Shown: positions 1 through 64,000 of the stretch, in pieces
How the letters are laid out: every line of letters starts with the position of its first letter
How positions within the stretch are numbered: position 1 is the first letter of the stretch
Assembly: GCA_017938435.1 (NCBI GenBank)
Contig: JAGBBO010000008.1
Location: 74,525-138,524, forward strand
From: Alphaproteobacteria bacterium
GTDB lineage: Bacteria; Pseudomonadota; Alphaproteobacteria; Rs-D84; CACZYB01
Length of the DNA: 64,000 bases
Direction of reading: 5' to 3'
The notes under the pieces: generated by a model
What the model was told of the DNA's origin: nothing
The model's input: only the letters and a program-made list of their open reading frames with translations
Database searches by the model: none
Program-made: the position numbers and the translations under genes

Positions 1-444
1 ATAGTTTCAGTGCTTTTTGCAATTTCGTGTGTTCTTAGACTTGCAAGGTTTAATGTTATGACAGGTGATGAAGAAGTGCCTGAGTATTGGCATTATTTCT
101 TTACCGGTGTTCCGGCACCTGCTGGTGCATTGATGGCACTTACACCAATTATGCTTTATACAGCGACGGATGAAAAAATCTTTACTTGCCCTTATATTTG
201 TATGGGATGGATGATTTTGGTTGCGTTGTTGATGATAAGTAGAATCCCAACATTGTCATTGAAAAAAATGACAGTAGCAAAAAACAATGTTCCTGTATTT
301 TTGCTTTGTTTCGTTCTTTTCTTGGGAATGATGTATTTTCATTTTTGGGTAACAGCATCATTTATTTGGACATTTTATATTTTGACTGTTCCATATGCTT
401 GTATTAAATTTTTGAGAATGAAGAAAAGTTTTGAGGCAAAATAA
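1..444 (+). CDS. pssA: CDP-diacylglycerol--serine O-phosphatidyltransferase (PssA-like), 5' end outside window
   Basis: C-terminal hydrophobic CDP-alcohol phosphatidyltransferase-like sequence (ARFNVM...GVPAPAGA). The frame is open to the window edge. Confidence 0.5.
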   Translation: MVSVLFAISCVLRLARFNVMTGDEEVPEYWHYFFTGVPAPAGALMALTPIMLYTATDEKIFTCPYICMGWMILVALLMISRIPTLSLKKMTVAKNNVPVFLLCFVLFLGMMYFHFWVTASFIWTFYILTVPYACIKFLRMKKSFEAK

Positions 445-809
445 TGAAACATCAATATACTGGAATCAAAAGAATTATTTCTGCATTTAAAAATTCATTT
501 GATGGTTTTTTGTATGCTGTGCGAGAAGAGGAGGCATTTAGGCAAGATTTGCTTTTGTGTGCCGTTCTTTTTGTCGTAGTTTATTTTTTACCTGTATTGA
601 AGGTGGAAAAAATAATTCTTTGTTCAGGTATGTTTTTTGTGCTTTTTGCTGAACTTACCAATTCTGGTATAGAGGCATGTATTGACAGGATTTCTCCGGA
701 ATGGCACAGTTTATCAAAGGCCGCGAAGGATATAGGAAGTTTACTTGTCCTTTTGTCTTTTATTTACCTGATTTTTGTTTGGGTAATGATTTGCTGGAAA
801 TTTATTTAA
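444..809 (+). CDS. dgkA: diacylglycerol kinase
   Basis: 121 aa with 3 TM segments and DgkA family motifs (FAELTNSGIEACIDRIS). Start overlaps the pssA stop (ATGA). Confidence 0.75.
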   Translation: MKHQYTGIKRIISAFKNSFDGFLYAVREEEAFRQDLLLCAVLFVVVYFLPVLKVEKIILCSGMFFVLFAELTNSGIEACIDRISPEWHSLSKAAKDIGSLLVLLSFIYLIFVWVMICWKFI

Positions 810-812
810 AAT

Positions 813-840
813 GAAAACCTCTTTGGAGGTTTTTGTTTTA
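813..840 (+). terminator. rho-independent terminator after dgkA
   Basis: Hairpin aaaacctctttggaggtttt followed by a T-run. Confidence 0.6.
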
Positions 841-915
841 TCTTAAAAATCAAACAAGCGTTTGAATTTTGTTTTTTTTAGTTTATTTTAATGGAATTTT
901 TTCTTTTTTTTGTTA

Positions 916-944
916 TTGACAATTTATTTTTTTTTGTTTAATAT
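916..944 (+). promoter_or_regulatory. sigma70-like promoter (TTGACA-17-TAATAT) for the 1002 ORF
   Basis: Consensus -35 with a 17-bp spacer. It is near-identical to the promoter at 49937-49964. Confidence 0.55.
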
Positions 945-1001
945 AATGAGCAAGCGATTCGAAAATGGGTCGTATAATAAGTAAAAATATGGGGGTTAAA
1001 A

Positions 1002-1583
1002 ATGAGAAAAAAGACATTTGTTGAAGAATTACATGAACCACATATTGATTTTTCTGATATAAGTGATTTTTTTATTAATACTATTCCTGGTAGTATTATA
1101 TTGGTGTTGGGTATGTTTGCAGCTGGAGTATTTGGAATATATAAATTGGCTGATAAAGGCTTTGAAAAGTTTGAGAGTAATACTACTTATGGTATAAGCG
1201 AAGCTACTATTTTAGCAAAACTTTCACAACAAGATGTTTCTGGAAATGGATATACTGTTTTTACTAAACCTATTGAAACAAAATGTGATTATGAATTTGT
1301 TTTGGATATTGATAATGATGGCGTTTATGATAAAAATAAAGATATTATTATAGAAGGTGAAAAAATACCTTTTGTAATTGCAAAAGAAAATAACAAAGCT
1401 GTTTTATTTGAACAAAAGGATAAATTAGGTGAAGTAAAAGTTAGAAAACTTATTGGGATTGTTGATAAAAATAATAAGTGTAATGTTGTTGGAGATATTC
1501 CTAGTGATAAGTATCGTGAAAAAAATGAATCTTATCAAAAAGCAAAACAACTTTTCGAAGATAACTATTTGAACCAAAGATAA
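1002..1583 (+). CDS. hypothetical membrane-anchored protein, paralog A of a duplicated cassette
   Basis: 193 aa with an N-terminal TM helix. About 40% identical to the ORF at 50032-50559 (LDIDxDGxYxKNKDI; C-terminal KNES...NQR). Has an RBS and its own promoter and terminator. Confidence 0.7.
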   Translation: MRKKTFVEELHEPHIDFSDISDFFINTIPGSIILVLGMFAAGVFGIYKLADKGFEKFESNTTYGISEATILAKLSQQDVSGNGYTVFTKPIETKCDYEFVLDIDNDGVYDKNKDIIIEGEKIPFVIAKENNKAVLFEQKDKLGEVKVRKLIGIVDKNNKCNVVGDIPSDKYREKNESYQKAKQLFEDNYLNQR

Positions 1584-1599
1584 TTTCTTTACTTTAAAT

Positions 1600-1630
1600 A
1601 AAACCCCGTCATTTGATGGGGTTATTTTTT
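1600..1630. terminator. bidirectional rho-independent terminator
   Basis: Hairpin aaaaccccgtcatttgatggggtt followed by a T-run. Sits between two convergent genes. Confidence 0.6.
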
Positions 1631-2767
1631 TACTGCGAAATTTTTACCTTCCTTTGGTAAAAGTATATAATATGAACCTTGGGCGTGTTGACGGCCAGCC
1701 TTTGAAAATGCACGTTTTCCTTTGCCCCAGAATAGGTCGGCACGAATTGCACCTTTGATTGCAGCCCCAATATCTTGGGCAACTACGGTGCGTTCGATTT
1801 TTTCACCATCGGCATCCTTTGTCGTTAAGAATAAAGGAAGTCCCAATGGAATAAATTCAGGATCAACAGCAATGCTTCGTTCAGGTGTAAGTGGAACACC
1901 CATTGCCCCAATTGGCCCTTCACCTTCTATATCTCGGAAGAATATATATCTGTCATTTTCAAGGATAAGTTTTTTTGTTTGGGTTGGATGAGAGTCGAGC
2001 CAAGCCTTTACCGAAGTCATAGAATACCCGCCTTCGGGTTTTATATTATGCCTCATTAAAATAGAACCAATTCCTTTGAATGAATAGCCGTTATTTCCAG
2101 CATATCCAATGCGGTAATATTTTCCATTCGGAGTTTTTACGACGCCGGACCCTTGGATATGAAGGAGTATTACATCAGACTGATTTTTCGCCCAGAAAAG
2201 GACAGGTGCCTTATTTCTTAACTTTCCATTTTCAATTTCACGACGGGAAAGATATTTACCACCATTTGCCGGTAAATCCGAAGGTTTTCCATAAATTGGG
2301 TTAAGGTATGAACAAGATGGTTTTATGTCACCTTCTAATTCAGTTTCATAGTAACCAGTAATAGTTCCAGTCGTAGAATTATCCATAGTTTGAACCTTGT
2401 ATGGTGCGAACCAATATTCAAAATAAGTTTTTGCCAACTCCTTTGTAATAGGGGTTTCTGGAATTGCATTACATGCGTTTTTCATAAAATCTGCAGAAAT
2501 AACAATTTGTGATGAGGCAACGAAATCACCTTCGGACATAATTTTTATACATGATTTTTTAAATGCTTCCAAAGCCTTACTTGGGTCGTCGGTTTGCCAA
2601 CCAGAAAGATCCGAAAACTTGAGTTCGGTAAGTTTCATCTTTTTTTCAGATTTTTTGAATGAAATTCGATTATCAATGCGAGATGAACGGCAGGAGCTTA
2701 GCCCTAAACAGACTATACTCACAAATTTTAAAAGATTTATTTTCTCTCCTGCCATTTGTTCCCTCAT
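1622..2767 (-). CDS. mltA: membrane-bound lytic murein transglycosylase A (MltA-like, 3D domain) lipoprotein
   Basis: Signal peptide with lipobox LGLSSC. MltA-like domain order. Confidence 0.6.
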   Translation of the reverse strand: MREQMAGEKINLLKFVSIVCLGLSSCRSSRIDNRISFKKSEKKMKLTELKFSDLSGWQTDDPSKALEAFKKSCIKIMSEGDFVASSQIVISADFMKNACNAIPETPITKELAKTYFEYWFAPYKVQTMDNSTTGTITGYYETELEGDIKPSCSYLNPIYGKPSDLPANGGKYLSRREIENGKLRNKAPVLFWAKNQSDVILLHIQGSGVVKTPNGKYYRIGYAGNNGYSFKGIGSILMRHNIKPEGGYSMTSVKAWLDSHPTQTKKLILENDRYIFFRDIEGEGPIGAMGVPLTPERSIAVDPEFIPLGLPLFLTTKDADGEKIERTVVAQDIGAAIKGAIRADLFWGKGKRAFSKAGRQHAQGSYYILLPKEGKNFAVKK

Positions 2768-2834
2768 TTCGACTTTTTTATAATATCATATTTTTGAGGT
2801 CCTTGCAACAGGGTATTTTATTTTTTTTTGATTT

Positions 2835-3566
2835 TTATAAAAAATTTTCTTTTGTAAGTTCGCCGGATATGATTTTTTTTGTTTCATTTCCGGTGTCAAG
2901 TATAAGTGCACCGGTCTTGTCCAAGCCACAAAACTTTCCTGTAAGTGTTTGATTTTGAGATGAAATATGTATTTCTTCACCAAATTTATACATATATGGA
3001 GTTATAAAAGAAATAATTTTTTCAAAATTTTCGTTATTCCTTATATTTATATTATTTATGAATTTTTCAAGTATAATTTTTGCTAAATCTGTGGGTAAAA
3101 TGTTTATTTTATTTTTGGAAAGTGCAGTTGTTGGGTAGCGTGTAAGTTCAGCTGCAGGAGAGGAATTTATATTTAATCCAATTCCTATAATTACAGAATT
3201 TTCCTCCTTTTCAATTAAAATACCACAAAGTTTTTGTTTATTAAGTAAAATATCATTTGGCCATTTTATTTTAATACTATTTTTGTTTGTATCAATTTGT
3301 TCAATGCTTTGAGCAATGGCAAGTGCAGATAAAAAGGCATATTCAGGAAGTTTTTTTTCATCATCTAGTTTTGTTAATATGGTAAAATAAAGGTTGCCTT
3401 TGGGACTTATCCATCCTTGTTTTTTTGTTGTGCGACCAGCAGTTTGAGTATCAGCGATTATGACCTTGTTTGTTAGTCCAAGTTTACATAATGTTTTGGC
3501 ATAGTTGTTTGTGCTGTCTATTGTTTCAAAGTGGATAAATTCAAATTCGTTTTTTGTTATTGTCAT
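2835..3566 (-). CDS. birA: biotin--[acetyl-CoA-carboxylase] ligase
   Basis: 243 aa with a GRxxRxW-like biotin-binding motif (TAGRTTKKQGW) and the C-terminal domain. Confidence 0.65.
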   Translation of the reverse strand: MTITKNEFEFIHFETIDSTNNYAKTLCKLGLTNKVIIADTQTAGRTTKKQGWISPKGNLYFTILTKLDDEKKLPEYAFLSALAIAQSIEQIDTNKNSIKIKWPNDILLNKQKLCGILIEKEENSVIIGIGLNINSSPAAELTRYPTTALSKNKINILPTDLAKIILEKFINNINIRNNENFEKIISFITPYMYKFGEEIHISSQNQTLTGKFCGLDKTGALILDTGNETKKIISGELTKENFL

Positions 3567-3634
3567 AATCTTGCCTTTGTTTGTTGTGTATTATGGCATA
3601 TAATGGATGTTAAATCAATTATTAACTTGAATTT

Positions 3635-3901
3635 TTGTATTTTCATAATTATCTTTTAATTATGTTAGTAAAGTTTTTAATTGTAATTATTAGAGGATAC
3701 CAAATTTTTATTTCCCCACTTTTTGGTGGTAGATATAGATGCCGATTTTTCCCAAGATGTTCGGATTATTCTATTGAAGTTTTGAAAAATTTTGGTATAG
3801 TTAAGGGCAGTTATTTAACAATAAAAAGAATTTTACGCTGTAATCCATTTTGTGAAGGGGGATATGACCCTGTACCACAAAGGAATAATGAAAGGAAATA
3901 A
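3635..3901 (+). CDS. yidD: membrane protein insertion efficiency factor YidD
   Basis: 88 aa with conserved Cys residues (FFPRCSDY...RCNPF). Lies immediately upstream of yidC. Confidence 0.8.
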
Positions 3902-3904
3902 ATT

Positions 3905-5572
3905 ATGGAAAAAAATGTGACTCCAAATATGCAAAGACCAAGTTTTTTTAAAACATTTTTGTATGTATTTTGTGTTTTTATGCTTCTTAATATGATATTT
4001 GGAAAAAAGAAAGAGGAACTTCCTACTATAAATCCAATGACTTTAACAAAAAAGGTCGAAGTTAAAAGAAATTTAATTCCTTTTGAAACAGAATCATTAA
4101 AGGGTAATTTTAATTCTGTTGGTTTAAGAGTTGATGATATAATCCTTAAAAAATATAAGGAAACTTTGGCAAAAGATTCACCAAATGTTGAACTTTTAAA
4201 ATATGTTAAAGATGAAAAAGATGATAAAGAAAAATCTTCGTATGTGGAATTTGGTTTACTTCCTGTGAGTGAAAATCAAAACTTTTTTCCAACAAATATG
4301 ACTGAATGGAAAATTGTTTCTAAATCAGATAATAAGGTTGTTTTGGAATGGACTAATTCTAAAAAAATTAAGTTTACAAGAGAACTTTCTTTTGATGAAA
4401 ATTATATGCTTACTGTTAAAGATACTGTGAAAAATAATTCGAATAAGGATGTGGAATTTTATCCTTATGCTAGGGTTGTGAAATCTCAGGATATGTATGC
4501 ACCCGTATCATCTTCTCATACAGGATTTGTCGCATATTTGAATGGAACATTAGAAGAATATAGATATGGAAAAATTGCAGATAAAAAACTTTATGAGTTT
4601 AATTCAAAGGATGGTTGGCTTGGTTTTGGTTCTGATTATTTTATGTCAATTTTGGTTCCTGATGAAAATAATCAAAGTTTTACGGCTAGGGTTTTGGAAC
4701 TTTCTGATGTTTCAATGCCAAAGACATCACAGATACGATATAAGCAATATCAAGCTGATTATGTTAGGGATGTTATAAGCGTTGCGCCGAATAAAAGTGA
4801 AACTGTTGTGTCGAGGGTATATATCGGTGCAAAAGAGTCATCAGTGATTGCAAAATATGAAAAGGAATTTTCAATTCCAAAGTTTGATTTAGTTATTGAT
4901 TATGGATACTTTTACATACTATCAAAACCATTTACAAAAATTTTAAAGTGGTTTTATGACTTTACTGGAAATTTTGGAGTAGCAATCATTTTGTTCACTA
5001 TTTTGATTAGGGCATTACTTTTCCCTATTGCTCAAAAATCATTTAAAAGTATGGAAAAAATGAAAAAGATGCAACCGGAGATGAAGCGTATTCAGGCTAT
5101 GTATGCAGGAAATAAACAAATGATGAATATGCAACTTGCAATGCTTTACAAAAAACATGGGATAAATCCGCTTTCAGGCTGTTTGCCAATGCTTGTTCAG
5201 ATACCAGTATTTTTTGCTCTTTATAAATCATTAGTAATTTCTATTGAAATGAGGCAGGCACCGTTTATTTGGTGGATAAAAGATTTATCGGCACCGGATC
5301 CAACAAGTGTGTTTAATCTTTTTGGACTTTTGCCATTTACACCATATTCATGGCTTCCACATCTTGGAGTATTGCCACTTCTTATGGGTTTAACTATGTA
5401 TATTCAACAAAAGATGCAACCAATGGTTTCAACCGATGCAACACAGGCAAAAATGATGAAATTTTTACCATTTATCTTTATCCTTATGTTCGGTGGACTT
5501 CCTAGTGGTTTGGTTCTTTATTGGACTGTTAATAATATTTTGAGTATTATACAACAAAAATATATAAAATAG
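3905..5572 (+). CDS. yidC: membrane protein insertase YidC
   Basis: 555 aa with an N-terminal TM, a periplasmic domain and the conserved C-terminal 5-TM core (GCLPMLVQIPVFFALY). Confidence 0.9.
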   Translation: MEKNVTPNMQRPSFFKTFLYVFCVFMLLNMIFGKKKEELPTINPMTLTKKVEVKRNLIPFETESLKGNFNSVGLRVDDIILKKYKETLAKDSPNVELLKYVKDEKDDKEKSSYVEFGLLPVSENQNFFPTNMTEWKIVSKSDNKVVLEWTNSKKIKFTRELSFDENYMLTVKDTVKNNSNKDVEFYPYARVVKSQDMYAPVSSSHTGFVAYLNGTLEEYRYGKIADKKLYEFNSKDGWLGFGSDYFMSILVPDENNQSFTARVLELSDVSMPKTSQIRYKQYQADYVRDVISVAPNKSETVVSRVYIGAKESSVIAKYEKEFSIPKFDLVIDYGYFYILSKPFTKILKWFYDFTGNFGVAIILFTILIRALLFPIAQKSFKSMEKMKKMQPEMKRIQAMYAGNKQMMNMQLAMLYKKHGINPLSGCLPMLVQIPVFFALYKSLVISIEMRQAPFIWWIKDLSAPDPTSVFNLFGLLPFTPYSWLPHLGVLPLLMGLTMYIQQKMQPMVSTDATQAKMMKFLPFIFILMFGGLPSGLVLYWTVNNILSIIQQKYIK

Positions 5573-5579
5573 GTGAAAT

Positions 5580-6185
5580 ATGAAGTTAAAAGATTTTTAT
5601 AAAAATAAACCTGTTTTTGTTGGAAGTTTTCCAAGTGTTATGCAAATTCCTTTTTCAAATTTAAGGGAGATTGCATTTATTGGTAGATCAAATGTTGGAA
5701 AATCATCTCTTATAAATGCTGTGTTTAATACTCCGGGGTTGGCTAAGACTTCGGCAACACCAGGAAGAACACAACAACTTAATTTTTTTAATATGCAAGA
5801 TTGTCTTATGATTGTCGATTTGCCGGGGTATGGTTTTGCAAAGGCTCCGAAAGATGTTGTGAAAAATTGGAATGATAATGTTAATACTTATTTAAAGGGT
5901 AGAGCACAACTTCGTCGTGTATTTTTACTTATTGATTGTAGGCAAGGGCTTAAACAAGTAGATTTAGATATGATGAAAATGCTTGATAATTCGGCTGTGA
6001 ATTATCAGGTGGTTCTTACTAAACTGGATAAGGTTTCTATGAAAGAAGCAGAAAAGGTTAGGGAGGATATTTCTAATATTTATAAAGAGCATGCGGCGAT
6101 GCATCCAGTGGTTCTTTTGAGTAGTAGTGAAAAAGCTATTGGATTAGACGAAATTCGCGGGGAAATTTTTGATTTGATAAAATAA
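5580..6185 (+). CDS. engB: ribosome biogenesis GTP-binding protein YihA/EngB
   Basis: G1 motif GRSNVGKSSLIN. Conserved synteny with yidC. Confidence 0.85.
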   Translation: MKLKDFYKNKPVFVGSFPSVMQIPFSNLREIAFIGRSNVGKSSLINAVFNTPGLAKTSATPGRTQQLNFFNMQDCLMIVDLPGYGFAKAPKDVVKNWNDNVNTYLKGRAQLRRVFLLIDCRQGLKQVDLDMMKMLDNSAVNYQVVLTKLDKVSMKEAEKVREDISNIYKEHAAMHPVVLLSSSEKAIGLDEIRGEIFDLIK

Positions 6186-6249
6186 TTGATGTATTATCTT
6201 GTTGTAATTATCGGATTTTTTCTTTGCTAAACTTTTATATACAAAATAC

Positions 6250-6278
6250 TTGACAAAACTAAAAATTTGTTGTAATTT
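6250..6278 (+). promoter_or_regulatory. sigma70-like promoter upstream of the OMP gene
   Basis: TTGACA, a 17-bp spacer, then TAATTT. Confidence 0.35.
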
Positions 6279-6312
6279 ATGTCTAAATTGAAATTTAAAC
6301 AGGAGAATTACA

Positions 6313-7266
6313 ATGAAAAATGCTGTTAAAAGTTTGGTTTTAATTTGGTTAGCAACTATTGCTTCACCTGTATTTGCCGAGGATTTATTTGCAAATCGTG
6401 ATGGTTTGGAGAAAATGTATATTTCCAAAAATAAGGATAGGGCGTATGATAAAAATCCTGTGGAATATAGATATATTTATGTGAAGGAAAACTATACTGA
6501 AACAGATAATGAAAAAAATAGTTTTGCTGATGATGTGGAAAAAACAAAAGAGCAAGTAGAAGAAAAGCAAGTAGAAAAAGAGGATTTGCCAAGACTTAAA
6601 AGAATTTATATTGCTGCATATGGTGGATATTTTTACACAAAAGATGATATGGTTTTTGAAGATGTGAAGAAGTGTTCAGGTGCATATAACCAATTCTTTT
6701 GTGCAGATGAAGAATCAAATCCAATAAATGTTGAATACAAAGATGATTATTTCCTTTCTGCTGCGTTTGGTATAAATTCTGCAGATATGCTTCGTTTGGA
6801 ACTTTCATATTTTCGTTTAGGCAAAGAAATTGATATGGAAGGTTTGAACGAAGTTAATGGTGTTACTCAGAAATATATTAGTGGTATTGATTTAAGAGGT
6901 GGTTCAATCAACCTTTATTTGGATTTAGTTGGTGATAGAAGACAGCCATATTTTGCTTTTGTTCCTTATCTTATGGCAGGTATTGGTGCATCACAAATTG
7001 ATCTTGATGATATTGTGTTTACAGAAGCATCTTCTTCTTATACAATTACAGGAAAAGAGCAAAGAAATAAGACTGTGATTTTGGGTGCGGGATTTACTGC
7101 TGGACTTAATAATTATATTTCTCTTGATATAGGTTATAGATTTTATAATTTTGGAAAAATTAGAACAGATGTTGGTATGAGTGATGGCGTGAATACTTAT
7201 GATGTTCAATTAGAATCTGATTTGAAAGCACATATTGCGACAATAGGTTTAAAACTACAAATATAG
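6313..7266 (+). CDS. outer membrane beta-barrel protein (Omp25/OmpA-like porin family)
   Basis: Signal peptide ending VFA. Alternating amphipathic strands with aromatic-rich segments in the C-terminal half. Confidence 0.5.
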   Translation: MKNAVKSLVLIWLATIASPVFAEDLFANRDGLEKMYISKNKDRAYDKNPVEYRYIYVKENYTETDNEKNSFADDVEKTKEQVEEKQVEKEDLPRLKRIYIAAYGGYFYTKDDMVFEDVKKCSGAYNQFFCADEESNPINVEYKDDYFLSAAFGINSADMLRLELSYFRLGKEIDMEGLNEVNGVTQKYISGIDLRGGSINLYLDLVGDRRQPYFAFVPYLMAGIGASQIDLDDIVFTEASSSYTITGKEQRNKTVILGAGFTAGLNNYISLDIGYRFYNFGKIRTDVGMSDGVNTYDVQLESDLKAHIATIGLKLQI

Positions 7267-7286
7267 TTTTCATTTTTTTGTTATTA

Positions 7287-7313
7287 AAAAGCCCTCAAAT
7301 TTCGAGGGCTTTT
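7287..7313. terminator. bidirectional rho-independent terminator
   Basis: aaaagccctcaaatttcgagggctttt. Confidence 0.65.
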
Positions 7314-7315
7314 AT

Positions 7316-7831
7316 TTATCTTGATCTTGAATTTAATTCAACAAGTTGAATATCTCGCTTTATTCTTGTTCCATCTTTTGTTATTTCAATTAGATAACCA
7401 TCGTTATCATAGTAATAATTACGATATTCAATTACGCATATTCTGTTGTCATAGTGAGGGACCCAATGTTGTTCAATGGCTCTTTTTTCTTTTGGGTTTT
7501 GTTCCTGTTTTTCAATAGCTTTGTTTTTTAAACGAATATCTTCAAGAGTTCTTAATTTATCAGAAGAAACAGAATCTTTTAATGCAATATTGGTTGCTTC
7601 TTTTAATCTTATTGCGTTGTAAGTTAATTCTTGGAAAAGTTCATCATTTGGTTGAACTTCCCAAACTTCGCGTCTTGCAATAATGAAATCAAGAGTTTCG
7701 GAAATATTTTGAATATTGTTCCATTGTTTATCAAGATTTTTATCATATCTTACGGTATTCAAATATCTTTTTGCATCAACAAGAATTTCTTCTAAATCGC
7801 GTTTTGTTATTTTAAAATCTGCCATTATCAT
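7316..7831 (-). CDS. hypothetical protein
   Basis: 171 aa, charged, no recognisable domain. Likely co-transcribed with the upstream acetyltransferase (10-bp gap). Confidence 0.5.
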   Translation of the reverse strand: MIMADFKITKRDLEEILVDAKRYLNTVRYDKNLDKQWNNIQNISETLDFIIARREVWEVQPNDELFQELTYNAIRLKEATNIALKDSVSSDKLRTLEDIRLKNKAIEKQEQNPKEKRAIEQHWVPHYDNRICVIEYRNYYYDNDGYLIEITKDGTRIKRDIQLVELNSRSR

Positions 7832-7841
7832 TATAATATCC

Positions 7842-8396
7842 TTATTTTTTTAATATTCCAAGATCATAAAGAGGTTTTAAAACTTTTTCTTTATCTCGTT
7901 TTTTAATAGGTTTTATTGGTGTGCCAGCATACACAGTCCATTCTTCGAATGGATAATTTTCAGGAACAAAACTTAATGCTCCTATTGTAACACCTTCGGG
8001 AATATGATTGTTTGGCATAACGACAGAATTTGCACCAATACCAGTGTATTTTTCCATCACAACATCACCCATTATTTCACGGACAGTAGGAACAGCATGT
8101 GTGACAAGTTCATTTACATAGTCGTTGCTTGAAAGCCAAATTTTTACACCAGATGAAAGTGATGAAAATCCCTTCATAGTAAAAGAATGTTTTCCGCCAC
8201 CACCTGCAATGGAAGTATATGGTGCAATTTCAACATAATCACCAATATTTGCTTCACAAGAAATACGACAATAATCGGCAATACGACAATGGTCGCCAAC
8301 GGTTAAAAGGTGAGGCTTTTTTAAAAGAGTGTATTCACCAAGTTCAAATTCTTTACCATAACTTTTTATTTTGCTTAAAATTTCTTCTTTATCCAT
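7842..8396 (-). CDS. hexapeptide-repeat (LbH) sugar O-acetyltransferase-like protein
   Basis: 184 aa with left-handed beta-helix hexapeptide repeats (CRIADYCRISCEANIGDYVEIAPYTSIAGGGG). Confidence 0.6.
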   Translation of the reverse strand: MDKEEILSKIKSYGKEFELGEYTLLKKPHLLTVGDHCRIADYCRISCEANIGDYVEIAPYTSIAGGGGKHSFTMKGFSSLSSGVKIWLSSNDYVNELVTHAVPTVREIMGDVVMEKYTGIGANSVVMPNNHIPEGVTIGALSFVPENYPFEEWTVYAGTPIKPIKKRDKEKVLKPLYDLGILKK

Positions 8397-8490
8397 ATTA
8401 TTCTTTCAATTATTTGTGTTTAATAGTTTTATGCTAGCTTTTTTTTAAGAGTATTGCAAATCAATTTTTTGTAATAAATAGAAATAATTC

Positions 8491-9879
8491 TTATTTTTGT
8501 TTTATCAAAAAACTGAAATGTTGAAAGTTTAAAGTGTTGGGATAATTATACTTTGAATAAACTAAAATATCACAATCATCTTGACCTTTTTTCATTTTAT
8601 TTGTTTTGGATTTGATTATATAATTTAATATATTGTTAAGATAAGCCATTTCCCAATAATCCTTTTGGGGATAACAAATTGATTTATTGGAATTATATAT
8701 TTGAGTAAGTTGACCAAGGGATTTTTCGGTATTTGTATTATAATCATTAAATTTTTTTAAATTTGCATTTTTATTCTTTATTGAGAAAAGTATTAAAATA
8801 AATAGTATTGCATATACTATCTTTTTGTATTTGATTTTATTTAAGACTATATAGATCGATGGAAGACTTACTATTAAACACAATTTATAGTAATGGTGTC
8901 CCCATTCTATACATAATATGAAAAATGAAATCATCCAAACAAAACCACATAGAGATAATGTATGTATTAAAAAATATTTATCCTTTTTTATAAGTTTCCA
9001 AAAATCATATATCCAAAGTGGAAAAAGGAAATATAAAAATTTGTTATTATAAAAAATAAAGGATAGATAGTTAAGATATTTTTGGATTGATTTTGGTTTA
9101 TCAACTTCCATATATATCCATTCTTCATTAAAATCTTTTACTACAAGTATGTAATATAAAAGTAAGAAAATTGCACAATTTGCAAAAATTCCATAGATAA
9201 AATATTTATCCAGTTTTGTTAGTTTTTTTCTGTTGAAAACTAGTTGTGCTATTGCAATAGTTATGAATATCCCTATGACTGTTTCTTTACAATAAGTTGT
9301 ATAGAACATAATAATTCCAGAAATAATGTAATATAAAGGTTTTTGTTCTTTTTGTGCCTTTATATAAGTCATTGTAAATATGATTAGTAATGTTGAAATT
9401 ATCATTTCTGCATAAACAGGTTCGTAAAAAATTTCAAATGTATAATCCGAAAATAAAAACATTATTGAAAAAACGATAAATTTATCAAATTTTACTTTTG
9501 CAAGTTGAGAAATGTATTTGGTTAAGAAATATATGCTGATAAGCAAAATTAAAAATTTTATGTTTAAAAATTGATATGTAAGAGCAAGTTTGTTCACTGA
9601 ATCTGGAAAAATTAATAAAATATTGTAGTCCAGCATTTGAAATGGTAAAAATCTTAATGCTCGACCCACATTATATTTAAATGGAAGAAATTTATCCATA
9701 AATATTGTGTTAGAAAAAAATTCGGCGGTATCTCCACTGACTGGAAAAAAATTAATGGAATTTAGGGCAAAAATGAAATAGTAAGAAAGTAAAAACATAA
9801 GAAAAATAATTCCATAATTTATTGTTTTTTCGATGTTTTTATTCTTTTTAATTAGTTTTTGTAGTTTTTTAATTTTCAT
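8491..9879 (-). CDS. polytopic integral membrane protein, possible GT-C-type glycosyltransferase or polysaccharide polymerase
   Basis: 462 aa with more than 10 predicted TM helices. Extremely Ile/Phe/Tyr-rich. Adjacent to the acetyltransferase. Confidence 0.4.
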   Translation of the reverse strand: MKIKKLQKLIKKNKNIEKTINYGIIFLMFLLSYYFIFALNSINFFPVSGDTAEFFSNTIFMDKFLPFKYNVGRALRFLPFQMLDYNILLIFPDSVNKLALTYQFLNIKFLILLISIYFLTKYISQLAKVKFDKFIVFSIMFLFSDYTFEIFYEPVYAEMIISTLLIIFTMTYIKAQKEQKPLYYIISGIIMFYTTYCKETVIGIFITIAIAQLVFNRKKLTKLDKYFIYGIFANCAIFLLLYYILVVKDFNEEWIYMEVDKPKSIQKYLNYLSFIFYNNKFLYFLFPLWIYDFWKLIKKDKYFLIHTLSLCGFVWMISFFILCIEWGHHYYKLCLIVSLPSIYIVLNKIKYKKIVYAILFILILFSIKNKNANLKKFNDYNTNTEKSLGQLTQIYNSNKSICYPQKDYWEMAYLNNILNYIIKSKTNKMKKGQDDCDILVYSKYNYPNTLNFQHFSFLIKQK

Positions 9880-10015
9880 TTCTTTCCTCGTGTCCTTTGT
9901 GATTTTAATCTATATAAATTATAAAGTAAATAATTTTTGTAATATTTAGAAATAATTCTTGTATTGAGGTTTTGTGTTATAAAGGATAGAATCTAAGAAA
10001 AAATAAGGGTTTATT

Positions 10016-10861
10016 ATGAATATGGAAAAATTTGTTAATGTCGAAATTCATCCAACATCATTTGTTGATGAGAATGCTGAAATTGGTGAAGGAACAAAGA
10101 TTGGTCCTTGGTGCATTATTGGGCCGAATGTTAAAATTGGTAAAAATAATGTTTTGAAATCAAATGTTATTATTGAGGGTAAAACTACTATTGGTGATGA
10201 TAATCTTATTCATCAATTTGTTATTATTGGGAATAAGTCACATGATTTAAAATTTACTGCGGAACAGGCAACTACTGTTACTATTGGAAATCATTGTGAT
10301 ATTAGGGAATTTACAAATATTCATGCAGGAACTCCGAATGGACCAAAGGGAACATGGATTGGCAATAATGTATTTTTGATGTCCCACACTCATATTGGTC
10401 ATGATTGTCAGGTTCGTGATGGTGCTTTGCTTTCACAGGCTACTACTTTGGGTGGTGAAGTTATTATTCAGGAAAAGGCAATTATTGGTGGTTGTTCTGC
10501 AATACATCAATTCTGTACTGTTGGAAAATATGCAATAGTTGGTGGTTGTTCAAAAATTACACAAGATGTTATCCCATTTTCAATGAGTGATGGAAATCCA
10601 CAAAGTCTTGATGGGCTTAATTTAGTTGGACTTAAAAGAAATAAATTTTCATTGGAAGATATTAGGACTATTAAAGAAGTTTATAAGGCTTTATTCATTT
10701 CAACAGAAGGTTTGTGGAGCGAGCGTTTGGAAATGGCAAAATCTGTTTATTCAGGAAAGCCAGTTGCTGATGAAATATTTAATTTCATTGAGCATGATTC
10801 AAGGCGTATAATTTGCAAACCTAGAAATAAAAATTCTTCTAGTGAAGAAAGTGCAAATTAA
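10016..10861 (+). CDS. lpxA: acyl-ACP--UDP-N-acetylglucosamine O-acyltransferase
   Basis: N-terminal hexapeptide repeats and a C-terminal helical domain typical of LpxA. Followed by lpxI. Confidence 0.8.
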   Translation: MNMEKFVNVEIHPTSFVDENAEIGEGTKIGPWCIIGPNVKIGKNNVLKSNVIIEGKTTIGDDNLIHQFVIIGNKSHDLKFTAEQATTVTIGNHCDIREFTNIHAGTPNGPKGTWIGNNVFLMSHTHIGHDCQVRDGALLSQATTLGGEVIIQEKAIIGGCSAIHQFCTVGKYAIVGGCSKITQDVIPFSMSDGNPQSLDGLNLVGLKRNKFSLEDIRTIKEVYKALFISTEGLWSERLEMAKSVYSGKPVADEIFNFIEHDSRRIICKPRNKNSSSEESAN

Positions 10862-10872
10862 AGGGGTGGTTT

Positions 10873-11688
10873 ATGCCTTTTGAATTTTCGCATATTGGAC
10901 TTGTTGCCGGAGATAAAAAATTACCTTGTTTGATTGCAAAATTTGCAAAAAAGAATAAGATTCCTTTGACTGTTGCAGGGATAAATGGTTGTGTAAATCC
11001 AGAATTATTGAAATTATGTAAAAAGGAAAATTTTAAAAAAATTTTTATTTCCGAACTTTCAAAAACTATTTCATTTTTTAAAATCAATGGTGTGGATACT
11101 GTTGTTATAGTTGGTGGAGTTAATACTGCAAAATTCAAGTTTACATTTGATTTGTTGCGTATGGCTTTTAAACTTTTGTTTATCAAAAATAAATATGATG
11201 GAATTTTGCGTCTTGTGATTTCTGAGTTTGAAAAGGCTGGTTTTAAAGTTGTTGGTATTCAGGATTTGATGCCGGAACTTTTGGTTCAAAAGGGGGTTAT
11301 GACTGATGTTTTACCATCATTAAAAAATATGGATGATGTGAAATTTGGTATTCCAGAAGCATTAAAGTTTGCATCGACTGATAAGGGACAATCTATTATT
11401 GTGAAAGATAAAAAAGTTATTGCAACGGAAAAGTTTAGTGGAACTGATGAACTTATTTCAAGGGCGTCAAAAATTAAAAATTCAAAAGGGGCAATTTTGG
11501 TTAAGGTTGTAAAACCGCAACAGGAAGTTCGGGCTGATATTCCTGTTTTGGGTGTGAATACGATAAAATCTTTGGCAAAGGCTTGTTTTGATGGTGTCGT
11601 GGTTCAGGCAAACAAAACGATAATAGAGAACAAGGATGAAGTTATTGCCGAAGCAAACAAACATAATATCTTTGTTTTGGGTGTTTAA
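10873..11688 (+). CDS. lpxI: UDP-2,3-diacylglucosamine hydrolase LpxI (DUF1009)
   Basis: 271 aa with an N-terminal GLVAGDKKLP motif. Sits immediately downstream of lpxA, as in alphaproteobacteria. Confidence 0.65.
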   Translation: MPFEFSHIGLVAGDKKLPCLIAKFAKKNKIPLTVAGINGCVNPELLKLCKKENFKKIFISELSKTISFFKINGVDTVVIVGGVNTAKFKFTFDLLRMAFKLLFIKNKYDGILRLVISEFEKAGFKVVGIQDLMPELLVQKGVMTDVLPSLKNMDDVKFGIPEALKFASTDKGQSIIVKDKKVIATEKFSGTDELISRASKIKNSKGAILVKVVKPQQEVRADIPVLGVNTIKSLAKACFDGVVVQANKTIIENKDEVIAEANKHNIFVLGV

Positions 11689-11712
11689 ATTATTTTTATT
11701 AAAGATTAAAAA

Positions 11713-11739
11713 AATTCCCCTCAATCGAGGGGATTTTTT
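11713..11739. terminator. bidirectional rho-independent terminator
   Basis: aattcccctcaatcgaggggatttttt. Confidence 0.65.
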
Positions 11740-13762
11740 ATTTTATTTCAGCTATTATTTTTTCAACGATTTTTTCAGGAGTAAATCCAAACTTTTCCTG
11801 TAAATCTTTTGCTGGGGCAGATGCACCGAATGTATCAATTCCAATATTTATTTCAGCATATTTTGACCAACCGAATGTTGAACCAGCTTCGATTGAAACG
11901 GTAATTGTTTCATCATCAATTATACTTTGTTTGTATTCATCAGATTGATTTTCAAACAAGTTCATTGATGGCATAGATACCACGCGAGCATTTATATTGT
12001 GTTTTTGCAATAGGATTTTTTGAACTTCTATGGCTGTTGCAACTTCGGTTCCGGTTGCGATTATTGTCATAAGTTTTTCTTTTCCCTTTGCAAAATCACT
12101 TATTACATAAGCACCAAGAGCAGTTTTATTCTCGTTCGTTGCATCTGTCCTTAATAATGGTGCAGATTGACGAGAAAATAAAAGAACAGTTGGTTTTGAG
12201 TTTTCATTTATTGCAATTTGCCATGCTTCGGTTGCTTCTATTGCATCGGCAGGGCGAATCACATTTACATTTGGAGTTGCACGAAGGCTTGCTAAATGTT
12301 CTATTGGTTGATGAGTTGGGCCGTCTTCTCCGATAAAGAAACTGTCGTGAGTGAATACATATACGACACCTTGTTTCATCAATGCAGAAAGTCTTAATGC
12401 AGGTTTTAAATAATCAAAAAATGTAAAGAATGTCGAGCCAAAAGCCTTTATTCCAGAAAGTGACAAACCATTCATTGCACATGCCATTTCGTGTTCACGA
12501 ATACCATAATGAATAAAGTTTCCTTCGAAATTATCTTTTGTTATATCCTTTGTATTTTTATTTTTTACAACGGTTGGACCGGATAAATCTGCGGTTCCAC
12601 CAATAAGATTTTGTATATGAGGAACTATTTCTTCTAAAATAATGCCGTTTGCATTACGAGTTGCTTTTGAAAAATTATCTTTTACAAATTTTTCCTTTAA
12701 AGATAAAATTATATTATCAATATTGGATGTAGTTATTTTTGAGATAAGTTTTAAAAATTCTTTTTTATCAGAAGATAGTTGTTCAACTTTTTCATTCCAA
12801 ATTTTTGCATCATTATCAAATTTATGACCTATTTCATTCCAAGAAGATAAAATTTCTGATGGAATTTCAAATGGTGTTGTTGGATAGTTTACCATTGTTT
12901 TTGCTTCGTAAACTTGGTCTTCGGAAAGTGGTGAACCGTGAACAGAAGCAGAATTTTCAACAGGTTTATATCCATGACCAATTACAGTGTGAACATCAAT
13001 GAATACAGGCTTATCAGATGATTTTGCCATTTCAAGAACAGAATCAATTTCTTCGATATTATAGCCATCTTTTATTTCAAAAATATTCCAATTATTAGCC
13101 TTGAATCTTTCCTTCATATTAACAGAATTTGCGATATTTGCATTTCCATCAATGGTTATATTGTTATCATCCCAAAGGACAATAAGGTTGTTTAAATTTA
13201 ATGTTCCAGCAAGAGAAATTGCTTCTTCGGATACGCCTTCCATAAGACAACCATCACCTGCCAAAACATAAATTTTATTATCAATAATATTTGAGCCAAG
13301 TTTTGTTTGTTTGAATTTTTCTGCGATTGCTATACCAACAGATGTTGCAATTCCTTGACCAAGAGGACCTGTTGTCGTTTCGATACCATCCAAAAAACCA
13401 TATTCAGGATGACCAGCAGTTTTTGAATTTAGTTGTCTGAAGTTTTTTATATCTTCAATAGAAATATCCTTGTATCCACTTAAAAATAAAAGTGAATAAA
13501 GCAATGCAGAACCGTGTCCGGCTGATAAAATAAATCTATCTCTTGCTTCCCATTTGGGATAATTTACAGAAAATTTTAAATGTTTTGCAAATAGTGTTGT
13601 TGCAAGTTCGGCACATCCCATTGGAAGTCCAGGATGCCCAGATTTTGCCTTTGTAATCATATCGATTGATAGGAAACGAACGGCGTTTGCCATATTATTT
13701 AATTTTTCAATTTCTTTTTGTTGCATTTTTAACTCCTTTACTCTAATATTTCTATATAACAA
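11738..13762 (-). CDS. tkt: transketolase
   Basis: 674 aa with a ThDP-binding motif (GDGCLMEG) and the transketolase C-terminal domain. Confidence 0.9.
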   Translation of the reverse strand: MLYRNIRVKELKMQQKEIEKLNNMANAVRFLSIDMITKAKSGHPGLPMGCAELATTLFAKHLKFSVNYPKWEARDRFILSAGHGSALLYSLLFLSGYKDISIEDIKNFRQLNSKTAGHPEYGFLDGIETTTGPLGQGIATSVGIAIAEKFKQTKLGSNIIDNKIYVLAGDGCLMEGVSEEAISLAGTLNLNNLIVLWDDNNITIDGNANIANSVNMKERFKANNWNIFEIKDGYNIEEIDSVLEMAKSSDKPVFIDVHTVIGHGYKPVENSASVHGSPLSEDQVYEAKTMVNYPTTPFEIPSEILSSWNEIGHKFDNDAKIWNEKVEQLSSDKKEFLKLISKITTSNIDNIILSLKEKFVKDNFSKATRNANGIILEEIVPHIQNLIGGTADLSGPTVVKNKNTKDITKDNFEGNFIHYGIREHEMACAMNGLSLSGIKAFGSTFFTFFDYLKPALRLSALMKQGVVYVFTHDSFFIGEDGPTHQPIEHLASLRATPNVNVIRPADAIEATEAWQIAINENSKPTVLLFSRQSAPLLRTDATNENKTALGAYVISDFAKGKEKLMTIIATGTEVATAIEVQKILLQKHNINARVVSMPSMNLFENQSDEYKQSIIDDETITVSIEAGSTFGWSKYAEINIGIDTFGASAPAKDLQEKFGFTPEKIVEKIIAEIK

Positions 13763-13786
13763 TATTTTGGAGAAAAAAGCAAGAAA

Positions 13787-14227
13787 ATGAATGATAAAAT
13801 TATAATTTACACTGATGGTGCATGCAGTGGAAATCCTGGTGCAGGTGGTTGGGGAGCATTAGTTATTGAACCTACAGGAGAAACAGAACTTTATGATGGG
13901 GAGCGTTTGACCACTAATAATAAAATGGAGTTGACTGCTGTTATAAAAGCATTGGAATTTATTGGTGATACAAAGTTGCCAGTTGAACTTTGGACTGATA
14001 GTCAGTATGTGAAAAATGGTATTACAGATTGGATTAAAGGATGGAAGAAAAACGGTTGGCGAAATTCACAGAAACAACCTGTTAAAAATAAGGAATTATG
14101 GGAAAAACTTGATGAACTTTCGTCAAAGTTTGATATCTCGTGGAATTGGGTAAAAGGTCATAATGGACACCCAGAAAATGAACGCGTTGATGAACTTGCA
14201 AGAAGGGGAATTTCAGAGTTAGTTTAA
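13787..14227 (+). CDS. rnhA: ribonuclease HI
   Basis: 146 aa with RNase H catalytic residues (TDGAC...TNNKMEL...WVKGHNGHPENERVDELA). Confidence 0.9.
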   Translation: MNDKIIIYTDGACSGNPGAGGWGALVIEPTGETELYDGERLTTNNKMELTAVIKALEFIGDTKLPVELWTDSQYVKNGITDWIKGWKKNGWRNSQKQPVKNKELWEKLDELSSKFDISWNWVKGHNGHPENERVDELARRGISELV

Positions 14228-14944
14228 ATGAAGGCTTATGAATATTCTTTTGTTATAAAACGACCAGATGGAACAAGTGATGTTATTCCAGTAGAGTTTG
14301 AACGCTCAATCCGTTCTAAATCTATTAGAATAACACCGCAACTTGCAAAAAAGGTTATTAAGGTTACATACCCTGTTTATGTATTACATTCTAGGGCTGT
14401 GGATTTTTTGGAAAAACAAAAGAATTGGGTCGCAAAACAACTTGAAAAAGTGCCTGAAAAAATTACTATTGCAGATGGTTCGAAAATAACTTTTTTGGAG
14501 CATGAATATAAAATTTCACATATACCAAATGCAAGGCGTGGCGTGTGGATTGAGGATGATTATATTTTCGTTTCTGGGGATATAGAGTTTTTAAATCGTA
14601 GGGTTAAGGATTTTTTGAAGTCTGAAATGAAAAAATATTTTACTGCTAAAACTCATTTTTACGCAAAAAAAATTGGAAAAAAATTTGGAAATATTACGGT
14701 AAAAGATACTACTTCAAGATGGGGAAGTTGTGCAAGTAATGGTAATATCGCATATTCGTGGAGGCTTGGGTTTGCTCCGATTTTTGTAATAGATTATATT
14801 GTTGCTCATGAAGTTTCTCATTTAGAAGAACTTAATCATTCATATAAATTTTGGCGTATTGTAAAGGATATTTATGAAGGGGATGCAAATGAGGCTCAAA
14901 AGTGGCTTTCAAGACATGGACTTTCGTTGTATTCTATTGATTGA
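14228..14944 (+). CDS. YgjP-like metal-dependent hydrolase (DUF45/M48 family, HExxH)
   Basis: 238 aa with an HEVSHLEELNHS zinc-binding motif. Confidence 0.6.
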   Translation: MKAYEYSFVIKRPDGTSDVIPVEFERSIRSKSIRITPQLAKKVIKVTYPVYVLHSRAVDFLEKQKNWVAKQLEKVPEKITIADGSKITFLEHEYKISHIPNARRGVWIEDDYIFVSGDIEFLNRRVKDFLKSEMKKYFTAKTHFYAKKIGKKFGNITVKDTTSRWGSCASNGNIAYSWRLGFAPIFVIDYIVAHEVSHLEELNHSYKFWRIVKDIYEGDANEAQKWLSRHGLSLYSID

Positions 14945-15010
14945 TTTTTATCTTGCAAGCTGGCATTTTTAAGTCTAGAATACTCCAAGATTAACTTTTT
15001 AATTAGGAAA

Positions 15011-17590
15011 GTGAAAATGCAATTTATGGAAAATACAAGTAATGTTAAAAATGATAATGTTGTAAATGATGTTAAGAAATTGCCTGTGGAAAAAAAGAAA
15101 AAAAGTAAATTAGAAATACTTTTTATGTCGTTGTTTTTCCTTTCACTTTTCTTTTTATTTACATTTATTTTTGTATTTATGAGATATGGTGTAAATCTTC
15201 CTGATTATAACCAACTTTCGGAATATAAACCACCAGTAACAAGTAGATTTTATGCTGGGGATGGAAGTTTGCTTACTGAGTATGCGACGGAACAACGAAT
15301 CTTTGTCCCTCTTAAAGATATTCCTCCTAATTTAATAAATGCGTTTATTTCTGCAGAAGATAAAAATTTCTGGACCCATTCAGGTATTGATTTGGTTGGT
15401 ATTGCAAGGGCAGCCATTATCAATGTAAAAAATAAACTTTTGGGCGGTGGTCGAAGGATGGTTGGTGCATCTACTATTACCCAGCAAGTTGCAAAGAATT
15501 TCTTTTTATCTTCGGAGCAATCACTTACACGAAAAATAAAGGAAATTATTTTGGCGTTGAAGATGGAAAGGGCATTTTCAAAGCGTCATATTTTAACACT
15601 TTATTTTAATCAAATATTCCTTGGGTTTAGGTCGTATGGTGTGGCTGCGGCAGCTCTTAATTATTTCAATAAATCTCTTGATGAACTTACATTATCGGAA
15701 TGTGCATTTTTGGCAGCTCTTCCAAAGGCTCCGAATAACTATAATCCTATTACAAACAAAGATAGAGCGATTGTTCGTAGAAATTGGGTTTTGGATAGAA
15801 TGTTTGAGGATGGATATATTTCAGAAGAAGAAGCATTGACTGCAAAGAATGATGATATAGAAGTGAGTGAAAGTTTTATCTCTAAAAATCAAAGATATTC
15901 ACTTTATTTTTCAGAGGAAGTAAGAAAGTTTTTATCTGGTATTTATGGAGAAGAACAACTTTATAGTGGTGGTTTGGCCGTAAGAACTACGGTTAATCCA
16001 GAGTATCAACGAATTGCTACAAAAGTTTTAAGAAATGCTCTTTTGAATTATGATAAGCAAAAGGGTTGGAGGGGTGCAGAAAAGAATGTTGACCTTGATA
16101 GTGAAGAATGGCTTAACGATGAAACTATTGTTAAACAGATGGAAAAATCAGATAAAGAATTGTGGCAGATATTACTTTCTAGGGATACTTTGTCTTCTGG
16201 GTTAGAAGATGAAGGTTGGAGAAAAGCAATAGTAATTGATATTAAAAATGATGTTGCGGATATTGGACTTTCAAAGGGTGAATATGGCTTTATTTCAATG
16301 GAAAGTTTAGGTTGGTCAAAAATTTTTGTTGAAAATGGAGATGCTTTAACAATAAAACATATCTCTGATGTCTTAAAGAAAGGTGATATAATTTTTGTTA
16401 AGAAAGTAGATGGTTCTTCATCATCTTATTCATTGCAACAAATTCCTGAACTTAATGGTTCGATGGTGGTTCTTGATCCTCATACAGGAAGAATTTTTGC
16501 TATGGTTGGTGGTTTTTCATATAGTAGAAGTAAATTTAACCGTGCAACTCAGGCATATAGACAACCAGGTTCAACAATTAAACCATTTGTTTATTTGACT
16601 GCGATTGAGAATGGATATACACCATCTTCGGTTATACTTGATGCTCCGGTTGTTTTGGAAAAAGCAGATGGCGAGTTGTGGCGTCCTGAAAATTATGATA
16701 ATGCTTTTGCTGGTGAAATTACTTTGCGTAGGGCTTTGGAAAAGTCAAAAAATAATCCTACAATTCGTATTGCAAAGGATATTGGTGTAAAAACTTTCCT
16801 TAAAAACGCATTAAAATTTGGGGTATATAAAAAAGTTGATGAACCAAATCTTTCTATGGCGTTGGGAAGTGGTGATACAACACTTTTGGGATTAACTTCG
16901 GCATTCGCAAAAATTATAAATGGCGGTAAGGATATTGACACTTATATAGTGGATAGAGTGCAAGATAGAAATGGAAAAACTGTTTATAAAAATGATAATC
17001 GTGAATGTGAAAATTGTAGCAATATTGAATGGGTTGAAAATTCTTTGCCTCCGGAAGTAAAGGATGATAAAACTCAACTTTCTGATCCGGTTTCTCTTTA
17101 TCAAATTGTAAATATTTTACAAGGTGTTGTGGAAAGAGGTAGTGGTTGGAAAGCAAGGATTCCAGGTAAAACTATTGGTGGAAAAACAGGAACATCAAAT
17201 GATCAAAAGGATGTTTGGTTTATTGGTGGAACACCTGATTTGGTTGCAGGAGTTTTCCTTGGCTATGATCAACCAAAAAGTTTAGGAAATTATGCTGCGG
17301 GTGGATCGTTGGCTGCACCTGTGTTTAAGGATTTTATGGAACAAGTTTTAAAGGATAAAAAGGATATTGCGTTCCGTGTTCCAGAAGGTGTGAGTTTAGT
17401 TCGCGTAAATCGTGAAACTGGAAAACCTGCAACAGTGAATGATTCAAATTTCAATGTAGTATTAGAAGCATTTAAAGAAGGAACTGAACCATTTAATGTT
17501 GATACAGAAAAGCCTGAATCTTTTAATGAAGTTATGGAAAATGAACCTGTTAAAGAAGAAACTGAAACAAATTTTGATGGAATTTACTAA
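15011..17590 (+). CDS. mrcA: penicillin-binding protein 1A (bifunctional glycosyltransferase/transpeptidase)
   Basis: 859 aa with an N-terminal TM, a GT51 motif (EDKNFWTHSGID) and transpeptidase motifs SxxK (STIKP) and KTGT. Confidence 0.9.
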   Translation: MKMQFMENTSNVKNDNVVNDVKKLPVEKKKKSKLEILFMSLFFLSLFFLFTFIFVFMRYGVNLPDYNQLSEYKPPVTSRFYAGDGSLLTEYATEQRIFVPLKDIPPNLINAFISAEDKNFWTHSGIDLVGIARAAIINVKNKLLGGGRRMVGASTITQQVAKNFFLSSEQSLTRKIKEIILALKMERAFSKRHILTLYFNQIFLGFRSYGVAAAALNYFNKSLDELTLSECAFLAALPKAPNNYNPITNKDRAIVRRNWVLDRMFEDGYISEEEALTAKNDDIEVSESFISKNQRYSLYFSEEVRKFLSGIYGEEQLYSGGLAVRTTVNPEYQRIATKVLRNALLNYDKQKGWRGAEKNVDLDSEEWLNDETIVKQMEKSDKELWQILLSRDTLSSGLEDEGWRKAIVIDIKNDVADIGLSKGEYGFISMESLGWSKIFVENGDALTIKHISDVLKKGDIIFVKKVDGSSSSYSLQQIPELNGSMVVLDPHTGRIFAMVGGFSYSRSKFNRATQAYRQPGSTIKPFVYLTAIENGYTPSSVILDAPVVLEKADGELWRPENYDNAFAGEITLRRALEKSKNNPTIRIAKDIGVKTFLKNALKFGVYKKVDEPNLSMALGSGDTTLLGLTSAFAKIINGGKDIDTYIVDRVQDRNGKTVYKNDNRECENCSNIEWVENSLPPEVKDDKTQLSDPVSLYQIVNILQGVVERGSGWKARIPGKTIGGKTGTSNDQKDVWFIGGTPDLVAGVFLGYDQPKSLGNYAAGGSLAAPVFKDFMEQVLKDKKDIAFRVPEGVSLVRVNRETGKPATVNDSNFNVVLEAFKEGTEPFNVDTEKPESFNEVMENEPVKEETETNFDGIY

Positions 17591-17608
17591 ATATTATTAG
17601 GAGTTATT

Positions 17609-18940
17609 ATGGATTATTTTAAAATAAGAGGTGGAAAACCTTTGAATGGTGTTGTTAAAGTAAGAGGGGCAAAAAATTCAATTTTAGAGTTGATGCCAGC
17701 ATCTATTTTAACATCAGAACCTGTGATTTTGCACAATGTTCCTTGTCTTTCTGATATTGAAACATTGAAATCATTGTTGGAAAATTTTGGTTCTAAGATT
17801 GAATGGGATAAGGAAAATCATACTCTTATACTCCATACACCAAAAATTACAAATATAAAAGCTCCGTATGATATCGTTAAGAAAATGCGTGCTTCTATTT
17901 ATGTGTTGGGTGCATTGATGGGTCGATGTGGTGAGGCAAAGGTTTCTGCACCTGGTGGATGTATTATTGGTCAAAGACCGGTAAATATTCATTTGGAGGC
18001 ATTAGAGGCTTTGGGTGCAAATATTGAAATTCATCATGGATATATTGTTGGAAATGCTCCGATGGAAGATGGTAGAAAACGACTTAAAGGTGGAAAAATA
18101 AACGGTCGTGTTCGTGTTCAAAATGGGGTTAATATTACAACTCATGGTGGAACTGTGAATGCAATAGAAGCTGCTGTTCTTGCAAAGGGTGAAACGATTA
18201 TTGAATATGCTTCTTTGGAACCAGAAGTTGATGATTTGATAAATATGCTTAATTCTATGGGGGCAAAAATTACTCGTGAAAAAGATGGTGAAATTGATAT
18301 CATCAGAATTCAGGGAGTTGATGAACTTCATGGAACAGAATATTCTGTTATGCCGGATAGATTGGAGGCTGGAACTTATGCAATAGCTGGTATTATTACA
18401 GGTGGAAAAGTAGAAGTGCAAGATACTGATGTTTCAACTATGACTTGTGTTATTGATAAATTTAAATCAGCAGGGGCTAAAATTATTCCGACTGAAAATG
18501 GATTTATTGCTGATGGGGAAAACATTGATTTAAAAGCTGTGAATATTGATGTTGAACAATATCCTGGTTTCCCAACAGATATGCAATCTCAATTTATGGC
18601 ACTTATGACTGTTGCAAAGGGTTCATCTGTTTTAAAAGAAACTTTGTTTGAAAACAGATTGATGTATGTGCCTGAACTTGTTCGTATGGGTGCAAATATT
18701 GAAATACTTGGTGATAGTTTGGCAAGGTTTAATGGTGTGAAAAAACTTTGTGCTGCAGATGTAATGGCTTCGGATTTACGAAGTGGTGCGGCACTTACTT
18801 TGGCTGGACTTGTTGCTGATGGAGAAACGGTTCTTCATAGGGTTTATCACATCTATAGAGGATATGAAAATTTTGTTGAAAATTTAAGATCTCTTGGTGC
18901 GGATATTGAAGTTTGTGAAGAAGATCATATAGTGGAATAG
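17609..18940 (+). CDS. murA: UDP-N-acetylglucosamine 1-carboxyvinyltransferase
   Basis: 443 aa matching the MurA/EPSP-synthase fold. Conserved N-terminus (KIRGGKPLNGVVKVRGAKNS). Confidence 0.85.
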   Translation: MDYFKIRGGKPLNGVVKVRGAKNSILELMPASILTSEPVILHNVPCLSDIETLKSLLENFGSKIEWDKENHTLILHTPKITNIKAPYDIVKKMRASIYVLGALMGRCGEAKVSAPGGCIIGQRPVNIHLEALEALGANIEIHHGYIVGNAPMEDGRKRLKGGKINGRVRVQNGVNITTHGGTVNAIEAAVLAKGETIIEYASLEPEVDDLINMLNSMGAKITREKDGEIDIIRIQGVDELHGTEYSVMPDRLEAGTYAIAGIITGGKVEVQDTDVSTMTCVIDKFKSAGAKIIPTENGFIADGENIDLKAVNIDVEQYPGFPTDMQSQFMALMTVAKGSSVLKETLFENRLMYVPELVRMGANIEILGDSLARFNGVKKLCAADVMASDLRSGAALTLAGLVADGETVLHRVYHIYRGYENFVENLRSLGADIEVCEEDHIVE

Positions 18941-18949
18941 GGGGTAAAA

Positions 18950-19501
18950 ATGAGATGTCCTTTTTGTGCTTCGCCTGATACACAAGTAAAAGATTCCAGA
19001 GTCGCAGAAGATGGATCTTATATCAAAAGAAGAAGATTTTGTACCGAGTGTGGTTCAAGATTTACTACTTTTGAACGGGTTCAATTAAAGGATATTATGG
19101 TAAAAAAATCTAATGGAATTGTTGTTCCATTTGAACGCGAAAAACTTCTTAATTCTATAAAAATTGCATGTAAAAAGCGACCTATTTCTGACGAGCGAAT
19201 TGATAAAATTGTATCATCTATACAACGACAACTTGAAACAACAGGAGAGGGTGAAGTTTCATCGCGTGAAATTGGTAGTTTAGCAATGGAAATACTTTCA
19301 TCACTTGATATTGTTGCGTATATAAGATTTGCATCGGTGTATTATAATTTTGATACTAAAGATGATTTTTCAAAATTTATTGAAAAAATAAAAAAAGAAG
19401 TTTTGGATGAAAAAGAATCTGATGAAGTTTTAACAAAATCTTATGATAAATGTTCGTTAGATACAGATTTTAGTCCTGCTAAAAAAGATGAATTATTTTA
19501 A
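18950..19501 (+). CDS. nrdR: transcriptional repressor NrdR
   Basis: Zinc ribbon (MRCPFCASPDTQVKDSR...CTECGSRFTTFE) plus an ATP-cone domain. Confidence 0.9.
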   Translation: MRCPFCASPDTQVKDSRVAEDGSYIKRRRFCTECGSRFTTFERVQLKDIMVKKSNGIVVPFEREKLLNSIKIACKKRPISDERIDKIVSSIQRQLETTGEGEVSSREIGSLAMEILSSLDIVAYIRFASVYYNFDTKDDFSKFIEKIKKEVLDEKESDEVLTKSYDKCSLDTDFSPAKKDELF

Positions 19502-19573
19502 ACGAAAGGAAAAAAAATGATTGAAGAAAAACAAAAAACGAAAGGAAAAGAAATGATTGAAGAAAAACAAAAA
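19502..19573 (+). repeat. perfect-but-one 36-bp tandem duplication spanning the RBS and start codon
   Basis: acgaaaggaaaaRaaatgattgaagaaaaacaaaaa x2. This duplicates the MIEEKQK N-terminus. Confidence 0.8.
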
Positions 19574-20005
19574 GAATCTTTAAGAAAAACTGATAAAGAA
19601 CCAGCTCTTTCAAAGAAAGAAGTTGATGCTATTTTATCAAGTTTGTCACAATCAACACTAGAAGATTTAGAACTTTTGGATAATGATTTAACCGAAGCGG
19701 AAAAGAATGCTTTTTTAAGGGCAAGGGAAATTCGTAAATCTTTTCCAAAATACAAGATGACTCAATTTGGTATGATTGATCAAGAATTGCTTTCGAAAAT
19801 GACTTATCAATCTGTTTTAGGTGTAACTTTTTCGGATAGTAAAAAGTATAAATTAGTTAGAAAATTTAATCGTCGGATTGTTCGTAATTATATACTTTCT
19901 GCAATACTTGGTGGTTTGGTTGTTGGTGGGGCAATTATGGCACCAAAAATTAAAGATGAAATAAAAACAGCATTAGCAAAACAACATACTGAACTTTCTA
20001 GGTAA
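19517..20005 (+). CDS. hypothetical protein with C-terminal TM anchor
   Basis: 162 aa. Duplicated N-terminus and a C-terminal hydrophobic helix (ILSAILGGLVVGGAIMAP). Confidence 0.5.
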   Translation: MIEEKQKTKGKEMIEEKQKESLRKTDKEPALSKKEVDAILSSLSQSTLEDLELLDNDLTEAEKNAFLRAREIRKSFPKYKMTQFGMIDQELLSKMTYQSVLGVTFSDSKKYKLVRKFNRRIVRNYILSAILGGLVVGGAIMAPKIKDEIKTALAKQHTELSR

Positions 20006-20083
20006 TATTTTAAGAAAATATTCTTGACTATATATGAAAAATGTTTTATATTTGTTCTCATATAAAGTTGGGGGTATTTTTTT

Positions 20084-21592
20084 ATGTTAGCGAAGGTTTG
20101 GACACCGGCATTTTGTGGTATTGATGTTATAAAAGTTTCGGTTGAGGTTATGATTTCCTCGGGCTTGCCTAAGTTTGCGATTGTTGGACTTCCGGATAAG
20201 GCAATAAGTGAGGCGAAGGAGCGTATTCAATCTGCGTTTTCATCAATGGGGTTTGCATTACCTGCAAAACGGATAATTGTAAATTTGGCTCCGGCTGATG
20301 TTGTGAAGGAGGGATCTCATTTTGATTTGCCTATTGCTGTTGCAATATTGACTGCCCTTGGTGTTATACCGGAGGAGGAAGTTCAAAATTATATGATATT
20401 AGGTGAGTTGGGACTTGATGGTGTGATAAAGCCGGTTAGTGGTATTTTGCCAACTTCTATGTCTGCGTTAGCAAATAATCTTGGTATAATTTGTCCGGAA
20501 AAACAGGTGGCAGAGGCTTTGTGGGCTGGAAATAAGGATGTTATTGGTCCATCAAATCTTGTTGAATTGATAAATCATTTTAAGGGAACGCAAATTATTT
20601 CTAATTCTTCGGAACCACCTCAATTTGAACAATCGTATTCTGTTGATATGGCTGATATTAAGGGGCAGGAAATGGCAAGAAAGGCTTTGGAGATTGCTGC
20701 TGTTGGTGGGCATCATTTACTTATGATTGGTCCTCCGGGTGTTGGAAAATCAATGCTTGCATCACGACTTCCTACAATACTTCCTCCTATGACAGCGAGG
20801 GAAGCCTTGGAAATTTCCACAATAAAATCGGTTGCTGGGGAGTTGGGTGAAAATGGACTTTCTATTGTGCGTCCATTTCGTTCACCACATCATACTGCAT
20901 CGCAGGTTGCTTTGACTGGTGGTGGGTTGCATGCAAAACCAGGTGAGGTATCTTTGGCTCATAATGGGATTTTGTTTTTGGATGAACTTCCTGAATTTTC
21001 ATCACAAGCGTTGGATAGTTTGCGTCAACCACTTGAAACAGGTGTTGTGAGTGTTGCTCGTGCAAATGGGCATATAACTTATCCTGCAAAATTTCAGTTG
21101 GTTGCTGCGATGAATCCTTGTAAATGTGGGCATTTTGGCGAACCGGATTGTGAGTGTGCTATGGCTCCTCTTTGTGCGCAAAAGTATCAAAACAGGATTA
21201 GTGGACCGCTTTATGATAGAATTGATTTGACGGTTGGGGTGGAAAATATAAATCCATGGGAATTATCAAATCTTAAACCAAGTGAAAGTTCCGAAGTTGT
21301 GAAGGCAAGGGTGATAAAGGCACGCGAATTTCAAAATTTAAGGCTTAAAAAATTTTTTGGTGAAGTGGAAACATTAAATGCTCATCTTTCAGGAAGTGAG
21401 ATTGAAGAATGTGCAAATTTGTCATCGGAGGCTTTATCACTTCTTACAAAATCTGCGGAAAAATTAAAACTTTCTGCTCGTGCATATTATAAAACTATGC
21501 GTGTAGCGAGGACTGTTGCTGATATGGAATTTCGTGATGCTGTTTTACCAGGGGATGTTTCTATGGCATTAAATTTTAGAAGAAAAATTTAG
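20084..21592 (+). CDS. comM: YifB/ComM family Mg-chelatase-like AAA+ ATPase
   Basis: 502 aa with an N-terminal Lon-like domain, a Walker A motif (GPPGVGKS) and the C-terminal ChlI domain. Confidence 0.85.
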   Translation: MLAKVWTPAFCGIDVIKVSVEVMISSGLPKFAIVGLPDKAISEAKERIQSAFSSMGFALPAKRIIVNLAPADVVKEGSHFDLPIAVAILTALGVIPEEEVQNYMILGELGLDGVIKPVSGILPTSMSALANNLGIICPEKQVAEALWAGNKDVIGPSNLVELINHFKGTQIISNSSEPPQFEQSYSVDMADIKGQEMARKALEIAAVGGHHLLMIGPPGVGKSMLASRLPTILPPMTAREALEISTIKSVAGELGENGLSIVRPFRSPHHTASQVALTGGGLHAKPGEVSLAHNGILFLDELPEFSSQALDSLRQPLETGVVSVARANGHITYPAKFQLVAAMNPCKCGHFGEPDCECAMAPLCAQKYQNRISGPLYDRIDLTVGVENINPWELSNLKPSESSEVVKARVIKAREFQNLRLKKFFGEVETLNAHLSGSEIEECANLSSEALSLLTKSAEKLKLSARAYYKTMRVARTVADMEFRDAVLPGDVSMALNFRRKI

Positions 21593-21697
21593 AAAAGTGT
21601 TTTTTATAGGCCGATTGTTATTTTAATGATGTTTACAAAATAGGATTAGGAATATTGGTTTATTGTCATTTACCTTTTTATTTGTTATTTTTGTTTC

Positions 21698-22135
21698 GTG
21701 GTTTTAAAAACAAAGTTAGGAGGTAAAATGAAAAATACAATAAAATATAAATTATGTTTTTTATTTATGGCGGCAAGTTTTTTTGCAGGAAGTCAGGTAG
21801 CTATTTCTAAAAAACATATGGGAGGGTTTAAGGAAACACGAGAACCAGAGTTAGAGGCTTTTGAAATAATTTCTGTTGAGCAAGCAAAAAATGCAAAAGA
21901 TGATACTTTTGTTGTATTACAAGGTTATGTTGATAAATCTTTGGGTGATGAACGATATTTATTTAGGGATGAAACTGGCACTATTCAAATAGAAATTGAA
22001 GATAAAAAATTTCGTGGTCTTACTGTTTATCCTGATGATTTTGTGCAAATTTCTGGGGAGGTGGATAAAGGTTTATTTTCGACAACAGAAATAGAAGTTA
22101 AAAATATTTCCAAATTAAAATCTGCTAAAGATTAA
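21698..22135 (+). CDS. periplasmic OB-fold (BOF/YgiW family) protein
   Basis: Signal peptide followed by a YgiW-like sequence (ERYLFRDETGTIQIEIEDKKF). Confidence 0.5.
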   Translation: MVLKTKLGGKMKNTIKYKLCFLFMAASFFAGSQVAISKKHMGGFKETREPELEAFEIISVEQAKNAKDDTFVVLQGYVDKSLGDERYLFRDETGTIQIEIEDKKFRGLTVYPDDFVQISGEVDKGLFSTTEIEVKNISKLKSAKD

Positions 22136-22162
22136 AATTTTTTCTTATATTCCTTTTCTTTT

Positions 22163-22186
22163 TATCCCCATTTTTGGGGATTTTTA
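22163..22186. terminator. bidirectional rho-independent terminator
   Basis: tatccccatttttggggattttt. Confidence 0.6.
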
Positions 22187-22765
22187 TTTTAATGTATCGT
22201 AAAGTTTTTTAACTTCTTTTATATCCTGCCACATTTGCCATTTAGGCTTACCAACTTCGTTTGATGGGTTGCGAAGGAGGTATGCAGGATGAAATATTGG
22301 CATCATTTTAGCACCATTTGGACCATCAAACCATTTGCCATGAATTTTTGTTATTCCAAGGGTGTTTGATGGAATCATTGATGCAACTGAAACTGCTCCA
22401 CAAAGAAGAATTATTTTTGGTTTAAGTATTTCAATTTGGGCATCAAGATATTCACGGCAGGCTTGTTTTTCTTCTGGTAAAGGATTCCTATTGTGCGGTG
22501 GACGGCATTTTATAGTATTGCAAATATAAATGTTTTTTTCACGGTAAAAACCAACACATTCTAGAATTTTATCTAGTAATTGTCCGGACCGACCAACAAA
22601 TGGAGAACCTTGCAAATCTTCTTGTTCTCCAGGTGCTTCACCGATAAGCATAATTTTTGAGTTAGGTGTGCCACCTGAAAAAACAGTGTTGGTTTTTGTT
22701 TTATAAAGTGGACATTTTTTACATTGCTCACATTTGAATTTTATGTCATTTAATTCTTCAAACAT
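22184..22765 (-). CDS. udg: uracil-DNA glycosylase, family 4
   Basis: 193 aa with a GEAPGxxED motif, GRSG, and an N-terminal Cys cluster for an Fe-S centre. Confidence 0.8.
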   Translation of the reverse strand: MFEELNDIKFKCEQCKKCPLYKTKTNTVFSGGTPNSKIMLIGEAPGEQEDLQGSPFVGRSGQLLDKILECVGFYREKNIYICNTIKCRPPHNRNPLPEEKQACREYLDAQIEILKPKIILLCGAVSVASMIPSNTLGITKIHGKWFDGPNGAKMMPIFHPAYLLRNPSNEVGKPKWQMWQDIKEVKKLYDTLK

Positions 22766-22892
22766 ATTTTCCTCTTTTTCTTTGTCTATTAAAGTTTAGG
22801 AATGTTTATTTTGTTTGTAAAGTTTTATTTTATTGATTGACTATTTCTCTTTTAAATTGTAGTATTTTCAACAGTATTAGGGGGAGTATAAA

Positions 22893-25556
22893 ATGTCATC
22901 CATATCAATAATTATGCCGGTTTATAACAGAGAAAAATTTTTAGATAGAAGTGTTGGTTCTCTTATTTCTCAGACATTTAAAGATATAGAAATTATTTTG
23001 GTGGATGATGGTTCTGTTGATAATTCAGGAAAAATATTAGATAATTTTGCAAAACAAGATTCAAGGGTAAAAGTTTTTCATCAAAAAAACTCTGGTCCTG
23101 CAACTGCAAGAAATGTTGGTCTTGATAATGCAACAGGTGAATACATTATGTTTTGTGATAGTGATGACGCGTATGAACCAAATATGTGTGAGGTGATGTA
23201 TAAAACTATTTGTGAGAAACGGGCTGATTTAATTTTGTGTAGTGCAAAAAATGAGTATGGAACAGAACTTTATAAATTTAAAAAAAATTTATCTATAGTT
23301 GATGTTTTTTCAGATGTTGTATTGTGGAATAAAATTTTTAAAAAGTCGTTAATTGATAAGTATAATATAAGATTTCCTGATGGATATTTGAGTGATGATG
23401 ACTATTTTACTTTTGTGTATGCCTGTGTTTCAAAAAAGTATTATTTCACAAATAAAGTTTCATATTTTTATGTAACAGAAAATCCGGATGGTATTTGTTC
23501 TATGAGTTTAAAAAAGCCATCGAATCTTGCTGTGGAAAGTCATTTTTATGTAATAGAAGCTATTATTGATTTTTGTAAGAAAAATAATTTTTATAAAAAA
23601 TACAGAAAATATATTTATGACAAAATAAAAGAAACAGTATTTTATTTATCCTTAATAAATTACGATTATGAAAAATGTTTAAATTTATTGTTAAAATTTT
23701 TGGAAAAAACTGATTTTTCAACTAAGGAAAAAGATAAGGTTGTAAAAATCTATTCAACCTATAGACCTAGGTTGCATTATGAATATCCTGTTAAGCTGGA
23801 TAATAGTGCAAAAAATATAGTATTTTGTGTCGATTATTGTTATTTGAATTATTTATTTACCACAATAAGATCGTTGTGCAAAAATGCAAATAAACAATAT
23901 AAGTATGATGTATATATAGTTTATACAAACGGTCTTTCGTATCCATATTTTGAAAAGTTTTGGCATGAATTTGAAAAATATAAAAATATTACTTTGCATT
24001 TTTGTAATATTTCGGATTTGTATAATAAATATTGTGATGAAAAATCTTTTTATCAAGTTGGAAGAATTCCAGCCGTTGGATCGTATAGGTTGTTTTTATC
24101 AAAAATTTTTGATGGTGAAAAAATCCTTTATTTAGATAGTGGTGATATAATTGTAAATAAAGATGTTGCTGAATTTTTTAATCTTGAACTTAAAAATAAT
24201 ATTATTGCTGCGGTAAAGGATTTTGTTTTTCCAAGGATTGATTTTAAAAATACAGTTTTGGATAAAGATATGCTTTCGCCTTTTTTACAAAAGGTTGGAT
24301 ATAATGATTATGGAAATTATATAAATTCTGGGGTCCTTTTAATTAACCTTAAAGAATATAATAAATGTTTTGATGGATTTTTAAAATGTATGTATGAAAA
24401 ATCTTCGAATATGGATCAAGATATTTTAAATTATGTTATTCCAAAATCACGAATTTTGTTTTTATCGACTGCATATAATTTTCAGATAGGTTCTATTGAT
24501 TTGGTAGAAAAATTTGATAAAGAATATGCTGAATTTTATAAAAAATCTAATCTGAAAAATTCTTTTATAATTCATTATACAAGGGATAAAAAGCCATGGA
24601 AGTTTTATTTGAAATGGAATAATATTTATTTTTGGAAATATGCTTGGGTGTATTTTTTTAGATATATTTGGGTTTATAAAGATCTTAAACTTTCTGGTGA
24701 TGCAATATTATCTTTTGTTTATAATACAGGTAGTGAAAATGCAAATGTGGAAGTTGTAAAAGAACCAAGATTTTCATCAATTCGGGAAACTATGTTTGGT
24801 GAGGTTAAACACAATAATGGAATATGTGTGTGGGAGCCGTCTTTGTTTGTTAAAATGAAGGTTAGGGCAAAAGGAAATGGAAAAATTCATATAGTATTGT
24901 CTGGGACTGATAAAAAATATATATATTACAATAAATTGATTGTTAATGAGAAAGTTTTGCTTAATAAAATTCTTCCTGTAAATCAATATAATACTACTGA
25001 ATTTTTGATGCCAGTAAAAGATGGGGAAGTTATTGATTTGTATATTCAAAAATCATCGTTAAGATTTATTGGTTTTTTGAAAAGAATTGTGTTATGTATT
25101 AAACGACTTTTTGCTTCTAAAAATAAAAATTTTTCATTGAATATATTTGCTTTGAATACTCAATCTTTTGAGAATAAAGTTGACGTGTTGGATGAAAATA
25201 GAACTAATGTTTTATGGTTGGATTATCCAAAGTGGCTTTCAAATGAATGGGAAAATGGGGCCTTTATTGCAACAAAATCAAGATATTGTTCTTTTGATGT
25301 AAGGTTTATAAAGGATGGAATGTTTAAGTTAATACTTTCTACTTCGAAAGAGGATAAAATTGCGTATGTATCAAAGGTAGTTATGAATGATAATGTTATT
25401 TTAAATGGAATTTTTCCAGTGTCTTATTTCAAAAGAGTAAATCTTATGTTCCCTGTGAATAATGGGGATATAAAACGAATTAAGGTTTATGGTAAAAAGC
25501 ATAGTATTATTGGCTTTATTAAAAACTTTTTCATTAAAGAAAATTATAAAGAATAA
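22893..25556 (+). CDS. multidomain glycosyltransferase: GT2 (N-terminus) + GT8 (LgtC/RfaJ-like) + two C-terminal ~130-aa repeats
   Basis: 887 aa. GT2 motifs (IIMPVYNREKFL, VDDGSVDNS, CDSDD). GT8 motifs (YLDSGDIIV, NSGVLLINL, DQDILNYV, HYTRDKKPW). The C-terminal repeats both end in ...IGFIK. Confidence 0.75.
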   Translation: MSSISIIMPVYNREKFLDRSVGSLISQTFKDIEIILVDDGSVDNSGKILDNFAKQDSRVKVFHQKNSGPATARNVGLDNATGEYIMFCDSDDAYEPNMCEVMYKTICEKRADLILCSAKNEYGTELYKFKKNLSIVDVFSDVVLWNKIFKKSLIDKYNIRFPDGYLSDDDYFTFVYACVSKKYYFTNKVSYFYVTENPDGICSMSLKKPSNLAVESHFYVIEAIIDFCKKNNFYKKYRKYIYDKIKETVFYLSLINYDYEKCLNLLLKFLEKTDFSTKEKDKVVKIYSTYRPRLHYEYPVKLDNSAKNIVFCVDYCYLNYLFTTIRSLCKNANKQYKYDVYIVYTNGLSYPYFEKFWHEFEKYKNITLHFCNISDLYNKYCDEKSFYQVGRIPAVGSYRLFLSKIFDGEKILYLDSGDIIVNKDVAEFFNLELKNNIIAAVKDFVFPRIDFKNTVLDKDMLSPFLQKVGYNDYGNYINSGVLLINLKEYNKCFDGFLKCMYEKSSNMDQDILNYVIPKSRILFLSTAYNFQIGSIDLVEKFDKEYAEFYKKSNLKNSFIIHYTRDKKPWKFYLKWNNIYFWKYAWVYFFRYIWVYKDLKLSGDAILSFVYNTGSENANVEVVKEPRFSSIRETMFGEVKHNNGICVWEPSLFVKMKVRAKGNGKIHIVLSGTDKKYIYYNKLIVNEKVLLNKILPVNQYNTTEFLMPVKDGEVIDLYIQKSSLRFIGFLKRIVLCIKRLFASKNKNFSLNIFALNTQSFENKVDVLDENRTNVLWLDYPKWLSNEWENGAFIATKSRYCSFDVRFIKDGMFKLILSTSKEDKIAYVSKVVMNDNVILNGIFPVSYFKRVNLMFPVNNGDIKRIKVYGKKHSIIGFIKNFFIKENYKE

Positions 25557-25626
25557 GAATAAATTCTTGATATTTAAGATTATATTTATTACAATTCCCT
25601 TTATAAGGAAAAGGGGTTTTTTTATT

Positions 25627-27018
25627 ATGTCTTTTATTTTAAGTGTAATTTTTTGCTTGTTTGTTTTTGAAACACCTGTATTTGCTGAGGATGTAAAAAG
25701 TAGTGAAAATGTAAATGAAATATCGCTCAAAAGTGATAAAAAATTACAAAAAGATAGTGAAACAATTTCCCTTAATCCAATACAAATTATCAATCTTGCA
25801 AAAAAGTTTATTGAAGAAAAAAATTATGCTGGGGCAAGAATTCTTCTTACAAAATCACCATTTAATGTTAAGGAACTTGAAATAGAAAGGTTGCATTTGA
25901 TTGCAACTCTTGATGTCGTGGAAGGTAAAATTGATGATGCTATTGAAATTTATAGGTTTATTTTGGATTATCAACCAAATATTCCAAGTATTCGTTTAAA
26001 ATTGGCGGAACTTTATTTATTGCAAGGTTCTTATTATAAGGCTGATTATCATTTTAGACTTGCAGCAACAGATAAAACTTTGCCAACGGAAGTTCAAAAG
26101 AATATTGCAATGGCTCTTTATTTTGTGCGTCAAAATAAAAACTGGAATTTTTGGTTCAATTTTGGTGCTGCACCTGATAACAACATAAATAATGCAACTA
26201 ATAATAGTTATTGTTTACCTTCTACTGGCTGGTGTTCTTCTAATGATAAAGAAAAAGCTGTTGGTTTGAATGTTTCATTTGGGGGAAATTATGAATTTAA
26301 ACTTTCGGACAGGTGGCGTTTAAGAAACGAGGGAGTTGTTTATACTTCGAAATATAATAAAAGCGAATATGATGATTTATATTTAAGTTATGTTTTTGGT
26401 GGTAAATATGTTTGGCAAAGGGGAGATGTTTTCTTTGGCCCTAGTGTATCCCGTCGTTGGCTTGATCATCAGCCATACAACAGGACTTTTGGAGGAAGAG
26501 TTGATTTAGATTATGATTTTACCAAGCATCTTTCTGGTGGGATAAGTGGTTATTTTACACCTACTTATTATGATGATTATTCTGATATATTGGATGGTGA
26601 TGTTTATGGTTCAAGGGCAAGACTTTTTTATACTTTTGATTCTTCAAAATACCTTGCATTTAAAATTGGATACGAGCGTGAAAATACAAAAGATAAAAGA
26701 TATGCAAATGTGAAAAAATCTTATGCTATTGGTTTTGGAGCTGAACTTGGTTGGGGATTTTCTATGTATATAGAACCATCAATTCAATATACTGATTATA
26801 AGGATGAAAAAGCTGTAATGAGGGATTTATACGTTTATGATTATATTGTAGAGTCGGATGTGACACGCAAGTATATGCTTTCACTTTCCAATCGTAATAT
26901 AAAACTTTGGGGATTTGTGCCAACAATTACTTATGTTTATACTGATAAAACTTCAAATGTATGGCAAAAGGAATATTCAAAATCGACTGTGGAATTTACT
27001 GTTAATCAAAGATTTTAA
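25627..27018 (+). CDS. outer-membrane TPR + beta-barrel protein, candidate Slam (surface lipoprotein assembly modulator, DUF560-like)
   Basis: Start refined to the ATG at 25627 (RBS aaggaaaagg; signal peptide MSFILSVIFCLFVFETPVFA). About 140 aa of TPR-like helices, then an aromatic-rich beta-strand region ending in a terminal Phe. A TbpB-like lipoprotein lies 0.9 kb away. Confidence 0.55.
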   Translation: MSFILSVIFCLFVFETPVFAEDVKSSENVNEISLKSDKKLQKDSETISLNPIQIINLAKKFIEEKNYAGARILLTKSPFNVKELEIERLHLIATLDVVEGKIDDAIEIYRFILDYQPNIPSIRLKLAELYLLQGSYYKADYHFRLAATDKTLPTEVQKNIAMALYFVRQNKNWNFWFNFGAAPDNNINNATNNSYCLPSTGWCSSNDKEKAVGLNVSFGGNYEFKLSDRWRLRNEGVVYTSKYNKSEYDDLYLSYVFGGKYVWQRGDVFFGPSVSRRWLDHQPYNRTFGGRVDLDYDFTKHLSGGISGYFTPTYYDDYSDILDGDVYGSRARLFYTFDSSKYLAFKIGYERENTKDKRYANVKKSYAIGFGAELGWGFSMYIEPSIQYTDYKDEKAVMRDLYVYDYIVESDVTRKYMLSLSNRNIKLWGFVPTITYVYTDKTSNVWQKEYSKSTVEFTVNQRF

Positions 27019-27093
27019 TAAAATTAAGTATTGAAGAAATAAAAAAAGGTTTTGTCTTAGGCAAAACTTTTTTCTTTTTTATATATTATGAAG

Positions 27094-27183
27094 TGGCGGA
27101 TGGGGAGGGATTCGAACCCCCGGTGAAGTTGCCCCCACAACGGTTTTCAAGACCGCCGCATTCGACCGCTCTGCCACCCATCC
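27094..27183 (-). tRNA. tRNA-Ser (anticodon UGA)
   Basis: The reverse complement folds as a type II tRNA. Acceptor GGATGGG/CCCATCC, anticodon stem gcggt/accgt with loop CUUGAAA, a long variable arm, T-loop GGTTCGAAT, and an encoded CCA. Confidence 0.85.
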
Positions 27184-27236
27184 GTAAAAGATGTAGAGAT
27201 TATACAACAGAAAACTTTCTTTGTAAAGAGAAAAAT

Positions 27237-27809
27237 TTATCTTGTGATAGAATAAATTTCTGCTTGTGTTCTTGTGACAACTTCTTTTTTTTGAGATTGT
27301 TGATTTTTTACTTCGGCATAGAAATTTTCGACATACTCATAATACTTTTCAAATGTTTCAATAAATTCATCTTCTTTAATATCTTGGAACAATGATGGTG
27401 CAATATTTTTTATAAGTTTTCGTGTGCCAATGCGTGAAGAATCGTATGAAATGACTGAACGAATATTAGATATTTGTTTTTGTGAAAGGGTGGTTACTTG
27501 TTTTTGAAAATTTATATAAAGTTTAATAGAATCTTCAAGAGGAGTGATAATGTTATCGATTGTAAGATCTTTATTTGTTTTTAATTGGTTCAAATAAATA
27601 TTAATTTCTTGGATTATATTTAAGGTAATATCCAAATATATGTAACTTACTTCATTAACAAGAGTAGCATTATTAGAATTTTTCACATCGCATAAAACTT
27701 GTTTAAAATTAGTTATATCTGCAATCATTCTTTGTTTTTTAGTTTTCATTTTATACTCCAAAATTTTTATTTTTTTTGATACATTAAACAAATTAAATAA
27801 ATTTGTCAA
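27237..27809 (-). CDS. hypothetical protein (no signal peptide)
   Basis: 190 aa. Sits between the SLP gene and tRNA-Ser on the same strand. No recognisable domain. Confidence 0.45.
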   Translation of the reverse strand: MTNLFNLFNVSKKIKILEYKMKTKKQRMIADITNFKQVLCDVKNSNNATLVNEVSYIYLDITLNIIQEINIYLNQLKTNKDLTIDNIITPLEDSIKLYINFQKQVTTLSQKQISNIRSVISYDSSRIGTRKLIKNIAPSLFQDIKEDEFIETFEKYYEYVENFYAEVKNQQSQKKEVVTRTQAEIYSITR

Positions 27810-27884
27810 TAGTTTTGTTAAAAAAAAATAAAAAGGGCTGTTGGAATAACCAAAAGCCCCTTAAAGATATATGCTATAATTAGC

Positions 27885-29774
27885 TTATTTTTTCTTTGCA
27901 CCGAAGGAAATACCAAATTTAATAGATCCACTTTCACCATTTTCATCTATCCAATCATGTGTTTCACCTTGGAATTGTCCAATAACTTCGGTTGGATTAT
28001 TTGCGCCATAGTAGGCTGTTGTTAAATTCTTGTTTTGTAGAGCTGTATCTAAGTCAGTGATTTTTCCTTCATCTTCTGTCATAAAGTGCTCTTTTACATT
28101 ATCAGCAATATCTTTGTTATCAGCAGTAAATGTTGCAGATTTTATGGAGCCATTTTCTGTATCAACATTGATATCATACCAATTATCAAATTTGAATTGG
28201 ATATTTTCTGCTTTATTTTCTGCATCCTTAACAGTTAAGTCAACAGTTCCAGCCAAATCCATAGAAGAGTCGTTGCCATTATGAATATTTTCTATTACTT
28301 GACCAACGGCAGTTCCTGTAAATTTTGTTCCGTTTTCTACTTTTGTAATATCGGATTTGTAATAATCATTTCCGCCATTGATTAAGTAGTAATAATATTC
28401 GTTTTCATGAGATACAGGAATATCAAGTGTGGCTTTTACATATCCAAATTGTGTATATGATAAATTAGCACTTGCACCACCAAGGACAAGGTCATAATTT
28501 ACAACAAAGTTGTTATTTTCCTTTTCAACTTTTAATTTATAACCATTGCCAAGGTCAACGAAACCTTTATTAAAATCAGTTTCAGAAATACCTTCTAAAA
28601 GTAATTTTTTAACCTTGTCAAAGTCAGCTGAACTTTCTTCATCTTTACCAATTAACGCACTTAAAAATTCGAAATCAGCACCTTCCCAATCATCAGGTCT
28701 TGACTGATTGATATAGTTAGCAAGCTCTTCAAATTTTGTTATATTGCTAACATCTGTTTTAACATTTGCATCAGTGAATATTTGATTTGATGTAGTTCTA
28801 TCCAATACACTTGTCTTTGCTGTTCCATCTTCATTTGTTATTATATTACCGTCTTTATCATACAAAAATTCGGTTCCTGTAACACCAAGAAGAGAGTTAT
28901 CTTTATAAATGCTTAAAACATTCATCTTTGTTGTTTCAGATTTACGACCAGATACAATTTTTGTTTTTTCATCTTGTTTTAAATCTTTCAATTCAAATGT
29001 TTTTGAAATATCAGTTATACGATTATTGTTATCATATTCATATAATTTTAATTCTACAGCAACAGCATTTCCATTTTCATCAGTAACAAATTTTAATTCT
29101 GGATCTTTGTCAGCGTCGGAAGCAATAACAGCGGTTAATCCCCATTTGAAATCAGTGTCAAGTTTGAATGATTTTGCTTGGAATGTTGTTTCTTTTGCCT
29201 CAACACTTTCTTTTATTTTATCTAATTTTGAGATAAAAGTATCAAGAACTTTGTCTGCTTCTTTTGTAATATTTTCAGCTTCTTCTTTGCTAACAAAAAT
29301 AGAAACACCTTCTTTGATTACATTTGTAAGGATATCATCTTGCTTTTTTTCGGTAAATTTTTCAGCAATTTTTTCTAGTTTATCTTGTGCAGATTTAAGC
29401 CATTTTGCATAGATTTGAATAAGGTTATATTTCATTTCTGTTTCTGTTAATTCAGATGACTTTTTCCAGTTTGTAGTTGTTGCACGACGATGAGATTTTG
29501 CACTGCGATTTGTATTTTCATCAGTTGATGAGAAAATTTCATTATCTATTTCAACTATGGTATCATAGTTTGAAGTATCTATTTCATCACCGATATTTTG
29601 TTCTGCTTTTGCAATGATATCTTTTGAATTATCTTTTTCCACAGCAAGTTTTTGTTTTGATTGTTCGCGAATATTAACGGTTGTAGAACTAGGCAATGTA
29701 GAAACAGGGGAATTTCCACCACCACAAGCAGTAAGTGTTAAAAGCAATACAGTTAAACTAACTTTATTTTTCAT
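27885..29774 (-). CDS. surface lipoprotein with TbpB/fHbp-like C-terminal handle-barrel domain (candidate Slam-dependent SLP)
   Basis: 629 aa. Lipobox LTACGGGNS. Long charged coiled-coil-like middle region. The C-terminus carries the TbpB_B_D-like signatures (SYTQFGYV...YYYYLINGG...GTKFTGTAVGQV... and terminal GSIKFGISFGAKKK). Confidence 0.6.
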   Translation of the reverse strand: MKNKVSLTVLLLTLTACGGGNSPVSTLPSSTTVNIREQSKQKLAVEKDNSKDIIAKAEQNIGDEIDTSNYDTIVEIDNEIFSSTDENTNRSAKSHRRATTTNWKKSSELTETEMKYNLIQIYAKWLKSAQDKLEKIAEKFTEKKQDDILTNVIKEGVSIFVSKEEAENITKEADKVLDTFISKLDKIKESVEAKETTFQAKSFKLDTDFKWGLTAVIASDADKDPELKFVTDENGNAVAVELKLYEYDNNNRITDISKTFELKDLKQDEKTKIVSGRKSETTKMNVLSIYKDNSLLGVTGTEFLYDKDGNIITNEDGTAKTSVLDRTTSNQIFTDANVKTDVSNITKFEELANYINQSRPDDWEGADFEFLSALIGKDEESSADFDKVKKLLLEGISETDFNKGFVDLGNGYKLKVEKENNNFVVNYDLVLGGASANLSYTQFGYVKATLDIPVSHENEYYYYLINGGNDYYKSDITKVENGTKFTGTAVGQVIENIHNGNDSSMDLAGTVDLTVKDAENKAENIQFKFDNWYDINVDTENGSIKSATFTADNKDIADNVKEHFMTEDEGKITDLDTALQNKNLTTAYYGANNPTEVIGQFQGETHDWIDENGESGSIKFGISFGAKKK

Positions 29775-29954
29775 AATAAATTCCTTTTTTTTGTTTATAT
29801 TTTACCCTTTATATTGAAGAAAAAAGGGTGGTTTAATTTTCAATATCTTTTAAAAAATAAAATTGGCTATTTTTAGGAATTTTCTTGCAAAAATATTCCT
29901 TTTAATTATACTTAATTTTAAACCACCATTTAATTTATATTCTTATTTGAGAAA

Positions 29955-30147
29955 AATTATTGACAAATCAAAGACTTTGATGTATATTCTTTGCTACCGA
30001 GAAAGTAGAACTGAGTAAGGTGTCTCCCACCTGATAAGGCTCTCAGCCACCTTGAAAAAGGAATGGACTATCGGACAAACCCAAGGTAATCGCTCAATTA
30101 TCTTGTAAAATAAACCGCCCATTTGGGCATAACTAAGGAGACTAACT
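29955..30147 (+). promoter_or_regulatory. rpsD promoter (TTGACA...TATATT with embedded palindrome TCAAAGACTTTGA) and ~150-nt GC-richer structured leader
   Basis: Consensus -35 element, a palindrome in the spacer, a hairpin cgcccatttgggc, and an RBS aaggag 8 nt before the TTG start. Confidence 0.4.
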
Positions 30148-30765
30148 TTGAGTAAAAGATTAGAAACTAAACATAAACTTGACCGTCGCTATGGTGTAAA
30201 TACATGGGGTAGGGCAAAATCACCTGTTAATAAAAGAAAGTATAAACCAGGACAACATGGTCCAGTTGCTCATTCAAAAAGAACTGACTATGGAACACAG
30301 TTGTCTGCTAAACAGCTTTTGAAAGGTTATTATGGAAATATTTCTGAAAAGAAATTCCGTTCATACTATGATGAAGCTATGCGTAGAACTGGTGATACTG
30401 CAAGTGAAATTATTGCACAACTTGAATCAAGACTTGATGCAATAGTTTATCGTGCAAATTTTGTGCCAACAGTATTTGCTGCTCGTCAAGTTGTAAGCCA
30501 TGGACATATCTTGGTTAATGGAAAACGTGTAAACATTCCTTCTTACCAAGTAAAAGTTGGTGATGTTGTTACTTTGAAAGAAAGTGCAAGAAATATTCCA
30601 ATGGTTGTTCAAGCTAAAAACAACAAAGAACGCGAAGTTCCTGATTATGTATCTGTTAATGATAAATATGAAGCAACTTTTGTTCGTATTCCTACACTTG
30701 AAGAAGTTCCATATCCAGTGAAGATGGAACCAAATTTGGTTGTGGAATTCTACTCTCGTCAATAA
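30148..30765 (+). CDS. rpsD: 30S ribosomal protein S4 (TTG start)
   Basis: 205 aa with a conserved N-terminus ([17 protein letters not shown]) and an S4 RNA-binding domain. Confidence 0.9.
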
Positions 30766-30942
30766 TTGTCAGAGTGCAAAAAAATTATTCCCTGCCTATT
30801 GGTGGGGAATTTTTTTGTAAAAATATATTGACAATACAAAAAATTTGTTTATAATCTGAAAAATTATGAGTTTTTTCTTATTGATTAAACTATAAAAAGG
30901 TATATAGTTTGACAATATTTTAAATTATATGGAGAATAAAAA

Positions 30943-31278
30943 ATGAAACATTATACTAATAAAAAAATTTTTAATAATATAAATTCACAAGTAAGTAAAA
31001 CTTCGGTTGTTTCTTACATTAAAGATAATAGTTTTAAAAAAGAAAATAATTGCGAAGAGTGTAATATCTATTGTGGAAATTCAGTTGATTGCTATCCTTG
31101 TCTTTTGGCTGATGCAAAATCAAGACAAGAACTTGATACAATTATTTCAAAAAATAAAACAGAACATATTTACAAATACTTAGAAGTTCTTCAAACAAAT
31201 GCAATGTTGCATGATGATTTGGTTTCTAAAAGATTGGCAGATATTGTTGAATCTGCAATGTTTTTAAAACTTCTTTAA
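30943..31278 (+). CDS. small hypothetical Cys-containing protein
   Basis: 111 aa with a CEECNIYCGNSVDCYPC cluster. Preceded by a TTGACA..TATAAT promoter at ~30828-30860. Confidence 0.4.
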   Translation: MKHYTNKKIFNNINSQVSKTSVVSYIKDNSFKKENNCEECNIYCGNSVDCYPCLLADAKSRQELDTIISKNKTEHIYKYLEVLQTNAMLHDDLVSKRLADIVESAMFLKLL

Positions 31279-31967
31279 TCTTTTCTTGTAAGATTTAGTT
31301 TTTTCACAAGTTCGGCCGCAACAAGTTGTTCGGCCTCTTTTCTTGAGGTTCCTTCGGCCTTTGCAGTTACGCCAGTTACTGTTGCCATAACAAGAAATGT
31401 TGGTGAATGGGCAGGGCCGTTTTTGGAAATCAAAATATATTCAGGATGTGATCCATCTATTTTTTGAGTATATTCTTGTAATGTTGTTTTAAAATCTTTT
31501 ATTGGAGTTTTTGATGATTCAACTCGTTTTTTCCAAAGATGTTCAACAATACGAAATGCGGTGTCAAAATCACTATCCATTAAAATTGCACCAAGAATTG
31601 CTTCTACACAATCTGCAAGAATATTTCTGTTTTTATATCCTTGACGGCGTTGTTCTTGGGAACCGACCTCTATTAAATAAGGGAGGAATAGTTCTTCTGC
31701 TACTGATGCGCATGTTTTTGCAGATACAAGATTTGCGTGTCTGATTGCAAGAGAACCTTCATCTTCTTCGGGATATGTTTCATATAGCATTTTTGCTACG
31801 GAAAGTCCAAGAACGCGATCTCCTAGAAATTCAAGGCGTTCATTATTTTCAGATTTATCCTTTGTCACACTGGAGTGGGTAAGTGCTTTTTTATACAAAG
31901 CAACTTGATTAAATGTGTAGCCAAGTATTTTACAAAATTCTTCGTAATTCATTTCTATTTTTGCCAT
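31275..31967 (-). CDS. rnc: ribonuclease III
   Basis: RNase III signature ERLEFLGDRVLGL plus a C-terminal dsRBD. Confidence 0.9.
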   Translation of the reverse strand: MAKIEMNYEEFCKILGYTFNQVALYKKALTHSSVTKDKSENNERLEFLGDRVLGLSVAKMLYETYPEEDEGSLAIRHANLVSAKTCASVAEELFLPYLIEVGSQEQRRQGYKNRNILADCVEAILGAILMDSDFDTAFRIVEHLWKKRVESSKTPIKDFKTTLQEYTQKIDGSHPEYILISKNGPAHSPTFLVMATVTGVTAKAEGTSRKEAEQLVAAELVKKLNLTRKD

Positions 31968-31976
31968 AATAACACC

Positions 31977-32876
31977 TTATCTTATTATCTTTAATAGTCG
32001 ATTATATCTTATTGGATGGAAGTATTTCCAAAATTCCAATATATTTACAGAATTGTTGTGTGAGAAAAATATTATTTCGGCACGACCGATTAAATCTCTT
32101 TTATGAATATATCCTACTTCGTTTAAAAATCTACTATCTTCGGACATATCACGGTTATCTCCCATCATAAAAAAGTGATCTTCTGGAACAATATATTCTT
32201 TTGTATTATCAGCGATTTCATTATCACTTATTTCCAAAATTTCAAAAGATTTTCCATTTGGAAGAGTTTGTTTATATTTATTAAGTTCAATAGCTTCGCC
32301 CTGAAAATTTTTAGTATTTTTGTAAACAATAGTATATTGACTATCTTTTAATTGACGGCCGTTTAAATATAATTTTTTTGTATCTATAACAGTTAATACC
32401 TGACCTGTTACGGTATTTATTGTAAGACTGTCTGACTTTCTTAAAGAATAAGGAAGATTTATTATATAGAATTTTTCGATAAATTCGCGTTTTAAAGCTG
32501 TTCCATTTATATGCAAAATTCCATTTTTCATTTGAATTTTATCACCTGGAAGTCCAATCAATCTTTTTATGTAATTATCAGGGTGACCTTTTATTTTTTT
32601 AAAAACGATTACGTCACCAGCTTTTGGCATAGTTTCAAAAATTCGATTTTTTACAAGTGGTAAAGAAAATGGAAATGATTGTCTTGAATATCCATATGAT
32701 GTTTTTGAAACGAATAAATGATCCCCAACGAAGAGGTTTGGAATCATAGAATCAGATGGAATGTGAAATGGTTCTATTAAAAATGTTCTTATTAGTATAG
32801 CAAACAATCCAGCCCAAAGTATAGCCTTTATTGTGTCAGAAAATTCGTTTTTTATTCTTTTACTTCTTTTTGCCAT
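31977..32876 (-). CDS. lepB: signal peptidase I
   Basis: N-terminal TM. Catalytic Ser and Lys boxes (PSDSMIPNL...GDHLFV; KRLIGLPGD; GDNRDMSEDSR). Confidence 0.85.
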   Translation of the reverse strand: MAKRSKRIKNEFSDTIKAILWAGLFAILIRTFLIEPFHIPSDSMIPNLFVGDHLFVSKTSYGYSRQSFPFSLPLVKNRIFETMPKAGDVIVFKKIKGHPDNYIKRLIGLPGDKIQMKNGILHINGTALKREFIEKFYIINLPYSLRKSDSLTINTVTGQVLTVIDTKKLYLNGRQLKDSQYTIVYKNTKNFQGEAIELNKYKQTLPNGKSFEILEISDNEIADNTKEYIVPEDHFFMMGDNRDMSEDSRFLNEVGYIHKRDLIGRAEIIFFSHNNSVNILEFWKYFHPIRYNRLLKIIR

Positions 32877-33278
32877 TTAGTTTTCCTTTTCAATAATAAC
32901 AAAAGCAGTTGCAGTTGGATAGTCATCGGAAAGACTTAAATAAAAGTTTAATCCATTTCCAAAATGATTTTCAACATATTCTTTTGTTGTATTTTTTATT
33001 TTTATATAAGGTTTTCCGAGTTCGTTTGAAAGTATTTGAATATCTTTTAAATTTATACCAAAACGAAACCCAGTTCCCAATGCTTTTACAAATGCTTCCT
33101 TTGCCGCAAAAAATTTGGCGTATTTTGAAGCAAGTTGTTTAGAATTTAGTTCGCAATTTTCGTATTTTTTGAATTCTTCAATAGAAAAATATTTATCAAG
33201 AAATAAAGTAGGATGAGTCACAAGAATTTTTTCAATTCTTGGAATTTGAATTACATCTGTTCCTATTCCAATAATCAT
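32877..33278 (-). CDS. acpS: holo-[acyl-carrier-protein] synthase
   Basis: 133 aa with an N-terminus MIIGIGTDVIQIPRI and an AAKEAFVKALG motif. Confidence 0.85.
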   Translation of the reverse strand: MIIGIGTDVIQIPRIEKILVTHPTLFLDKYFSIEEFKKYENCELNSKQLASKYAKFFAAKEAFVKALGTGFRFGINLKDIQILSNELGKPYIKIKNTTKEYVENHFGNGLNFYLSLSDDYPTATAFVIIEKEN

Positions 33279-33847
33279 TTAGACATCCTTTTCTTTATCT
33301 TTTTAAGTTTCATTTCTTTGTATTCAGTTAGTGATTTGAATACAAATTTATATGTTATAATACCACTTAAAATAGCAATTATTATTCCACCCAAAAGCAT
33401 AGGGTAAAGAATTGAAGTGATATAATTACCCATAACTTCCCAATTAGAATTTGAAAACGCATTTTTTATTTCAATAATTATGTTGGAAAATGAAGCACTA
33501 TCAATAGTATCATTTGATAAGAAAATATTTCCCAATTTATAATCTGCAAACCAAATAAATGGAAAAGTTAGTGGATTTCCAACTATTGTGAAAAGCATAC
33601 TTGCAGTTAGATTTGCCTGAAATATAAAATCAAATACAACAGTTAAAATTAGTTGAAGTCCAAAAAGTGGTGTTATTGCAATAGAAAGTCCGAATGCAGC
33701 ACCAAGTGCAACAGAATGAATATCACCTTTTAATCTGAATAATCTTTTAAGTAAATATTTATATGCGCGCATCAATCCCTTTTTCGGGTGTATAAAATTT
33801 TTTAATTTTTCAAGTTTTGTTAATTCTTTTTTTCTTTTAAATAGCAT
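33275..33847 (-). CDS. DUF2062-like membrane protein
   Basis: 190 aa, basic N-terminus followed by 3 TM segments. Its stop overlaps acpS. Confidence 0.5.
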   Translation of the reverse strand: MLFKRKKELTKLEKLKNFIHPKKGLMRAYKYLLKRLFRLKGDIHSVALGAAFGLSIAITPLFGLQLILTVVFDFIFQANLTASMLFTIVGNPLTFPFIWFADYKLGNIFLSNDTIDSASFSNIIIEIKNAFSNSNWEVMGNYITSILYPMLLGGIIIAILSGIITYKFVFKSLTEYKEMKLKKIKKRMSK

Positions 33848-34298
33848 TTTCTTCCTCTGGTTTGTTGGTTTCAGGTTGAGGAAGTTCTATTTTAGGAAGG
33901 TTAGGGTCGTTTTTACATTCAAGAAGCCAAATGTCATAATTAGGATGTTCCATTGCGACAAGACTTGGGGATGATGAAAACATCCAACCAGAGAAAATAA
34001 CTTTGCCCTTTGAAACGGAATTTAATTCTTCTTTGAATGAAGTATTTGTTTCATTTACTTTTAAAAAAGCAGAGTTTTCAGGTGTTTCATCTTCTGGTCG
34101 TGTATAGCAAGAAAATACTTTTATTAAAATATTTTCAAACATTTGTTCTTCACCAACAGGAATTTCAATATCTTTTGTTTTTCCAGTCTGTTTATTTAAT
34201 GCACGAATCAAAGCCTTGTTTTGAGGAAGGTTTGTAAACGCATTTGCAATATTGGATGCAAACAAAAAAATGGCAAATAAATAAACAATCTTTTTCAT
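33837..34298 (-). CDS. secreted hypothetical protein (DUF2155-like?)
   Basis: 153 aa with a signal peptide ending ANAF. Acidic, Pro-rich C-terminus. Confidence 0.45.
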   Translation of the reverse strand: MKKIVYLFAIFLFASNIANAFTNLPQNKALIRALNKQTGKTKDIEIPVGEEQMFENILIKVFSCYTRPEDETPENSAFLKVNETNTSFKEELNSVSKGKVIFSGWMFSSSPSLVAMEHPNYDIWLLECKNDPNLPKIELPQPETNKPEEENAI

Positions 34299-34302
34299 AA
34301 AA

Positions 34303-34830
34303 CTATTCCTTTGGATTTTCCTTGAATATTAAGTCACCGATAATTTCTTCTATTGGTTTGAATGGAACGGATTTTATTTTTCCATTTGGTTTTAAAAGTT
34401 CCTTATCGTTTCCAATTTCAAGTTTTATATATTTATCCCCAATGATTCCATAAGTGGAAATTTTTGCTATGGTGTTTTCTGGAAATTTATATCTGGAATC
34501 AATAGACATCATTACATCAACAGAAAAATCATCAGGATTTAATTTTGTTTCTATAACTGAACCAACCTTTACCCCATTAACGGAAACATCAGACCCACGA
34601 GTAAGCCCACCAATAGATGCAAAATTTGTAAATAGATTATATCCAGAAATATTATTTGTTTTTGCAGTTAATATTCCCCAAATAAGGAAGTAAAACGCAA
34701 TAAACAAAATTGCAAAACCCGATATGGTTTCAAGAGGATTCTTATTTTTTGTAAGGGTTATAAAGAAATCAAAAAAAGCCTTTGAAAAATTTTCGTGAAA
34801 TTTTTTAAAATTTGTAACTTTTTTTTCCAT
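34303..34830 (-). CDS. mlaD: MlaD-like Mce-domain protein (outer membrane lipid asymmetry)
   Basis: 175 aa with an N-terminal TM and an Mce motif (GLTRGSDVSVNGVKVGSVIETKL). Confidence 0.6.
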   Translation of the reverse strand: MEKKVTNFKKFHENFSKAFFDFFITLTKNKNPLETISGFAILFIAFYFLIWGILTAKTNNISGYNLFTNFASIGGLTRGSDVSVNGVKVGSVIETKLNPDDFSVDVMMSIDSRYKFPENTIAKISTYGIIGDKYIKLEIGNDKELLKPNGKIKSVPFKPIEEIIGDLIFKENPKE

Positions 34831-34889
34831 CTTATAACCCCCACAATTATCTATATATGTTATTAAAAGTCAAAATATGTCAAAGACAC

Positions 34890-35282
34890 TTATTTTGCTT
34901 CTTGAGCTTCTTTAGCTTTTTGAGCAGAAGCAAGATCTTCAGCAATTCTTGCCTTTTTACCAAACAATGAACGTAGGTAATAAAGTTTTGCACGTCTTAC
35001 TTTACCATATTTAACAAGTTCGATTTTTGCAACATTTGGAGAATAAAGTGGAAATACTTTTTCAACACCTTCTCCAAATGAAATTTTACGAACAGTAAAT
35101 GAAGAGTTGATACCGTCATTTTTTCTTGCGATACATACACCTTCAAACATCTGTATTCTTTCATTTTTACCTTCAATAACTTTTGTGTGAACTTTTACAG
35201 TATCACCAGCCTTGAAGTTTGGAATTTTATGAGTTGATAACTTTTCAATATTTTTCTTTTCGATAAGTTTTAGTAAGTTCAT
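34890..35282 (-). CDS. rplS: 50S ribosomal protein L19
   Basis: 130 aa. The conserved L19 sequence and trmD-rplS synteny. Confidence 0.9.
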
Positions 35283-35328
35283 TTTTTTACCTTTCTTTTA
35301 ATATGTTGTTATAATACTTTATTGTTTT

Positions 35329-36045
35329 TTAAAATTCAATATCTTTTGTTAGTAAATCAGGCCTATTTTTCTTTGTTATTTCAAGAGATTTTTGATAACG
35401 CCATTCGTTAATATTTTTATGATGACCGGACTTTAATACTTCTGGAACAGGCATACCATTCCATACTTCTGGTCTTGTGTAATGTGGATATTCAAGAAGT
35501 CCATTAAGAGCAGGGCTAAAACTTTCTTCTTCAAGAGAGATACTAGACCCAAGCACATTTGGAAGTAATCTTGTAATACTATCTATTATAGGCAAAAGAG
35601 CATATTCTCCACCAGATAGAACAAAATCACCAATACTAATTTCTTGTATATTATAATATTCAATTACACGCTCATCGATACCTTCGTAATGTCCACAAAT
35701 GAAAGTTGTTTCACTTTCACAAGATAGAGTTTCAGCCATTTGTTGATTGAATACTTTACCGCGTGGAGATAGGTATATTATTGAACCTTTTGGGTTATCC
35801 TTGTTATAAACACTTTCTATTGCACGACCAAGAACATCAGGTTTTATTACTTGACCAGCACCGCCACCATAAGGAGCATCGTCAACTGTTTTATAATTAT
35901 CAGTTGCAAAATCCCTTATATTAACAATATTTAACCTAACAATATCCTTTTCAATGGCACGTTTGCAAATGGAACAATCCAATGCAGAAAATACCTCAGG
36001 AAATAAGGTTAAAATATTAGTCTGCCAACAAGTGTTCTGTGTCAA
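35329..36045 (-). CDS. trmD: tRNA (guanine37-N1)-methyltransferase
   Basis: 238 aa with a TrmD SPOUT fold (YLSPRG, GHYEGIDERV, SIGDFVLSGGE). Confidence 0.9.
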   Translation of the reverse strand: MTQNTCWQTNILTLFPEVFSALDCSICKRAIEKDIVRLNIVNIRDFATDNYKTVDDAPYGGGAGQVIKPDVLGRAIESVYNKDNPKGSIIYLSPRGKVFNQQMAETLSCESETTFICGHYEGIDERVIEYYNIQEISIGDFVLSGGEYALLPIIDSITRLLPNVLGSSISLEEESFSPALNGLLEYPHYTRPEVWNGMPVPEVLKSGHHKNINEWRYQKSLEITKKNRPDLLTKDIEF

Positions 36046-36526
36046 TTTTTAAAGTTCCTTGTTCATTATTTTGATCAATTATTGAATTTTCGTTATATGA
36101 TAAAAGTGCAGTTTTTTCCCTTCCATACAACTGTATTTCAAGGATATCACCAGCGCCATAATTAAGAATATCAACAACTTCACCAATTTCTTTTGAATCA
36201 TTATTTAATATCTTAAATCCTATAAGATCAGAAAGAAGAATTTCATCACTATCTTCATCAATAATAGATGATTTTAGTGTAAATATTTCAGTTCCTTTTA
36301 ATCCTTCGGCAGTGGTTCTATCATTAACGCCATCAATATGTGCAATTATAACATCAGAATTTCCAGCACTTCTTAATTTTATTTTAAGTTCGGAATCATC
36401 AGATTTTAATAGTGGAGTGTATGAACAAACATCGGCAGGATTCATTGTAAAAGATTTGACTTTTACATCACCCTTTATGCCATGAGCGTTCACAATTTTC
36501 CCAATTAAAACTTTATCTGATGTCAT
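36017..36526 (-). CDS. rimM: 16S rRNA processing protein RimM
   Basis: 169 aa with an N-terminal GKIVNAHGIKGDVKV motif and a PRC barrel. Overlaps the trmD start. Confidence 0.85.
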   Translation of the reverse strand: MTSDKVLIGKIVNAHGIKGDVKVKSFTMNPADVCSYTPLLKSDDSELKIKLRSAGNSDVIIAHIDGVNDRTTAEGLKGTEIFTLKSSIIDEDSDEILLSDLIGFKILNNDSKEIGEVVDILNYGAGDILEIQLYGREKTALLSYNENSIIDQNNEQGTLKIDTEHLLAD

Positions 36527-36552
36527 TTTGACCCTTTACTAATTAACCCTTA

Positions 36553-36996
36553 TTAAGCAGCAGGAGTTTCTTCTGTTGCAGGAGCTTCGGCTGGAGCAGC
36601 TTCAAATTCAGCTTTTGCTTGTTCTTCTGCTTGTTTTTTAGCTTCTTCTGCAGCAGCAAGTTTTTCAGCTAGTGCTTTTGCTCTTTCTTGTGCTTTTGCT
36701 TTTGGAAGAGGTTTTTTAGTTTGTTTTGTGTTAACAACATATTTTCCTGCTAAACCAGCATCACTTAAAAATCTTGCAACTTTATCAGTTGTTTGAGCAC
36801 CTTGTGAAAGCCAGTATTTAATTCTGTCTGCTACTAATACGATGCGTTTTTCATCTTCACGAGCAAGCATTGGATTATATGTTCCAACTTTTTCGATAAA
36901 ACTTCCATCACGAGCGTTACGGCTGTTTGCAACAACGATGTGATAGAATGGACGTTTTTTTGTTCCTTTTCTAGATAATCTAATTTTTACTGACAT
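36553..36996 (-). CDS. rpsP: 30S ribosomal protein S16 with Ala/Glu/Lys-rich C-terminal extension
   Basis: N-terminus [23 protein letters not shown]. The C-terminal low-complexity tail is typical of alphaproteobacteria. Confidence 0.9.
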
Positions 36997-37146
36997 ATTT
37001 TTATCCTTTCAGTTTTGTTTAATATATAGCAAAAAACCGATAAAGAGTGAAAACTCACCGTTTACCGTAGTCCAATTTCCCATATTCATAATATCTGGAA
37101 ATCGGAGTTATGATAGCATTATCAAATGGATAAGTCAAGAAAAATA

Positions 37147-37175
37147 AAACCTCCCTGTTGGGGGAGGTTTTATTC
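37147..37175. terminator. bidirectional rho-independent terminator
   Basis: aaaacctccctgttgggggaggtttt. Lies between convergent ends (rpsP operon start side / dsbA-like end). Confidence 0.6.
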
Positions 37176-37191
37176 TTTGTTTTCATAAATT

Positions 37192-38016
37192 TTATTTTGA
37201 TTGTTTGATTGCTTCCATCATTGCAGGAGCTTCGATGAAGCCACGGAAGAATTGATCACCGATGATGAATGCTGGTGTTCCTTGGATACCAAGTTTTGTA
37301 GCAAGTTCACGTGTTCTGATGATTTCTTCTTCAACAGCAGGATTTTCCATGTCTTTTTTAAGTTTTTCAACATCAAGACCTGCTTTCTTTGCGGCACCGA
37401 ATACAATAGCTTTTATTTGTTCATTAACATCTTTTTCTGAAGCTTTATCATTTTGTTCAGGAATCAAGTTTGTTGAGAACAATGCTTGGTGTAATTCGTT
37501 TGCTTTACCTTGCATTTGAGCTGCGATAACTGCACGTCCAGGAATTTGTGAAGGTGGGAAAATTGGGAATGATTTCAAAACAACTTTCACATCTTTTTCT
37601 TGTTCAAGAACTTCATTTAATGCAGCGTGTCCACGTTTACAGAAACCACAGTTGTAATCATAGAATTCATAGACAACAACTTTTCCATCAGGATTTCCGA
37701 CGATTGGAGCATATTTAGAATCTTCTGCAGAAATATTTTTCAATGCGTCTTTAGCAGCTTCCATTTGTTTTTTTCTTTCATTTTCTTCTAATTTTTTAAC
37801 AGTGTCTGTTAAAATTTCAGGATTGCCAATCATAGCAATTCTTACAACAGAATGAGCTGTTGTATAAATAGCAAGAAACAAAATAACGATAGGTGCAACG
37901 ATTGTTGCAAGAATTGTTGTTGATTTTTTGCTAAAAGTTTTTGTTGCAACTTTCTTTGTATAAAGAACGAAAGCAACTGTTAGTAATAAACCAATTATTA
38001 AAGTTAATGTATTCAT
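37192..38016 (-). CDS. DsbA-family thiol:disulfide oxidoreductase with N-terminal membrane anchor
   Basis: CGFC active site in a thioredoxin fold. Start refined to MNTLTLIIG (RBS ggagaaag); the longer 335-aa ORF extends into unlikely upstream sequence. Confidence 0.65.
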   Translation of the reverse strand: MNTLTLIIGLLLTVAFVLYTKKVATKTFSKKSTTILATIVAPIVILFLAIYTTAHSVVRIAMIGNPEILTDTVKKLEENERKKQMEAAKDALKNISAEDSKYAPIVGNPDGKVVVYEFYDYNCGFCKRGHAALNEVLEQEKDVKVVLKSFPIFPPSQIPGRAVIAAQMQGKANELHQALFSTNLIPEQNDKASEKDVNEQIKAIVFGAAKKAGLDVEKLKKDMENPAVEEEIIRTRELATKLGIQGTPAFIIGDQFFRGFIEAPAMMEAIKQSK

Positions 38017-38161
38017 ATTTTCTTTCTCCTTTTCTTTTTGTTTATGAAAACATAGTGATGATAGTGCTGTATTTAAAAATTGTAAAGAGTTTTTTCTCTT
38101 TTTTCTTGAAAAATTTATTGTATATGATACCTTTAGACAATAAATGAAAGTAAGGTGAATT

Positions 38162-39967
38162 ATGAAAACTCCGAAAGAAAATATTAGAAATTTTTCCATT
38201 GTAGCCCATATTGATCACGGAAAATCTACTTTGGCAGATAGACTTATTCAAAAATGTGGGGCTGTTAGTGATAGGGAAATGAAAGATCAAATCCTTGACA
38301 ATATGGATATTGAAAGGGAAAGAGGTATTACTATAAAATCCCAGACTTGTCGTCTTAATTATAAGGCAAAGGATGGAAAAATGTATCAATTAAATCTTAT
38401 TGATACACCAGGGCATGTCGATTTTTCGTATGAGGTTTCGCGTTCTCTTTCTGCGTGTGAAGGGGCTTTGTTAGTTGTTGATGCTTCACAGGGGGTTGAG
38501 GCTCAGACTTTGGCTAATGCCTATAAGGCGATAGATGCTGATTTACAAATAGAAGTTGTTTTGAATAAAGTTGATTTACCTGCTGCTGATGTGGATAGGG
38601 TTAAACAGCAAGTTGAAGATGTTATTGGAATTGATGCTTCGCAATCATTACTTATTTCTGCAAAAACAGGATTGGGTATTGATGATGTATTAGAGGCTAT
38701 TGTGACAAGACTTCCATCACCAAAAGATATGGATGATAAACCGTTAAGGGCTCTTATCGTTGATAGTTGGTATGATGTTTATTTAGGCGTTGTAATGCTT
38801 GTCAGAATTGTTGATGGTGTTATTCATAAGGGTGATGAATTTAAGATGATGTCAAATGGGGCAGGGTATAAGGCTGAACAAATAGGTGTATTTACCCCAA
38901 AAATGCAACAAGTTGATGAACTTTCATCTGGTGAAGTTGGATATATTATAAGTGGTATTAAGCAACTTTCTGATTGTAGAGTTGGCGATACATTAACTCT
39001 TATAAAAACACCAGCCGAAGAACCACTTCCTGGTTTTAAACCATCAGTGCCAGTTGTATTTTCATCTATATTTCCGGTTGATGCTTCGGATTATCCTTTG
39101 CTTAAGGAGGCAGTGGCAAAACTTGAACTTAATGATGCAAGTTTTGTGTATGAAATAGAAAATTCTCCGGCATTAGGTTTTGGTTTTAGATGTGGATTTT
39201 TAGGTCTTCTTCATATGGAAATTATAGAGGAAAGACTTGAGCGAGAATTTAATTTGGATATTATTACAACGGCACCGTCTGTGGCTTATAAATTACATCT
39301 TACTAATGGAGAAGATGTGACTTTGACTACTCCTGCTGATATGCCAGAACCTTCAAAAATAAGAAGTATGGAAGAACCTTTGGTGCGTGCAACTATTATG
39401 ACTCCTGATGAATATTTAGGGGCAATTATGAAACTTTGCACTGATAGAAGGGGAATTCAAGAAAATCTTACTTATGTAGGAAGTAGGGCTATGGTGGTTT
39501 ATAAACTTCCACTTAATGAAATAGTTTTTGATTTTTATGATAGACTTAAATCTATTAGTTCTGGTTATGCAAGTTTTGATTATGAACTTTGTGAATATCA
39601 AGAGGCTGAACTTGCAAAGGTTTCGATACTTATAAATGAGGAACCTGTGGAGGCATTATCATTTATTGCTCATAAAACGGAAGTTGAAAAACGAGGTAGG
39701 GCAATTTGTGAAAGACTTAAAACCCTTATTCCGCGTCATATGTTTAAAATTCCAATACAGGCTGCTATTGGGGGTAAGGTTATTGCAAGAGAAACTATTT
39801 CTGCGTATAGGAAAGATGTTCTTGCAAAATGTTATGGTGGTGATATTTCACGAAAAAGAAAATTGCTTGATAAACAAAAGAAGGGAAAAAAGAGGATGAG
39901 GACTTTTGGTTCTGTGGAAATTCCTCAGGAGGCATTTATACAAGCTCTTAAAATAGGTGATGATTAG
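38162..39967 (+). CDS. lepA: elongation factor 4 (LepA)
   Basis: 601 aa. GTPase motifs ([21 protein letters not shown]) and the LepA-specific C-terminal domain. Confidence 0.95.
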
Positions 39968-39975
39968 AGGTTAAG

Positions 39976-40293
39976 ATGAAGGAATATTTGGATAATAAAT
40001 TCGAAAATGTTGATGCGATAAATGGTATAAAATATTACTATTTTGGAAAGACTTATTTTATAGATAATTCGAAAATGTCACTTGCAAAGAAAAAGAAAAA
40101 TTTACTTAATATTTTGGATGAAGTGAAGCATGATATATTACTTCAAAATCCAGCTTTGAAGGCAACTAAAATTACGATAGAAGATATTATTTATAAAAAA
40201 ATTGATGCTGTGGAATTCCAGATTGAAGTAAAAAAATTTAAACCGACTAAAATAAATTTGTTTAATATTTTTTGTAGATATAGATTAAAATGA
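39976..40293 (+). CDS. small hypothetical protein (first of an overlapping pair)
   Basis: 105 aa. RBS gaggttaag. Its stop overlaps the next start (ATGA). No recognisable domain. Confidence 0.45.
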   Translation: MKEYLDNKFENVDAINGIKYYYFGKTYFIDNSKMSLAKKKKNLLNILDEVKHDILLQNPALKATKITIEDIIYKKIDAVEFQIEVKKFKPTKINLFNIFCRYRLK

Positions 40294-40589
40294 AAAATAA
40301 TTCAAATGTATATTATGAAAATTATTATTTGAGTGAATTGGATAGAATTAAAGATATAAAATCTTCTAAAAAGCGTTATAGCGAAATGCTTTCTCTTGCT
40401 CAAAAATGGGCGGATGATAAAGAAATAAAACAAAATATTACAGATACTTTTTGCCAACTTATATCAGAAATGATATTGGATAGATTAAAGCGTTATAGAC
40501 CTCTTTCTATAAAAGAGAAGATTAGAAAACATCAAATGGATAAAAAATTGAATAAAATGTATGAAGAAACAATTAGTAAAAATAAATAA
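40290..40589 (+). CDS. small hypothetical protein (second of an overlapping pair)
   Basis: 99 aa, basic, helical-looking. No recognisable domain. Confidence 0.45.
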   Translation: MKNNSNVYYENYYLSELDRIKDIKSSKKRYSEMLSLAQKWADDKEIKQNITDTFCQLISEMILDRLKRYRPLSIKEKIRKHQMDKKLNKMYEETISKNK

Positions 40590-40745
40590 TTTCAATTCAT
40601 TATTTTATTAGTGTAAGTTTTTATGAATAAAATTAAAGCAAGCGTTTGATTTTTGAAAAATATTAAAAAATTCTTGCAAATTCAAAAAGATATTCTATAA
40701 TCTTTTATAGTTTAAAAGTAAAATCGTAAATAGGAGTAGTTCAAA

Positions 40746-41513
40746 ATGGAAAATTTATCTGCAAATCTTCATGTTTTAGTAAGTGCATGTCAAAAAGTTT
40801 CAAGGTTTATGTTAAGGGATTTCGGGGAAATTGAACAACTCCAATCTTCTGTAAATGGTGCTGAAAATTTTGCATCTGCATCGAAAACAAAAATCGAAAA
40901 AATTTTAATAGAAACTCTTTTAGAAGCAAGACCAAAGTATGGGATTCTTTCTGCTACACAAGAAATAAAAGGAACAGATATTTCTCATAGATTTATTGTT
41001 AATGTTTTGGATGGTTTTGAAAATTATGTTCGTGGTCTTCCATTTTTTACAATTTCTATTGCATTACAAGAGCAAAAAAATCTTATTGCTTCGGTAATTT
41101 ATAATCCTGTGCTTGATAAAATGTATTATGCAGAAAAGGGAACAGGAACATTTGTTTCAGAATCAAGAATGACAAGAAGAATAAGAATTTCACCTAAACG
41201 CGAACTTTTCAATTCTATTATTGCAGAATCAGGCAGACTTTCTCATTTTTCAACTGCAAAAATTATTGATTTTGGTTCAATTGGGCTTTCTCTTGGATAT
41301 GTTGCATCTGGTATGATTGATGCCTTTGTTGGATTTGAAAAAAATGTATTTGATTTGGCTGCTGGGCTTTTAATTGTAAAAGAAGCTGGTGGTATTATTC
41401 GTTCTTTTGATAAGGATGGTAAAGATACAGAAGAAATTTTTGGTGCTGATATGATTGTTTGTGGAAATAGTTATTTACAATCTGAAATCAAAGGTTGTAT
41501 AATGAAAAAATAA
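40746..41513 (+). CDS. suhB: inositol monophosphatase family protein
   Basis: 255 aa with IMPase motifs (VLDGFENYVRGLPFF; FDLAAGLLIVKEAGG). Confidence 0.75.
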   Translation: MENLSANLHVLVSACQKVSRFMLRDFGEIEQLQSSVNGAENFASASKTKIEKILIETLLEARPKYGILSATQEIKGTDISHRFIVNVLDGFENYVRGLPFFTISIALQEQKNLIASVIYNPVLDKMYYAEKGTGTFVSESRMTRRIRISPKRELFNSIIAESGRLSHFSTAKIIDFGSIGLSLGYVASGMIDAFVGFEKNVFDLAAGLLIVKEAGGIIRSFDKDGKDTEEIFGADMIVCGNSYLQSEIKGCIMKK

Positions 41514-41532
41514 GACTAAAGGAGAGTTTAAT

Positions 41533-42372
41533 ATGAAAAAATTTATGTTATTTTTGAGTGCTGTTGTTACAACTTTTTCACCGGTATTGGCTGGGGAAAA
41601 TAAAAAATCAAACAAGCGTTTGAATTTTGAACTTATGGAACCTGTAAAACTTAAAAACCCGACTGCGTTGAATTGGGGATTAGAGGCTGGTGGTCCAAAA
41701 CATACCATTTATAAAAAGGTTAAACCTGCAACTATTGTTATTGAAGAAACAAAAGTTGTTGAACCTATTGTTGTGGAAACTCCTGTAAAAGAGGAAGTTA
41801 AACCAGTTGTAATTAAAACAGAAGAAAAAAAGGTTGAACCTATTAAACAAGAAAATCCTGTTGTAAATATTCCAGAGGAACCTTTTGAATTAAAAGAAGA
41901 GGCTCCTGTTGTAAAAGAGGAAAAACAAGAAATATCTCAAACAGATAAAAATATAGATGAGGCTAAAAAACTTTTGCGTGTTGCTGAGAAATTAGCAAAT
42001 TCTGTTGCAGAAGATGATGAAGTTGTTATCGAAAAGAAAGAGGTTGTGAAGCCTGTTATTGCAACAAGTTCAGAAAAACCAAGTTTCATTATCAAATTCG
42101 CAAAAGATGCAGAAGAACTTAAAAAATCTGATGAAAAAAAGATTGCTGATATGATTCCTGCAATTAAGGCAAATAGTGATGTAACAGTGAAAATTATTTC
42201 TTATTATTCTGCAAATTCAGGAAGAAATATTGCATTTTCAAGACTTTTGAATGCAAGAAAAGTTCTTCTTGAAAAAGATGTTCCTACATCACAGATTATG
42301 ATTATGGTTTTAGAAGATGAAGAAAAAAATGCTCCTAAATCAGACATATTGGAAGTATTTTTTGTTCGTTAA
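41533..42372 (+). CDS. secreted protein with Pro/Glu/Val/Lys-rich repeat linker and degenerate OmpA-like C-terminal domain
   Basis: Signal peptide ending VLA. A (V/E/K/P)n low-complexity region. The C-terminal ~100 aa resemble OmpA_C (SANSGRNIAFSRLLNARKVLL). Confidence 0.5.
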   Translation: MKKFMLFLSAVVTTFSPVLAGENKKSNKRLNFELMEPVKLKNPTALNWGLEAGGPKHTIYKKVKPATIVIEETKVVEPIVVETPVKEEVKPVVIKTEEKKVEPIKQENPVVNIPEEPFELKEEAPVVKEEKQEISQTDKNIDEAKKLLRVAEKLANSVAEDDEVVIEKKEVVKPVIATSSEKPSFIIKFAKDAEELKKSDEKKIADMIPAIKANSDVTVKIISYYSANSGRNIAFSRLLNARKVLLEKDVPTSQIMIMVLEDEEKNAPKSDILEVFFVR

Positions 42373-42391
42373 TATTTGAAAGGTTTTTAAA

Positions 42392-43369
42392 ATGATTGAT
42401 ACAGAAGTTATGTCTTTGATAAAAGATGTTTTGAAACAAGAAACAAATGCTATTGCAGCTTTGGAAAATAATTTTCCGGTTGATGCGTTTGTTAAGGTGG
42501 TTAATTACATTACAAACGATCTTACTGGAAAAATTGTTGTGACAGGACTTGGAAAGTCAGGTGATGTTGGTAAAAGATTGGCAAATACTTTGACATCTAC
42601 GGGAACAAGATCAGTTTATCTTCATTGTGTAGAGGCTTCTCATGGTGATATGGGAATTATTGCTGATGATGATTTGGTTATTGCTATTTCAAATTCTGGT
42701 GAAACAAAGGAAATGGCTGATGTTGTCAATTATACAAGAAGGTTTGGTATAAAATTGGTGGCAATTTGTGCAAATCCAAATAGTATGCTTGGTTCTCATG
42801 CTGATATAAACCTAACAATTCCAGATTTACCAGAGGCATGTTTGATTGGAAAGGCTCCTACTGTTTCGATTATACTTTTGACAACTATGGCGAACCTTTT
42901 GATTATTGCCCTTGAAAAGGCAAAAGGTTTTACATCAGAGATGTATAAAAATTGGCATCCACATGGCAAACTTGGAGCTTCTCTTTTGAAAGTATCTGAA
43001 CTTATGCATAGTGGTGATGAACTTCCTTTGGTAAAAGAAAATTCTTTGATGATGGGTGTTTTTGATGTTATGAGCAGGAAAGTTCGTTTTGGTTGTGTTG
43101 GTGTTGTTGATAATGATGGTCGTCTTGTTGGTATATTTACCGATGGAGATATCAGAAGAAGACTTTCTGAAGGTGTAAATCTTATGGAAAAAACTATTTC
43201 AGAGGTTATGGGAAAGTCACCAAAAACTATATCATCAGATAGTTTGGCTGCTGCTGCATTACTTAAAATTAACGAAAGTAAAATACAAGCATTGTTTGTT
43301 GTAGATAATGATAACAGACCTGTTGGTATTATAAGTTTCCATGATTTATTAAAAGCAGGATTAGTTTAA
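42392..43369 (+). CDS. kdsD: arabinose-5-phosphate isomerase (KdsD/KpsF)
   Basis: 325 aa with an SIS domain (VVTGLGKSGDVGKRLANTL) and tandem CBS domains. Confidence 0.85.
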   Translation: MIDTEVMSLIKDVLKQETNAIAALENNFPVDAFVKVVNYITNDLTGKIVVTGLGKSGDVGKRLANTLTSTGTRSVYLHCVEASHGDMGIIADDDLVIAISNSGETKEMADVVNYTRRFGIKLVAICANPNSMLGSHADINLTIPDLPEACLIGKAPTVSIILLTTMANLLIIALEKAKGFTSEMYKNWHPHGKLGASLLKVSELMHSGDELPLVKENSLMMGVFDVMSRKVRFGCVGVVDNDGRLVGIFTDGDIRRRLSEGVNLMEKTISEVMGKSPKTISSDSLAAAALLKINESKIQALFVVDNDNRPVGIISFHDLLKAGLV

Positions 43370-44023
43370 TTGAAAATTTTTAAAAAAATTAAAACTTATA
43401 AACGAGCTGTGCGTGTTTTATATAAAAATATGACTACGCACAGCCGTGTTGTTTTTCTTTTGAAAATTGCTTTGCCAAGTTTTATTGCTTTGTTTTTAGG
43501 GATGATTATTATTGTTCCAAATATTGATGATAAAATTAAAAATATAAAAATATCTATGCCAAGTTTGGAAAGCACAGATAAAATTTCATTCAATATGGAT
43601 AGGGCTGATTTTTATGGTCAAGGTGATGATAATACTTTATTTTCTGTGAATATCGAAAATTTTAAGGAAAATAAAGAAAATCAAGAAATGTATTTTTCAA
43701 AGATAAAGAGTAAAATATTTTTGGAAGATGGTAGTTGGATTGACCTTTCAACTGATGATGGAAATTATAAAAAAACAAAAAATATGTTTTCTATGCGTGG
43801 AAATATTTATTTGTTTGATAGTGATAATAATCAAGTTTATACAGATGAAGCTGATGTAAATCTTAAAGATATGACTGTATCTGGGGATAAAAAAATTCGT
43901 GCGATTACTCCGTTTGGAGAAATAGAAAGTGATGGCTTTTATTTCAAAAAGAACGAAGTATATCACTTTCTTGGTAAAGTGAAGGGTAATATAGATACTT
44001 CGAAAATTCAAAAATCTAAATAG
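43370..44023 (+). CDS. lptC: LPS export system protein LptC-like
   Basis: 217 aa with an N-terminal TM anchor followed by a beta-rich periplasmic domain. Sits immediately after kdsD, as in the kdsD-lptC arrangement. Confidence 0.45.
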   Translation: MKIFKKIKTYKRAVRVLYKNMTTHSRVVFLLKIALPSFIALFLGMIIIVPNIDDKIKNIKISMPSLESTDKISFNMDRADFYGQGDDNTLFSVNIENFKENKENQEMYFSKIKSKIFLEDGSWIDLSTDDGNYKKTKNMFSMRGNIYLFDSDNNQVYTDEADVNLKDMTVSGDKKIRAITPFGEIESDGFYFKKNEVYHFLGKVKGNIDTSKIQKSK

Positions 44024-45605
44024 ATTTCTTTACAATTATTGAAAGTTGACGACCTTCATCTGTAGGAGTGTTGTTTGCATAGTCTTTTGTAATAACGCTT
44101 CTTCGATAACTAAAGAATAAATCACTTTCTTTATATGTATCAAATGGCAAAATTTCAATATTTTTTATACCTTCAGCATTTAACTTCATTTTACAGAAAC
44201 CAGAACAATCGAAAAGATACTTTTCATCTTTTGGAATAAATAAACTTTCAAAATTTTCGTTTTCTTTTGTAATTTTTTCCATAAAATCTTTATCAACTTC
44301 GTATGAATTTTGTTTTAGACATGGACCTAAAACAACCTTTATATCACGAGGATTTGAACCAAAAGATTTCATTTTTTCAATAGCTGTATGCACAATATTT
44401 TTATGTATTCCTTGCCATCCACAATGAATTGCACCTATAAGGCCTGTTTTTTCATCGGAAATAAGTAGGGGAACGCAATCTGCTGTAAGTATGCCAATAG
44501 CCAAGTTAGGTTGATTTGTGATTATACCATCAACTTTCATATTTAGATATTTTTCAATATCTTTAACAGGTGTATCAATATAAATAACTTCGTTGGTGTG
44601 TTGTTGATTAACTGTGATTAAAGATGTATCAGAATTCAATCCCAAATCATTTAATAATCTATGGCGATTTTCAGCAACATTTTCCTTTGAATCTGATGTT
44701 TCAAATTTGCAATTTGCGGATGCAAAAACGCCAGATGATACACCATTTTGTCTTGTAAAAAATCTAGTTTTAATAGATTGATTTTCAAGAAATGGTGAAG
44801 AAACATATTTTTGAATAACTTGTTCCTTTTTTGATAAGTAGATTATTGCTGTTATTGATGCAAGAATCATTGGAATAGTTAAAAGTTGTCCCATTGTTAT
44901 GCCAAATTTTAAAAATCCAATTTGAGCATCTGGTTCACGAAAGTTTTCGATAATAATTCTTGCAATACCATACAAACCAACAAATGCAAATGCAGTTGTG
45001 CCGTAACGATTTTTTACGGCTTTGAATTTATGTATTACAAAAAGAATTAAAAATAAAATTAAACCTTCGCCAAATGCTTCGTAAAGTTGACTTGGATGAC
45101 GAGGAAGTCCGTCGGTGTTAGGAAAAATAATTCCTAAAGATGATAAGGTTGGTCTTCCGTAAAGTTCACCATTTATGAAGTTTGCTATACGACCAAGAAA
45201 TAGTCCAATAGGGGCAGCCATTGCAAATAAATCAGCAATTTGAAAAAATGACTTTTTATGATATCTACACCATAAAAATATTGTTGTTATTACACCAACA
45301 AGTCCGCCGTGAAATGACATTCCTCCTTCCCATATTTTGAATATATCAAGAGGGCGAGAAATATAATAACTGAAATTATAAAATAATGTATAACCAACAC
45401 GACCGCCGATAACAACACCCAAAACACAATTTGTAAATAAATCATCAAGTTCTGAATATGAAATAGCAGTATTTGTGCTATGTCTTAATATGTGTTTAAT
45501 ATAATAAAATGCAAATATAAATCCAAATATGTAAGAGAGTGCATACCAACGAATATCAAATCCTAAAATAGATATTGCAACAGGGGATATATTTGGAAAT
45601 TGCAT
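44016..45605 (-). CDS. lgt: prolipoprotein diacylglyceryl transferase (Lgt) fused in frame to a PgeF/YfiH (DUF152, Cu-oxidase_4) domain
   Basis: Residues 1-~265 form the Lgt membrane domain (GGRVGYTLFYN, WEGGMSFHGGLVG). Residues ~280-529 carry PgeF motifs (TADCVPLL...HCGWQG). The reading frame is continuous. Confidence 0.7.
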   Translation of the reverse strand: MQFPNISPVAISILGFDIRWYALSYIFGFIFAFYYIKHILRHSTNTAISYSELDDLFTNCVLGVVIGGRVGYTLFYNFSYYISRPLDIFKIWEGGMSFHGGLVGVITTIFLWCRYHKKSFFQIADLFAMAAPIGLFLGRIANFINGELYGRPTLSSLGIIFPNTDGLPRHPSQLYEAFGEGLILFLILFVIHKFKAVKNRYGTTAFAFVGLYGIARIIIENFREPDAQIGFLKFGITMGQLLTIPMILASITAIIYLSKKEQVIQKYVSSPFLENQSIKTRFFTRQNGVSSGVFASANCKFETSDSKENVAENRHRLLNDLGLNSDTSLITVNQQHTNEVIYIDTPVKDIEKYLNMKVDGIITNQPNLAIGILTADCVPLLISDEKTGLIGAIHCGWQGIHKNIVHTAIEKMKSFGSNPRDIKVVLGPCLKQNSYEVDKDFMEKITKENENFESLFIPKDEKYLFDCSGFCKMKLNAEGIKNIEILPFDTYKESDLFFSYRRSVITKDYANNTPTDEGRQLSIIVKKSI

Positions 45606-45606
45606 T

Positions 45607-46572
45607 TTATGCCTCCTTATTTTCTTTTAAACTATTTATGATAAATTTTATTGTTGGATAATAATATCCTGTTAAAAGTGTGCCAATTAACATAATTATA
45701 TAAAGTCCAGAAAGTCCGCCAATTATAGCTATTTGTAATCCTTGGGCTATCATATAAAAATTTCCGTATGTTTCAATAGTTGTATCATTTTTTTCAATAA
45801 AGAAGAAAAGGCTTGTTAGTATGCTGAAAATATAAAGCAAACTTAATGCAATTTGAGATTCTGTGAAAAAGAAGAATAACAATCCAGTTAAAGAAAATGT
45901 TATTAAACTTTTTTTAAGGAAATTTATTCCAGCAAATGTCTTTGGCTTTTTGAATAATATTTTTTTGTTCCTTAAAAACTTGAAACAAAGGAATGTTAAA
46001 ACTGTTGCATTTATTACGATTATTAACGCAAATTCAAATATTGTAAATAAATCAAGTTTTCCAGAAATACCTGTGCCTAAAACTTTTGGATAAAGGAATA
46101 AGATGAAAGATATTATAAGCAATATTATATTTAAAATGCCGGCGTATTTTACGAATATATTTGTTGTTTTTTCAATAATTCGGGTAAATTTTCTTTTTTT
46201 AAAGGATGTCAAAACCCAAACAAAAAATGCAAATACAAGCCATAAATTAAATCTATCTATTCCTGATATTAAATTAGAATTACATTCAATAGATTCTTTG
46301 TTAATACTTGGAACTTCGGTATAAGTAGAAACACCAGTCGATTTTACTTCTTCTTTTTTTTCTGGTTCTTGAACACTATCGCGTTTAAGTTCTGTTGTTT
46401 CAATATTTTCAGAATTTTCAGTAGAAATTTTTTCATTGGTTTCATTTGAAATAGTCGAATTTTCCATTATTTGAGATGGATTGTCATTCGCAATTTCATC
46501 AATATTTTGTGTAGTTTGTTGATCATCATTTTCAACAAAATTAACTGTGTAAAATGGATTGTTTTCGAACAT
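45607..46572 (-). CDS. hypothetical polytopic membrane protein with acidic N-terminal domain
   Basis: 321 aa. About 110 aa of acidic, Ser/Thr/Asn-rich sequence, then at least 6 TM helices. Its stop abuts the lgt start. Confidence 0.5.
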   Translation of the reverse strand: MFENNPFYTVNFVENDDQQTTQNIDEIANDNPSQIMENSTISNETNEKISTENSENIETTELKRDSVQEPEKKEEVKSTGVSTYTEVPSINKESIECNSNLISGIDRFNLWLVFAFFVWVLTSFKKRKFTRIIEKTTNIFVKYAGILNIILLIISFILFLYPKVLGTGISGKLDLFTIFEFALIIVINATVLTFLCFKFLRNKKILFKKPKTFAGINFLKKSLITFSLTGLLFFFFTESQIALSLLYIFSILTSLFFFIEKNDTTIETYGNFYMIAQGLQIAIIGGLSGLYIIMLIGTLLTGYYYPTIKFIINSLKENKEA

Positions 46573-46623
46573 ATTTTTCTCCTTTATAAAACTTTAAAAT
46601 ATGATATAATATAAAAGTTGTAA

Positions 46624-47376
46624 TTGCAAGAGGCAAAGATTATGAAAATAGAAATAAATACACTTTTGGGTGGAAAAGTTAAAATTGCACAGTTTGAAAA
46701 AGGGGTAAAAGTTTCATCGGATGCAGTATTACTTTCATCAATTATTGATGTCAAGTTGGCTAAAAAAATTCATAATGTTTTAGATGTCGGTGTCGGAGGC
46801 GGTGGTATTTCTCTTTGCTTACTTAAAAGATTTAATCATCTTAATGTATTAGGTATTGATGTTCAAGACGAGATGCTTTCTTTGGCAAAAGAAAGTATAA
46901 AAGTTAATGGTTTTGATATGTGTTTTTCTGTTGCAAAAGATGATATTTTGAAACCATCAAAAACTTTGAAAGATATGGAATTTGATTTAGTTATTACAAA
47001 TCCCCCTTATTATAAAGGGCATACTTCTCCTGATAAAATTAAAGCAAAAGCACATAGTGAACAAGGTCTTGATTTATCAGAATGGATAAAAATGTGTATA
47101 AAAAGACTTAGAACAGGTGGCGTTTTTGCAATGGTGCATAAGGCTGAACGAATTGATGATATAATGTTTGCTTTAAAACAAAATGGTATGGGAAAAATAG
47201 AAATAGTTTTGCTTTATTCAAAGAAAGGTGAAGCCGCAAACCGTGTTTTAGTTAGAGCAGTAAAATCATCAAAATCTCCTGCTGTGATTTACCCACCAAT
47301 AATTTTACATAGCACTAATGGTGAATATACAGATAAAGCACAATCAGTGTTGTTAGATGGTGAAAGCATAATTTAG
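46624..47376 (+). CDS. SAM-dependent N6-adenine methyltransferase (TrmN6/YfiC-like)
   Basis: 250 aa with a SAM-binding motif VLDVGVGGG and the NPPY motif (VITNPPYY). Confidence 0.65.
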   Translation: MQEAKIMKIEINTLLGGKVKIAQFEKGVKVSSDAVLLSSIIDVKLAKKIHNVLDVGVGGGGISLCLLKRFNHLNVLGIDVQDEMLSLAKESIKVNGFDMCFSVAKDDILKPSKTLKDMEFDLVITNPPYYKGHTSPDKIKAKAHSEQGLDLSEWIKMCIKRLRTGGVFAMVHKAERIDDIMFALKQNGMGKIEIVLLYSKKGEAANRVLVRAVKSSKSPAVIYPPIILHSTNGEYTDKAQSVLLDGESII

Positions 47377-47493
47377 GAATAGATTTTATTTATAGATTGT
47401 TTTTATCAAAGATTTTTTTTCTTAGTTCAAGACAATACAATGGAAAAATATGTTCCAGATGTAAAAAGAATGATTAAAAAGGTTAGGGGATGA

Positions 47494-48786
47494 TTATTTC
47501 CCCTTTATAACCTTTGCTATTACGGTTCCATCTTTTTCTATTTTTGTAATTTTTACAGGAACTATTGTATTTGATTTTATTTTATCTCCTATAATTTTTA
47601 CAAAAATATAATTTTCAGTATAACCTTGGTTATCTTTTTCAACAAGGACAGTTGTTGGCTTTCTTTTTTGCCTTTTTATAAATTTTAACTTTAATTTTTC
47701 ACCAAGAGAACGAAGTTTTTTTGCGCGTTCCTTTTTTACTTCGGTTTTGATTTGATTTGGCATTTTTGCAGCCAATGTGCCTTGTCTTATTGAATAAGGA
47801 AAAACATGAAGATGGGTTATTCCACATTTTTTTATAAGTTTGTATGTGTTTTCAAATTCTTTGTCTGTTTCACCAGGAAAACCGACAATTACATCCGCCC
47901 CTATTGCAATATTTTTTGAAATTTTATGAATTTTTTTACATAAAGTTATAATATCATCACGATTGTGACGGCGACGCATATCTGATAAAACTTTGTCATC
48001 CCCAGCTTGTATCGAAAGATGAAAATGAGGCATAAGCCTTTTATCTAATTTCATTAAGCCTAATATTTGATCGTAACTTTTTGCAGGATCAAGTGATGAT
48101 AGGCGAAGTCGTTCAAGTTTAGGAAATGTGTCTAAAATCTTTTTTACCAAACCGAATAATGATTTATCTTTTGTATCACTGCCGTATGCGGAAATATCAA
48201 CACCGGTTAAAATTATTTCCTTGTATCCTTCATGTAAAAAAGTTTTGCATTGGTTAAGAATGCTTTTTTCAGAAAAACTTTGATTTTTTCCACGGACAAG
48301 AGGGACAACACAAAATGAACAACGATTGTTGCAACCTTGTTGAATTTGAACAAAAGCCTTGGTTTTTCCATCAAATTTAAAGAGTTTATCTTGCGCTTTT
48401 ACCTCAATCATTTCAGGTGGATTTTTCAAAATTTCACCAACAAAGATGTGAGGTGCATTTTTTATTGAAAGTTTTGCAAGTTTTTTATAGTAATCAAAAA
48501 CAAGTTTTTCTTTGTTCCCTAAAATTGCAAAGATATTTTTTTCATCCTTGTAATTTTGCCATGAATTTTGAGCAGAGCAACCTGTGATGATAATTTTTTT
48601 CTTTGGGTTTTCCTTTATAATCTTATGAATTTGTTGTTTGGCTTGGCGTTCAGCCTCACTTGTCACCGCACAAGTATGAACTATTATAACATTTTTTAAT
48701 CCTGCATTTTCGGCGTGTTTGCGAATAATTTCAGATTCAAAAGTGTTTAAACGACAACCAAATGTTATAACATTTATTTTATCCAT
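47494..48786 (-). CDS. mtaB: radical-SAM tRNA methylthiotransferase, MtaB-like (MiaB/RimO family)
   Basis: 430 aa with an N-terminal MTTase domain (ITFGCRLNTFESE), a radical SAM CxxxCxxC motif (CNNRCSFCVVP) and a C-terminal TRAM domain. Confidence 0.75.
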   Translation of the reverse strand: MDKINVITFGCRLNTFESEIIRKHAENAGLKNVIIVHTCAVTSEAERQAKQQIHKIIKENPKKKIIITGCSAQNSWQNYKDEKNIFAILGNKEKLVFDYYKKLAKLSIKNAPHIFVGEILKNPPEMIEVKAQDKLFKFDGKTKAFVQIQQGCNNRCSFCVVPLVRGKNQSFSEKSILNQCKTFLHEGYKEIILTGVDISAYGSDTKDKSLFGLVKKILDTFPKLERLRLSSLDPAKSYDQILGLMKLDKRLMPHFHLSIQAGDDKVLSDMRRRHNRDDIITLCKKIHKISKNIAIGADVIVGFPGETDKEFENTYKLIKKCGITHLHVFPYSIRQGTLAAKMPNQIKTEVKKERAKKLRSLGEKLKLKFIKRQKRKPTTVLVEKDNQGYTENYIFVKIIGDKIKSNTIVPVKITKIEKDGTVIAKVIKGK

Positions 48787-48880
48787 AATTTTTTCCCTTA
48801 AAAAAATAAAAAAAACCTTGCAAAGATTTTAAGTTTAATGTAAATTATTTTCTACAACTATTATAATAGGAGTTTTTTAA

Positions 48881-49243
48881 ATGGCAAGAGTTACTGTTGA
48901 AAATTGTTTAGATAAAGTTAACGATAGATTTGAATTAGTTATTGTTGCTTCTCAACGTGCAAAGGAACTTTACAATGGTTCACCTGCTATGATTGAAAAG
49001 GATGATGATAAGAATACTGTTATTTCTCTTCGTGAAATTGAGGAAAACAAACTTAATCTTAAAAAGATAAAGGATGATGTTATCCTTGGTTTCCGTCGCA
49101 ATTTGGCTTTTAAAGATACAGAAGATGAAAATAAAGAACTTGAATTTATTGAAAAAGAAATTATGAGCGATGTTGTGTTTGAAGATGAGAATCAGGAACT
49201 TAATAATGTTTCAGAAGAGGAACTTAATACAATAGAAGCGTAA
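48881..49243 (+). CDS. rpoZ: DNA-directed RNA polymerase subunit omega
   Basis: N-terminus [30 protein letters not shown]. Confidence 0.85.
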
Positions 49244-49265
49244 AGTTTTATTTTGTTTTTCGTTA

Positions 49266-49296
49266 GAAGGCAGGGCTTTGTTACCTGCCTTTATTT
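49266..49296. terminator. bidirectional rho-independent terminator
   Basis: aggcagggctttgttacctgcctttatttttt. Confidence 0.55.
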
Positions 49297-49856
49297 TTTG
49301 AAAAAATATCGATATAAAATTGTTGTTTAAGAATTTCTTTTTCTGTTTTTGGTAAATAGAATCGAGTAAGTTTATTTATATATTGTTCCAATGTTTGTTT
49401 TTTATGCATGTGATTTTTACAAAAATTAAGTTCGTTTTTATTATAATTTATTTCATTTTTTATTGTTTCTTTTTTATTGATTAGGCGATTAAGTTCATTT
49501 TTATATTTTAATACAGATGATTTTGAAAGGGTATTTGATGGATATTTTTTGATTATTGAAATTATTTCCTTTTTTAAATTTAAAGTTTTTTGGAACAATT
49601 CAATTTCTTCAATATTGTAAATCCTATTTATGCTGGAATTTAATTCTTTTTCAAATTTATTATAGATTTGGTTTGATTGTTTTGTTTTTATATATTGAAG
49701 TTCTTTTATTAAATAAGATTTTTCTTTTTCAAGATGTTTATATTTTATATTTATAATTTTTATTTCCGATAAAAGGTTTATTATTTTGTAATAATCTTCT
49801 TTTGAAATACTATCATTTTCGATGTTTTCAATTAAAATTTTATTAAAAGTTGTCAT
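49281..49856 (-). CDS. hypothetical coiled-coil protein
   Basis: 191 aa, Lys/Glu/Asn/Ile-rich with heptad-like repeats. No domain recognised. Confidence 0.45.
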   Translation of the reverse strand: MTTFNKILIENIENDSISKEDYYKIINLLSEIKIINIKYKHLEKEKSYLIKELQYIKTKQSNQIYNKFEKELNSSINRIYNIEEIELFQKTLNLKKEIISIIKKYPSNTLSKSSVLKYKNELNRLINKKETIKNEINYNKNELNFCKNHMHKKQTLEQYINKLTRFYLPKTEKEILKQQFYIDIFSKNKGR

Positions 49857-49936
49857 TTATACCTCCATTTTGTATGGGAGAACATAAAGTAATTTATTTG
49901 AAAAATCAATAGGATAGATTTCTTTTATTTTTTTAA

Positions 49937-49964
49937 CTTTATATTATTGACAATTTATTTTTTT
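49937..49964 (+). promoter_or_regulatory. sigma70-like promoter (TTGACA-16-TAATAT), duplicate of 916-944
   Basis: About 30 nt identical to the promoter upstream of 1002. Followed by the shared UTR motif AAGCGATTCGAAAATG. Confidence 0.55.
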
Positions 49965-50031
49965 TGTTTAATATAATAATAAAGCGATTCGAAAATGAAT
50001 TGAATGATAACTAAAAATAGGGAGTTTAAAA

Positions 50032-50559
50032 ATGAGTTTAAGAGATAGAATAGAAGATTTTATATATAATGTTGATGAAATTCAAATTGCTATCTTGTTA
50101 GTTTCTCTTATTATAGGTACTGCAACTGCTATAGGTGTTTCGTCTAATAAATCTGAATTAAAAAATACTAATTTTGAAATAAAAGAAGCTCCTGTTTTAG
50201 CAAAGTTTTCAGAACAAAATATTGGGGGAAATAGTCATAGTATTTCAACAAACTATGATTATAGATTTATTCTTGATATTGATGAAGATGGTCTTTATAA
50301 CAAAAATAAAGATATTGTTATTGCTGGTGATAATATTCCTTATTACCTTTTAGAAAAAGATAATAGAATAGTTTATCTTGAAGTAACTCGTAAAGATAAT
50401 GTTCTTAGAAGATCTCCTCTTGTTGTTAAAGATAAAGAAGAGAAGTCGCATTTGGTTTCTGAAGTTGAAGATTGTTGTAATGTTAAATTTTGGAAAAAAA
50501 ATGAATCATTTAATAAAACAAACCAAATTTTTAAAGATAAATATATAAATCAAAGATAA
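50032..50559 (+). CDS. hypothetical membrane-anchored protein, paralog B of the duplicated cassette
   Basis: 175 aa with an N-terminal TM helix. Paralogous to 1002-1583. Confidence 0.7.
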   Translation: MSLRDRIEDFIYNVDEIQIAILLVSLIIGTATAIGVSSNKSELKNTNFEIKEAPVLAKFSEQNIGGNSHSISTNYDYRFILDIDEDGLYNKNKDIVIAGDNIPYYLLEKDNRIVYLEVTRKDNVLRRSPLVVKDKEEKSHLVSEVEDCCNVKFWKKNESFNKTNQIFKDKYINQR

Positions 50560-50562
50560 ATA

Positions 50563-50592
50563 AAACCCCGTCAGATGACGGGGAATTTTTTA
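50563..50592. terminator. bidirectional rho-independent terminator
   Basis: aaaaccccgtcagatgacggggaatttttt. Nearly the same hairpin as at 1600-1630. Confidence 0.65.
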
Positions 50593-52374
50593 ACCAAACA
50601 ATTTTGCAAAGAAACCTTTTTTCTGTTTTTTGGTCTTTTGCATTTTGTTTGCAGGACTTTTCTTGATAAGTTCAGTATTTTTTTGTTTTTTACTATCGTT
50701 TCTGAACTTTGTGTTTGCAGGTTCTTTTTCACGGAAATATGTTCCAAGTTTACGATCCAAGTCCATTTTTTCAAGAACAAATGATTTTTCATTTAAAATA
50801 TTATCATCGCCATTGATTATAATGCTTGTATCGTATCTTTCTTCTAATTCAAGCAAGTCATCGCGTTTTTGGTTAAGTGTATAAAGTGCGACATCTGAAG
50901 ATACAGCAACATAAATGCGTTTTGCAGTCTTTTTCAAAAGTTCCTCTTCGATATGTCTTAAAAGGTTGATAGATGCAGTTTGAACTGATGGAACAAATCC
51001 AGTGCCAAGACAATGTGGGCAAACCTTGTGTCCAACTTCTAAGAAACTTGGGCGAAGGCGTTGGCGAGAAATTTCCATCAAACCAAATTGTGAAAGTTTT
51101 GCCATTTGAACCTTTGCTCTATCTTTCTTTAATGCTTCACGCATTTTTTGTTCAACAGCTTGATTATGTTTTGGATCAAGCATATCAATAAAGTCAACAA
51201 CTACTAAACCACCCATATCGCGAAGACGAAGTTGACGACCAATTTCAATAGCTGATTCAATATTTGTTTTAAGTGCAGTTTCTTCGATATTTCTTTCTTT
51301 TGTTGCACGGCCAGAGTTAACATCTATTGCTGTTAAAGCCTCGGTTGGATTGATTACCAAATATCCACCACTAGGAAGTTTTACTATTGGGTTTTGAACG
51401 GCTTCGAGTTGAGCTTCTATTTTATTTTCTATAAAAAGAGGAGCCTTGTCATTATATTTTTTAATCTTTTTAATTTCATCAAAACCAATTTGTTTTGCAA
51501 ATTCAATAGCTTGTCTATAACCTTCATCCCCTTCAATAAGGATTTCATCAACATCCGGTTTATACATATCACGGATAGTTCTGTGAAGCAAATCACCTTC
51601 TTCGTGAATAAGGGCAGGTGCAGTAGATGCAAGTGTTGTTTTTCTTATATCATTCCAAAGGTTAATAAGATAGTTATAATCGCCAAGAATATCTTTGTAT
51701 GTTCTGTTGCAACCAGCAGTTCTTGCAATAACAGTCATACCTTCTGAAATAGGTAAATCCTTTAAAATATTTTTAAGTTCTTTTCTTTCTTCACCGTATG
51801 GAATTTTACGAGATACGCCATATTTTACTCGTTTATTACTGTTTGGCATAAGAACACAATAACGGCCAGCAAGTGAAATATAAGTTGTAATTGCGGCACC
51901 TTTGTTTCCACGCTCTTCCTTTTCCACCTGAATAAGAAGTATTTGGCCGGATTTGATAACTTCTTGTATTTTATATTTTTTAAGAAGAAGTTTTCTTTTT
52001 TCTTCGGCTTGTTTTTCAGCAATTTCATCTTCATCATCAGAAAATGTTTCAACACCAGTATCTTGGCTATTATCTTCATCTTCTTCTTCGTCAGATGATG
52101 TTATTAACAAAGCCTTTTTATCTTCTATAGGGATTTGGAAATAGTCCGGGTGTATTTCAGAAAATGGTAAAAATCCGTGTTTAACGCCACCATATTCCAC
52201 AAACGCAGATTGAAGTGAAGGTTCAACACGAATCACTTTTGCCAAATAAATATTACCCTTAATTTCCTTTTTAGTTATTGATTCTACTTCGAAATCTTCT
52301 AATATATTATTTTCTGTAATAGCTACACGAGTTTCCTCGGAATGTGTAGCATCTATCAATATTTTCTTTGTCAT
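50590..52374 (-). CDS. rne: ribonuclease E/G family endoribonuclease (short RNase E with acidic insertion in S1 domain)
   Basis: 594 aa with an N-terminal S1 domain interrupted by a Ser/Asp/Glu-rich insert. The catalytic DNase-I-like core and a Zn-link CPxCxGxG (CPHCLGTG). Confidence 0.85.
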   Translation of the reverse strand: MTKKILIDATHSEETRVAITENNILEDFEVESITKKEIKGNIYLAKVIRVEPSLQSAFVEYGGVKHGFLPFSEIHPDYFQIPIEDKKALLITSSDEEEDEDNSQDTGVETFSDDEDEIAEKQAEEKRKLLLKKYKIQEVIKSGQILLIQVEKEERGNKGAAITTYISLAGRYCVLMPNSNKRVKYGVSRKIPYGEERKELKNILKDLPISEGMTVIARTAGCNRTYKDILGDYNYLINLWNDIRKTTLASTAPALIHEEGDLLHRTIRDMYKPDVDEILIEGDEGYRQAIEFAKQIGFDEIKKIKKYNDKAPLFIENKIEAQLEAVQNPIVKLPSGGYLVINPTEALTAIDVNSGRATKERNIEETALKTNIESAIEIGRQLRLRDMGGLVVVDFIDMLDPKHNQAVEQKMREALKKDRAKVQMAKLSQFGLMEISRQRLRPSFLEVGHKVCPHCLGTGFVPSVQTASINLLRHIEEELLKKTAKRIYVAVSSDVALYTLNQKRDDLLELEERYDTSIIINGDDNILNEKSFVLEKMDLDRKLGTYFREKEPANTKFRNDSKKQKNTELIKKSPANKMQKTKKQKKGFFAKLFG

Positions 52375-52709
52375 TTTCCTTAAATCTCCAATACTTTATA
52401 TCTTTTTTATTAACAAAATTTTGTGAGTTTAGTTTATACCCAGTTGCATATTCGCAGACAAAGGTATTTTCAAAGTTAAATAAATCAAAACAGAGGACCG
52501 AAGCATTGCCATTTAATGCTTTGGTTATATTTTTAAGAAATTTTGAAATTATTTTTATCATAACAGAACCAATTTCTTTATTTTTATTTAACTGGCAACA
52601 ATTATACTTTAAAAACAAAAATTTACAAGTTTTTTTATTATTTACTTTTAATTTTTATTTTATGTTATATAATTTTATGTGAGAAGAGTTTCATTTTAAA
52701 GGTTTTATT

Positions 52710-53960
52710 GTGAAAATTTTTAGTAAAATAAAGGGTTTATTTTTTTGTTTGAGTTTTGTTTTGCTATCAAATCTAGGATTGGCAAAAAATACTGCTGTTG
52801 TGGTAAGAACAGGTATTCAACCTATGAATGTATCTAGGTTTGTTTTGGAAATGACTGAGGATACTTCTTATAAAATCCTTTATCTTGATAATCCAAAAAG
52901 AATTGTTGTGGATATTCCAGATGTTGATGTTTCAAAAGTTAAGAAAGAATCTTTGAAATCTGGGTTTATTTCAGATGTTCGTATTGGAAAATTGAATACA
53001 AAAACTTCGCGTGTAGTTTTGGATTTATCTACCCCGGCCGTGGTTAAAAAGGATTTTATACTGAAACCATTAGGAAATAATAAAAATTACAGGTTGGTTT
53101 TGGATATTGAATCTGTTTCTTTGACTGAATTTTCAAAATTTATTGGTAAAAAAGTAGAAGATGTTATTGAAGAAACTGTCGTAACTCCGGTAAAAACTAC
53201 TAATACAGTAATTACAAAGACAAAAACTACTACGACTACAACAAAGGTTAAAAAAGGAACAAAGCAAAATATTGCTGTGAAGAAAAATAATAAAAAAACT
53301 ATTGTGATTGATGCAGGACATGGTGGTAAAGATCCTGGAACAATAGGTCGAAATGGAACTTATGAAAAAGTGATTGCCCTTTCACTTGCAAAACAACTTA
53401 GGGATATTTTGGTGAAAAATCCTGATTATCGCGTAATTTTGACCCGTGATAATGATACATTTATACAATTACAGGATAGGGCAAAGATTGCAGAGCGTGA
53501 AAATGCAAATATTTTTGTTTCAATCCATCTTAATAGTAGCCCTAATAAGCAAACTCATGGATTTTCCATATATACTTTGAATGAAAAGGCAACCGATGAT
53601 GAGGCAAGAAAGATTGCGGAAAAGGAAAATGCTGCTGATTTATTGGGTATAGGTTCATTTGAAGGTTATGATAATATTACAAAAAATATTTTGGGTGATT
53701 TACTTCAAACACAGGTTAAAATTGCATCGGTTGAACTTGCAACCGAAATGGTAAATCAGGTGAAACAAGAAATTTCTTGTATTTATCAGCCTCATAGGGA
53801 GGCTCCGTTTATAGTTCTTCGTTCCTCAATTCCTTCTGTTTTGATTGAGGCAGGTTTCCTTTCCAATAAAGAAGAGGAAAAACGACTTAACCAAAAATGG
53901 TATAGGGAAAAAATGGCATATTCGTTCGCCCGTGCGATTGATAAGGTCCTTAAAGATTAG
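52710..53960 (+). CDS. amiC: N-acetylmuramoyl-L-alanine amidase with N-terminal AMIN domain (GTG start)
   Basis: 416 aa. Signal peptide, AMIN domain, Thr-rich linker, then an Amidase_3 domain (VIDAGHGGKDPG...SIHLNS). Confidence 0.85.
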   Translation: MKIFSKIKGLFFCLSFVLLSNLGLAKNTAVVVRTGIQPMNVSRFVLEMTEDTSYKILYLDNPKRIVVDIPDVDVSKVKKESLKSGFISDVRIGKLNTKTSRVVLDLSTPAVVKKDFILKPLGNNKNYRLVLDIESVSLTEFSKFIGKKVEDVIEETVVTPVKTTNTVITKTKTTTTTTKVKKGTKQNIAVKKNNKKTIVIDAGHGGKDPGTIGRNGTYEKVIALSLAKQLRDILVKNPDYRVILTRDNDTFIQLQDRAKIAERENANIFVSIHLNSSPNKQTHGFSIYTLNEKATDDEARKIAEKENAADLLGIGSFEGYDNITKNILGDLLQTQVKIASVELATEMVNQVKQEISCIYQPHREAPFIVLRSSIPSVLIEAGFLSNKEEEKRLNQKWYREKMAYSFARAIDKVLKD

Positions 53961-54030
53961 TTTTTTGGGATGATAAAGGTATTATGTTTAAACTAGATTC
54001 CAGTGTTGGGACTAAGGTAACACAAAAAAA

Positions 54031-54053
54031 TAACCCCTCCGAAGAGGGGATAT
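54031..54053. terminator. bidirectional rho-independent terminator
   Basis: taacccctccgaagaggggatat. Confidence 0.6.
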
Positions 54054-54054
54054 A

Positions 54055-55098
54055 TTATTTTCTTGTAAATGTTGTATATACATTAAGACCGCCACTTTTA
54101 CTTTTATAAAAATAAGAATCTGTATCAACGAAATTAAGTCCACCATTATGTACAGATGGATCATAGCTTCTTGGAAATTGATCCACTTCATCTTGAGAAC
54201 AATAGACTGTTACACTCCGATTTCCAAGATTATTAGTTGAAAAATCATAAGTAATAAGATAATAATCTGTAGTGCCATACCACTCTGTATCTAATGTTTT
54301 ATTAAATCCATCATTTGCCTCACTAATATATGTATAGGTTACAACAGAAGAATAAGTGTCATTCCCGTTATCGTTACATCCGCCAACCCTTCGTTTATAA
54401 GCATAAAGACTTAATTTACAATTATTACCACTTCTATAATATCCTGAGTTACATGCAAAATTACATGCATTATCTGTCCAATAACCACCGGCCTTTGTTC
54501 CGCAAGAATGACAGTCAGAACCGGTATAACCTGTATGACATGTATAACCGCAACCACTTGATGAAGACCAACCTGAATTACTTGGTTTTGAACATGCTGT
54601 ACAGGTTCCATTTGTCGTAGCAGAGCAATAATTATGTCCTGAACAAGACATAGCTTTTGATTCTGTTGTTGTTTCCGAATTTCCAGTTGGTGATGTAGAA
54701 CCTGCTTTTGTGCAATACTTTGTCACACTTCTTGTTACCGTTCCACAATTTCCACCCCATGTTCCATAATTTGTTGAAGAACAAGAACTACAACTTGATG
54801 CTCCTCTACCTGAGTATGTTCCTGCACCACAACTACTACATCCGGTTGAACCAGTTTGGTTTGCACCTTTGTTCGAGTAAGTTCCGGCGTTACATGTTGA
54901 GCAAGAACTTGCATTACCAGTTGAGTATTGACCGGCTGGACATTCCTTACATTTTTCTAATGTTCCATCACTGTAAGTTCCCGCAGCACAGCTTTGACAC
55001 ACGAACAAATATGGGTATTGCAAAGCGTGTGCATCTTGGTTTGTATATGTTGTTGCAATTGCAAAAATTGATGCAGTTGTTAGATTTCTTAACTTCAT
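54055..55098 (-). CDS. secreted Cys-rich repeat protein (CxxCxxGTYS ephrin-receptor-like / GCC2_GCC3-type repeats)
   Basis: 347 aa. Signal peptide. At least 4 tandem repeats of the C-x2-C-x-AG-T/Q-YS...C-x2-C type, plus further Cys-rich modules. The C-terminal ~120 aa are Cys-poor and Tyr/Thr-rich. Confidence 0.65.
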   Translation of the reverse strand: MKLRNLTTASIFAIATTYTNQDAHALQYPYLFVCQSCAAGTYSDGTLEKCKECPAGQYSTGNASSCSTCNAGTYSNKGANQTGSTGCSSCGAGTYSGRGASSCSSCSSTNYGTWGGNCGTVTRSVTKYCTKAGSTSPTGNSETTTESKAMSCSGHNYCSATTNGTCTACSKPSNSGWSSSSGCGYTCHTGYTGSDCHSCGTKAGGYWTDNACNFACNSGYYRSGNNCKLSLYAYKRRVGGCNDNGNDTYSSVVTYTYISEANDGFNKTLDTEWYGTTDYYLITYDFSTNNLGNRSVTVYCSQDEVDQFPRSYDPSVHNGGLNFVDTDSYFYKSKSGGLNVYTTFTRK

Positions 55099-55107
55099 AT
55101 TTTCCTC

Positions 55108-55440
55108 CTATTTTGAAATTTTTAATTTGTATTGACCTGCGGAACAATTCGATGCGCCACCCTTTACAAAATATCCTGTTGGGCATTTTGGTTTGCAACG
55201 GCGAAGTGCCGAGTCATAAACAAGGTATGTGGAATCTGCACATTTACAAGGTTGTCCTTTTATATAATCCGCCTCGAACACGCCACCACAAGTAGGGTAA
55301 CCATCGGGTGCCTGCCAATTTGGTTGATTTGTTGGAATAGGAACACAGTATTTGCTAAGTGCATTAGTGATTTGCCCGGATGTTGCGGAATATGCCGGAG
55401 CATTCGCAAGCAACAGAGCAATTAGAAGTAATTTTTTCAT
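55108..55440 (-). CDS. small secreted Cys-rich protein with the same CxxCPxGYF / CSAGQY repeat type
   Basis: 110 aa with a signal peptide (ANAPAYSA). Eight Cys residues. Lies 9 bp upstream of the larger Cys-rich gene, which has an RBS aggagg. Confidence 0.6.
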   Translation of the reverse strand: MKKLLLIALLLANAPAYSATSGQITNALSKYCVPIPTNQPNWQAPDGYPTCGGVFEADYIKGQPCKCADSTYLVYDSALRRCKPKCPTGYFVKGGASNCSAGQYKLKISK

Positions 55441-55494
55441 TCTCCCTCCATAATTTTATTTTTTTGGTTTTTGTTTGCTTTGTTTTTTCCCTTT

Positions 55495-55960
55495 ACCTCC
55501 TCAAAAGAGGGAGGGCGGAAAAACTACGAAAAATCCGCCCATGGTAGGACGAAGTAAACATGGAAAACTTCGCCCGTAAGGGAGGGTAAGAAGCGCTATC
55601 AGAATCTTACCCACAAAGTGGAATGTTAAACCAATTAAAAACATTCCTTGTTTTGCACAAAAACGCATACGCGAAATCGTTGCAAAAAATTTTGTAGTTG
55701 AAAGTTTGTTTGGATTTTTTCTTCCCGTCCTCACCGTCAACCACTTGCACCCAAGTAGCGGGGAGTTCAAGAATCACATAACGAGATTGTTTTGATTTTT
55801 AAGATTTCTCTTTGGACATATATCAAAACCTCCCCGCACGAGGCAGGGGAAATAGTGCCGTTATATGCACCATTTACTTTTGTTATGTAAGACTCTTGAC
55901 AGTCCCGCATCCATTTGGATACTTGATACAGTTTTCACCGTATCCAAATTTGATGTTAAC
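55495..55960. ncRNA. GC-elevated, hairpin-dense non-coding region; candidate structured RNA of unknown class (or decayed pseudogene)
   Basis: About 45% GC against ~30% background. No ORF longer than 89 aa. Many perfect stem-loops (GGGCGGA...TCCGCCC; GGGTAAGA...TCTTACCC; GGAATGTT...AACATTCC; CATCCATTTGGATAC...GTATCCAAATTTGATG). Confidence 0.3.
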
Positions 55961-56056
55961 CTAATAATAAAATAAAAACAAGAAATTTTTTAAATAGGGT
56001 TTATCTTGACACTTTTAGGAAAATAAAATACTCTTGTGCCAAAAGGAGTTTTTATT

Positions 56057-57085
56057 ATGCGTGTCGATTTATTTGATTTTGATTTACCTGAAAAATTTAT
56101 AGCAAAAGAACCTATGAAAAAGCGTGATGAAGCTAAATTATTACTTGTTCCTTCTTTGGAAAATAAAAAAGTAAAGGATTTGGTTGATATCTTGCCTAAG
56201 GATAGTTTGATTGTTTTTAATAATACAAAAGTTATCCCTGCAAGAATTTTTGGTGTTTGTAAGGATAGGCATTTTGAAGCCACATTACACAAAAATATTG
56301 CTCTTGATACATGGTTGGCTTTTATTAGAAATTCAAAAAAACTTCACGAAGGAGATGAAATTTCATTTGGCGATGGACTTTTGATTGGAACAGTAAAATC
56401 AAAACAAGGTGAAAGTGGTGTGGAACTTTGTTTTAACAAATCAGGGCATGAATTTTTTGATGTATTGGCAAAAATTGGAACTTTACCACTTCCTCCGTAT
56501 TTAAAAAGAGAAGTGACAAAGGAAGACTTTGAAAACTATCAAACCGTGTATGCAAAGATTGAAGGGGCAGTTGCTGCACCTACGGCTGGACTTCATTTTA
56601 CAGATGAACTTTTACAAAAATTAAAAGATAAAGGGATTGAAATGGTAGAACTTACTTTGCATGTTGGAGCAGGAACATTTCAGCCTGTGAAAGTAGAAGA
56701 TACAAAAGATCATAAAATGCATTCAGAATATGTTGTTATAACCGAAGAGGTCGCAAATAAAATAAATAATGCAAAAAAAGCAGGAAAGAAAATTATTGGT
56801 GTTGGAACTACTGTTTTAAGGTCATTAGAATCGGCTGTGGATAGTGATGGTTGGATACATCCATTTGCAAAGGAAACAGATATTTTTATTACCCCACCAT
56901 ATACTTTTAAATCTATTGATTATTTGATGACAAATTTCCATTTACCAAAATCAACTTTGTTTATGTTGGTGTGTGCTTTTGCAGGAATGGAGGAAATGAA
57001 AAAAGCGTATGAATTTGCAAAAGAAAATGATTATCGCTTTTATTCCTATGGTGATGCTTCACTTTTAAAACGAAAGGATAACTAA
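56057..57085 (+). CDS. queA: S-adenosylmethionine:tRNA ribosyltransferase-isomerase
   Basis: Start refined to MRVDLFDFDLPE. QueA motifs are present throughout (LPPYLKRE...TAGLHFT). Confidence 0.9.
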   Translation: MRVDLFDFDLPEKFIAKEPMKKRDEAKLLLVPSLENKKVKDLVDILPKDSLIVFNNTKVIPARIFGVCKDRHFEATLHKNIALDTWLAFIRNSKKLHEGDEISFGDGLLIGTVKSKQGESGVELCFNKSGHEFFDVLAKIGTLPLPPYLKREVTKEDFENYQTVYAKIEGAVAAPTAGLHFTDELLQKLKDKGIEMVELTLHVGAGTFQPVKVEDTKDHKMHSEYVVITEEVANKINNAKKAGKKIIGVGTTVLRSLESAVDSDGWIHPFAKETDIFITPPYTFKSIDYLMTNFHLPKSTLFMLVCAFAGMEEMKKAYEFAKENDYRFYSYGDASLLKRKDN

Positions 57086-59100
57086 TGGAAAATACTATAT
57101 TTTCTTTTGGTGATATAGTTAAAGTATTACTTCCAATAGCAAGTGATGGTTATGATTATATTATTCCAGAAAATATAGAAGTTTCAGTAGGTGATTTTGT
57201 TAAAGTTCCACTAAGAAATAAGTATGAAATTGGTGTTGTTTTGAAAAAAAATGATGAACCTTTATCTTATGATATTTCAAAAGTTAAAAGTATTTTTTCA
57301 AAAGTTAAAAATTATAAACTTTCTGTTTCACAGATTGAATTTATAAAAAAAGTTGCTGATTATAATTTAACTAATGTTGGCAATATTTTAAAAATGGTTA
57401 TGGGGTTTGATGAACTGTTTGATACTGTGATTCCAAGAAAGAAAAAAATTGAATACAATCCAACCTATGTTTCTCCGAAATTATCTGATGAACAGAAAAA
57501 TGCAACAGAAATTCTTTCTTCTAAATTAGATAAGGGGTTTTCGGTTACTCTTCTTGATGGAATTACAGGAAGTGGTAAGACAGAGGTTTATTTTAATGTA
57601 ATAAATGAAGCGTTAAAAAAGTCGGAAAGTCAGGTTTTGATTATGCTTCCAGAAATATCTTTGACTGGGCAATTTTTATCAAAGTTTCAAGAAAGGTTTG
57701 GAATACTTCCTGTTCTTTGGCATAGTAGCGTGACAAAGGCTCAACGACGGGATAATTGGAAAGCGGTGATGAATGGGGATGCAAAAGTTATTGTAGGAAC
57801 AAGATCTTCACTTTTTTTGCCGTATAAAAATCTTTCTTTGATAGTTTTAGATGAAGAGCATGACGGCTCATATAAACAGGAAGATGGCGTTATTTATCAA
57901 GGTCGAGATATGGCCGTTTTAAAGGCTTCTGTTGATAAAATTCCGATAATCCTTGCATCTGCAACACCTTCTATTGAAACGATAAACAATGTAAATATTG
58001 GAAAATATGGGATTGTAAAACTTACTTCTCGATTTGGTGTTGCGGTTATGCCAGAGGTTGATTTGATTGATATGCGACAGAATCAACCTGTAAAAGAATC
58101 ATGGGGAAAATCTTGGCTTTCTTCGGTTTTAGTTAAACAAATAGAAGAAAAATTATTAAATAAAGAACAAGTTATGCTTTACATAAATCGTAGAGGATAT
58201 GCTCCACTTGTCCTTTGTAGTGAATGTGGAAATAGGCTTCAATGTCCGCATTGTAATGTATATTTAACTGCACATAGTAAAGATGATACAAAATGTTGTT
58301 GTCATCATTGTGGATATTCAAGACGACTTCCTAAAGTTTGTGAAAAATGTGGTAAAGAGGATACTTGGGTTTTAGTTGGACCTGGGATAGAAAGAATCGA
58401 GGAAGAAGTAAAAAACCGTTTTCCAAATGCAAAAATTGAAACTATTTCATCAGATATAATTACTTCACAGACAAGGCTTAATGAAATAATAAGAAAAATT
58501 TCAGCAAGTGAAGTTGATATAATTATTGGAACACAAATTTTGGTTAAGGGGCACCATTTCCCAAACCTTACTTTGGTTGGCGTGGTTGATGGAGATATGA
58601 GTTTTTCATCATCGGATTTGCGTGCTAATGAAAATACTTTTCAACTTTTAACGCAAGTTTCTGGACGAGCAGGGCGTGATGTAAAAAAAGGAAAGGTTGT
58701 AATACAAACATATAATCCTGATAATTCTGTTATGCAGGCGATTAAAAATAATGATAGAGATTCCTTTGTAAAACAAGAATTAAAGGATAGAAAAGATGCG
58801 TTAATGCCTCCGTTTACGAAATTGGCTGCATTTATTTTATCATCAAAAAACAAGCAAGCATTGGAAAATTTTTGTTATGTTTTAAAACAGAAAATGCCGG
58901 TTGGAATTGATGGTATTCAGACCTATGGACCTATTGACTCTCCACTTTCATATCTTAAAAATAATTACAGAAAAAGATTTTTAATTGTTGTTGATAGAAA
59001 GATTCATATACAAGATATACTTAAAAAATGGCTTTCTATGGTAATAATACCATCAAGTGTTAAATTGAAAGTTGATATAGATCCTTATAATTTTATGTAG
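57085..59100 (+). CDS. priA: primosomal protein N' (replication restart helicase PriA)
   Basis: 671 aa with Walker A motif GITGSGKT, a DEEH box, Cys-rich zinc-binding inserts (CSECGNRLQCPHCN...CCHHCG) and the C-terminal domain. Confidence 0.9.
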   Translation: MENTIFSFGDIVKVLLPIASDGYDYIIPENIEVSVGDFVKVPLRNKYEIGVVLKKNDEPLSYDISKVKSIFSKVKNYKLSVSQIEFIKKVADYNLTNVGNILKMVMGFDELFDTVIPRKKKIEYNPTYVSPKLSDEQKNATEILSSKLDKGFSVTLLDGITGSGKTEVYFNVINEALKKSESQVLIMLPEISLTGQFLSKFQERFGILPVLWHSSVTKAQRRDNWKAVMNGDAKVIVGTRSSLFLPYKNLSLIVLDEEHDGSYKQEDGVIYQGRDMAVLKASVDKIPIILASATPSIETINNVNIGKYGIVKLTSRFGVAVMPEVDLIDMRQNQPVKESWGKSWLSSVLVKQIEEKLLNKEQVMLYINRRGYAPLVLCSECGNRLQCPHCNVYLTAHSKDDTKCCCHHCGYSRRLPKVCEKCGKEDTWVLVGPGIERIEEEVKNRFPNAKIETISSDIITSQTRLNEIIRKISASEVDIIIGTQILVKGHHFPNLTLVGVVDGDMSFSSSDLRANENTFQLLTQVSGRAGRDVKKGKVVIQTYNPDNSVMQAIKNNDRDSFVKQELKDRKDALMPPFTKLAAFILSSKNKQALENFCYVLKQKMPVGIDGIQTYGPIDSPLSYLKNNYRKRFLIVVDRKIHIQDILKKWLSMVIIPSSVKLKVDIDPYNFM

Positions 59101-59109
59101 GTTGCTTTG

Positions 59110-59138
59110 TTGACAATATACTTAAAATTTGGTATTTT
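59110..59138 (+). promoter_or_regulatory. sigma70-like promoter for recG
   Basis: TTGACA, a 17-bp spacer, then TATTTT. Confidence 0.35.
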
Positions 59139-59165
59139 AATATATGTTAACAATAAGGATTTATT

Positions 59166-61256
59166 ATGGTTGAAAGTTTGGAATATTTTTTTCAATCTCT
59201 TATACAAGTAAAAGGAGTTGGCGATAAATTTTTTCAAGGATTAAGGCGACTTTTACCTAATACAAGATTTAAAGATATTCTTTTTCATTTTCCAGTTGAT
59301 GTAATAGATAGATCATATACTTCGCAAATAATGGATGCGGAAGTAGGTAGAGTTGTAACATTAAAGGTTGATGTTTTGAAACATATTCCTGCACCATATA
59401 TTAGAGGGCGAAAAATCCCGTATAAAGTTCTTTGTAGTGATGATAGTGGTTTTATAACTTTGAATTTTTTTAATGCAGGTAATTATTTGCTAAAATCTAT
59501 GCCTGTTGGTGCAAAACTTTGCATTAGTGGAAAAATAGAAGATTTCGATGGTGGAAGGTGTATGAATCATCCTGATTATATAGTTCCAGTCAATCAATTT
59601 GAAAAAATTGCAGGTTTGGAACCTGTTTATCCACTTACCTATGCAATTACAAATAAGATGATTAGAAATGTTGTAGATGTAGTTCTTAATAATTTACCAA
59701 GGGTTCCAGAGTGGCAAAATGATGCCAATATTTCATTTACAGATTCATTGAAAATTATTCATAGACCTATTAAAAATATGGATATAGTTAAAGAGGCAAA
59801 ACGAAGAATTGCATATGATGAAATTCTTGCAAATCAATTAGTATTGGCTATTTCCAGAAATAAATTTAAAACAGAATCAGGTGCAAAAATTATCCCTTCT
59901 GGGGAATTTATTGAGCCATTTGTTAAATCATTTGGTTATGAACTAACTGGGGCACAAAAAAGAGTTTTATCTGAAGTTATGACTGATTTAAAATCGGAAA
60001 ATAGAATGCTTAGACTTCTTCAGGGAGATGTTGGTAGTGGTAAAACTATTATTGCGATGATTGCACTTCTTGCAACAGTGGAAAGTGGTGGGCAAGGGGC
60101 GTTTATGGTCCCTACAGAAATACTTGCCCAACAACATTTTGAAACATTTACAAAACTTTTAGATAAATCAGGTTTGTCGGATAAAGTTCGTATAATTCTT
60201 TTAACAGGAAAAGATAAAGGTAAAATAAAAACAGAAAAACTTTCATTACTTGAAAATGGATTGGCAAATATTGTTATTGGAACACATGCAATTTTTCAAG
60301 AAAAAGTAAAATTTAAAAATCTTTTGTTATCGGTTATTGATGAACAACATAAGTTTGGAGTTCATCAACGATTAAGTTTAACAAATAAAAATTCTGAAAA
60401 TAAATGTAATATTTTAACTATGACTGCGACTCCTATTCCAAGAACTTTGGCTATGACTTCGTTTGGTGATATGGATTTATCAATTATTGATGAAATGCCT
60501 CCAAATAGAAAAGAAGTTGAAACAAAAGTTATGAATATGAATAAAATTGATGAATTGATTCCTTCTATTGAGGGGCAAATAAATTTAGGGATTCTTAAAA
60601 AACTTTATTGGGTTTGCCCATTGGTTGAAGAAAGTGAAAAAATTGATTTATCGGATGCTATTTCAAGATATGAATTTTTGAAAACCGTGTTTGGAGATAG
60701 TGTTGCACTTATTCATGGGAAAATGAAATCTGATGAAAAAGATGAAATTATGCAAGAATTTGCAAATCCAAATGGAAAAATTAAAATTTTGGTTGCTACT
60801 ACGGTTATAGAAGTTGGTGTGAATGTTCCGGAGGCTACTTTAATGATAATAGAACATAGTGAAAGATTTGGACTTTCTTCACTTCATCAATTAAGGGGGC
60901 GTATTGGTCGCGGAGCCGATAAATCTATCTGTATTTTACTTCATTCTTCGAAAATGACTCTTGTTGCAAAAGAAAGGCTTGCCGTTATGAAGGAAACTAC
61001 TGATGGGTTTAAAATTGCAGAAAAAGATTTAAAACTTCGTGGTGCAGGGGATATTCTTGGGGTCAGACAAAGTGGGCTTGTCGATTTTAAAATTGCAAGT
61101 TTGGAAGATGATTATGATTTATTTTTGGCTGCATCACAAGATGTTAAGAATATTATTTCTATTGATATGAAAAATAATACAGAAAGGTGGCAAAATCTTA
61201 AATATTTATTACAACTATTTGAATATACAGGACAAATTAAAAATATGAAAGCATAG
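59166..61256 (+). CDS. recG: ATP-dependent DNA helicase RecG
   Basis: 696 aa with an N-terminal wedge domain and a helicase core (GDVGSGKT, DEQH, TATPIPRT). Confidence 0.9.
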   Translation: MVESLEYFFQSLIQVKGVGDKFFQGLRRLLPNTRFKDILFHFPVDVIDRSYTSQIMDAEVGRVVTLKVDVLKHIPAPYIRGRKIPYKVLCSDDSGFITLNFFNAGNYLLKSMPVGAKLCISGKIEDFDGGRCMNHPDYIVPVNQFEKIAGLEPVYPLTYAITNKMIRNVVDVVLNNLPRVPEWQNDANISFTDSLKIIHRPIKNMDIVKEAKRRIAYDEILANQLVLAISRNKFKTESGAKIIPSGEFIEPFVKSFGYELTGAQKRVLSEVMTDLKSENRMLRLLQGDVGSGKTIIAMIALLATVESGGQGAFMVPTEILAQQHFETFTKLLDKSGLSDKVRIILLTGKDKGKIKTEKLSLLENGLANIVIGTHAIFQEKVKFKNLLLSVIDEQHKFGVHQRLSLTNKNSENKCNILTMTATPIPRTLAMTSFGDMDLSIIDEMPPNRKEVETKVMNMNKIDELIPSIEGQINLGILKKLYWVCPLVEESEKIDLSDAISRYEFLKTVFGDSVALIHGKMKSDEKDEIMQEFANPNGKIKILVATTVIEVGVNVPEATLMIIEHSERFGLSSLHQLRGRIGRGADKSICILLHSSKMTLVAKERLAVMKETTDGFKIAEKDLKLRGAGDILGVRQSGLVDFKIASLEDDYDLFLAASQDVKNIISIDMKNNTERWQNLKYLLQLFEYTGQIKNMKA

Positions 61257-61263
61257 TAAAAGT

Positions 61264-61300
61264 ATTGACAAAATACTTGACAAAAACAAAATAATATATT
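61264..61300 (+). promoter_or_regulatory. sigma70-like promoter region with two TTGACA boxes upstream of the 61328 operon
   Basis: gtattgacaaaatacttgacaaaaacaaaataatatattatatta. Confidence 0.35.
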
Positions 61301-61327
61301 ATATTAAGGGTGAATTAAGGAAAAAAT

Positions 61328-62464
61328 ATGGATATAAGTGCGATAAAATATAATGATATAAAAAAGCCTATGCAACCAAATAAAATTGTGGTTGAAAATT
61401 TGTATAATAATACAAAGTATGCAGGTGTGGTTTTTGATTATATCCTTAACTTGCTTGAAAAAAGATTTAAAGAGCAGGTCGGTGGTAATTGTAAACTTAA
61501 GATGGGTCCTTTAAAAGCAGCACAAAGAGTTTATGAAAAAATAAAAGATGATGATATAAAAACTTCATCAAATGTTTTGGATTTTTTAAGAGCAACTTTT
61601 TCTTTTGATACGATAGAAGATTTATTAGATTTTGTGAATTTTACAAAAAGTTATTCTTTTACAAATGAAGATTTTAATGCAGATACTTTGAATAAAAAAG
61701 TTTTATCAAAGATAGAAAGTAGAACTAAAACAAATTTGATTCAGGCTGATAAAAATATTGGTATTGTTAATATCTATGAAAAATATGAAACTGCATTAAA
61801 TGCTTGTGAAGGAACTGATAAAGAACTTAGAGAAAAAATAAAAGAAAGAAGATCAAAAGAAGTTGAAGAATTTTCTAAAAGTTTCAACTTTTCAGAAGAA
61901 GAAATTAATTCTGAAGCTATGGCTACATTCACATCTTTTAGAAATTTTTTGAAAAATAATGAAAATCTCCCTATTGCAAATGTAGGTGTTTCAAACAGCT
62001 TTTCTTTGGGAATTGATAATGAAATAAAAACAAAATATCCTTTTTTAAAAGATAAATTAAAGGAAAGAAACAGTAATTATATGGATTTGAAATTCTATGT
62101 TTGTATTCCAATTCCTTTTAGTGAAAACAAAGATTATATGATTTGTGAAGTTATTACTACACTTAACTGTTTTGATAAAATTTACAATAAAACACATGTT
62201 TTGTTGGAACTTGAGAGGTCTGAATTTACCCCTCATAAACAAGATGATGTAACGGAAGCTGATTTTAAGGAAGGTATAAAATTAATAAAGCGTGCGATGT
62301 ATTTAGATGATGTAATTGAAAAATATAATAACGAACATCCAAATTCTATTCAGATAGTTCCTTATAAAAATGATAGGGAATATATCAATGAAACATTGAA
62401 TAAATTAGGTGATAAACTTAGTTTTTCGATGAGAATTTGCGGTTGTGAAAAATTTATGAGGTAA
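61328..62464 (+). CDS. hypothetical protein (first gene of an unknown two-gene operon)
   Basis: 378 aa, soluble. RBS aaggaaa. No recognisable motif. Ends ...CGCEKFMR. Confidence 0.5.
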   Translation: MDISAIKYNDIKKPMQPNKIVVENLYNNTKYAGVVFDYILNLLEKRFKEQVGGNCKLKMGPLKAAQRVYEKIKDDDIKTSSNVLDFLRATFSFDTIEDLLDFVNFTKSYSFTNEDFNADTLNKKVLSKIESRTKTNLIQADKNIGIVNIYEKYETALNACEGTDKELREKIKERRSKEVEEFSKSFNFSEEEINSEAMATFTSFRNFLKNNENLPIANVGVSNSFSLGIDNEIKTKYPFLKDKLKERNSNYMDLKFYVCIPIPFSENKDYMICEVITTLNCFDKIYNKTHVLLELERSEFTPHKQDDVTEADFKEGIKLIKRAMYLDDVIEKYNNEHPNSIQIVPYKNDREYINETLNKLGDKLSFSMRICGCEKFMR

Positions 62465-62468
62465 AAAA

Positions 62469-63248
62469 ATGGGTGACACATATTACATTCCTAAAATAGA
62501 AGTATCAAAAAAACAAATTAGTATTTGTCAAGATACTGATAAAAGAGAACTGTTATTTGCAAGAAATAAAACCTCTAATGGAGAATCTCCTTTGTTCTTT
62601 AAAAAAGGAGATGGTATTGACAAGTCAAAGTTAGTGGCGACTATGTCATATAAAAAAATTGGGCAAAAGTTGGCAAAGAAAATATCTTTGGTTAGCGGTT
62701 CTGACTTTTTCTATAAATATGATAAAAAAACAGGTTATTTTGATAAACAAAGAAGTTTGATAAGTCCTTTTGGTAATGAATATTCTATATATAGTATGAG
62801 TATGAAAAAATTTTATTCTGAGCTTATTGATATTTTAAAAGTTCGTTTGACATTGGGATTTATTGAAAGTGATGATAAGACACAGTCTGCTGAATACTAT
62901 TTCAGAAATGCTCATAAATATATTCTTATGCGTAAATACAATTTTAATATTGAAGAATGTATTAACTTTGTAAATACAGTTGTGGCAAGATCTTATATTC
63001 CTGAGGAATTTTATGAAGGATTTTTAGCCGAGTTTAGAAAATCATTTTATGATGGCGAATTTTCAAAGGGTGAAATTTTGGAACGAGAAACCGAAGCAAA
63101 ACTTTCTCTTATGAATGAAAAAAATGGAAAAGTTGCGTTCGATGATATGAATCTTTATACAAAAATTATAAATGATATGAGTATTGAAAAGAATGAACGC
63201 AAAATGAATATGATAAGACTTCGTGAAGAAATGTTTAAACACCATTAA
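62469..63248 (+). CDS. hypothetical protein (second gene of an unknown two-gene operon)
   Basis: 259 aa. Starts 5 bp after the preceding stop. No recognisable motif. Confidence 0.5.
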   Translation: MGDTYYIPKIEVSKKQISICQDTDKRELLFARNKTSNGESPLFFKKGDGIDKSKLVATMSYKKIGQKLAKKISLVSGSDFFYKYDKKTGYFDKQRSLISPFGNEYSIYSMSMKKFYSELIDILKVRLTLGFIESDDKTQSAEYYFRNAHKYILMRKYNFNIEECINFVNTVVARSYIPEEFYEGFLAEFRKSFYDGEFSKGEILERETEAKLSLMNEKNGKVAFDDMNLYTKIINDMSIEKNERKMNMIRLREEMFKHH

Positions 63249-63261
63249 AATAAATATATTG

Positions 63262-63296
63262 AAAAATCCCCTTAAAAAACTAAGGGGATTTTTAAT
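63262..63296. terminator. bidirectional rho-independent terminator
   Basis: aaaaatccccttaaaaaactaaggggatttttaa. Confidence 0.65.
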
Positions 63297-63311
63297 ATTT
63301 ATTGCTTTATC

Positions 63312-63995
63312 TTATTTAAGATAATATGAATTTGTAACATTCATTGCATCATCAAATTCATATACGAATGGAGATGCAGTAGGAATATTTAATTCAATAA
63401 TTTCTTCTGGTGTATATTTTGAAATATACATTTCCAAAGCACGAAGTGAATTACCATGTGCAACGACCAAAACATTTTCACCTTTTTGAAGACGTGGCAA
63501 AATTTCCTTTTCATAATAAGGAACAACACGATTAACAGTATCAAGAAGACTCTCTGCTAATGGAAGTTCTTCTGGTTTCAAATCCTTATATTTTTCATCG
63601 AATGCAGGATTGCGTTTATCATCTTTTTCCAACAATGGAGGCTTTACATCATAAGAACGACGCCAAATTTTAACTTGGTCAGCACCATATTTTTCAGCAG
63701 TTTCAGCCTTGTTCAAACCTTGCAATGCACCATAATGGCGTTCGTTAAGGTGCCAATCATGAATTTGTGGAACATTTGTAAGTTCAGCAGATTCTAATAT
63801 ATTTTTTGCTGTTTCAAGTGTGCGAGTAAGAACTGATGTATAGCAAACATCGATTTTTTCACCCTTTAGTAACGAACCAGCTTTTTTAGCTTCTTCAATT
63901 CCATTTTCAGAAAGTGAAACATCAGTCCAACCTGTGAAAAGATTTTCTTTATTCCAAACACTTTCGCCATGGCGAACTAGTATTAATTTTGACAT
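63312..63995 (-). CDS. gpmA: 2,3-bisphosphoglycerate-dependent phosphoglycerate mutase
   Basis: N-terminus SKLILVRHGESVWNKENLFTGW with the catalytic His, and the histidine phosphatase fold. Confidence 0.9.
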   Translation of the reverse strand: MSKLILVRHGESVWNKENLFTGWTDVSLSENGIEEAKKAGSLLKGEKIDVCYTSVLTRTLETAKNILESAELTNVPQIHDWHLNERHYGALQGLNKAETAEKYGADQVKIWRRSYDVKPPLLEKDDKRNPAFDEKYKDLKPEELPLAESLLDTVNRVVPYYEKEILPRLQKGENVLVVAHGNSLRALEMYISKYTPEEIIELNIPTASPFVYEFDDAMNVTNSYYLK

Positions 63996-64000
63996 TTTAT

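What the first reader, a model, noticed from the sequence alone, without database searches (positions are those of the whole stretch)
884..1632. Duplicated self-contained gene cassette (promoter + 5' UTR motif + small membrane protein + terminator), copy A
Two copies of a 175-193-aa N-terminally anchored protein, ~40% identical, lie 49 kb apart (second copy at 49935-50592). Each has a near-identical consensus promoter (TTATTGACAATTTATTTTTTTTGTTTAATATAAT), a conserved UTR element (AAGCGATTCGAAAATG, containing the palindrome TTCGAA) and a near-identical terminator hairpin (AAAACCCCGTCA..GA(U)GGGGTT). The regulatory DNA is conserved more strongly than the protein. That implies purifying selection on regulation or gene conversion of the flanks, and co-regulation by a factor that recognises the UTR palindrome.
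Basis: seen in the sequence. Interest (0 to 1): 0.55.

Follow-up and report, generated by a model that had tools for sequence, protein, structure and literature searches.

The report
Recombining two-locus membrane-protein gene cassette
Two copies of a small, very fast-evolving membrane-anchored protein gene from an uncultured ruminant-gut alphaproteobacterium share a near-identical promoter, an mRNA 5' hairpin and a terminator, and related strains swap, replace or delete the coding cores between the same two chromosomal sites by recombination in those shared flanks; the protein's function is unknown.

Summary
Copy A (ORF 1002-1583, 193 aa) and copy B (ORF 50032-50559, 175 aa) are 37% identical. 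Each has one transmembrane segment. The 34-nt promoter shows no substitutions between copies, only a T-run of 9 versus 8. The UTR motif and terminator are also shared.

Related assemblies change the reading:
- A-type and B-type cores occur at either locus. One NCBI MAG is B/B and the window genome is A/B. Locus 2 can be empty.
- Recombinants are mosaics whose breakpoints differ (promoter spacer, start codon, last ~45 nt of the ORF). That indicates homologous recombination or gene conversion, not a site-specific element.
- The ORF evolves at dN/dS of about 1 (0.5-1.9), against 0.02-0.07 for the adjacent RNase E/G gene. Its synonymous divergence is incongruent with that of the flank.
- The promoter and UTR are far better conserved than synonymous sites.

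The "TTCGAA palindrome" is better read as the 5' arm of a hairpin near the 5' end of the mRNA. A divergent relative destroys the palindrome but keeps the pairing through three compensatory changes.

The protein family is tiny: 12 clusters among 1.84 billion representatives, with no Pfam, NCBIfam, PHROG, PADLOC, PDB or phage hit. I read it as an ordinary mechanism acting on an orphan, probably arms-race, envelope gene. Interest is moderate.

The parts
845..871 (+). 27-nt motif AAAAATCAAACAAGCGTTTGAATTTTG (palindrome TCAAAC/GTTTGA). It lies 45 nt upstream of the -35 of copy A. Whether it belongs to the cassette is uncertain.
   Evidence: 3 copies in the window against 0.08 expected. It travels with the cassette in L009. 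It lies downstream of the locus-2 terminator in L017, L019 and L025.
916..947 (+). Copy A promoter: -35 TTGACA at 916-921; spacer with a T-run at 927-935 (9 T); overlapping -10 hexamers TAATAT at 939-944 and TATAAT at 942-947.
   Evidence: No substitutions against copy B. The T-run is 7, 8 or 9 in near-identical locus-1 sequences.
954..973 (+). Copy A predicted 5'-proximal mRNA hairpin: 5' arm GCGAUUC at 954-960, loop 961-966, 3' arm GGGUCGU at 967-973.
   Evidence: minimum-free-energy structure, -7.3 kcal/mol, z = -2.9; 90.5% of cells paired across 6 variants, with 3 compensatory pairs.
991..995 (+). Copy A Shine-Dalgarno sequence GGGGG, 6 nt before the ATG.
   Evidence: Read directly. Conserved as GGAG or GGGGG in all cassettes.
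1002..1583 (+). Copy A ORF, 193 aa (A-type): one transmembrane segment (~28-46), DIDNDG loop (residues 102-107), conserved C-terminal KNESYxK..Q.F.D.Y.NQR.
   Evidence: Identical to NCBI MBP3615571.1 (J6J27_01535).
1602..1631 (+). Copy A intrinsic terminator (stem 1602-1623 plus T-run). It abuts the stop of the convergent MltA gene (ORF 1622-2767 on the minus strand).
   Evidence: The loop sequence is specific to locus 1 and stays with the locus in recombinants.
49947..49977 (+). Copy B promoter: -35 TTGACA at 49947-49952; T-run at 49958-49965 (8 T); -10 TAATAT at 49969-49974 and TATAAT at 49972-49977.
49985..50002 (+). Copy B predicted 5'-proximal hairpin: CGAUUC at 49985-49990, loop 49991-49996, GAAUUG at 49997-50002.
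   Evidence: minimum-free-energy structure, but weak (-4.5 kcal/mol, z = -0.3)..
50020..50024 (+). Copy B Shine-Dalgarno sequence GGGAG.
   Evidence: Read directly.
50032..50559 (+). Copy B ORF, 175 aa (B-type): one transmembrane segment (~19-37), DIDEDG loop.
   Evidence: Identical to MBP3615623.1 (J6J27_01800). The AlphaFold model has pLDDT ~90 over residues 41-175.
50566..50592 (.). Copy B terminator, bidirectional. It is shared with the convergent RNase E/G gene (ORF 50590-52374 on the minus strand).
   Evidence: One search finds it on both strands.

Best explanation
This is a paralogous pair of monocistronic expression cassettes for a lineage-restricted, rapidly evolving, membrane-anchored protein. 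They sit in two fixed intergenic slots: locus 1 between the diacylglycerol-kinase and MltA genes, and locus 2 between rpoZ (with a 191-aa ORF) and RNase E/G.

Each cassette carries a strong sigma-70-type promoter, a short leader beginning with a small hairpin, a good Shine-Dalgarno sequence and an intrinsic terminator shared with the convergent neighbour.

The flanks stay nearly identical for two reasons that act together:
1. Purifying selection on the expression signals (shown by rate comparison).
2. Repeated homologous recombination or gene conversion, both between the two loci and between strains. The conserved promoter-leader and the conserved last ~45 nt of the ORF plus terminator serve as homology arms (shown by mosaics and by cores that change locus).

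As a result, the coding core behaves as an exchangeable allele. A or B can occupy either slot, one genome can be A/B or B/B, and slot 2 can be empty.

The conserved UTR element most likely acts at the RNA level. I infer it is a hairpin near the 5' end of the mRNA of the kind that protects transcripts from 5'-end-dependent RNase E decay, not a protein operator.

The protein has one transmembrane helix, a beta-rich domain with a DxDxDG-type loop and a C-terminal helix. Its function is unknown. High dN/dS, presence/absence variation and horizontal exchange point to a dispensable envelope protein in an arms race (immunity or exclusion against a toxin or phage, or host interaction). This last step is inference only.
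For: Locus swapping:
- A-type P0003 and P0004 lie at locus 2.
- A-type P0009 lies at locus 2.
- B-type P0014 lies at locus 1 with 3 kb of locus-1 genes on both sides.
- NCBI MAG IJ473 encodes two B-types: IJ473_02990 and IJ473_00270. The latter is 1 residue from P0014.

Empty slot 2: L017 and L019 lack the cassette although their RpoZ is identical to the window's.

Mosaics (diagnostic-site map):
- L008: UTR 9 A-like and 2 B-like sites; core 250 B-like and 16 A-like; the last ~10 diagnostic ORF sites mostly A-like (a few B-like); the downstream 37 all A-like.
- L001: an A core whose -35 region is replaced, with the breakpoint in the spacer T-run.
- L026: a B core with an A-like hairpin arm.

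Rates:
- Cassette dN/dS is 0.5-1.9, against 0.02-0.07 for RNase E/G.
- Histories are incongruent. Window versus L006: RNase E/G pS 0.53, cassette pS 0.13. L006 versus L010: RNase E/G pS 0.09, cassette pS 0.27.

Regulatory block: only 1-3 differences in ~91 nt between cassettes with pS 0.13-0.27, and 0 of 34 promoter substitutions between A and B with pS 0.37. A distant homologue (L024, 23% identity) has an unrelated promoter and UTR, so the conservation is clade-specific.

Hairpin. Background on 5' stem-loop stabilisers: references to Emory et al. 1992 and Bouvet & Belasco 1992 listed in PMC3997798.
Against: - No transcription start site, expression or half-life data exist. The hairpin is short (6-7 bp). 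Copy B's version is no more stable than shuffled sequence (z = -0.3). In one variant (L008) it is not the minimum-free-energy fold.
- The covariation rests on 6 distinct sequences, and all three double changes come from one of them (L025). I derived the structure from these same sequences.
- Except for the window (A/B) and MAG IJ473 (two B-types, loci inferred rather than read), genotypes come from single metagenome contigs, not complete genomes.
- NG86/JC estimates are rough in a 25-31% GC genome, where synonymous sites saturate early.
- dN/dS near 1 fits relaxed constraint as well as diversifying selection.
- Protein function and membrane topology are unresolved.
Confidence: 0.7

Rival explanations
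1. One reading: the flanks are conserved only because a trans-acting DNA-binding regulator recognises the TTCGAA palindrome at the start of the transcribed region and co-regulates both copies.
For: AAGCGATTCGAAA is nearly invariant across the close cassettes: 17 of 19 carry it, and L008 and L009 have AAGTG. It lies at about +1, a typical operator position. The promoter spacer sequence is also invariant apart from T-run length, which is more than sigma-70 contacts require.
Against: In L025 the palindrome is destroyed (GATTTGGAAA). The changes are matched by complementary changes in the 3' arm: C-G to A-U, C-G to U-A, G-U to U-A. The three UTR types have different 3' arms that all pair with the motif. 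A 6-bp palindrome is short for an operator. This model does not explain cores that change locus.
Confidence: 0.12
2. Generic strong promoter: the shared upstream sequence is the organism's common promoter and leader, used by many unrelated genes, so there is no cassette duplication.
For: Consensus -35 and -10 elements are expected in an AT-rich genome. One other perfect TTGACA..TATAAT pair exists at 30828. Only about 64 kb of the genome could be inspected.
Against: No other copy with up to 3 mismatches in the window. In 17 fetched loci the pattern occurs once each, always in front of a family member. The only hit in 241 million JGI metagenome records is the same cassette. There are 0 hits in GTDB representatives and viral contigs. 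The homology runs through the UTR, ORF and terminator.
Confidence: 0.04
3. Site-specific mobile cassette (integron-like or recombinase-driven): the unit is inserted and excised at a specific site, possibly the 27-nt palindromic motif next to it.
For: Presence/absence at locus 2 between strains with identical RpoZ. The 27-nt motif flanks the cassette: upstream at locus 1, downstream at locus 2 in L017, L019 and L025. It accompanies the cassette in L009. It is over-represented in the window, 3 copies against 0.08 expected.
Against: No integrase or recombinase gene adjoins either locus in any strain. The motif is never found on both sides of a cassette. Breakpoints differ between recombinants (promoter spacer, ATG, 3' end of the ORF), as expected for homologous rather than site-specific recombination. 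The 'empty' allele retains a cassette-type terminator, which suggests an internal deletion.
Confidence: 0.07
4. Phase-variable or tunable expression: slipped-strand changes in the T-run of the promoter spacer switch or tune each copy, as in the Mycoplasma hyorhinis vlp genes. This is compatible with the main explanation rather than exclusive of it.
For: The T-run is 9, 7, 8, 8 and 9 in locus-1 sequences that encode an identical DAGK protein, and 7 in L008. This moves the spacing between 15, 16 and 17 to TAATAT, or 18, 19 and 20 to the overlapping TATAAT. The vlp precedent (homopolymer tract in the promoter of every vlp gene) is summarised in PMC10502178.
Against: The tract is short (7-9 nt). 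The window holds 21 A or T runs of 8 or more, so such runs are common here. At locus 2 the run is 8 in the eight sequences with the canonical promoter that were read (L010 has TTCTTTTTT). Homopolymer lengths in metagenome contigs are error-prone. No within-population read data were examined.
Confidence: 0.12
5. Assembly artefact: the A-at-locus-2 and B-at-locus-1 contigs are chimeras created by assemblers crossing the ~95-nt repeat.
For: Several short contigs stop inside or just before the promoter or UTR (L013-L016), which shows the repeat disturbs assembly. L009 joins a locus-1-type upstream to a locus-2 downstream and could be chimeric.
Against: Swapped cores are flanked on both sides by kilobases of the 'wrong' locus in independent assemblies and assemblers: L008 (MEGAHIT), L001 (Logan), GCA_016648615.1 and L025. 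L008's core is not identical to any locus-2 B core (94% nucleotide identity to the window's B), so it cannot be a splice of co-resident sequences. MAG IJ473 has two distinct B-type proteins.
Confidence: 0.03

Closest known systems
Small variable-envelope-protein gene families with conserved expression flanks (e.g. the Mycoplasma hyorhinis vlp genes)
   Same: Each gene is its own transcription unit. The promoter and leader are highly conserved and contain a homopolymer tract, while the coding regions diverge. Variation arises by recombination and indels (PMC10502178, citing Citti & Wise 1995).
   Different: There are only two slots, embedded between housekeeping genes, not a cluster. The tract is 7-9 T rather than a long poly(A). 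The protein is not a lipoprotein and has no internal repeats. ON/OFF switching has not been shown. The host is a Gram-negative-type alphaproteobacterium, so exposure of the protein at the cell surface is unproven.
Ectopic gene conversion or concerted evolution between bacterial paralogues (established knowledge: e.g. tufA/tufB, Neisseria opa loci)
   Same: Non-allelic homologous recombination between dispersed, directly oriented copies yields mosaic genes and homogenised segments. Breakpoints are variable.
   Different: Here the conserved (homogenised or selected) parts are the regulatory flanks and the ORF end. The cores are kept as two deeply divergent types (37% amino-acid identity), and each core is replaced as a whole.
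5'-terminal stem-loop mRNA stabilisers (ompA and papA leaders in E. coli; Emory et al. 1992 and Bouvet & Belasco 1992, references in PMC3997798)
   Same: A short hairpin lies within a few nucleotides of the predicted 5' end of a highly expressed envelope-protein mRNA. Pairing rather than sequence is conserved.
   Different: The TSS is unmapped. The stem is only 6-7 bp, with G-U pairs. No decay data exist. The RNase E/G homologue of this organism is uncharacterised (by coincidence it is the neighbour of copy B).
DxDxDG / EF-hand-like calcium-binding loops (established knowledge)
   Same: D-I-D-(N/E)-D-G-(V/L)-Y-(D/N), followed by an invariant Asp 8 residues later. D/N alternation is kept in distant family members. 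The loop lies in a high-confidence part of the model.
   Different: No Pfam EF-hand, FG-GAP or other domain hit. Position 12 is Lys, not Glu/Asp. The compartment is unknown because topology is unresolved.

Membership tests
Sigma-70-type promoter | -35 and -10 hexamers close to TTGACA/TATAAT with 16-18 nt spacing | tested here: met
   TTGACA-17-TAATAT (copy A) and TTGACA-16-TAATAT (copy B), 10 of 12 matches, with an overlapping perfect TATAAT 3 nt downstream. Function has not been tested.
Intrinsic (Rho-independent) terminator | GC-rich hairpin followed by a T-run just after the stop codon | tested here: met
   Stems at 1602-1623 (9 bp) and 50566-50583 (7 bp; found on both strands).
5'-terminal mRNA-stabilising stem-loop | Base pairing conserved across variants despite sequence change | tested here: met
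   90.5% of cells paired, against 23-46% for slid controls. Three pairs show two-sided changes, and 12-16 of 500 shuffles reach the observed values. Only 6 sequences were available, and the structure was derived from them.
5'-terminal mRNA-stabilising stem-loop | Hairpin begins within ~0-4 nt of the transcript 5' end and lengthens mRNA half-life | not testable with these tools
   The TSS is only inferred from the -10 position (about 951-954 against a stem start at 954). No RNA data are available.
Phase-variable promoter (vlp-type homopolymer spacer) | Homopolymer tract between -35 and -10 whose length differs among otherwise near-identical strains | tested here: inconclusive
   7, 8 or 9 T at locus 1, but 8 in the eight canonical locus-2 sequences read. 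The tract is short, and contig homopolymer lengths are unreliable.
Phase-variable promoter (vlp-type homopolymer spacer) | Reversible ON/OFF expression linked to tract length | not testable with these tools
   Needs read-level or experimental data.
Integron-type or recombinase-driven gene cassette | Adjacent integrase or recombinase, and a recombination site at each cassette boundary | tested here: not met
   The neighbours are PS decarboxylase, CDP-alcohol phosphatidyltransferase, DAGK, MltA and BirA at locus 1, and MiaB-like, RpoZ, a 191-aa ORF, RNase E/G and an amidase at locus 2, in all strains. The 27-nt motif is only ever on one side. Breakpoints vary.
Any described protein family (Pfam, NCBIfam, PHROGs, PADLOC, PDB sequences) | Significant profile match | tested here: not met
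   No hit below E = 0.04 in any library. Foldseek against PDB and BFVD gave its best E at 0.2 and 0.03, with TM-scores of 0.3 or less.
EF-hand / DxDxDG calcium-binding loop | DxDxDG sequence with acidic ligands, and metal binding | tested here: inconclusive
   The sequence motif is present and conserved. There is no domain-model hit. Metal binding and compartment are untestable here.
Polymorphic-toxin immunity or anti-phage defence gene | Linkage to a toxin, effector or defence gene, or homology to known immunity or defence proteins | tested here: not met
   No PADLOC hit. No toxin-like neighbour at either locus. No relatives in phage, plasmid or viral-contig collections. Only the evolutionary pattern (dN/dS near 1, gain and loss) resembles such genes.

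The most novel reading that the evidence does not exclude
The two slots form a minimal, recombination-driven variation system for an abundant envelope protein in an uncultured ruminant-gut alphaproteobacterium. Divergent cores (A, B, B') are shuffled between slots and strains through conserved expression arms. Output may be tuned by the spacer T-run, and the neighbouring polar 27-nt motif may be involved in uptake or recombination. The protein would be an orphan immunity, exclusion or host-interaction factor of a new fold.
Probability: 0.12. Interest if true: 0.65.

Novelty: new member of a known kind. Interest (0 to 1): 0.4.

Why it matters
It gives a clean natural example in which the expression signals of a gene are kept almost invariant while the protein evolves at a near-neutral or faster rate and is exchanged as a module between two chromosomal slots and between lineages.

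For uncultured gut Alphaproteobacteria it flags one of the few obviously arms-race-type loci. It also supplies a compact, probably strong promoter-leader-terminator set that could serve as a genetic part.

It corrects the reading of the UTR "palindrome" from a DNA operator to an RNA hairpin. It does not reveal a new mechanism, and the protein's function remains unknown.

Tried and rejected
- Rfam scan of the whole window: only a tRNA, so there is no known riboswitch or leader.
- Pfam, NCBIfam, PHROGs, PADLOC and PDB sequence searches of both proteins, the L025 extra ORF and the 191-aa neighbour: nothing significant.
- GTDB representative genomes: the protein-pattern scan and the promoter-pattern scan both found nothing, so this clade is evidently not in that collection.
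- Viral contigs, phage records and plasmid records: nothing.
- I considered that the 27-nt motif and the UTR motif share a binding consensus (AAGCGnTTnGAA). I rejected this: my alignment was off by one, and the pattern is at chance level.
- I considered a conserved upstream small ORF in the leader. I rejected this: 19 codons in copy A against 2 codons in copy B (read).
- A more divergent family member (L024) was fetched to test deep conservation of the promoter and UTR. It has unrelated signals.
- I tried to pair genotypes within single genomes. Only the window MAG and MAG IJ473 could be paired.
Full report
**1. Observation**

The two ORFs exist as described. Copy A is 1002-1583 (+), 193 aa. 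Copy B is 50032-50559 (+), 175 aa. They are 37% identical, E=3e-32.

A nucleotide alignment of the two loci and the repeat finder (families D1-D3, D5, D12) show homology running from about 95 nt upstream of the ATG to the terminator.
- The 34-nt promoter string is exact in copy B (49944-49977). In copy A it differs only by one extra T (0 expected by chance).
- AAGCGATTCGAAAATG is exact at 952-967 and 49982-49997.
- Both copies end in GC-rich hairpin terminators: 1602-1623 and 50566-50583.
- No third family member and no third promoter copy is present in the window.
- Each protein has one hydrophobic segment. The N-terminal flanks are net acidic, so the orientation in the membrane cannot be called.

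**2. Source and family**

Both proteins are identical to hypothetical proteins of an NCBI MAG named 'Alphaproteobacteria bacterium': J6J27_01535 and J6J27_01800. Contig names point to ruminant gastrointestinal metagenomes. The window is 30.9% GC and the two ORFs are 25-27% GC.

The family is tiny. A profile search of 1.84 billion representative proteins finds 12 clusters. There is no significant hit in Pfam, NCBIfam, PHROGs, PADLOC or PDB sequences. There are no relatives in phage, plasmid or viral-contig collections.

The AlphaFold model of copy B is confident over the domain (pLDDT ~90 for residues 41-175). It shows a beta-rich domain and a C-terminal helix. Foldseek finds nothing significant in PDB or BFVD. 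Conserved features are N.xFE[IV]KE, a DxDxDG-type loop (DIDNDG / DIDEDG) and the C-terminal KNES[FY]xK..Q.F.D.Y.NQR.

**3. What related strains show**

Orthologues of both types occur in related assemblies (A-type 63-90% identical, B-type 65-95%). Their genomic positions were unexpected.
- A-type P0003 and P0004 lie at locus 2 (rpoZ ... RNase E/G). So does A-type P0009.
- B-type P0014 lies at locus 1 (DAGK ... MltA) with 3 kb of locus-1 genes on each side.
- NCBI MAG IJ473 encodes two B-type proteins: IJ473_02990 (P0012) and IJ473_00270 (P0040, one residue from P0014). That genome is therefore B/B where the window genome is A/B. A contig carrying P0012 (L004, from a different assembly than MAG IJ473) has an RNase E/G gene 99.3% identical to the window's.
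- Two strains whose RpoZ protein is identical to the window's have no cassette at locus 2 (L017, L019). About 130 nt remain there, including a cassette-type terminator (AAAACCCCGTCGAATCGGCGGGG) and a 27-nt-like motif.

**4. Mosaic structure**

An alignment of whole cassettes and a map of the 331 sites that distinguish copy A from copy B show clear mosaics.
- L008: the UTR is A-like (9 A, 2 B). The core is B-like (250 B, 16 A). The last ~10 diagnostic ORF sites are mostly A-like (with a few B-like sites), and all 37 downstream sites are A-like.
- L001: an A core at locus 2. Its -35 region is replaced, the breakpoint lies in the spacer T-run, and the SD and terminator are B-like.
- L026/L027: a B core with the A-type hairpin arm.
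- P0009: the protein is itself chimeric between two A subtypes.

The breakpoints differ from case to case. That is the signature of homologous recombination or gene conversion, not of a site-specific element. Terminator loops and far-upstream sequence stay with the locus.

**5. Rates**

Estimates use NG86.
- The cassette ORF has dN/dS of 0.5-1.9 in all comparisons. It is highest for B versus B' (1.6-1.9), and about 1-1.8 in the N-terminal third against 0.4-0.7 in the C-terminal part.
- The adjacent RNase E/G gene, measured the same way, gives 0.02-0.07.
- Synonymous divergence of the cassette is incongruent with the flank. Window versus L006: RNase E/G pS 0.53, cassette pS 0.13. L006 versus L010: RNase E/G pS 0.09, cassette pS 0.27. 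Cassettes therefore move between lineages.
- Given the cassettes' own synonymous divergence, the 92-nt promoter-leader is far too conserved: 2/91, 3/92 and 1/91 differences at pS 0.22, 0.13 and 0.27 (P = 5e-8, 1e-3, 1e-11). Between A and B the promoter has 0 of 34 substitutions at pS 0.37 (P = 1.5e-7). The rest of the UTR is only mildly conserved (12/54; P = 0.015).
- A distant homologue (L024, 23% identity) has an unrelated promoter and leader.

I conclude that both selection on the expression signals and recombination operate. Caveat: in such AT-rich DNA synonymous sites saturate early, so absolute dS values are unreliable. The contrasts are the evidence.

**6. The UTR element**

The leader exists in at least four versions. 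In all of them the segment (G)CGAUUC(G) can pair with a downstream arm that differs between versions: GGGUCG(U), GAAUUG, CGAGUC. The hairpin is the minimum-free-energy structure in 4 of 5 variants folded.

In L025 the 5' arm itself has changed (UAGAUUU), which destroys the TTCGAA palindrome. The 3' arm (AUGUCUA) restores three pairs by two-sided changes.

On six distinct sequences, 90.5% of cells pair, against 23-46% when the partner is slid. Three pairs show compensatory changes, and 12-16 of 500 shuffles reach the observed values.

With the -10 at 939-947, transcription should start at about 951-954, so the hairpin (954-973) would sit at or within ~3 nt of the 5' end. This is the arrangement of known 5' stem-loop stabilisers (Emory et al. 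1992; Bouvet & Belasco 1992; references in PMC3997798). The evidence is suggestive, not conclusive: few sequences, a short stem, and a weak copy-B hairpin.

**7. The promoter**

TTGACA is followed by a spacer containing a T-run, then overlapping TAATAT and TATAAT hexamers. The T-run is 9, 7, 8, 8 and 9 in locus-1 sequences that share an identical DAGK protein, and 7 in L008. It is 8 in the eight locus-2 sequences with the canonical promoter that were read (L010 has TTCTTTTTT). This recalls homopolymer-spacer phase variation as in the M. hyorhinis vlp genes (PMC10502178). However, the tract is short, such runs are common here (21 runs of 8 or more in the window), and contig data are not adequate. 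I keep this as a minor, non-exclusive possibility.

**8. Is the promoter generic?**

There is no other copy in the window. It occurs once per locus, always before a family member, in 17 fetched loci. There are 0 hits in GTDB representative genomes and viral contigs. The single hit in the JGI metagenome collection is again the cassette at locus 1.

**9. Verdict**

The finding is real. It is best explained as a paralogous expression cassette whose regulatory flanks are held constant by selection and double as homology arms for exchange of two divergent coding cores between two slots and among strains.

The mechanism is of a known kind: ectopic or inter-strain homologous recombination in a small variable gene family. 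The protein is an undescribed orphan whose evolutionary behaviour suggests an arms-race role, which is inferred and not shown.

Interest 0.4; novelty: new member of a known kind.

Noticed in passing
window 845-871, 40629-40655, 41603-41629: A 27-nt motif AAAAATCAAACAAGCGTTTGAATTTTG (palindrome TCAAAC/GTTTGA) occurs three times, all on the + strand (16-nt core: 3 found against 0.08 expected). One 100%-identical copy lies inside the ORF 41533-42372 (a secreted-looking protein). The other two are intergenic, just after terminators and upstream of promoters. A variant (AAAAATTCAAGCAAGTGTTTGAATTTTT) lies next to the locus-2 terminator in L017, L019 and L025. Its function is unknown: an operator, an uptake or polar sequence, or a small repeat.
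   Followed up: partly
L017 3476-3665; L019 3476-3662: An 'empty' allele of locus 2: the cassette promoter and ORF are missing in strains with an RpoZ protein identical to the window's. What remains is a cassette-like terminator, the 27-nt-like motif and a separate RNase E/G terminator.
   Followed up: yes
L025 1048-1488: In one lineage an extra 146-aa ORF with its own SD sequence follows the cassette ORF 15 nt after its stop codon and before the terminator, making a two-gene operon. It has no Pfam, NCBIfam, PHROG or PADLOC hit.
   Followed up: partly
window 49281-49856 (-): The 191-aa ORF divergent from copy B is only 18% GC and looks coiled-coil-like. It is absent from locus 2 in L006 and, judging from L010's intergenic sequence (which resembles L006's), probably in L010 too. 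In L001 it is replaced by a shikimate-kinase-domain gene plus a 271-aa ORF. The left side of slot 2 is therefore itself variable.
   Followed up: partly
window 50559-50566: The window's copy B lacks a 14-nt segment between the stop codon and the terminator that most other full-length cassettes carry, of both types and at both loci (TTTCTTTACTTTAA; diverged in L001, L006 and L010). L026 also lacks it.
   Followed up: no
L013-L016 (contig ends): Several short metagenome contigs carrying the identical DAGK gene end inside or just before the cassette promoter or UTR. L015 runs from the locus-1 upstream region into a B-type UTR. This is consistent with assembly breaks at the repeat or with strain mixtures.
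   Followed up: partly
window 19500-19571: A 36-nt tandem duplication (97% identical) duplicates the ribosome-binding site and first codons of ORF 19517-20005 (MIEEKQK...MIEEKQK), directly after an NrdR-like gene (18950-19501).
   Followed up: no
window 30828: This is the only other perfect TTGACA ... TATAAT pair in the window (TTGACAATACAAAAAATTTGTTTATAAT). Its spacer is unrelated to the cassette promoter.
   Followed up: no

Follow-up and report, generated by a model that had tools for sequence, protein, structure and literature searches.

A Slam (type 11 secretion) outer-membrane protein and a probable cargo lipoprotein encoded in an uncultured gut alphaproteobacterium

A locus in a metagenome-assembled genome (MAG) of an uncultured ruminant-gut alphaproteobacterium probably encodes a type 11 secretion (T11SS, Slam) outer-membrane protein together with a surface lipoprotein (SLP) belonging to its cargo. 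Features of the locus within the window, meaning the whole 64,000-nucleotide stretch of DNA analysed, are collected in Table 1. A sequence-only reading had placed two convergent genes next to a tRNA-Ser gene in an AT-rich alphaproteobacterial setting. Both open reading frames and the tRNA gene were found where it had put them, the mean GC content of the window is 31% and the source is an alphaproteobacterial MAG.

Table 1. Positions of the features discussed, in window coordinates
Feature	Position	Strand	Detail or basis
Slam gene	25627 (ATG)-27018 (stop)	+	463 aa
Terminator-like hairpin	27043-27073	+	consensus scan, pattern match
tRNA-Ser (anticodon tga)	27094-27183	-	ARAGORN, Rfam
170-aa ORF, 3' of the lipoprotein gene	27237-27749	-	without signal peptide
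SLP (lipoprotein) gene	27885-29774	-	629 aa
SLP C-terminal handle and 8-strand barrel (aa ~405-629), predicted	27888-28562	-	ends ...ISFGAKKK
SLP hypervariable middle segment (aa ~286-405)	28560-28919	-	comparison with allele P0002
Shared 5' cassette	29691-29978	-	DNA alignment; contig flank swaps; paralogues P0010, P0014
Inverted-repeat-bounded element within the cassette	29827-29927	-	arms 81 nt apart
Fusion of Lgt (prolipoprotein diacylglyceryl transferase) with a Cu-oxidase_4 domain	44016-45605	-	Pfam LGT, E=1.2e-71

The Slam protein and the lipoprotein

Profile matching and structural modelling identify the 463-aa protein as a Slam/T11SS outer-membrane protein, in agreement with the earlier proposal of a DUF560 protein with a TPR-like N-terminus and a barrel. 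It matched Pfam PF04575 (SlipAM, formerly DUF560) with E=2.3e-36 and 126.2 bits (cutoff 22), residues 173-463 covering the entire profile (positions 1-288 of 288), and 353 homologues were found at E≤1e-10. The protein carries a signal peptide (MSFILSVIFCLFVFETPVFA, followed by ED), and its AlphaFold2 model (pLDDT 83.9, 52-sequence alignment) contains 7 helices, predicted to form a TPR-like periplasmic domain (residues ~51-170, pLDDT >90), and 14 strands, predicted to form a barrel (residues 173-461). TPR HMMs scored below threshold (TPR_19, 24.0 against 25; TPR_Slam, 22.3 against 35.2); homologues bear precomputed PF24575. When the model was searched with Foldseek the top matches were the TPR-plus-barrel exporters BcsC and PelBC, and the 14-strand OmpG superposed best among the matches listed (TM 0.62); this search returned generic TPR-plus-barrel proteins and 14-strand barrels only, and no solved Slam structure. 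Neisseria Slam1 and Slam2 and PmSlam are built in the same way, as DUF560/SlipAM transporters in which an N-terminal TPR domain precedes a 14-strand barrel.

The 629-aa protein begins with MKNKVSLTVLLLTLTAC followed by GGGNS, and the lipobox and Gly linker described earlier (...LLLTLTAC17GGGNS, with LTAC ending at Cys17) can be read directly from the sequence as a signal peptidase II lipobox. Residues L14-T15-A16-C17-G18-G19 are invariant across 12 relatives, and a lipobox with Gly linker was present in 48 of the 54 family members adjoining Slams. A Gly-rich disordered linker extends to residue ~47 and is followed by a helical domain (~50-200), a beta region (209-301) and a variable helical insert (~326-403). 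In the predicted structure these regions precede a single C-terminal lobe, consisting of a handle and then an 8-strand barrel. Confidence in this model was moderate (pLDDT 68.5, 12-sequence alignment). Foldseek returned TbpB and LbpB as the best matches, with Slam cargo ranking before all other barrels.

This fold had been expected from the earlier assignment of the C-terminal domain to the TbpB/fHbp handle-barrel class; the hallmark motifs on which that assignment had relied were not statistically detectable. Searches of Pfam and NCBIfam gave no match of the SLP to TbpB_B_D, Lipoprotein_5 or the fHbp C-terminal family (Lipoprot_C) at E≤1 and none to Pfam TbpB_A or TbpB_C, and none of 103 family representatives matched the TbpB_B_D or fHbp families in Pfam. 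Searching the PDB with the cargo by phmmer and by two profile searches found no known SLP, and hhalign of two SLP-family profiles against a verified fHbp sequence gave a probability <1%; the only fragment aligned was the expected YYG..P.E..G / IFGGKAQEVAG strand, which was not significant. Since no HMM or profile signal was obtained for the hallmark motifs, it is the fold that supports the TbpB/fHbp assignment. Membership of TbpB_B_D or Lipoprot_C marks sequence families and not the functional class, and the cargo family, which comprises 398 clusters at 50% identity, is too divergent to be recognized by standard domain databases. Family members share a conserved C-terminal motif, ...FG(A/G/V)K. 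A similar motif, ...FGAK(K/R), occurs at the C-terminus of TbpB.

Linkage to Slam and a proposed pathway

Relative loci were collected by a contig scan with the Slam alignment, and an HMM of the SLP C-terminal domain was run against the ORFs around full-length Slam genes in 66 species-level genome loci. An ORF with the domain lay ≤3.5 kb from the Slam gene in 41 of these loci and no family member was detected in the other 25. The sequence near Slam (≤3.5 kb), 41% of the total, held 53 of the 54 domain matches (P=5.6e-20). Nearly all proximal matches (52/53) were on the Slam strand, and 45 of the 53 were directly upstream of Slam; loci L011 and L071 have three to four tandem SLP paralogues immediately 5' of the Slam gene. 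When the full-length SLP alignment served as the query, the contig scan drew on N-terminal patterns alone and yielded no confirmed match.

The predicted fold and the gene neighbourhood are what ties this cargo to a Slam. Counting against the assignment, no sequence-based method relates the C-terminal domain to a solved SLP, to fHbp or to TbpB_B_D, the SLP model is of moderate confidence, the window genes do not form an operon, paralogues P0010 and P0014 are distant from Slam genes, and no family member was detected at more than a third of the Slam loci.

On the model of Neisseria Slam (Hooda 2016/2017), the SLP preprotein would be exported by Sec, lipidated at Cys17 through Lgt, LspA and Lnt, and carried by Lol to the outer membrane. 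There the Slam, with its TPR-like domain and 14-strand barrel, would recognize the C-terminal handle and barrel, the presumed recognition and translocation domain, and move the SLP to the cell surface, where the lipid would keep it anchored. The flexible Gly-rich linker would then let the helical N-terminal and middle domains, which vary, project from the surface to bind a ligand or mediate adhesion. Lgt is the first enzyme in lipoprotein maturation, and it is encoded in the window; the lipidation pathway that the SLP needs is therefore encoded.

Similar features recur in fHbp, HpuA and PmSLP/fIbp, which also have a lipobox, a Gly-rich linker, one C-terminal handle and 8-strand-barrel lobe and a variable N-terminus; the SLP differs from fHbp, HpuA and PmSLP in lacking detectable sequence similarity and in its mainly helical and much longer N-terminal effector region. 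As in the Neisseria and Pasteurella systems, cargo genes may stand beside the Slam gene or away from it, although the host here is an uncultured gut alphaproteobacterium. The SLP also follows the cargo rule of Grossman et al. 2025, namely an N-terminal effector that varies, a beta 'pedestal' in the centre, a C-terminal 8-strand barrel and co-occurrence with DUF560, and helical or disordered regions ahead of the handle have been described there (PMC12282271).

Alternative readings of the lipoprotein

The SLP genes could instead form a phase- or antigen-variable family in which a cassette and an inverted-repeat element switch the displayed lipoprotein by recombination, a reading that we consider unlikely. 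The genome contains at least four genes of the SLP family and two Slams, and at least three of the paralogous SLP genes share a nearly identical 5' cassette of ~290 bp, comprising ~200 nt of upstream DNA and the first ~28 codons (signal peptide, lipobox and linker). Reciprocal flank swaps in contigs from different samples place the breakpoint of a ~43-kb inversion between two paralogues at this cassette. Alleles also differ in the hypervariable middle segment: allele P0002 is ~97% identical to the SLP over most of residues 1-285 and ~83-100% (mostly 90-100%) over residues 420-629, but 13-67% over residues 286-405. Within the cassette, the arms GGTGGTTTAA and TTAAACCACC lie 81 nt apart and are followed by a T-run, the 3' arm being 60 nt before the SLP ATG, and the same architecture is kept across species, with arms in L011 and L071 that differ and yet remain complementary through compensating changes.

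Against switching, every paralogue retains a complete cassette of its own, so the inversion should leave expression unchanged. The element had one orientation in 10 of 10 contigs examined, the RNA fold in the window was no better than that of shuffles (z=-0.47), and short-read misassembly at the 290-bp repeat is possible. A JGI metagenome scan gave 0 matches to the flipped junction and likewise 0 to the normal-junction control, indicating that this collection lacks the organism. In Mycoplasma (vlp/vsp/vsa) and Borrelia (vlp/vsp), multigene families of variable lipoproteins have a conserved 5' cassette that provides expression signals and the signal peptide. Near-identical upstream regions, signal peptides and lipoboxes, differing mature sequences and inter-copy recombination are common to those families and the SLP genes, whereas neither silent copies nor a sole expression site nor a recombinase of their own is in evidence here; the resemblance may serve as a lead. 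A wider proposal, in which the Slam-displayed lipoproteins of reduced-genome, partner-dependent gut Alphaproteobacteria are an expanded, fast-diversifying multigene family whose shared cassette of promoter, signal peptide and lipobox drives recombination or switching together with the inverted-repeat element, and so surface variation controlling attachment to host or partner cells, appears doubtful.

Improbable, too, is strict nutrient capture of the TbpB or hemophilin type, with the SLP either handing iron carriers or haem to a TonB-dependent receptor or being released as a hemophore. The barrel and handle fold and the lipobox-Gly linker do resemble those of TbpB and LbpB. However, those transferrin and lactoferrin receptors are bilobed and the SLP has one lobe, with a modelled helical N-terminal effector region that resembles neither the haem clamp nor the N-lobe of TbpB, and there is no adjacent TbpA-type TonB-dependent receptor. 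The annotated neighbours (1-40 kb and ten of the larger ORFs at 40-61 kb, ~60% of the window) include neither TonB nor a TonB-dependent receptor nor any haem gene. Unlike hemophilin, HphA and HrpC, soluble T11SS hemophores that are unlipidated and released, the SLP has a clear lipobox, which argues that it is anchored and not free, and ~400 extra N-terminal residues. Relatives in Rs-D84 are without respiratory chains (PMC12306168), which suggests a low demand for iron and haem. Given the single lobe and the lack of a TonB-dependent receptor in the annotated ~60%, we prefer a reading in which the SLP binds a molecule of the host or of a partner cell, as an adhesin or in immune or partner interaction (compare fHbp, NilC and PmSLP), to one in which it is a TbpB-like iron co-receptor.

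That the SLP is an ordinary periplasm-facing outer-membrane lipoprotein, coincidentally near a Slam that serves other cargo, might be argued from the convergent genes with a tRNA-Ser and an ORF between them, from P0010 and P0014, which sit away from any Slam, and from the missing sequence-level match to known SLP domains, but it is very improbable given the domain's position beside Slam orthologues in most species and on the Slam strand, a fold that fits Slam cargo before every other barrel, and the fact that orphan cargo genes such as fHbp are normal in Neisseria (PMC5449769).

Significance and genomic setting

Most work on Slam/T11SS systems concerns Neisseria, Moraxella, Pasteurellaceae, Acinetobacter and Xenorhabdus, in which vaccine antigens and colonisation factors are among the cargo. 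Slams are on record from every clade of Proteobacteria (PMC5449769), and the present one is already annotated as 'DUF560 domain-containing protein' in GenBank (MBP3615594.1), so the suggestion that such a find is unusual was overstated; the system is of a familiar kind and leaves the understanding of Slam secretion unchanged. What is added is a large cargo family that escapes both Pfam and BLAST-based searches for cargo despite a canonical fold and genetic linkage. Grossman et al. 2025 used BLAST to detect cargo that resembles cargo domains already known, and mention neither Alphaproteobacteria nor comparable metagenome-derived gut lineages (PMC12282271); as the SLP family has no such similarity, it would be missed by a search of that type, and its profile is a new one for T11SS cargo predictors. 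In partner-dependent bacteria with small genomes, contact with host or partner may depend mainly on a few displayed lipoproteins, which makes the present proteins concrete candidates for experiments.

GenBank labels the source MAG of both proteins 'Alphaproteobacteria bacterium' (locus tags J6J27_) and annotates the lipoprotein (MBP3615596.1) as 'hypothetical protein'. Relatives of the Slam come from 75 loci of gut MAGs, including Candidatus Enterousia of Rs-D84, a reduced-genome order (PMC12306168); relatives of the host have genomes <1 Mb and presumably depend on partner cells. The Rickettsiales-like, endosymbiont background proposed earlier was not adopted for this ruminant-gut source: Rickettsiales appears only in the NCBI labels of some distant relatives, and the window holds ordinary envelope genes, with LpxA/LpxI, PBP1 and MltA on the left flank, MlaD near the SLP, and on the right flank Lgt together with an AmiC-type amidase.

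The Slam and cargo genes are 867 bp apart and, being convergent with a tRNA and an ORF in between, are not an operon. The hairpin between the Slam stop codon and tRNA-Ser has a 14-pair stem with an A-run 5' and a T-run 3', a pattern that probably ends transcription of the convergent units. The tRNA-Ser is a landmark with no functional part in the system; the same tRNA adjoins the Slam locus in two related species (L012 and L015). Whether the 170-aa ORF belongs to the Slam system is uncertain: it matched no family in Pfam or NCBIfam, and in L012 a homologue with 38% identity separates tRNA-Ser from the Slam gene. The mechanical ORF of the Slam starts at 25489; the start in Table 1 is the one used by gene callers and homologues.

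A Slam transporter convergent with a lipoprotein gene

The 463-aa protein matched the full length of Pfam PF04575 (SlipAM, formerly DUF560; E=2.3e-36, 126 bits, cutoff 22), as the sequence-only reading had proposed, while TPR matches fell slightly under the Pfam threshold. The AlphaFold2 prediction, based on 52 homologues (mean pLDDT 83.9), bore out the anticipated helical region and barrel: it places a signal helix at the N-terminus, seven helices within aa 51-170 and exactly 14 strands within aa 173-461. Slams have been described with this architecture (PMC5449769). A fold search with this model found no solved Slam structure in the PDB; the closest solved folds were the TPR-plus-barrel exporters BcsC and PelBC and the 14-strand OmpG. 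Membership of the Slam family (type 11 secretion system, T11SS) is therefore secure at the sequence level, and the modelled architecture is consistent with this assignment.

Reading of the ORFs confirmed that this gene and that of SLP, a 629-aa surface-lipoprotein candidate and the predicted Slam cargo, are both present and convergent. The mechanical ORF of Slam begins at 25489; the downstream ATG was taken as the start because it yields a typical signal peptide (MSFILSVIFCLFVFETPVFA followed by ED) and because homologue lengths and the public gene call agree with it.

Features of the Slam-SLP region and related genes in the window
Feature	Position	Strand	Remarks
GT2 + GT8 glycosyltransferase fusion	22893-25556	+	887 aa; directly upstream of Slam gene
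Slam gene	25627-27018	+	463 aa; ORF, ATG 25627
Terminator-like hairpin	27043-27073		between Slam and SLP genes
tRNA-Ser(tga)	27094-27183		between Slam and SLP genes
ORF170	27237-27749	-	170 aa; without family matches
SLP gene	27885-29774	-	629 aa; N-terminus MKNKVSLTVLLLTLTAC followed by GGGNS
Shared 5' cassette	~29691-29978	-	~290 bp; runs from the upstream DNA through the codons for signal peptide, lipobox and linker; copies upstream of genes in L002, L005, L008 and L009
Inverted-repeat-bounded element	29827-29927	-	101 bp; also in L011 (6130-6280, 7850-8000) and L071
Lgt (prolipoprotein diacylglyceryl transferase)	44016-45605	-	encoded within the window

Both exact proteins have GenBank records under locus tags J6J27_, in a MAG that bears the label 'Alphaproteobacteria bacterium': Slam (MBP3615594.1) is already annotated as 'DUF560 domain-containing protein' and SLP (MBP3615596.1) as 'hypothetical protein'. 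Assemblies named XIEF21-1_SAMN158301xx contain near-identical contigs; to judge by the name, they presumably belong to the ruminant gut data set of Xie et al. 2021.

A divergent lipoprotein family linked to Slam genes

SLP has a textbook lipobox, in which L14-T15-A16-C17-G18-G19 is invariant across 12 relatives. The HMM check suggested in the sequence-only reading failed for SLP: searches of Pfam and NCBIfam gave no TbpB_B_D, Lipoprotein_5 or fHbp match at E<=1. None of 103 SLP-family representatives matched these families in Pfam, one of them showing a weak match to HphA_C, and two SLP-family profiles compared with a verified fHbp sequence using hhalign gave probabilities <1%. The PDB contained no match to SLP by phmmer or with family profiles. 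The argument that SLP carries hallmark TbpB/fHbp motifs could thus not be verified, as both HMM and profile comparisons were negative. Full-length relatives were rare: 5.8 billion clustered proteins contained 14, each of metagenomic origin. The profile of the C-terminal domain alone retrieved 398 clusters at 50% identity, 224 of them at E<=1e-10; the proteins measure ~215-800 aa, and in every complete one among the matches listed the domain lies at the C-terminus. Such a cargo family would be missed by similarity-based cargo searches.

Scanning 185,579 species genomes with the Slam alignment identified 75 loci, all from gut MAGs (ruminants, deer, horse, chicken, human, mouse and termites) and many from Candidatus Enterousia. 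When the cargo-domain HMM was applied to all ORFs of these loci, 41 of 66 proved to have a match no more than 3.5 kb from a full-length Slam gene, and 53 of the 54 matches fell in the Slam-proximal 41% of sequence (binomial P=5.6e-20). All but one of these 53 share the strand of Slam, and 45 lie directly upstream of it. Of the 54 matches, 48 have a lipobox and, after it, a run of Gly or Ser, and most of the 54 end in ...FG(A/G/V)K. At two loci (L011 5018-10899 and L071 3870-11350) the Slam gene follows a tandem array of three to four lipoprotein paralogues whose signal peptides are identical (MKNNLKISLIALSTLLTACGGG...). These tandem arrays and the linkage counts indicate that an operon of one or more SLP genes followed by Slam is the usual arrangement in the lineage, and that the window's convergent layout arose by local rearrangement. 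In silico, the Slam family match, the lipobox, the cargo fold and the genetic linkage together support the core of the sequence-only reading, a Slam with a surface lipoprotein as its cargo.

The closest species (locus L012), whose Slam is 74% identical, has the same neighbours, namely UDG, BOF, tRNA-Ser and a homologue of ORF170, but relative to them its Slam gene points the other way. ORF170 itself looks cytoplasmic and sits between the SLP gene and tRNA-Ser; its homologue (38% identical, L012 1135-1593) is flanked by tRNA-Ser(tga) and the Slam gene, indicating that the association with the locus is conserved despite the rearranged gene order. The glycosyltransferase fusion gene, only ~25% GC, is missing from the equivalent position (UDG-Slam) in this species. 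It may be a recent insertion and, speculatively, could be connected with glycosylation of the cell surface.

Allelic variation and a probably recombining 5' cassette

Comparison of SLP with an allele from other samples (P0002) gave ~97% identity over most of aa 1-285 and ~83-100% over aa 420-629. Across aa 286-405 (28560-28919, minus strand) identity was only 13-67%, against mostly 90-100% elsewhere. Diversifying selection or recombination acting on a surface-exposed segment would give such a pattern, and the mosaic suggests recombinational replacement of an exposed region.

At least three paralogues in the genome share ~200 nt of upstream sequence and the first ~28 codons almost exactly. The carriers of this cassette are the window SLP gene, a paralogue ~43 kb away in opposite orientation (P0014) and another beside corA (P0010). 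For the window gene and P0014, the outer flanks are reciprocally swapped in the contigs of one sample relative to the others (L002 and L009, both SAMN15830105, versus L001 and L008), and the crossover points fall within the cassette. These reciprocal swaps indicate a ~43-kb inversion by homologous recombination between SLP paralogues; misassembly at the 290-bp repeat is a possible alternative source of the exchanged flanks. Several contigs end immediately upstream of cassette-bearing SLP genes.

Within the cassette, a 10-bp inverted repeat (GGTGGTTTAA...TTAAACCACC) encloses 81 nt, and a T-run comes next. Elements of this form, with arms of 10-16 bp spaced ~81-90 nt apart and then a T-run, occur 45-60 nt before SLP start codons in two species. 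In the other species the arms differ in sequence and are still mutually complementary, with one compensatory pair between two copies. Compared with shuffled sequences, an L011 copy folded far better (z=-3.9), whereas the window copy did not (z=-0.47). Candidate roles are a complex terminator/insulator, a leader RNA or a switch.

Host lineage and predicted role

The AT-rich alphaproteobacterial background proposed from sequence held (31% GC in the window; MAG label), whereas a Rickettsiales-like endosymbiont was not demonstrated and describes the host loosely. LepA and RpsD of the MAG share 85-90% identity with their counterparts from other gut MAGs represented among the Slam loci, and more distant Slam relatives are Candidatus Enterousia. 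This genus belongs to the order Rs-D84, whose genomes are mostly <1 Mb and whose lifestyle is probably partner-dependent (PMC12306168, 2025); one circular relative genome measures 958,618 bp. Given these relatives and genome sizes, the neighbourhood of the MAG is fairly described as 'reduced, host-associated alphaproteobacterium'. In that circular MAG, from a related alphaproteobacterium (L069, OZ007020.1), Slam adjoins a family member, showing that the system persists at a genome size under 1 Mb.

The view that a Slam-SLP pair would be unusual here was overstated, since Slams have been reported in all clades of Proteobacteria, alpha included (PMC5449769). T11SS proteins number >3,000, and a variable N-terminus with a C-terminal 8-strand barrel beside DUF560 is an established rule (PMC12282271). 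Among the papers searched, none linked Rs-D84 or Enterousia with T11SS. The system type is therefore known, and what is new is the cargo family, which is divergent in sequence and belongs to an unstudied lineage.

By analogy with Neisseria (PMC5449769, PMC8406197), the SLP preprotein would be exported by Sec and then lipidated. The lipidated protein would pass to the outer membrane and reach the surface via Slam recognising its C-terminal barrel, with the long linker and the helical and variable domains projecting outward. Translocation, surface exposure and a ligand are what we infer. No TonB-dependent receptor or haem gene was seen in the annotated parts of the window, and related Rs-D84 bacteria have no respiratory chains (PMC12306168); on these grounds we favour, with low confidence, a host- or partner-binding role over TbpB-like iron piracy. 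The Lgt encoded in the window is fused with a Cu-oxidase_4 (YfiH/PgeF-like) domain in a single 529-aa ORF.

Another contig carries, at L005 1087-4486 and ~3.5 kb from P0010, a second Slam (444 aa, SlipAM) and, after it, a 681-aa lipoprotein. The C-domain HMM gave no match to this lipoprotein, which has a long Gly/Asn/Ser/Pro-rich linker. The two genes adjoin integrase and resolvase genes and look like a mobile Slam-cargo pair.

Follow-up and report, generated by a model that had tools for sequence, protein, structure and literature searches.

The VSPs of Giardia are CXXC-rich extracellular proteins, encoded in multiple and variable copies, which end in a transmembrane helix followed by a CRGKA tail. 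Cysteine-rich repeats of the Ephrin_rec_like type (PF07699, formerly GCC2_GCC3) are regarded as eukaryotic and rare in bacteria, where they are ascribed to isolated transfers; the single bacterial Ephrin_rec_like protein discussed, YM304_37510 of Ilumatobacter coccineum, in which a HYR domain is also present, is treated as a transfer of this isolated kind (PMC6993872). Here we analyse an operon of an uncultured gut bacterium, which we read as a three-part cassette composed of a leader RNA, a small gene (B) and a repeat-bearing gene (A), the products of both genes forming an extracytoplasmic complex, a reading that we consider about equally likely to prove right or wrong.

The cassette lies on the minus strand of the window (the whole 64,000-nt stretch of DNA analysed), in MAG J6J27, a ruminant-gut representative of the uncultured low-GC gut Alphaproteobacteria. 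The sequences derive from metagenome assemblies and MAGs of the ruminant GIT, so that the organism can be called host-associated, as had been proposed, in the sense of being gut-derived. Gene B (55440..55108, minus strand; an ORF of 110 aa) precedes gene A (55098..54055, minus strand; an ORF of 347 aa, GenBank MBP3615626.1, J6J27_01815, annotated as 'hypothetical protein') by a measured gap of 9 bp; both ORFs are real, and their coordinates and spacing are exactly those of the original prediction. The start codons of both genes are preceded by a Shine-Dalgarno sequence of the GGAGG type, and both products have signal-peptide-like N-termini. A terminator scan identified a bidirectional intrinsic terminator downstream of A (CCCCTCTTCGGAGGGG, 54034..54049, a hairpin with T-runs on both strands). 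The operon had been credited with a terminator of its own; the hairpin and T-run are indeed present (54049..54034), but they are common to the operon and the convergent amiC gene.

Protein A contains 25 Cys and is made up of three regions. The first, residues 34-110 (54769..54999, minus strand), consists of four strict CxxCxxG[TQ]YS units, starting at residues 34, 50, 66 and 87, and a CSSC cap, of the Ephrin_rec_like / TNFR-like type, in agreement with the at least four repeats initially noticed. Four matches to C..C..G.[YWF], as found in A, were reached by none of 20,000 composition-preserving shuffles. Within the window, no further copy of the repeat was found on the strand and in the frame of the cassette, and the isolated single motif matches at 18046 and 60062 are chance-like in appearance. 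A recent duplication at the DNA level was ruled out as the source of the repeats, merely 12-nt remnants being found at that level.

The score of A against PF07699 (21.1 bits, E = 2.8e-4, over 2-4 stretches) falls short of the gathering threshold of 23.1, a near miss explained by the presence of only four short units, and its scores against TNFR_ELAPOR1_6th (21.9 bits; gathering score 33.2) and NCD3G (22.7 bits; gathering score 38.9) are also below the respective cut-offs. At the level of the family, the repeat class originally suggested was borne out: PF07699 was matched by 13 of the 15 aligned members at E <= 0.01 (best 4.6e-23), and the profile of the A family, compared with PDB sequences, retrieved Chlamydomonas Mst1 (1e-28), the entry of which is deposited as 'ephrin type A/B receptor-like domain-containing protein', and ELAPOR1 (4e-9). 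The accompanying TNFR-type label suits A as regards the TNFR-like disulfide class but not as regards the profile, since a scan with PF00020 (TNFR_c6) gave no match in A and one among the 15 relatives, at 2.8e-4. The repeats of A, for which an AF2 model of the whole protein was obtained with pLDDT 71.9, resemble solved domains of the Ephrin_rec_like class, the fold class of extracellular receptor stalks.

The second region, residues 111-227 (54418..54768, minus strand), is a family-specific Cys-rich middle (WGGNCGTVTR..YCTKAGSTS..CSGH.YC..C..CSKP), 60-91% conserved among alphaproteobacterial family members and modelled with pLDDT about 57-90. The third, residues 228-347 (54058..54417, minus strand), is a variable and swappable beta-rich C-terminal domain, with eight strands predicted in the AF2 model, which ends in TFTRK (GGLNVYTTFTRK) and lacks a hydrophobic C-terminal segment. 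At least four unrelated C-terminal types occur in the A family, and the gradient of conservation along the protein is illustrated by P0004, which is 92%, 60% and 29% identical to A in the N-terminal third, the middle and the C-terminal region, respectively. No PDB sequence matched the C-terminal domain of A with E < 0.1.

Protein B begins with an exported-type N-terminus (MKKLLLIALLLANAPAYSA, followed by TS), leaving a mature protein of about 90 aa with 7 Cys, all at invariant positions (C32, C51, C65, C67, C82, C86 and C99). It has no match in Pfam or NCBIfam, and its AF2 model is of low confidence (pLDDT 58.7). Eleven homologues were recovered by single-sequence search and 54 by profile; the latter are each of 85-170 aa, none of them is named and all are derived from MAGs. 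B belongs to a new protein family without a Pfam model. The repeat motif had been claimed to occur once or twice in B as well, which is not the case: the protein has zero matches to C..C..G.[YWF], and what it contains are the looser CKPKCPTGYF and NCSAGQY. B was also considered as a degenerate repeat of A and rejected as such, the hhalign comparison of the two families (a single comparison) giving a probability of 2.2% and E = 0.022. Given the missing motif and this non-significant comparison, the description of the operon as encoding two repeat-built proteins fits A and has to be abandoned for B.

Several observations link the two proteins. In every B-like locus with readable 3' sequence, 12 loci including the window (the others being L056, L057, L061, L062, L066, L068, L028, L006, L026, L046 and L070), an A-like gene lies downstream, at a distance of 10-34 bp or, in L006, L026 and L046, of about 200-700 bp, and the B-then-A pair is found at differing genome sites. 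A natural fusion of B and A was seen once (P0011; 600 aa) and has an even number of Cys (60), while the A proteins of the five complete close cassettes have 25, 25, 25, 21 and 37 Cys, all odd numbers. The argument from cysteine parity is based on these five related cassettes, and parity breaks in another (L028, with 8 + 15 Cys). Both the existence of a natural fusion and the parity of the cysteines suggest that B acts together with the repeat protein.

The cassette is multi-copy, mosaic and, judging from the sequences compared, recombining. Besides the window, the same MAG encodes an A-like (J6J27_05200) and a B-like (J6J27_04550) protein, and L070 is a full second cassette, leader included, so that J6J27 carries at least two full cassettes and one more B-like gene. 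A genome scan identified 10 loci in MAG RUI239 and 4 in MAG035. The mosaicism is apparent when identity to the window is given separately for module 1 of the leader, module 2 of the leader, B and A, the values being 54/89/96/76% for L057, 69/81/62/56% for L062 and 81/64/68/64% for L068. In a further locus (L049), module 1 is fused straight to the mature coding region, a junction that marks it as a recombination product.

Neither A nor B shows a lipobox, a transmembrane segment or a known outer-membrane anchor or secretion signal, and both may therefore remain periplasmic. The window contains a Slam gene (25489-27018), but it is 28 kb from the cassette and adjoins its own lipoprotein (27885-29774), to which A has no similarity, so that, with the lipobox missing, A does not qualify as a Slam / type 11 cargo. 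One could regard A and B as ordinary periplasmic Cys-rich proteins, engaged in metal or sulfide buffering, redox functions or envelope structure, with no extracellular partner. Sec-type signal peptides are the sole export signals visible, the cassette is surrounded by ordinary envelope and housekeeping genes, among them amiC and lgt, and a thioredoxin gene adjoins it in L002 and L057, all of which would suit such proteins; multi-copy mosaicism, swappable C-terminal domains and a variable number of repeats would be unusual for housekeeping periplasmic proteins, however, the family is restricted to a narrow gut lineage, and the fold class is that of receptor stalks exposed outside the cell. We consider a purely periplasmic role unlikely, and less probable than the extracytoplasmic B-A complex of the three-part reading.

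A second alternative, which includes the host-interaction role first proposed, concerns origin and lifestyle. The rarity of the repeat in bacteria, asserted at the outset, fits the literature (PMC6993872) but not the MAG data, in which it was found at 53 loci of MAGs that bear the labels of many phyla, and for the intracellular lifestyle then envisaged there is no pointer, given the ordinary gene neighbours. A recent horizontal transfer from a eukaryote was not supported, since the GC3 of A (0.172) is within the range of host genes (0.16-0.22), and any transfer must therefore be ancient. It is rather improbable that A is a host-directed mimic, acquired from a eukaryote and secreted in order to bind a host or protist receptor or ligand, either as an adhesin or as a decoy receptor: its repeats belong to a class considered eukaryotic, a protein of Naegleria gruberi and giant multi-repeat proteins are among its nearest repeat-only relatives, and the habitat of the organism is the animal gut, but the host-like GC3 and the spread of the repeat across bacterial labels speak against this origin, neither the middle and C-terminal regions of A nor any part of B have eukaryotic or other known relatives, and a secretion route beyond the outer membrane was not found, nor any sign of intracellular life.

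The third part of the cassette lies in the 595-bp gap upstream of B, which is non-coding and, as predicted, strongly structured. Within it, a conserved 5' leader RNA of the B-A operon of about 515 nt (55441..55955, minus strand) folds with an MFE of -166.7 kcal/mol (z = -8.13; none of 100 shuffles was equally stable) and has a GC content of 0.398, compared with 0.309 for the window. A consensus scan placed a putative sigma-70-like promoter (TTAAAA, 18 nt, TATTAT; 55964..55993, minus strand) just upstream, and in L056, L062, L068, L006 and L046, -35/-10-like boxes were recognized by eye at the same relative position, the first hairpin of the leader following 7-10 nt further on. An invertible promoter was considered as well, for which the one candidate repeat seen at the window locus was an AT-rich inverted repeat of 27 nt (81%; 55628-55654 / 55975-56001). 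A coding sequence or leader peptide was examined and discarded: five homologues have 4-13 stops per frame, and a conserved ORF is incompatible with these stops in every frame and with indels whose lengths break the triplet pattern.

The core of module 1 (55758..55908, minus strand) is a multi-helix junction (P1, P2, P3, a variable hairpin, P5, P6 and P7), the architecture of which is identical in independent MFE folds of six homologues and which contains invariant unpaired stretches. In a structure-blind MAFFT alignment of seven sequences, 90.6% of the cells were paired and compensatory changes affected 16 of the 28 pairs, values reached by none of 500 shuffles (slid controls were at most 59% paired), and the outcome for covariation was unchanged in a CM alignment. 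The covariance model R1 gave scores of 112-145 bits within the family and 133 bits for the second cassette of the MAG. RNAalifold, run on the MAFFT alignment, suggested an alternative pairing of the internal GGGGAG with the 3' CUCCCC, which would be either a pseudoknot or an alternative to P1/P5.

Module 2 (55441..55670, minus strand) comprises an array of five hairpins, followed by a linker rich in A and C and by the Shine-Dalgarno sequence of B (GGAGGGAGA, 55449..55441). Its identity to the counterparts in L056, L057 and L062 is 81-89%, even in a case in which the B and A proteins share only 41% and 31% identity, and in L062, L065 and L068 compensatory changes maintain the pairing of hairpins H1 and H2. 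A terminator scan detected a terminator-like hairpin (TTCGTCC..GGGCGGA + T5; 55534..55553, minus strand), which in MFE folds competes with two flanking hairpins, GGGCGAAGU/ACUUCGUCC and GGGCGGA/UCCGCCC; with its flanks it might possibly form a four-segment attenuator, a candidate function suggested by the modelled folds.

Rfam 15 gave no match at E <= 1 for the leader region (55380-56120), chance-level matches alone, all outside the leader, for L057, L062, L065 and L068, and tRNA-Ser as the sole match in a gathering-level scan of the whole window. With an nhmmer profile, the leader was found ahead of the cassettes of 8 further loci, a metagenome pattern scan returned only 3 contigs, and a CM search covering 67 sources yielded just two additional, weak candidates: L026 (E = 0.19), which precedes a B-A pair and in which matching P1/P2 helices were recognized by eye, and L013 (E = 0.49). 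The leader is not obligatory: it is absent from the cassette of L066, and the module 1 covariance model had no match in the ten loci of RUI239.

Gene conversion, instead of selection acting on the function of the RNA, could account for part of the high identity among leader copies. The modules swapped between cassettes, the recombination product at L049 and the terminator-like hairpins within the leader region would suit DNA that is not a cis-regulatory RNA at all, either a homology tract for cassette recombination, homogenized by gene conversion, or an independent small RNA, which nonetheless appears a poor prospect, as compensatory changes preserve helices with strands about 170 nt apart in sequences 54-69% identical, pointing to selection on RNA structure beyond DNA identity, and as promoter-like boxes lie directly upstream and no strong terminator precedes the Shine-Dalgarno sequence of B that comes next. 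As generically expected of structured cis-regulatory RNAs, the leader has a covarying structure and is located between a promoter-like site and a start codon; it is of an undescribed kind and a candidate for a new class of such RNAs.

According to the three-part reading, a sigma-70-type promoter would drive the synthesis of the two-module leader RNA of ~515 nt, in which the hairpin array of module 2 would give way to an A/C-rich linker, left open, and to a Shine-Dalgarno sequence of high strength, and the same mRNA would give rise to two Sec-exported proteins, B and A. Following oxidative folding in the periplasm, both would most likely act as one extracytoplasmic complex, in which the repeats of A would form a rigid, protease-resistant stalk and its variable C-terminal domain would do the binding, while B would cap or partner A at the N-terminal end, perhaps joined to it by an intermolecular disulfide. 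Recombination between cassette copies would diversify the binding end, and the leader probably sets the level or condition-dependence of expression in cis. The gene anatomy, the repeat class, the linkage and fusion of B and A, the multi-copy mosaicism and the RNA structure are shown by the data, and we infer complex formation, export past the periplasm, a binding or coat function and any response of the leader. A bolder version, which we regard as a long shot, would make the cassette a bacterial equivalent of a variable cysteine-rich surface coat: a disulfide-linked B-A heterodimer, a split version of the fused P0011, would be located at the cell surface or in the medium, its C-terminal binding domain would be diversified by recombination among the several cassettes of a genome, and its expression would be gated by a new class of large ligand- or protein-sensing leader, in which module 1 would do the sensing and module 2 would act as the expression platform.

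The host lineage is an abundant and uncultured group of gut Alphaproteobacteria, in which a variable, disulfide-rich extracytoplasmic system offers a plausible handle on contacts with the host, protists, phages or other bacteria. The large and strongly covarying leader, without an Rfam entry, provides a concrete candidate for a new class of cis-regulatory RNA, B defines a new family of small partner proteins, and the Ephrin_rec_like repeats of gut microbiomes occur in lineage-specific multi-copy bacterial families, as opposed to the isolated transfers of the published view.

Among known regulatory RNAs, the leader is most readily compared with riboswitch-like long 5' leaders, which are likewise located between promoter and Shine-Dalgarno sequence, contain a multi-helix junction and competing hairpins near a T-run, and are GC-enriched in AT-rich genomes; unlike riboswitches, it is much longer than most, is built of two modules, has no Rfam match and is missing from some cassettes, and the genes that follow hint at no ligand. 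As for the proteins, the likeness of A to TNFR, NCD3G (CaSR, T1R) and Eph receptors is that of a generic disulfide-ladder module alone, A being devoid of ligand-binding or signalling domains. The Giardia VSPs resemble the cassette in being multi-copy, variable and CXXC-rich in a gut organism and in a disulfide-rich architecture that is plausibly protease-resistant, whereas A is bacterial and ends in TFTRK without a C-terminal transmembrane helix. With PF07699 proteins of solved structure (the mastigoneme protein Mst1, PDB 8tx1/8wa2; ELAPOR1, 9vqm), A shares tandem CxxCxxGxY units of extracytoplasmic and disulfide-rich character, but it is bacterial and short, with four units and a score 2 bits under the Pfam cut-off, it adds an orphan middle and an orphan C-terminal domain, and it is co-encoded with the small partner B behind a structured leader RNA. 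In contrast to YM304_37510, finally, the cassette represents a whole family, multi-copy and lineage-specific, that is equipped with a partner gene and a leader of its own.

Both open reading frames of the original prediction lie exactly where it had placed them on the minus strand, and they form the operon it described. Gene B (55440..55108, 110 aa; GenBank MBP3615627.1, J6J27_01820) is followed after 9 bp by gene A (55098..54055, 347 aa; MBP3615626.1, J6J27_01815), each annotated as a "hypothetical protein". By eye, Shine-Dalgarno-type sequences precede B (GGAGGGAGA) and A (TAGGAGG), and both proteins start with signal-peptide-like segments (MKKLLLIALLLANAPAYSA↓TS in B, MKLRNLTTASIFAIATTYTNQDAHA↓LQ in A). 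The terminator attributed to the pair is a hairpin rich in G+C (54034-54049), with a T-run on each strand, terminating both the operon and the convergent amiC.

The main unexpected result is that the region upstream of B is a conserved structured RNA with covariation. This leader, 515 nt long, extends from just after a promoter-like site (55993..55964, minus strand) up to the start codon of B and is much more stably folded than shuffled sequences (z = -8.13), which bears out the structured upstream region already suspected. The leader has a GC of 0.398, versus 0.309 for the window, and no match to any Rfam family; a coding function was rejected, stops being present in every frame. In module 1, the upstream part (core 55758-55908, minus strand), six homologues folded independently gave one common architecture, in which a closing P1, a 9-bp P2 and P3 are followed by a junction with a variable hairpin, P5 (CCYC.../...GGGG), P6 and P7. 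The six P2 pairings are UCAAGA/UCUUGA, UCGAAA/UUUCGA, UGACAA/UUGUCA, UCACAA/UUGUGA, UCAGAA/UUCUGA and UAGUUAA/UUAACUA. In a structure-blind MAFFT alignment 90.6% of the cells were paired and 16 of 28 pairs had changes on both sides, values of pairing and covariation reached by none of 500 shuffles, while with the partner slid by 1-3 columns only 34-59% paired and the covariation score, 0.64 before sliding, did not exceed 0.20; an alignment based on the module-1 covariance model (CM) agreed with this result. Module 2, next to B (55441-55670, minus strand), consists of a series of hairpins, of which H1 and H2 show compensatory changes; a hairpin at 55553..55534 resembles a terminator and competes with the two beside it. 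At its 3' end the module has an A/C-rich open linker followed by the Shine-Dalgarno site. We infer a cis effect of the leader, whether on transcription, on translation or on the stability of the mRNA. A 27-nt AT-rich inverted repeat, 81% complementary, flanks the promoter-proximal leader (55628-55654 / 55975-56001) and could be due to chance.

Among homologous loci in other MAGs and contigs, an nhmmer leader profile matched upstream of the cassettes in L056, L064/65, L057, L062, L006, L046 and L049, and the leader was also found in L068 and L070. A metagenome pattern scan returned only three contigs, and the copies in the MAG RUI239 gave no match to the module-1 CM. The leader of L026 (4947-5420, JAAVBN010000007.1, "Mgla_MAG_18") is diverged and shorter, with a CM E of 0.19; its ends are able to pair as P1/P2 (GGGAUUAGAAC ... 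GUUCUAAGCUCCCC), and B-like (116 aa) and A-like (178 aa) genes lie downstream of it. It hints at a leader family wider than the CM detects. The leader is dispensable in some copies, since the B-A cassette of L066 (P0021) has an upstream gap of just 187 nt (727-913), in which a terminator and an AT-rich, promoter-like stretch take the place of a structured leader. In L046 (CAZHAL010000047.1, labelled "uncultured Bacteroidales"), priA and module 1 (CM 144 bits) are followed by a cassette in which 700 nt separate a B-like gene (137 aa) from an A-like gene (223 aa); because this cassette is alphaproteobacterial, the label is probably a binning error.

The family is also multi-copy. The source MAG encodes in addition J6J27_05200 (A-like, 444 aa) and J6J27_04550 (B-like), its complete second cassette being read in L070 and L069; IJ473, another MAG, has at least three A-like genes and one B-like gene, and RUI239 and MAG035 have 10 and 4 loci, respectively, many at contig ends. 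Identities to the window for module 1/module 2/B/A were 54/89/96/76% in L057, 69/81/62/56% in L062 and 81/64/68/64% in L068. Module 2 is 81% identical between window-type and L062/L070-type cassettes, their proteins only 31-41%. In the homologue P0004 the N-terminal third is 92% identical and the C-terminal domain 29%, the latter resembling that of P0006, and repeat number in the A family ranges from 3 to 7 or more. Judged from these identities, segments have been swapped between cassette copies, making the family mosaic. L049 (5807-6100, MAG035, JAEDDP010000002.1) joins module 1 (CM 51.6 bits) directly to the mature part of an A-like ORF (…QVYMCQACPAGTYSDG), without module 2, the B gene or a signal peptide, and has the look of a pseudogene or of a product of recombination or deletion. 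The rival reading, in which the leader serves as a tract of DNA homology or encodes a separate sRNA, has to be weighed with this segment exchange on one side and the paired, covarying fold leading into the Shine-Dalgarno site of B on the other.

B and A are tied to each other. An A-like gene directly follows the B-like gene in every locus with readable downstream sequence (window, L056, L057, L061, L062, L066/67, L068, L028, L006, L026, L046 and L070), in contexts as different as amiC/queA (window), dksA-trx, rpsT, efp, priA/gpmI and dnaJ/pepF, and P0011 (600 aa) is a natural fusion whose B-like N-terminus runs straight into A-type repeats. In L002 (1204-2007) and L057 (1947-2750) dksA and then a thioredoxin gene follow A, a proximity that is probably coincidental, though the product is disulfide-rich. 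Across the five close cassettes that are complete, the Cys count is 7 for B and odd throughout for A (25, 25, 25, 21 and 37); for the fusion it is 60. These counts suggest an intermolecular B-A disulfide, drawn as they are from few, related cassettes and with L028 (8 + 15 Cys) as an exception. B itself, originally credited with one or two of the repeats, has no strict unit among its 7 Cys, only the looser CKPKCPTGYF and NCSAGQY, and comparison of the B and A family profiles was insignificant (hhalign probability 2.2%). The B-family profile covers 54 proteins of 85-170 aa with 7 invariant cysteines, none with a Pfam domain or name; the AF2 model of B is of low confidence (pLDDT 58.7).

A contains 25 Cys and four strict CxxCxxG[TQ]YS units (residues 34, 50, 66 and 87), as many as had been claimed at the least, a number that 20,000 shuffles with the same composition never reached. 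Alone, it stays under the Pfam cut-offs of Ephrin_rec_like (21.1 versus 23.1 bits, 2 bits short), TNFR_ELAPOR1_6th (21.9 versus 33.2) and NCD3G (22.7 versus 38.9). Its repeat class is settled by its relatives, since 13 of 15 aligned homologues match PF07699 (best 4.6e-23) and 14 of 15 match TNFR_ELAPOR1_6th. The predicted domain assignment was thus right for A at the level of repeat class: by family profiles it belongs to the Ephrin_rec_like/TNFR-like class, A itself falling under the curated cut-off, and by its Pfam profile it is not a TNFR_c6 member. The A-family profile also matched the Chlamydomonas mastigoneme protein Mst1 (1e-28, 6-7 stretches), ELAPOR1 (4e-9) and the CaSR cysteine-rich domain (about 0.01). 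Foldseek with the whole elongated chain gave no significant match, and Pfam and PDB sequence searches found no relatives of the middle region (residues 111-227) or the C-terminal beta-rich domain (228-347). Unrelated types of C-terminal domain end in a common [FWY]-[TE]-R-(I)-K motif (54058-54072 in A; TFTRK, TWTRK, TYERK.. and YTRIK in the family), perhaps a last strand that has been conserved, perhaps a signal for sorting.

In the mechanism that we propose, B and A would be exported by Sec and oxidatively folded, and would form one complex, possibly disulfide-linked, in which the repeat stalk displays a variable, putative binding C-terminal domain. That A/B is an ordinary periplasmic protein is the rival to set beside this display, the signal-peptide-like starts being common ground and the variable C-terminal domain the point of difference. 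Elsewhere in the window, a Slam/type 11 secretion outer-membrane protein (25489-27018, plus strand; PF04575 SlipAM 125.9 bits, N-terminal TPR_Slam) adjoins a 629-aa protein (27885-29774, minus strand; lipobox LTLTAC↓GGG, C-terminal ...FGAKKK, no Pfam matches), which looks like a Slam-dependent surface lipoprotein pair; a tie of the Slam gene to the cassette found no support. An 887-aa fused GT2 + GT8 glycosyltransferase (22893-25556, plus strand) overlaps the listed start of this Slam ORF by 68 nt at its 3' end.

The pair resides in an "Alphaproteobacteria bacterium" MAG, and assemblies of ruminant gastrointestinal metagenomes contain identical copies on 12-13 contigs, which reach 588 kb (project: PMC8199421). 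At 0.172, A has a GC3 within the range of its neighbours (0.16-0.22), giving no sign of recent transfer; its higher overall GC results from GC2, i.e. amino-acid composition. Full-length relatives that include the middle domain are few, about a dozen, and each comes from a gut MAG or metagenome. By itself the repeat is common, matching 2,525 cluster representatives at E ≤ 1e-3, most of them giants of 1,000-8,000 aa with 10-40 stretches, a Naegleria gruberi protein among them. The supposed rarity of the repeat in bacteria agrees with literature in which Ephrin_rec_like counts as a eukaryotic domain and its bacterial case as an isolated one (PMC6993872), but not with the 53 loci in species-representative MAGs labelled Alphaproteobacteria, Fibrobacter, Bacilli, Gastranaerophilales, Flavobacteriales, Oligoflexia, Patescibacteria and others. 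A host-directed eukaryote mimic would fit the eukaryotic matches of the repeats, but the intracellular lifestyle once considered has no indication among ordinary neighbours (amiC, RNase E/G, queA, priA, recG, lgt, class A PBP, transketolase). Around the cassette, Pfam profiles matched none of five ORFs (61328-62464, 62469-63248, 50032-50559, 49281-49856 and 45607-46572; 175-378 aa) at E ≤ 1e-3.

No described family takes in B or, within A, the middle and C-terminal domains, and the same is true of the leader RNA, a candidate new motif. Compared with the Giardia VSPs, A differs in being without the membrane anchor that VSPs have.
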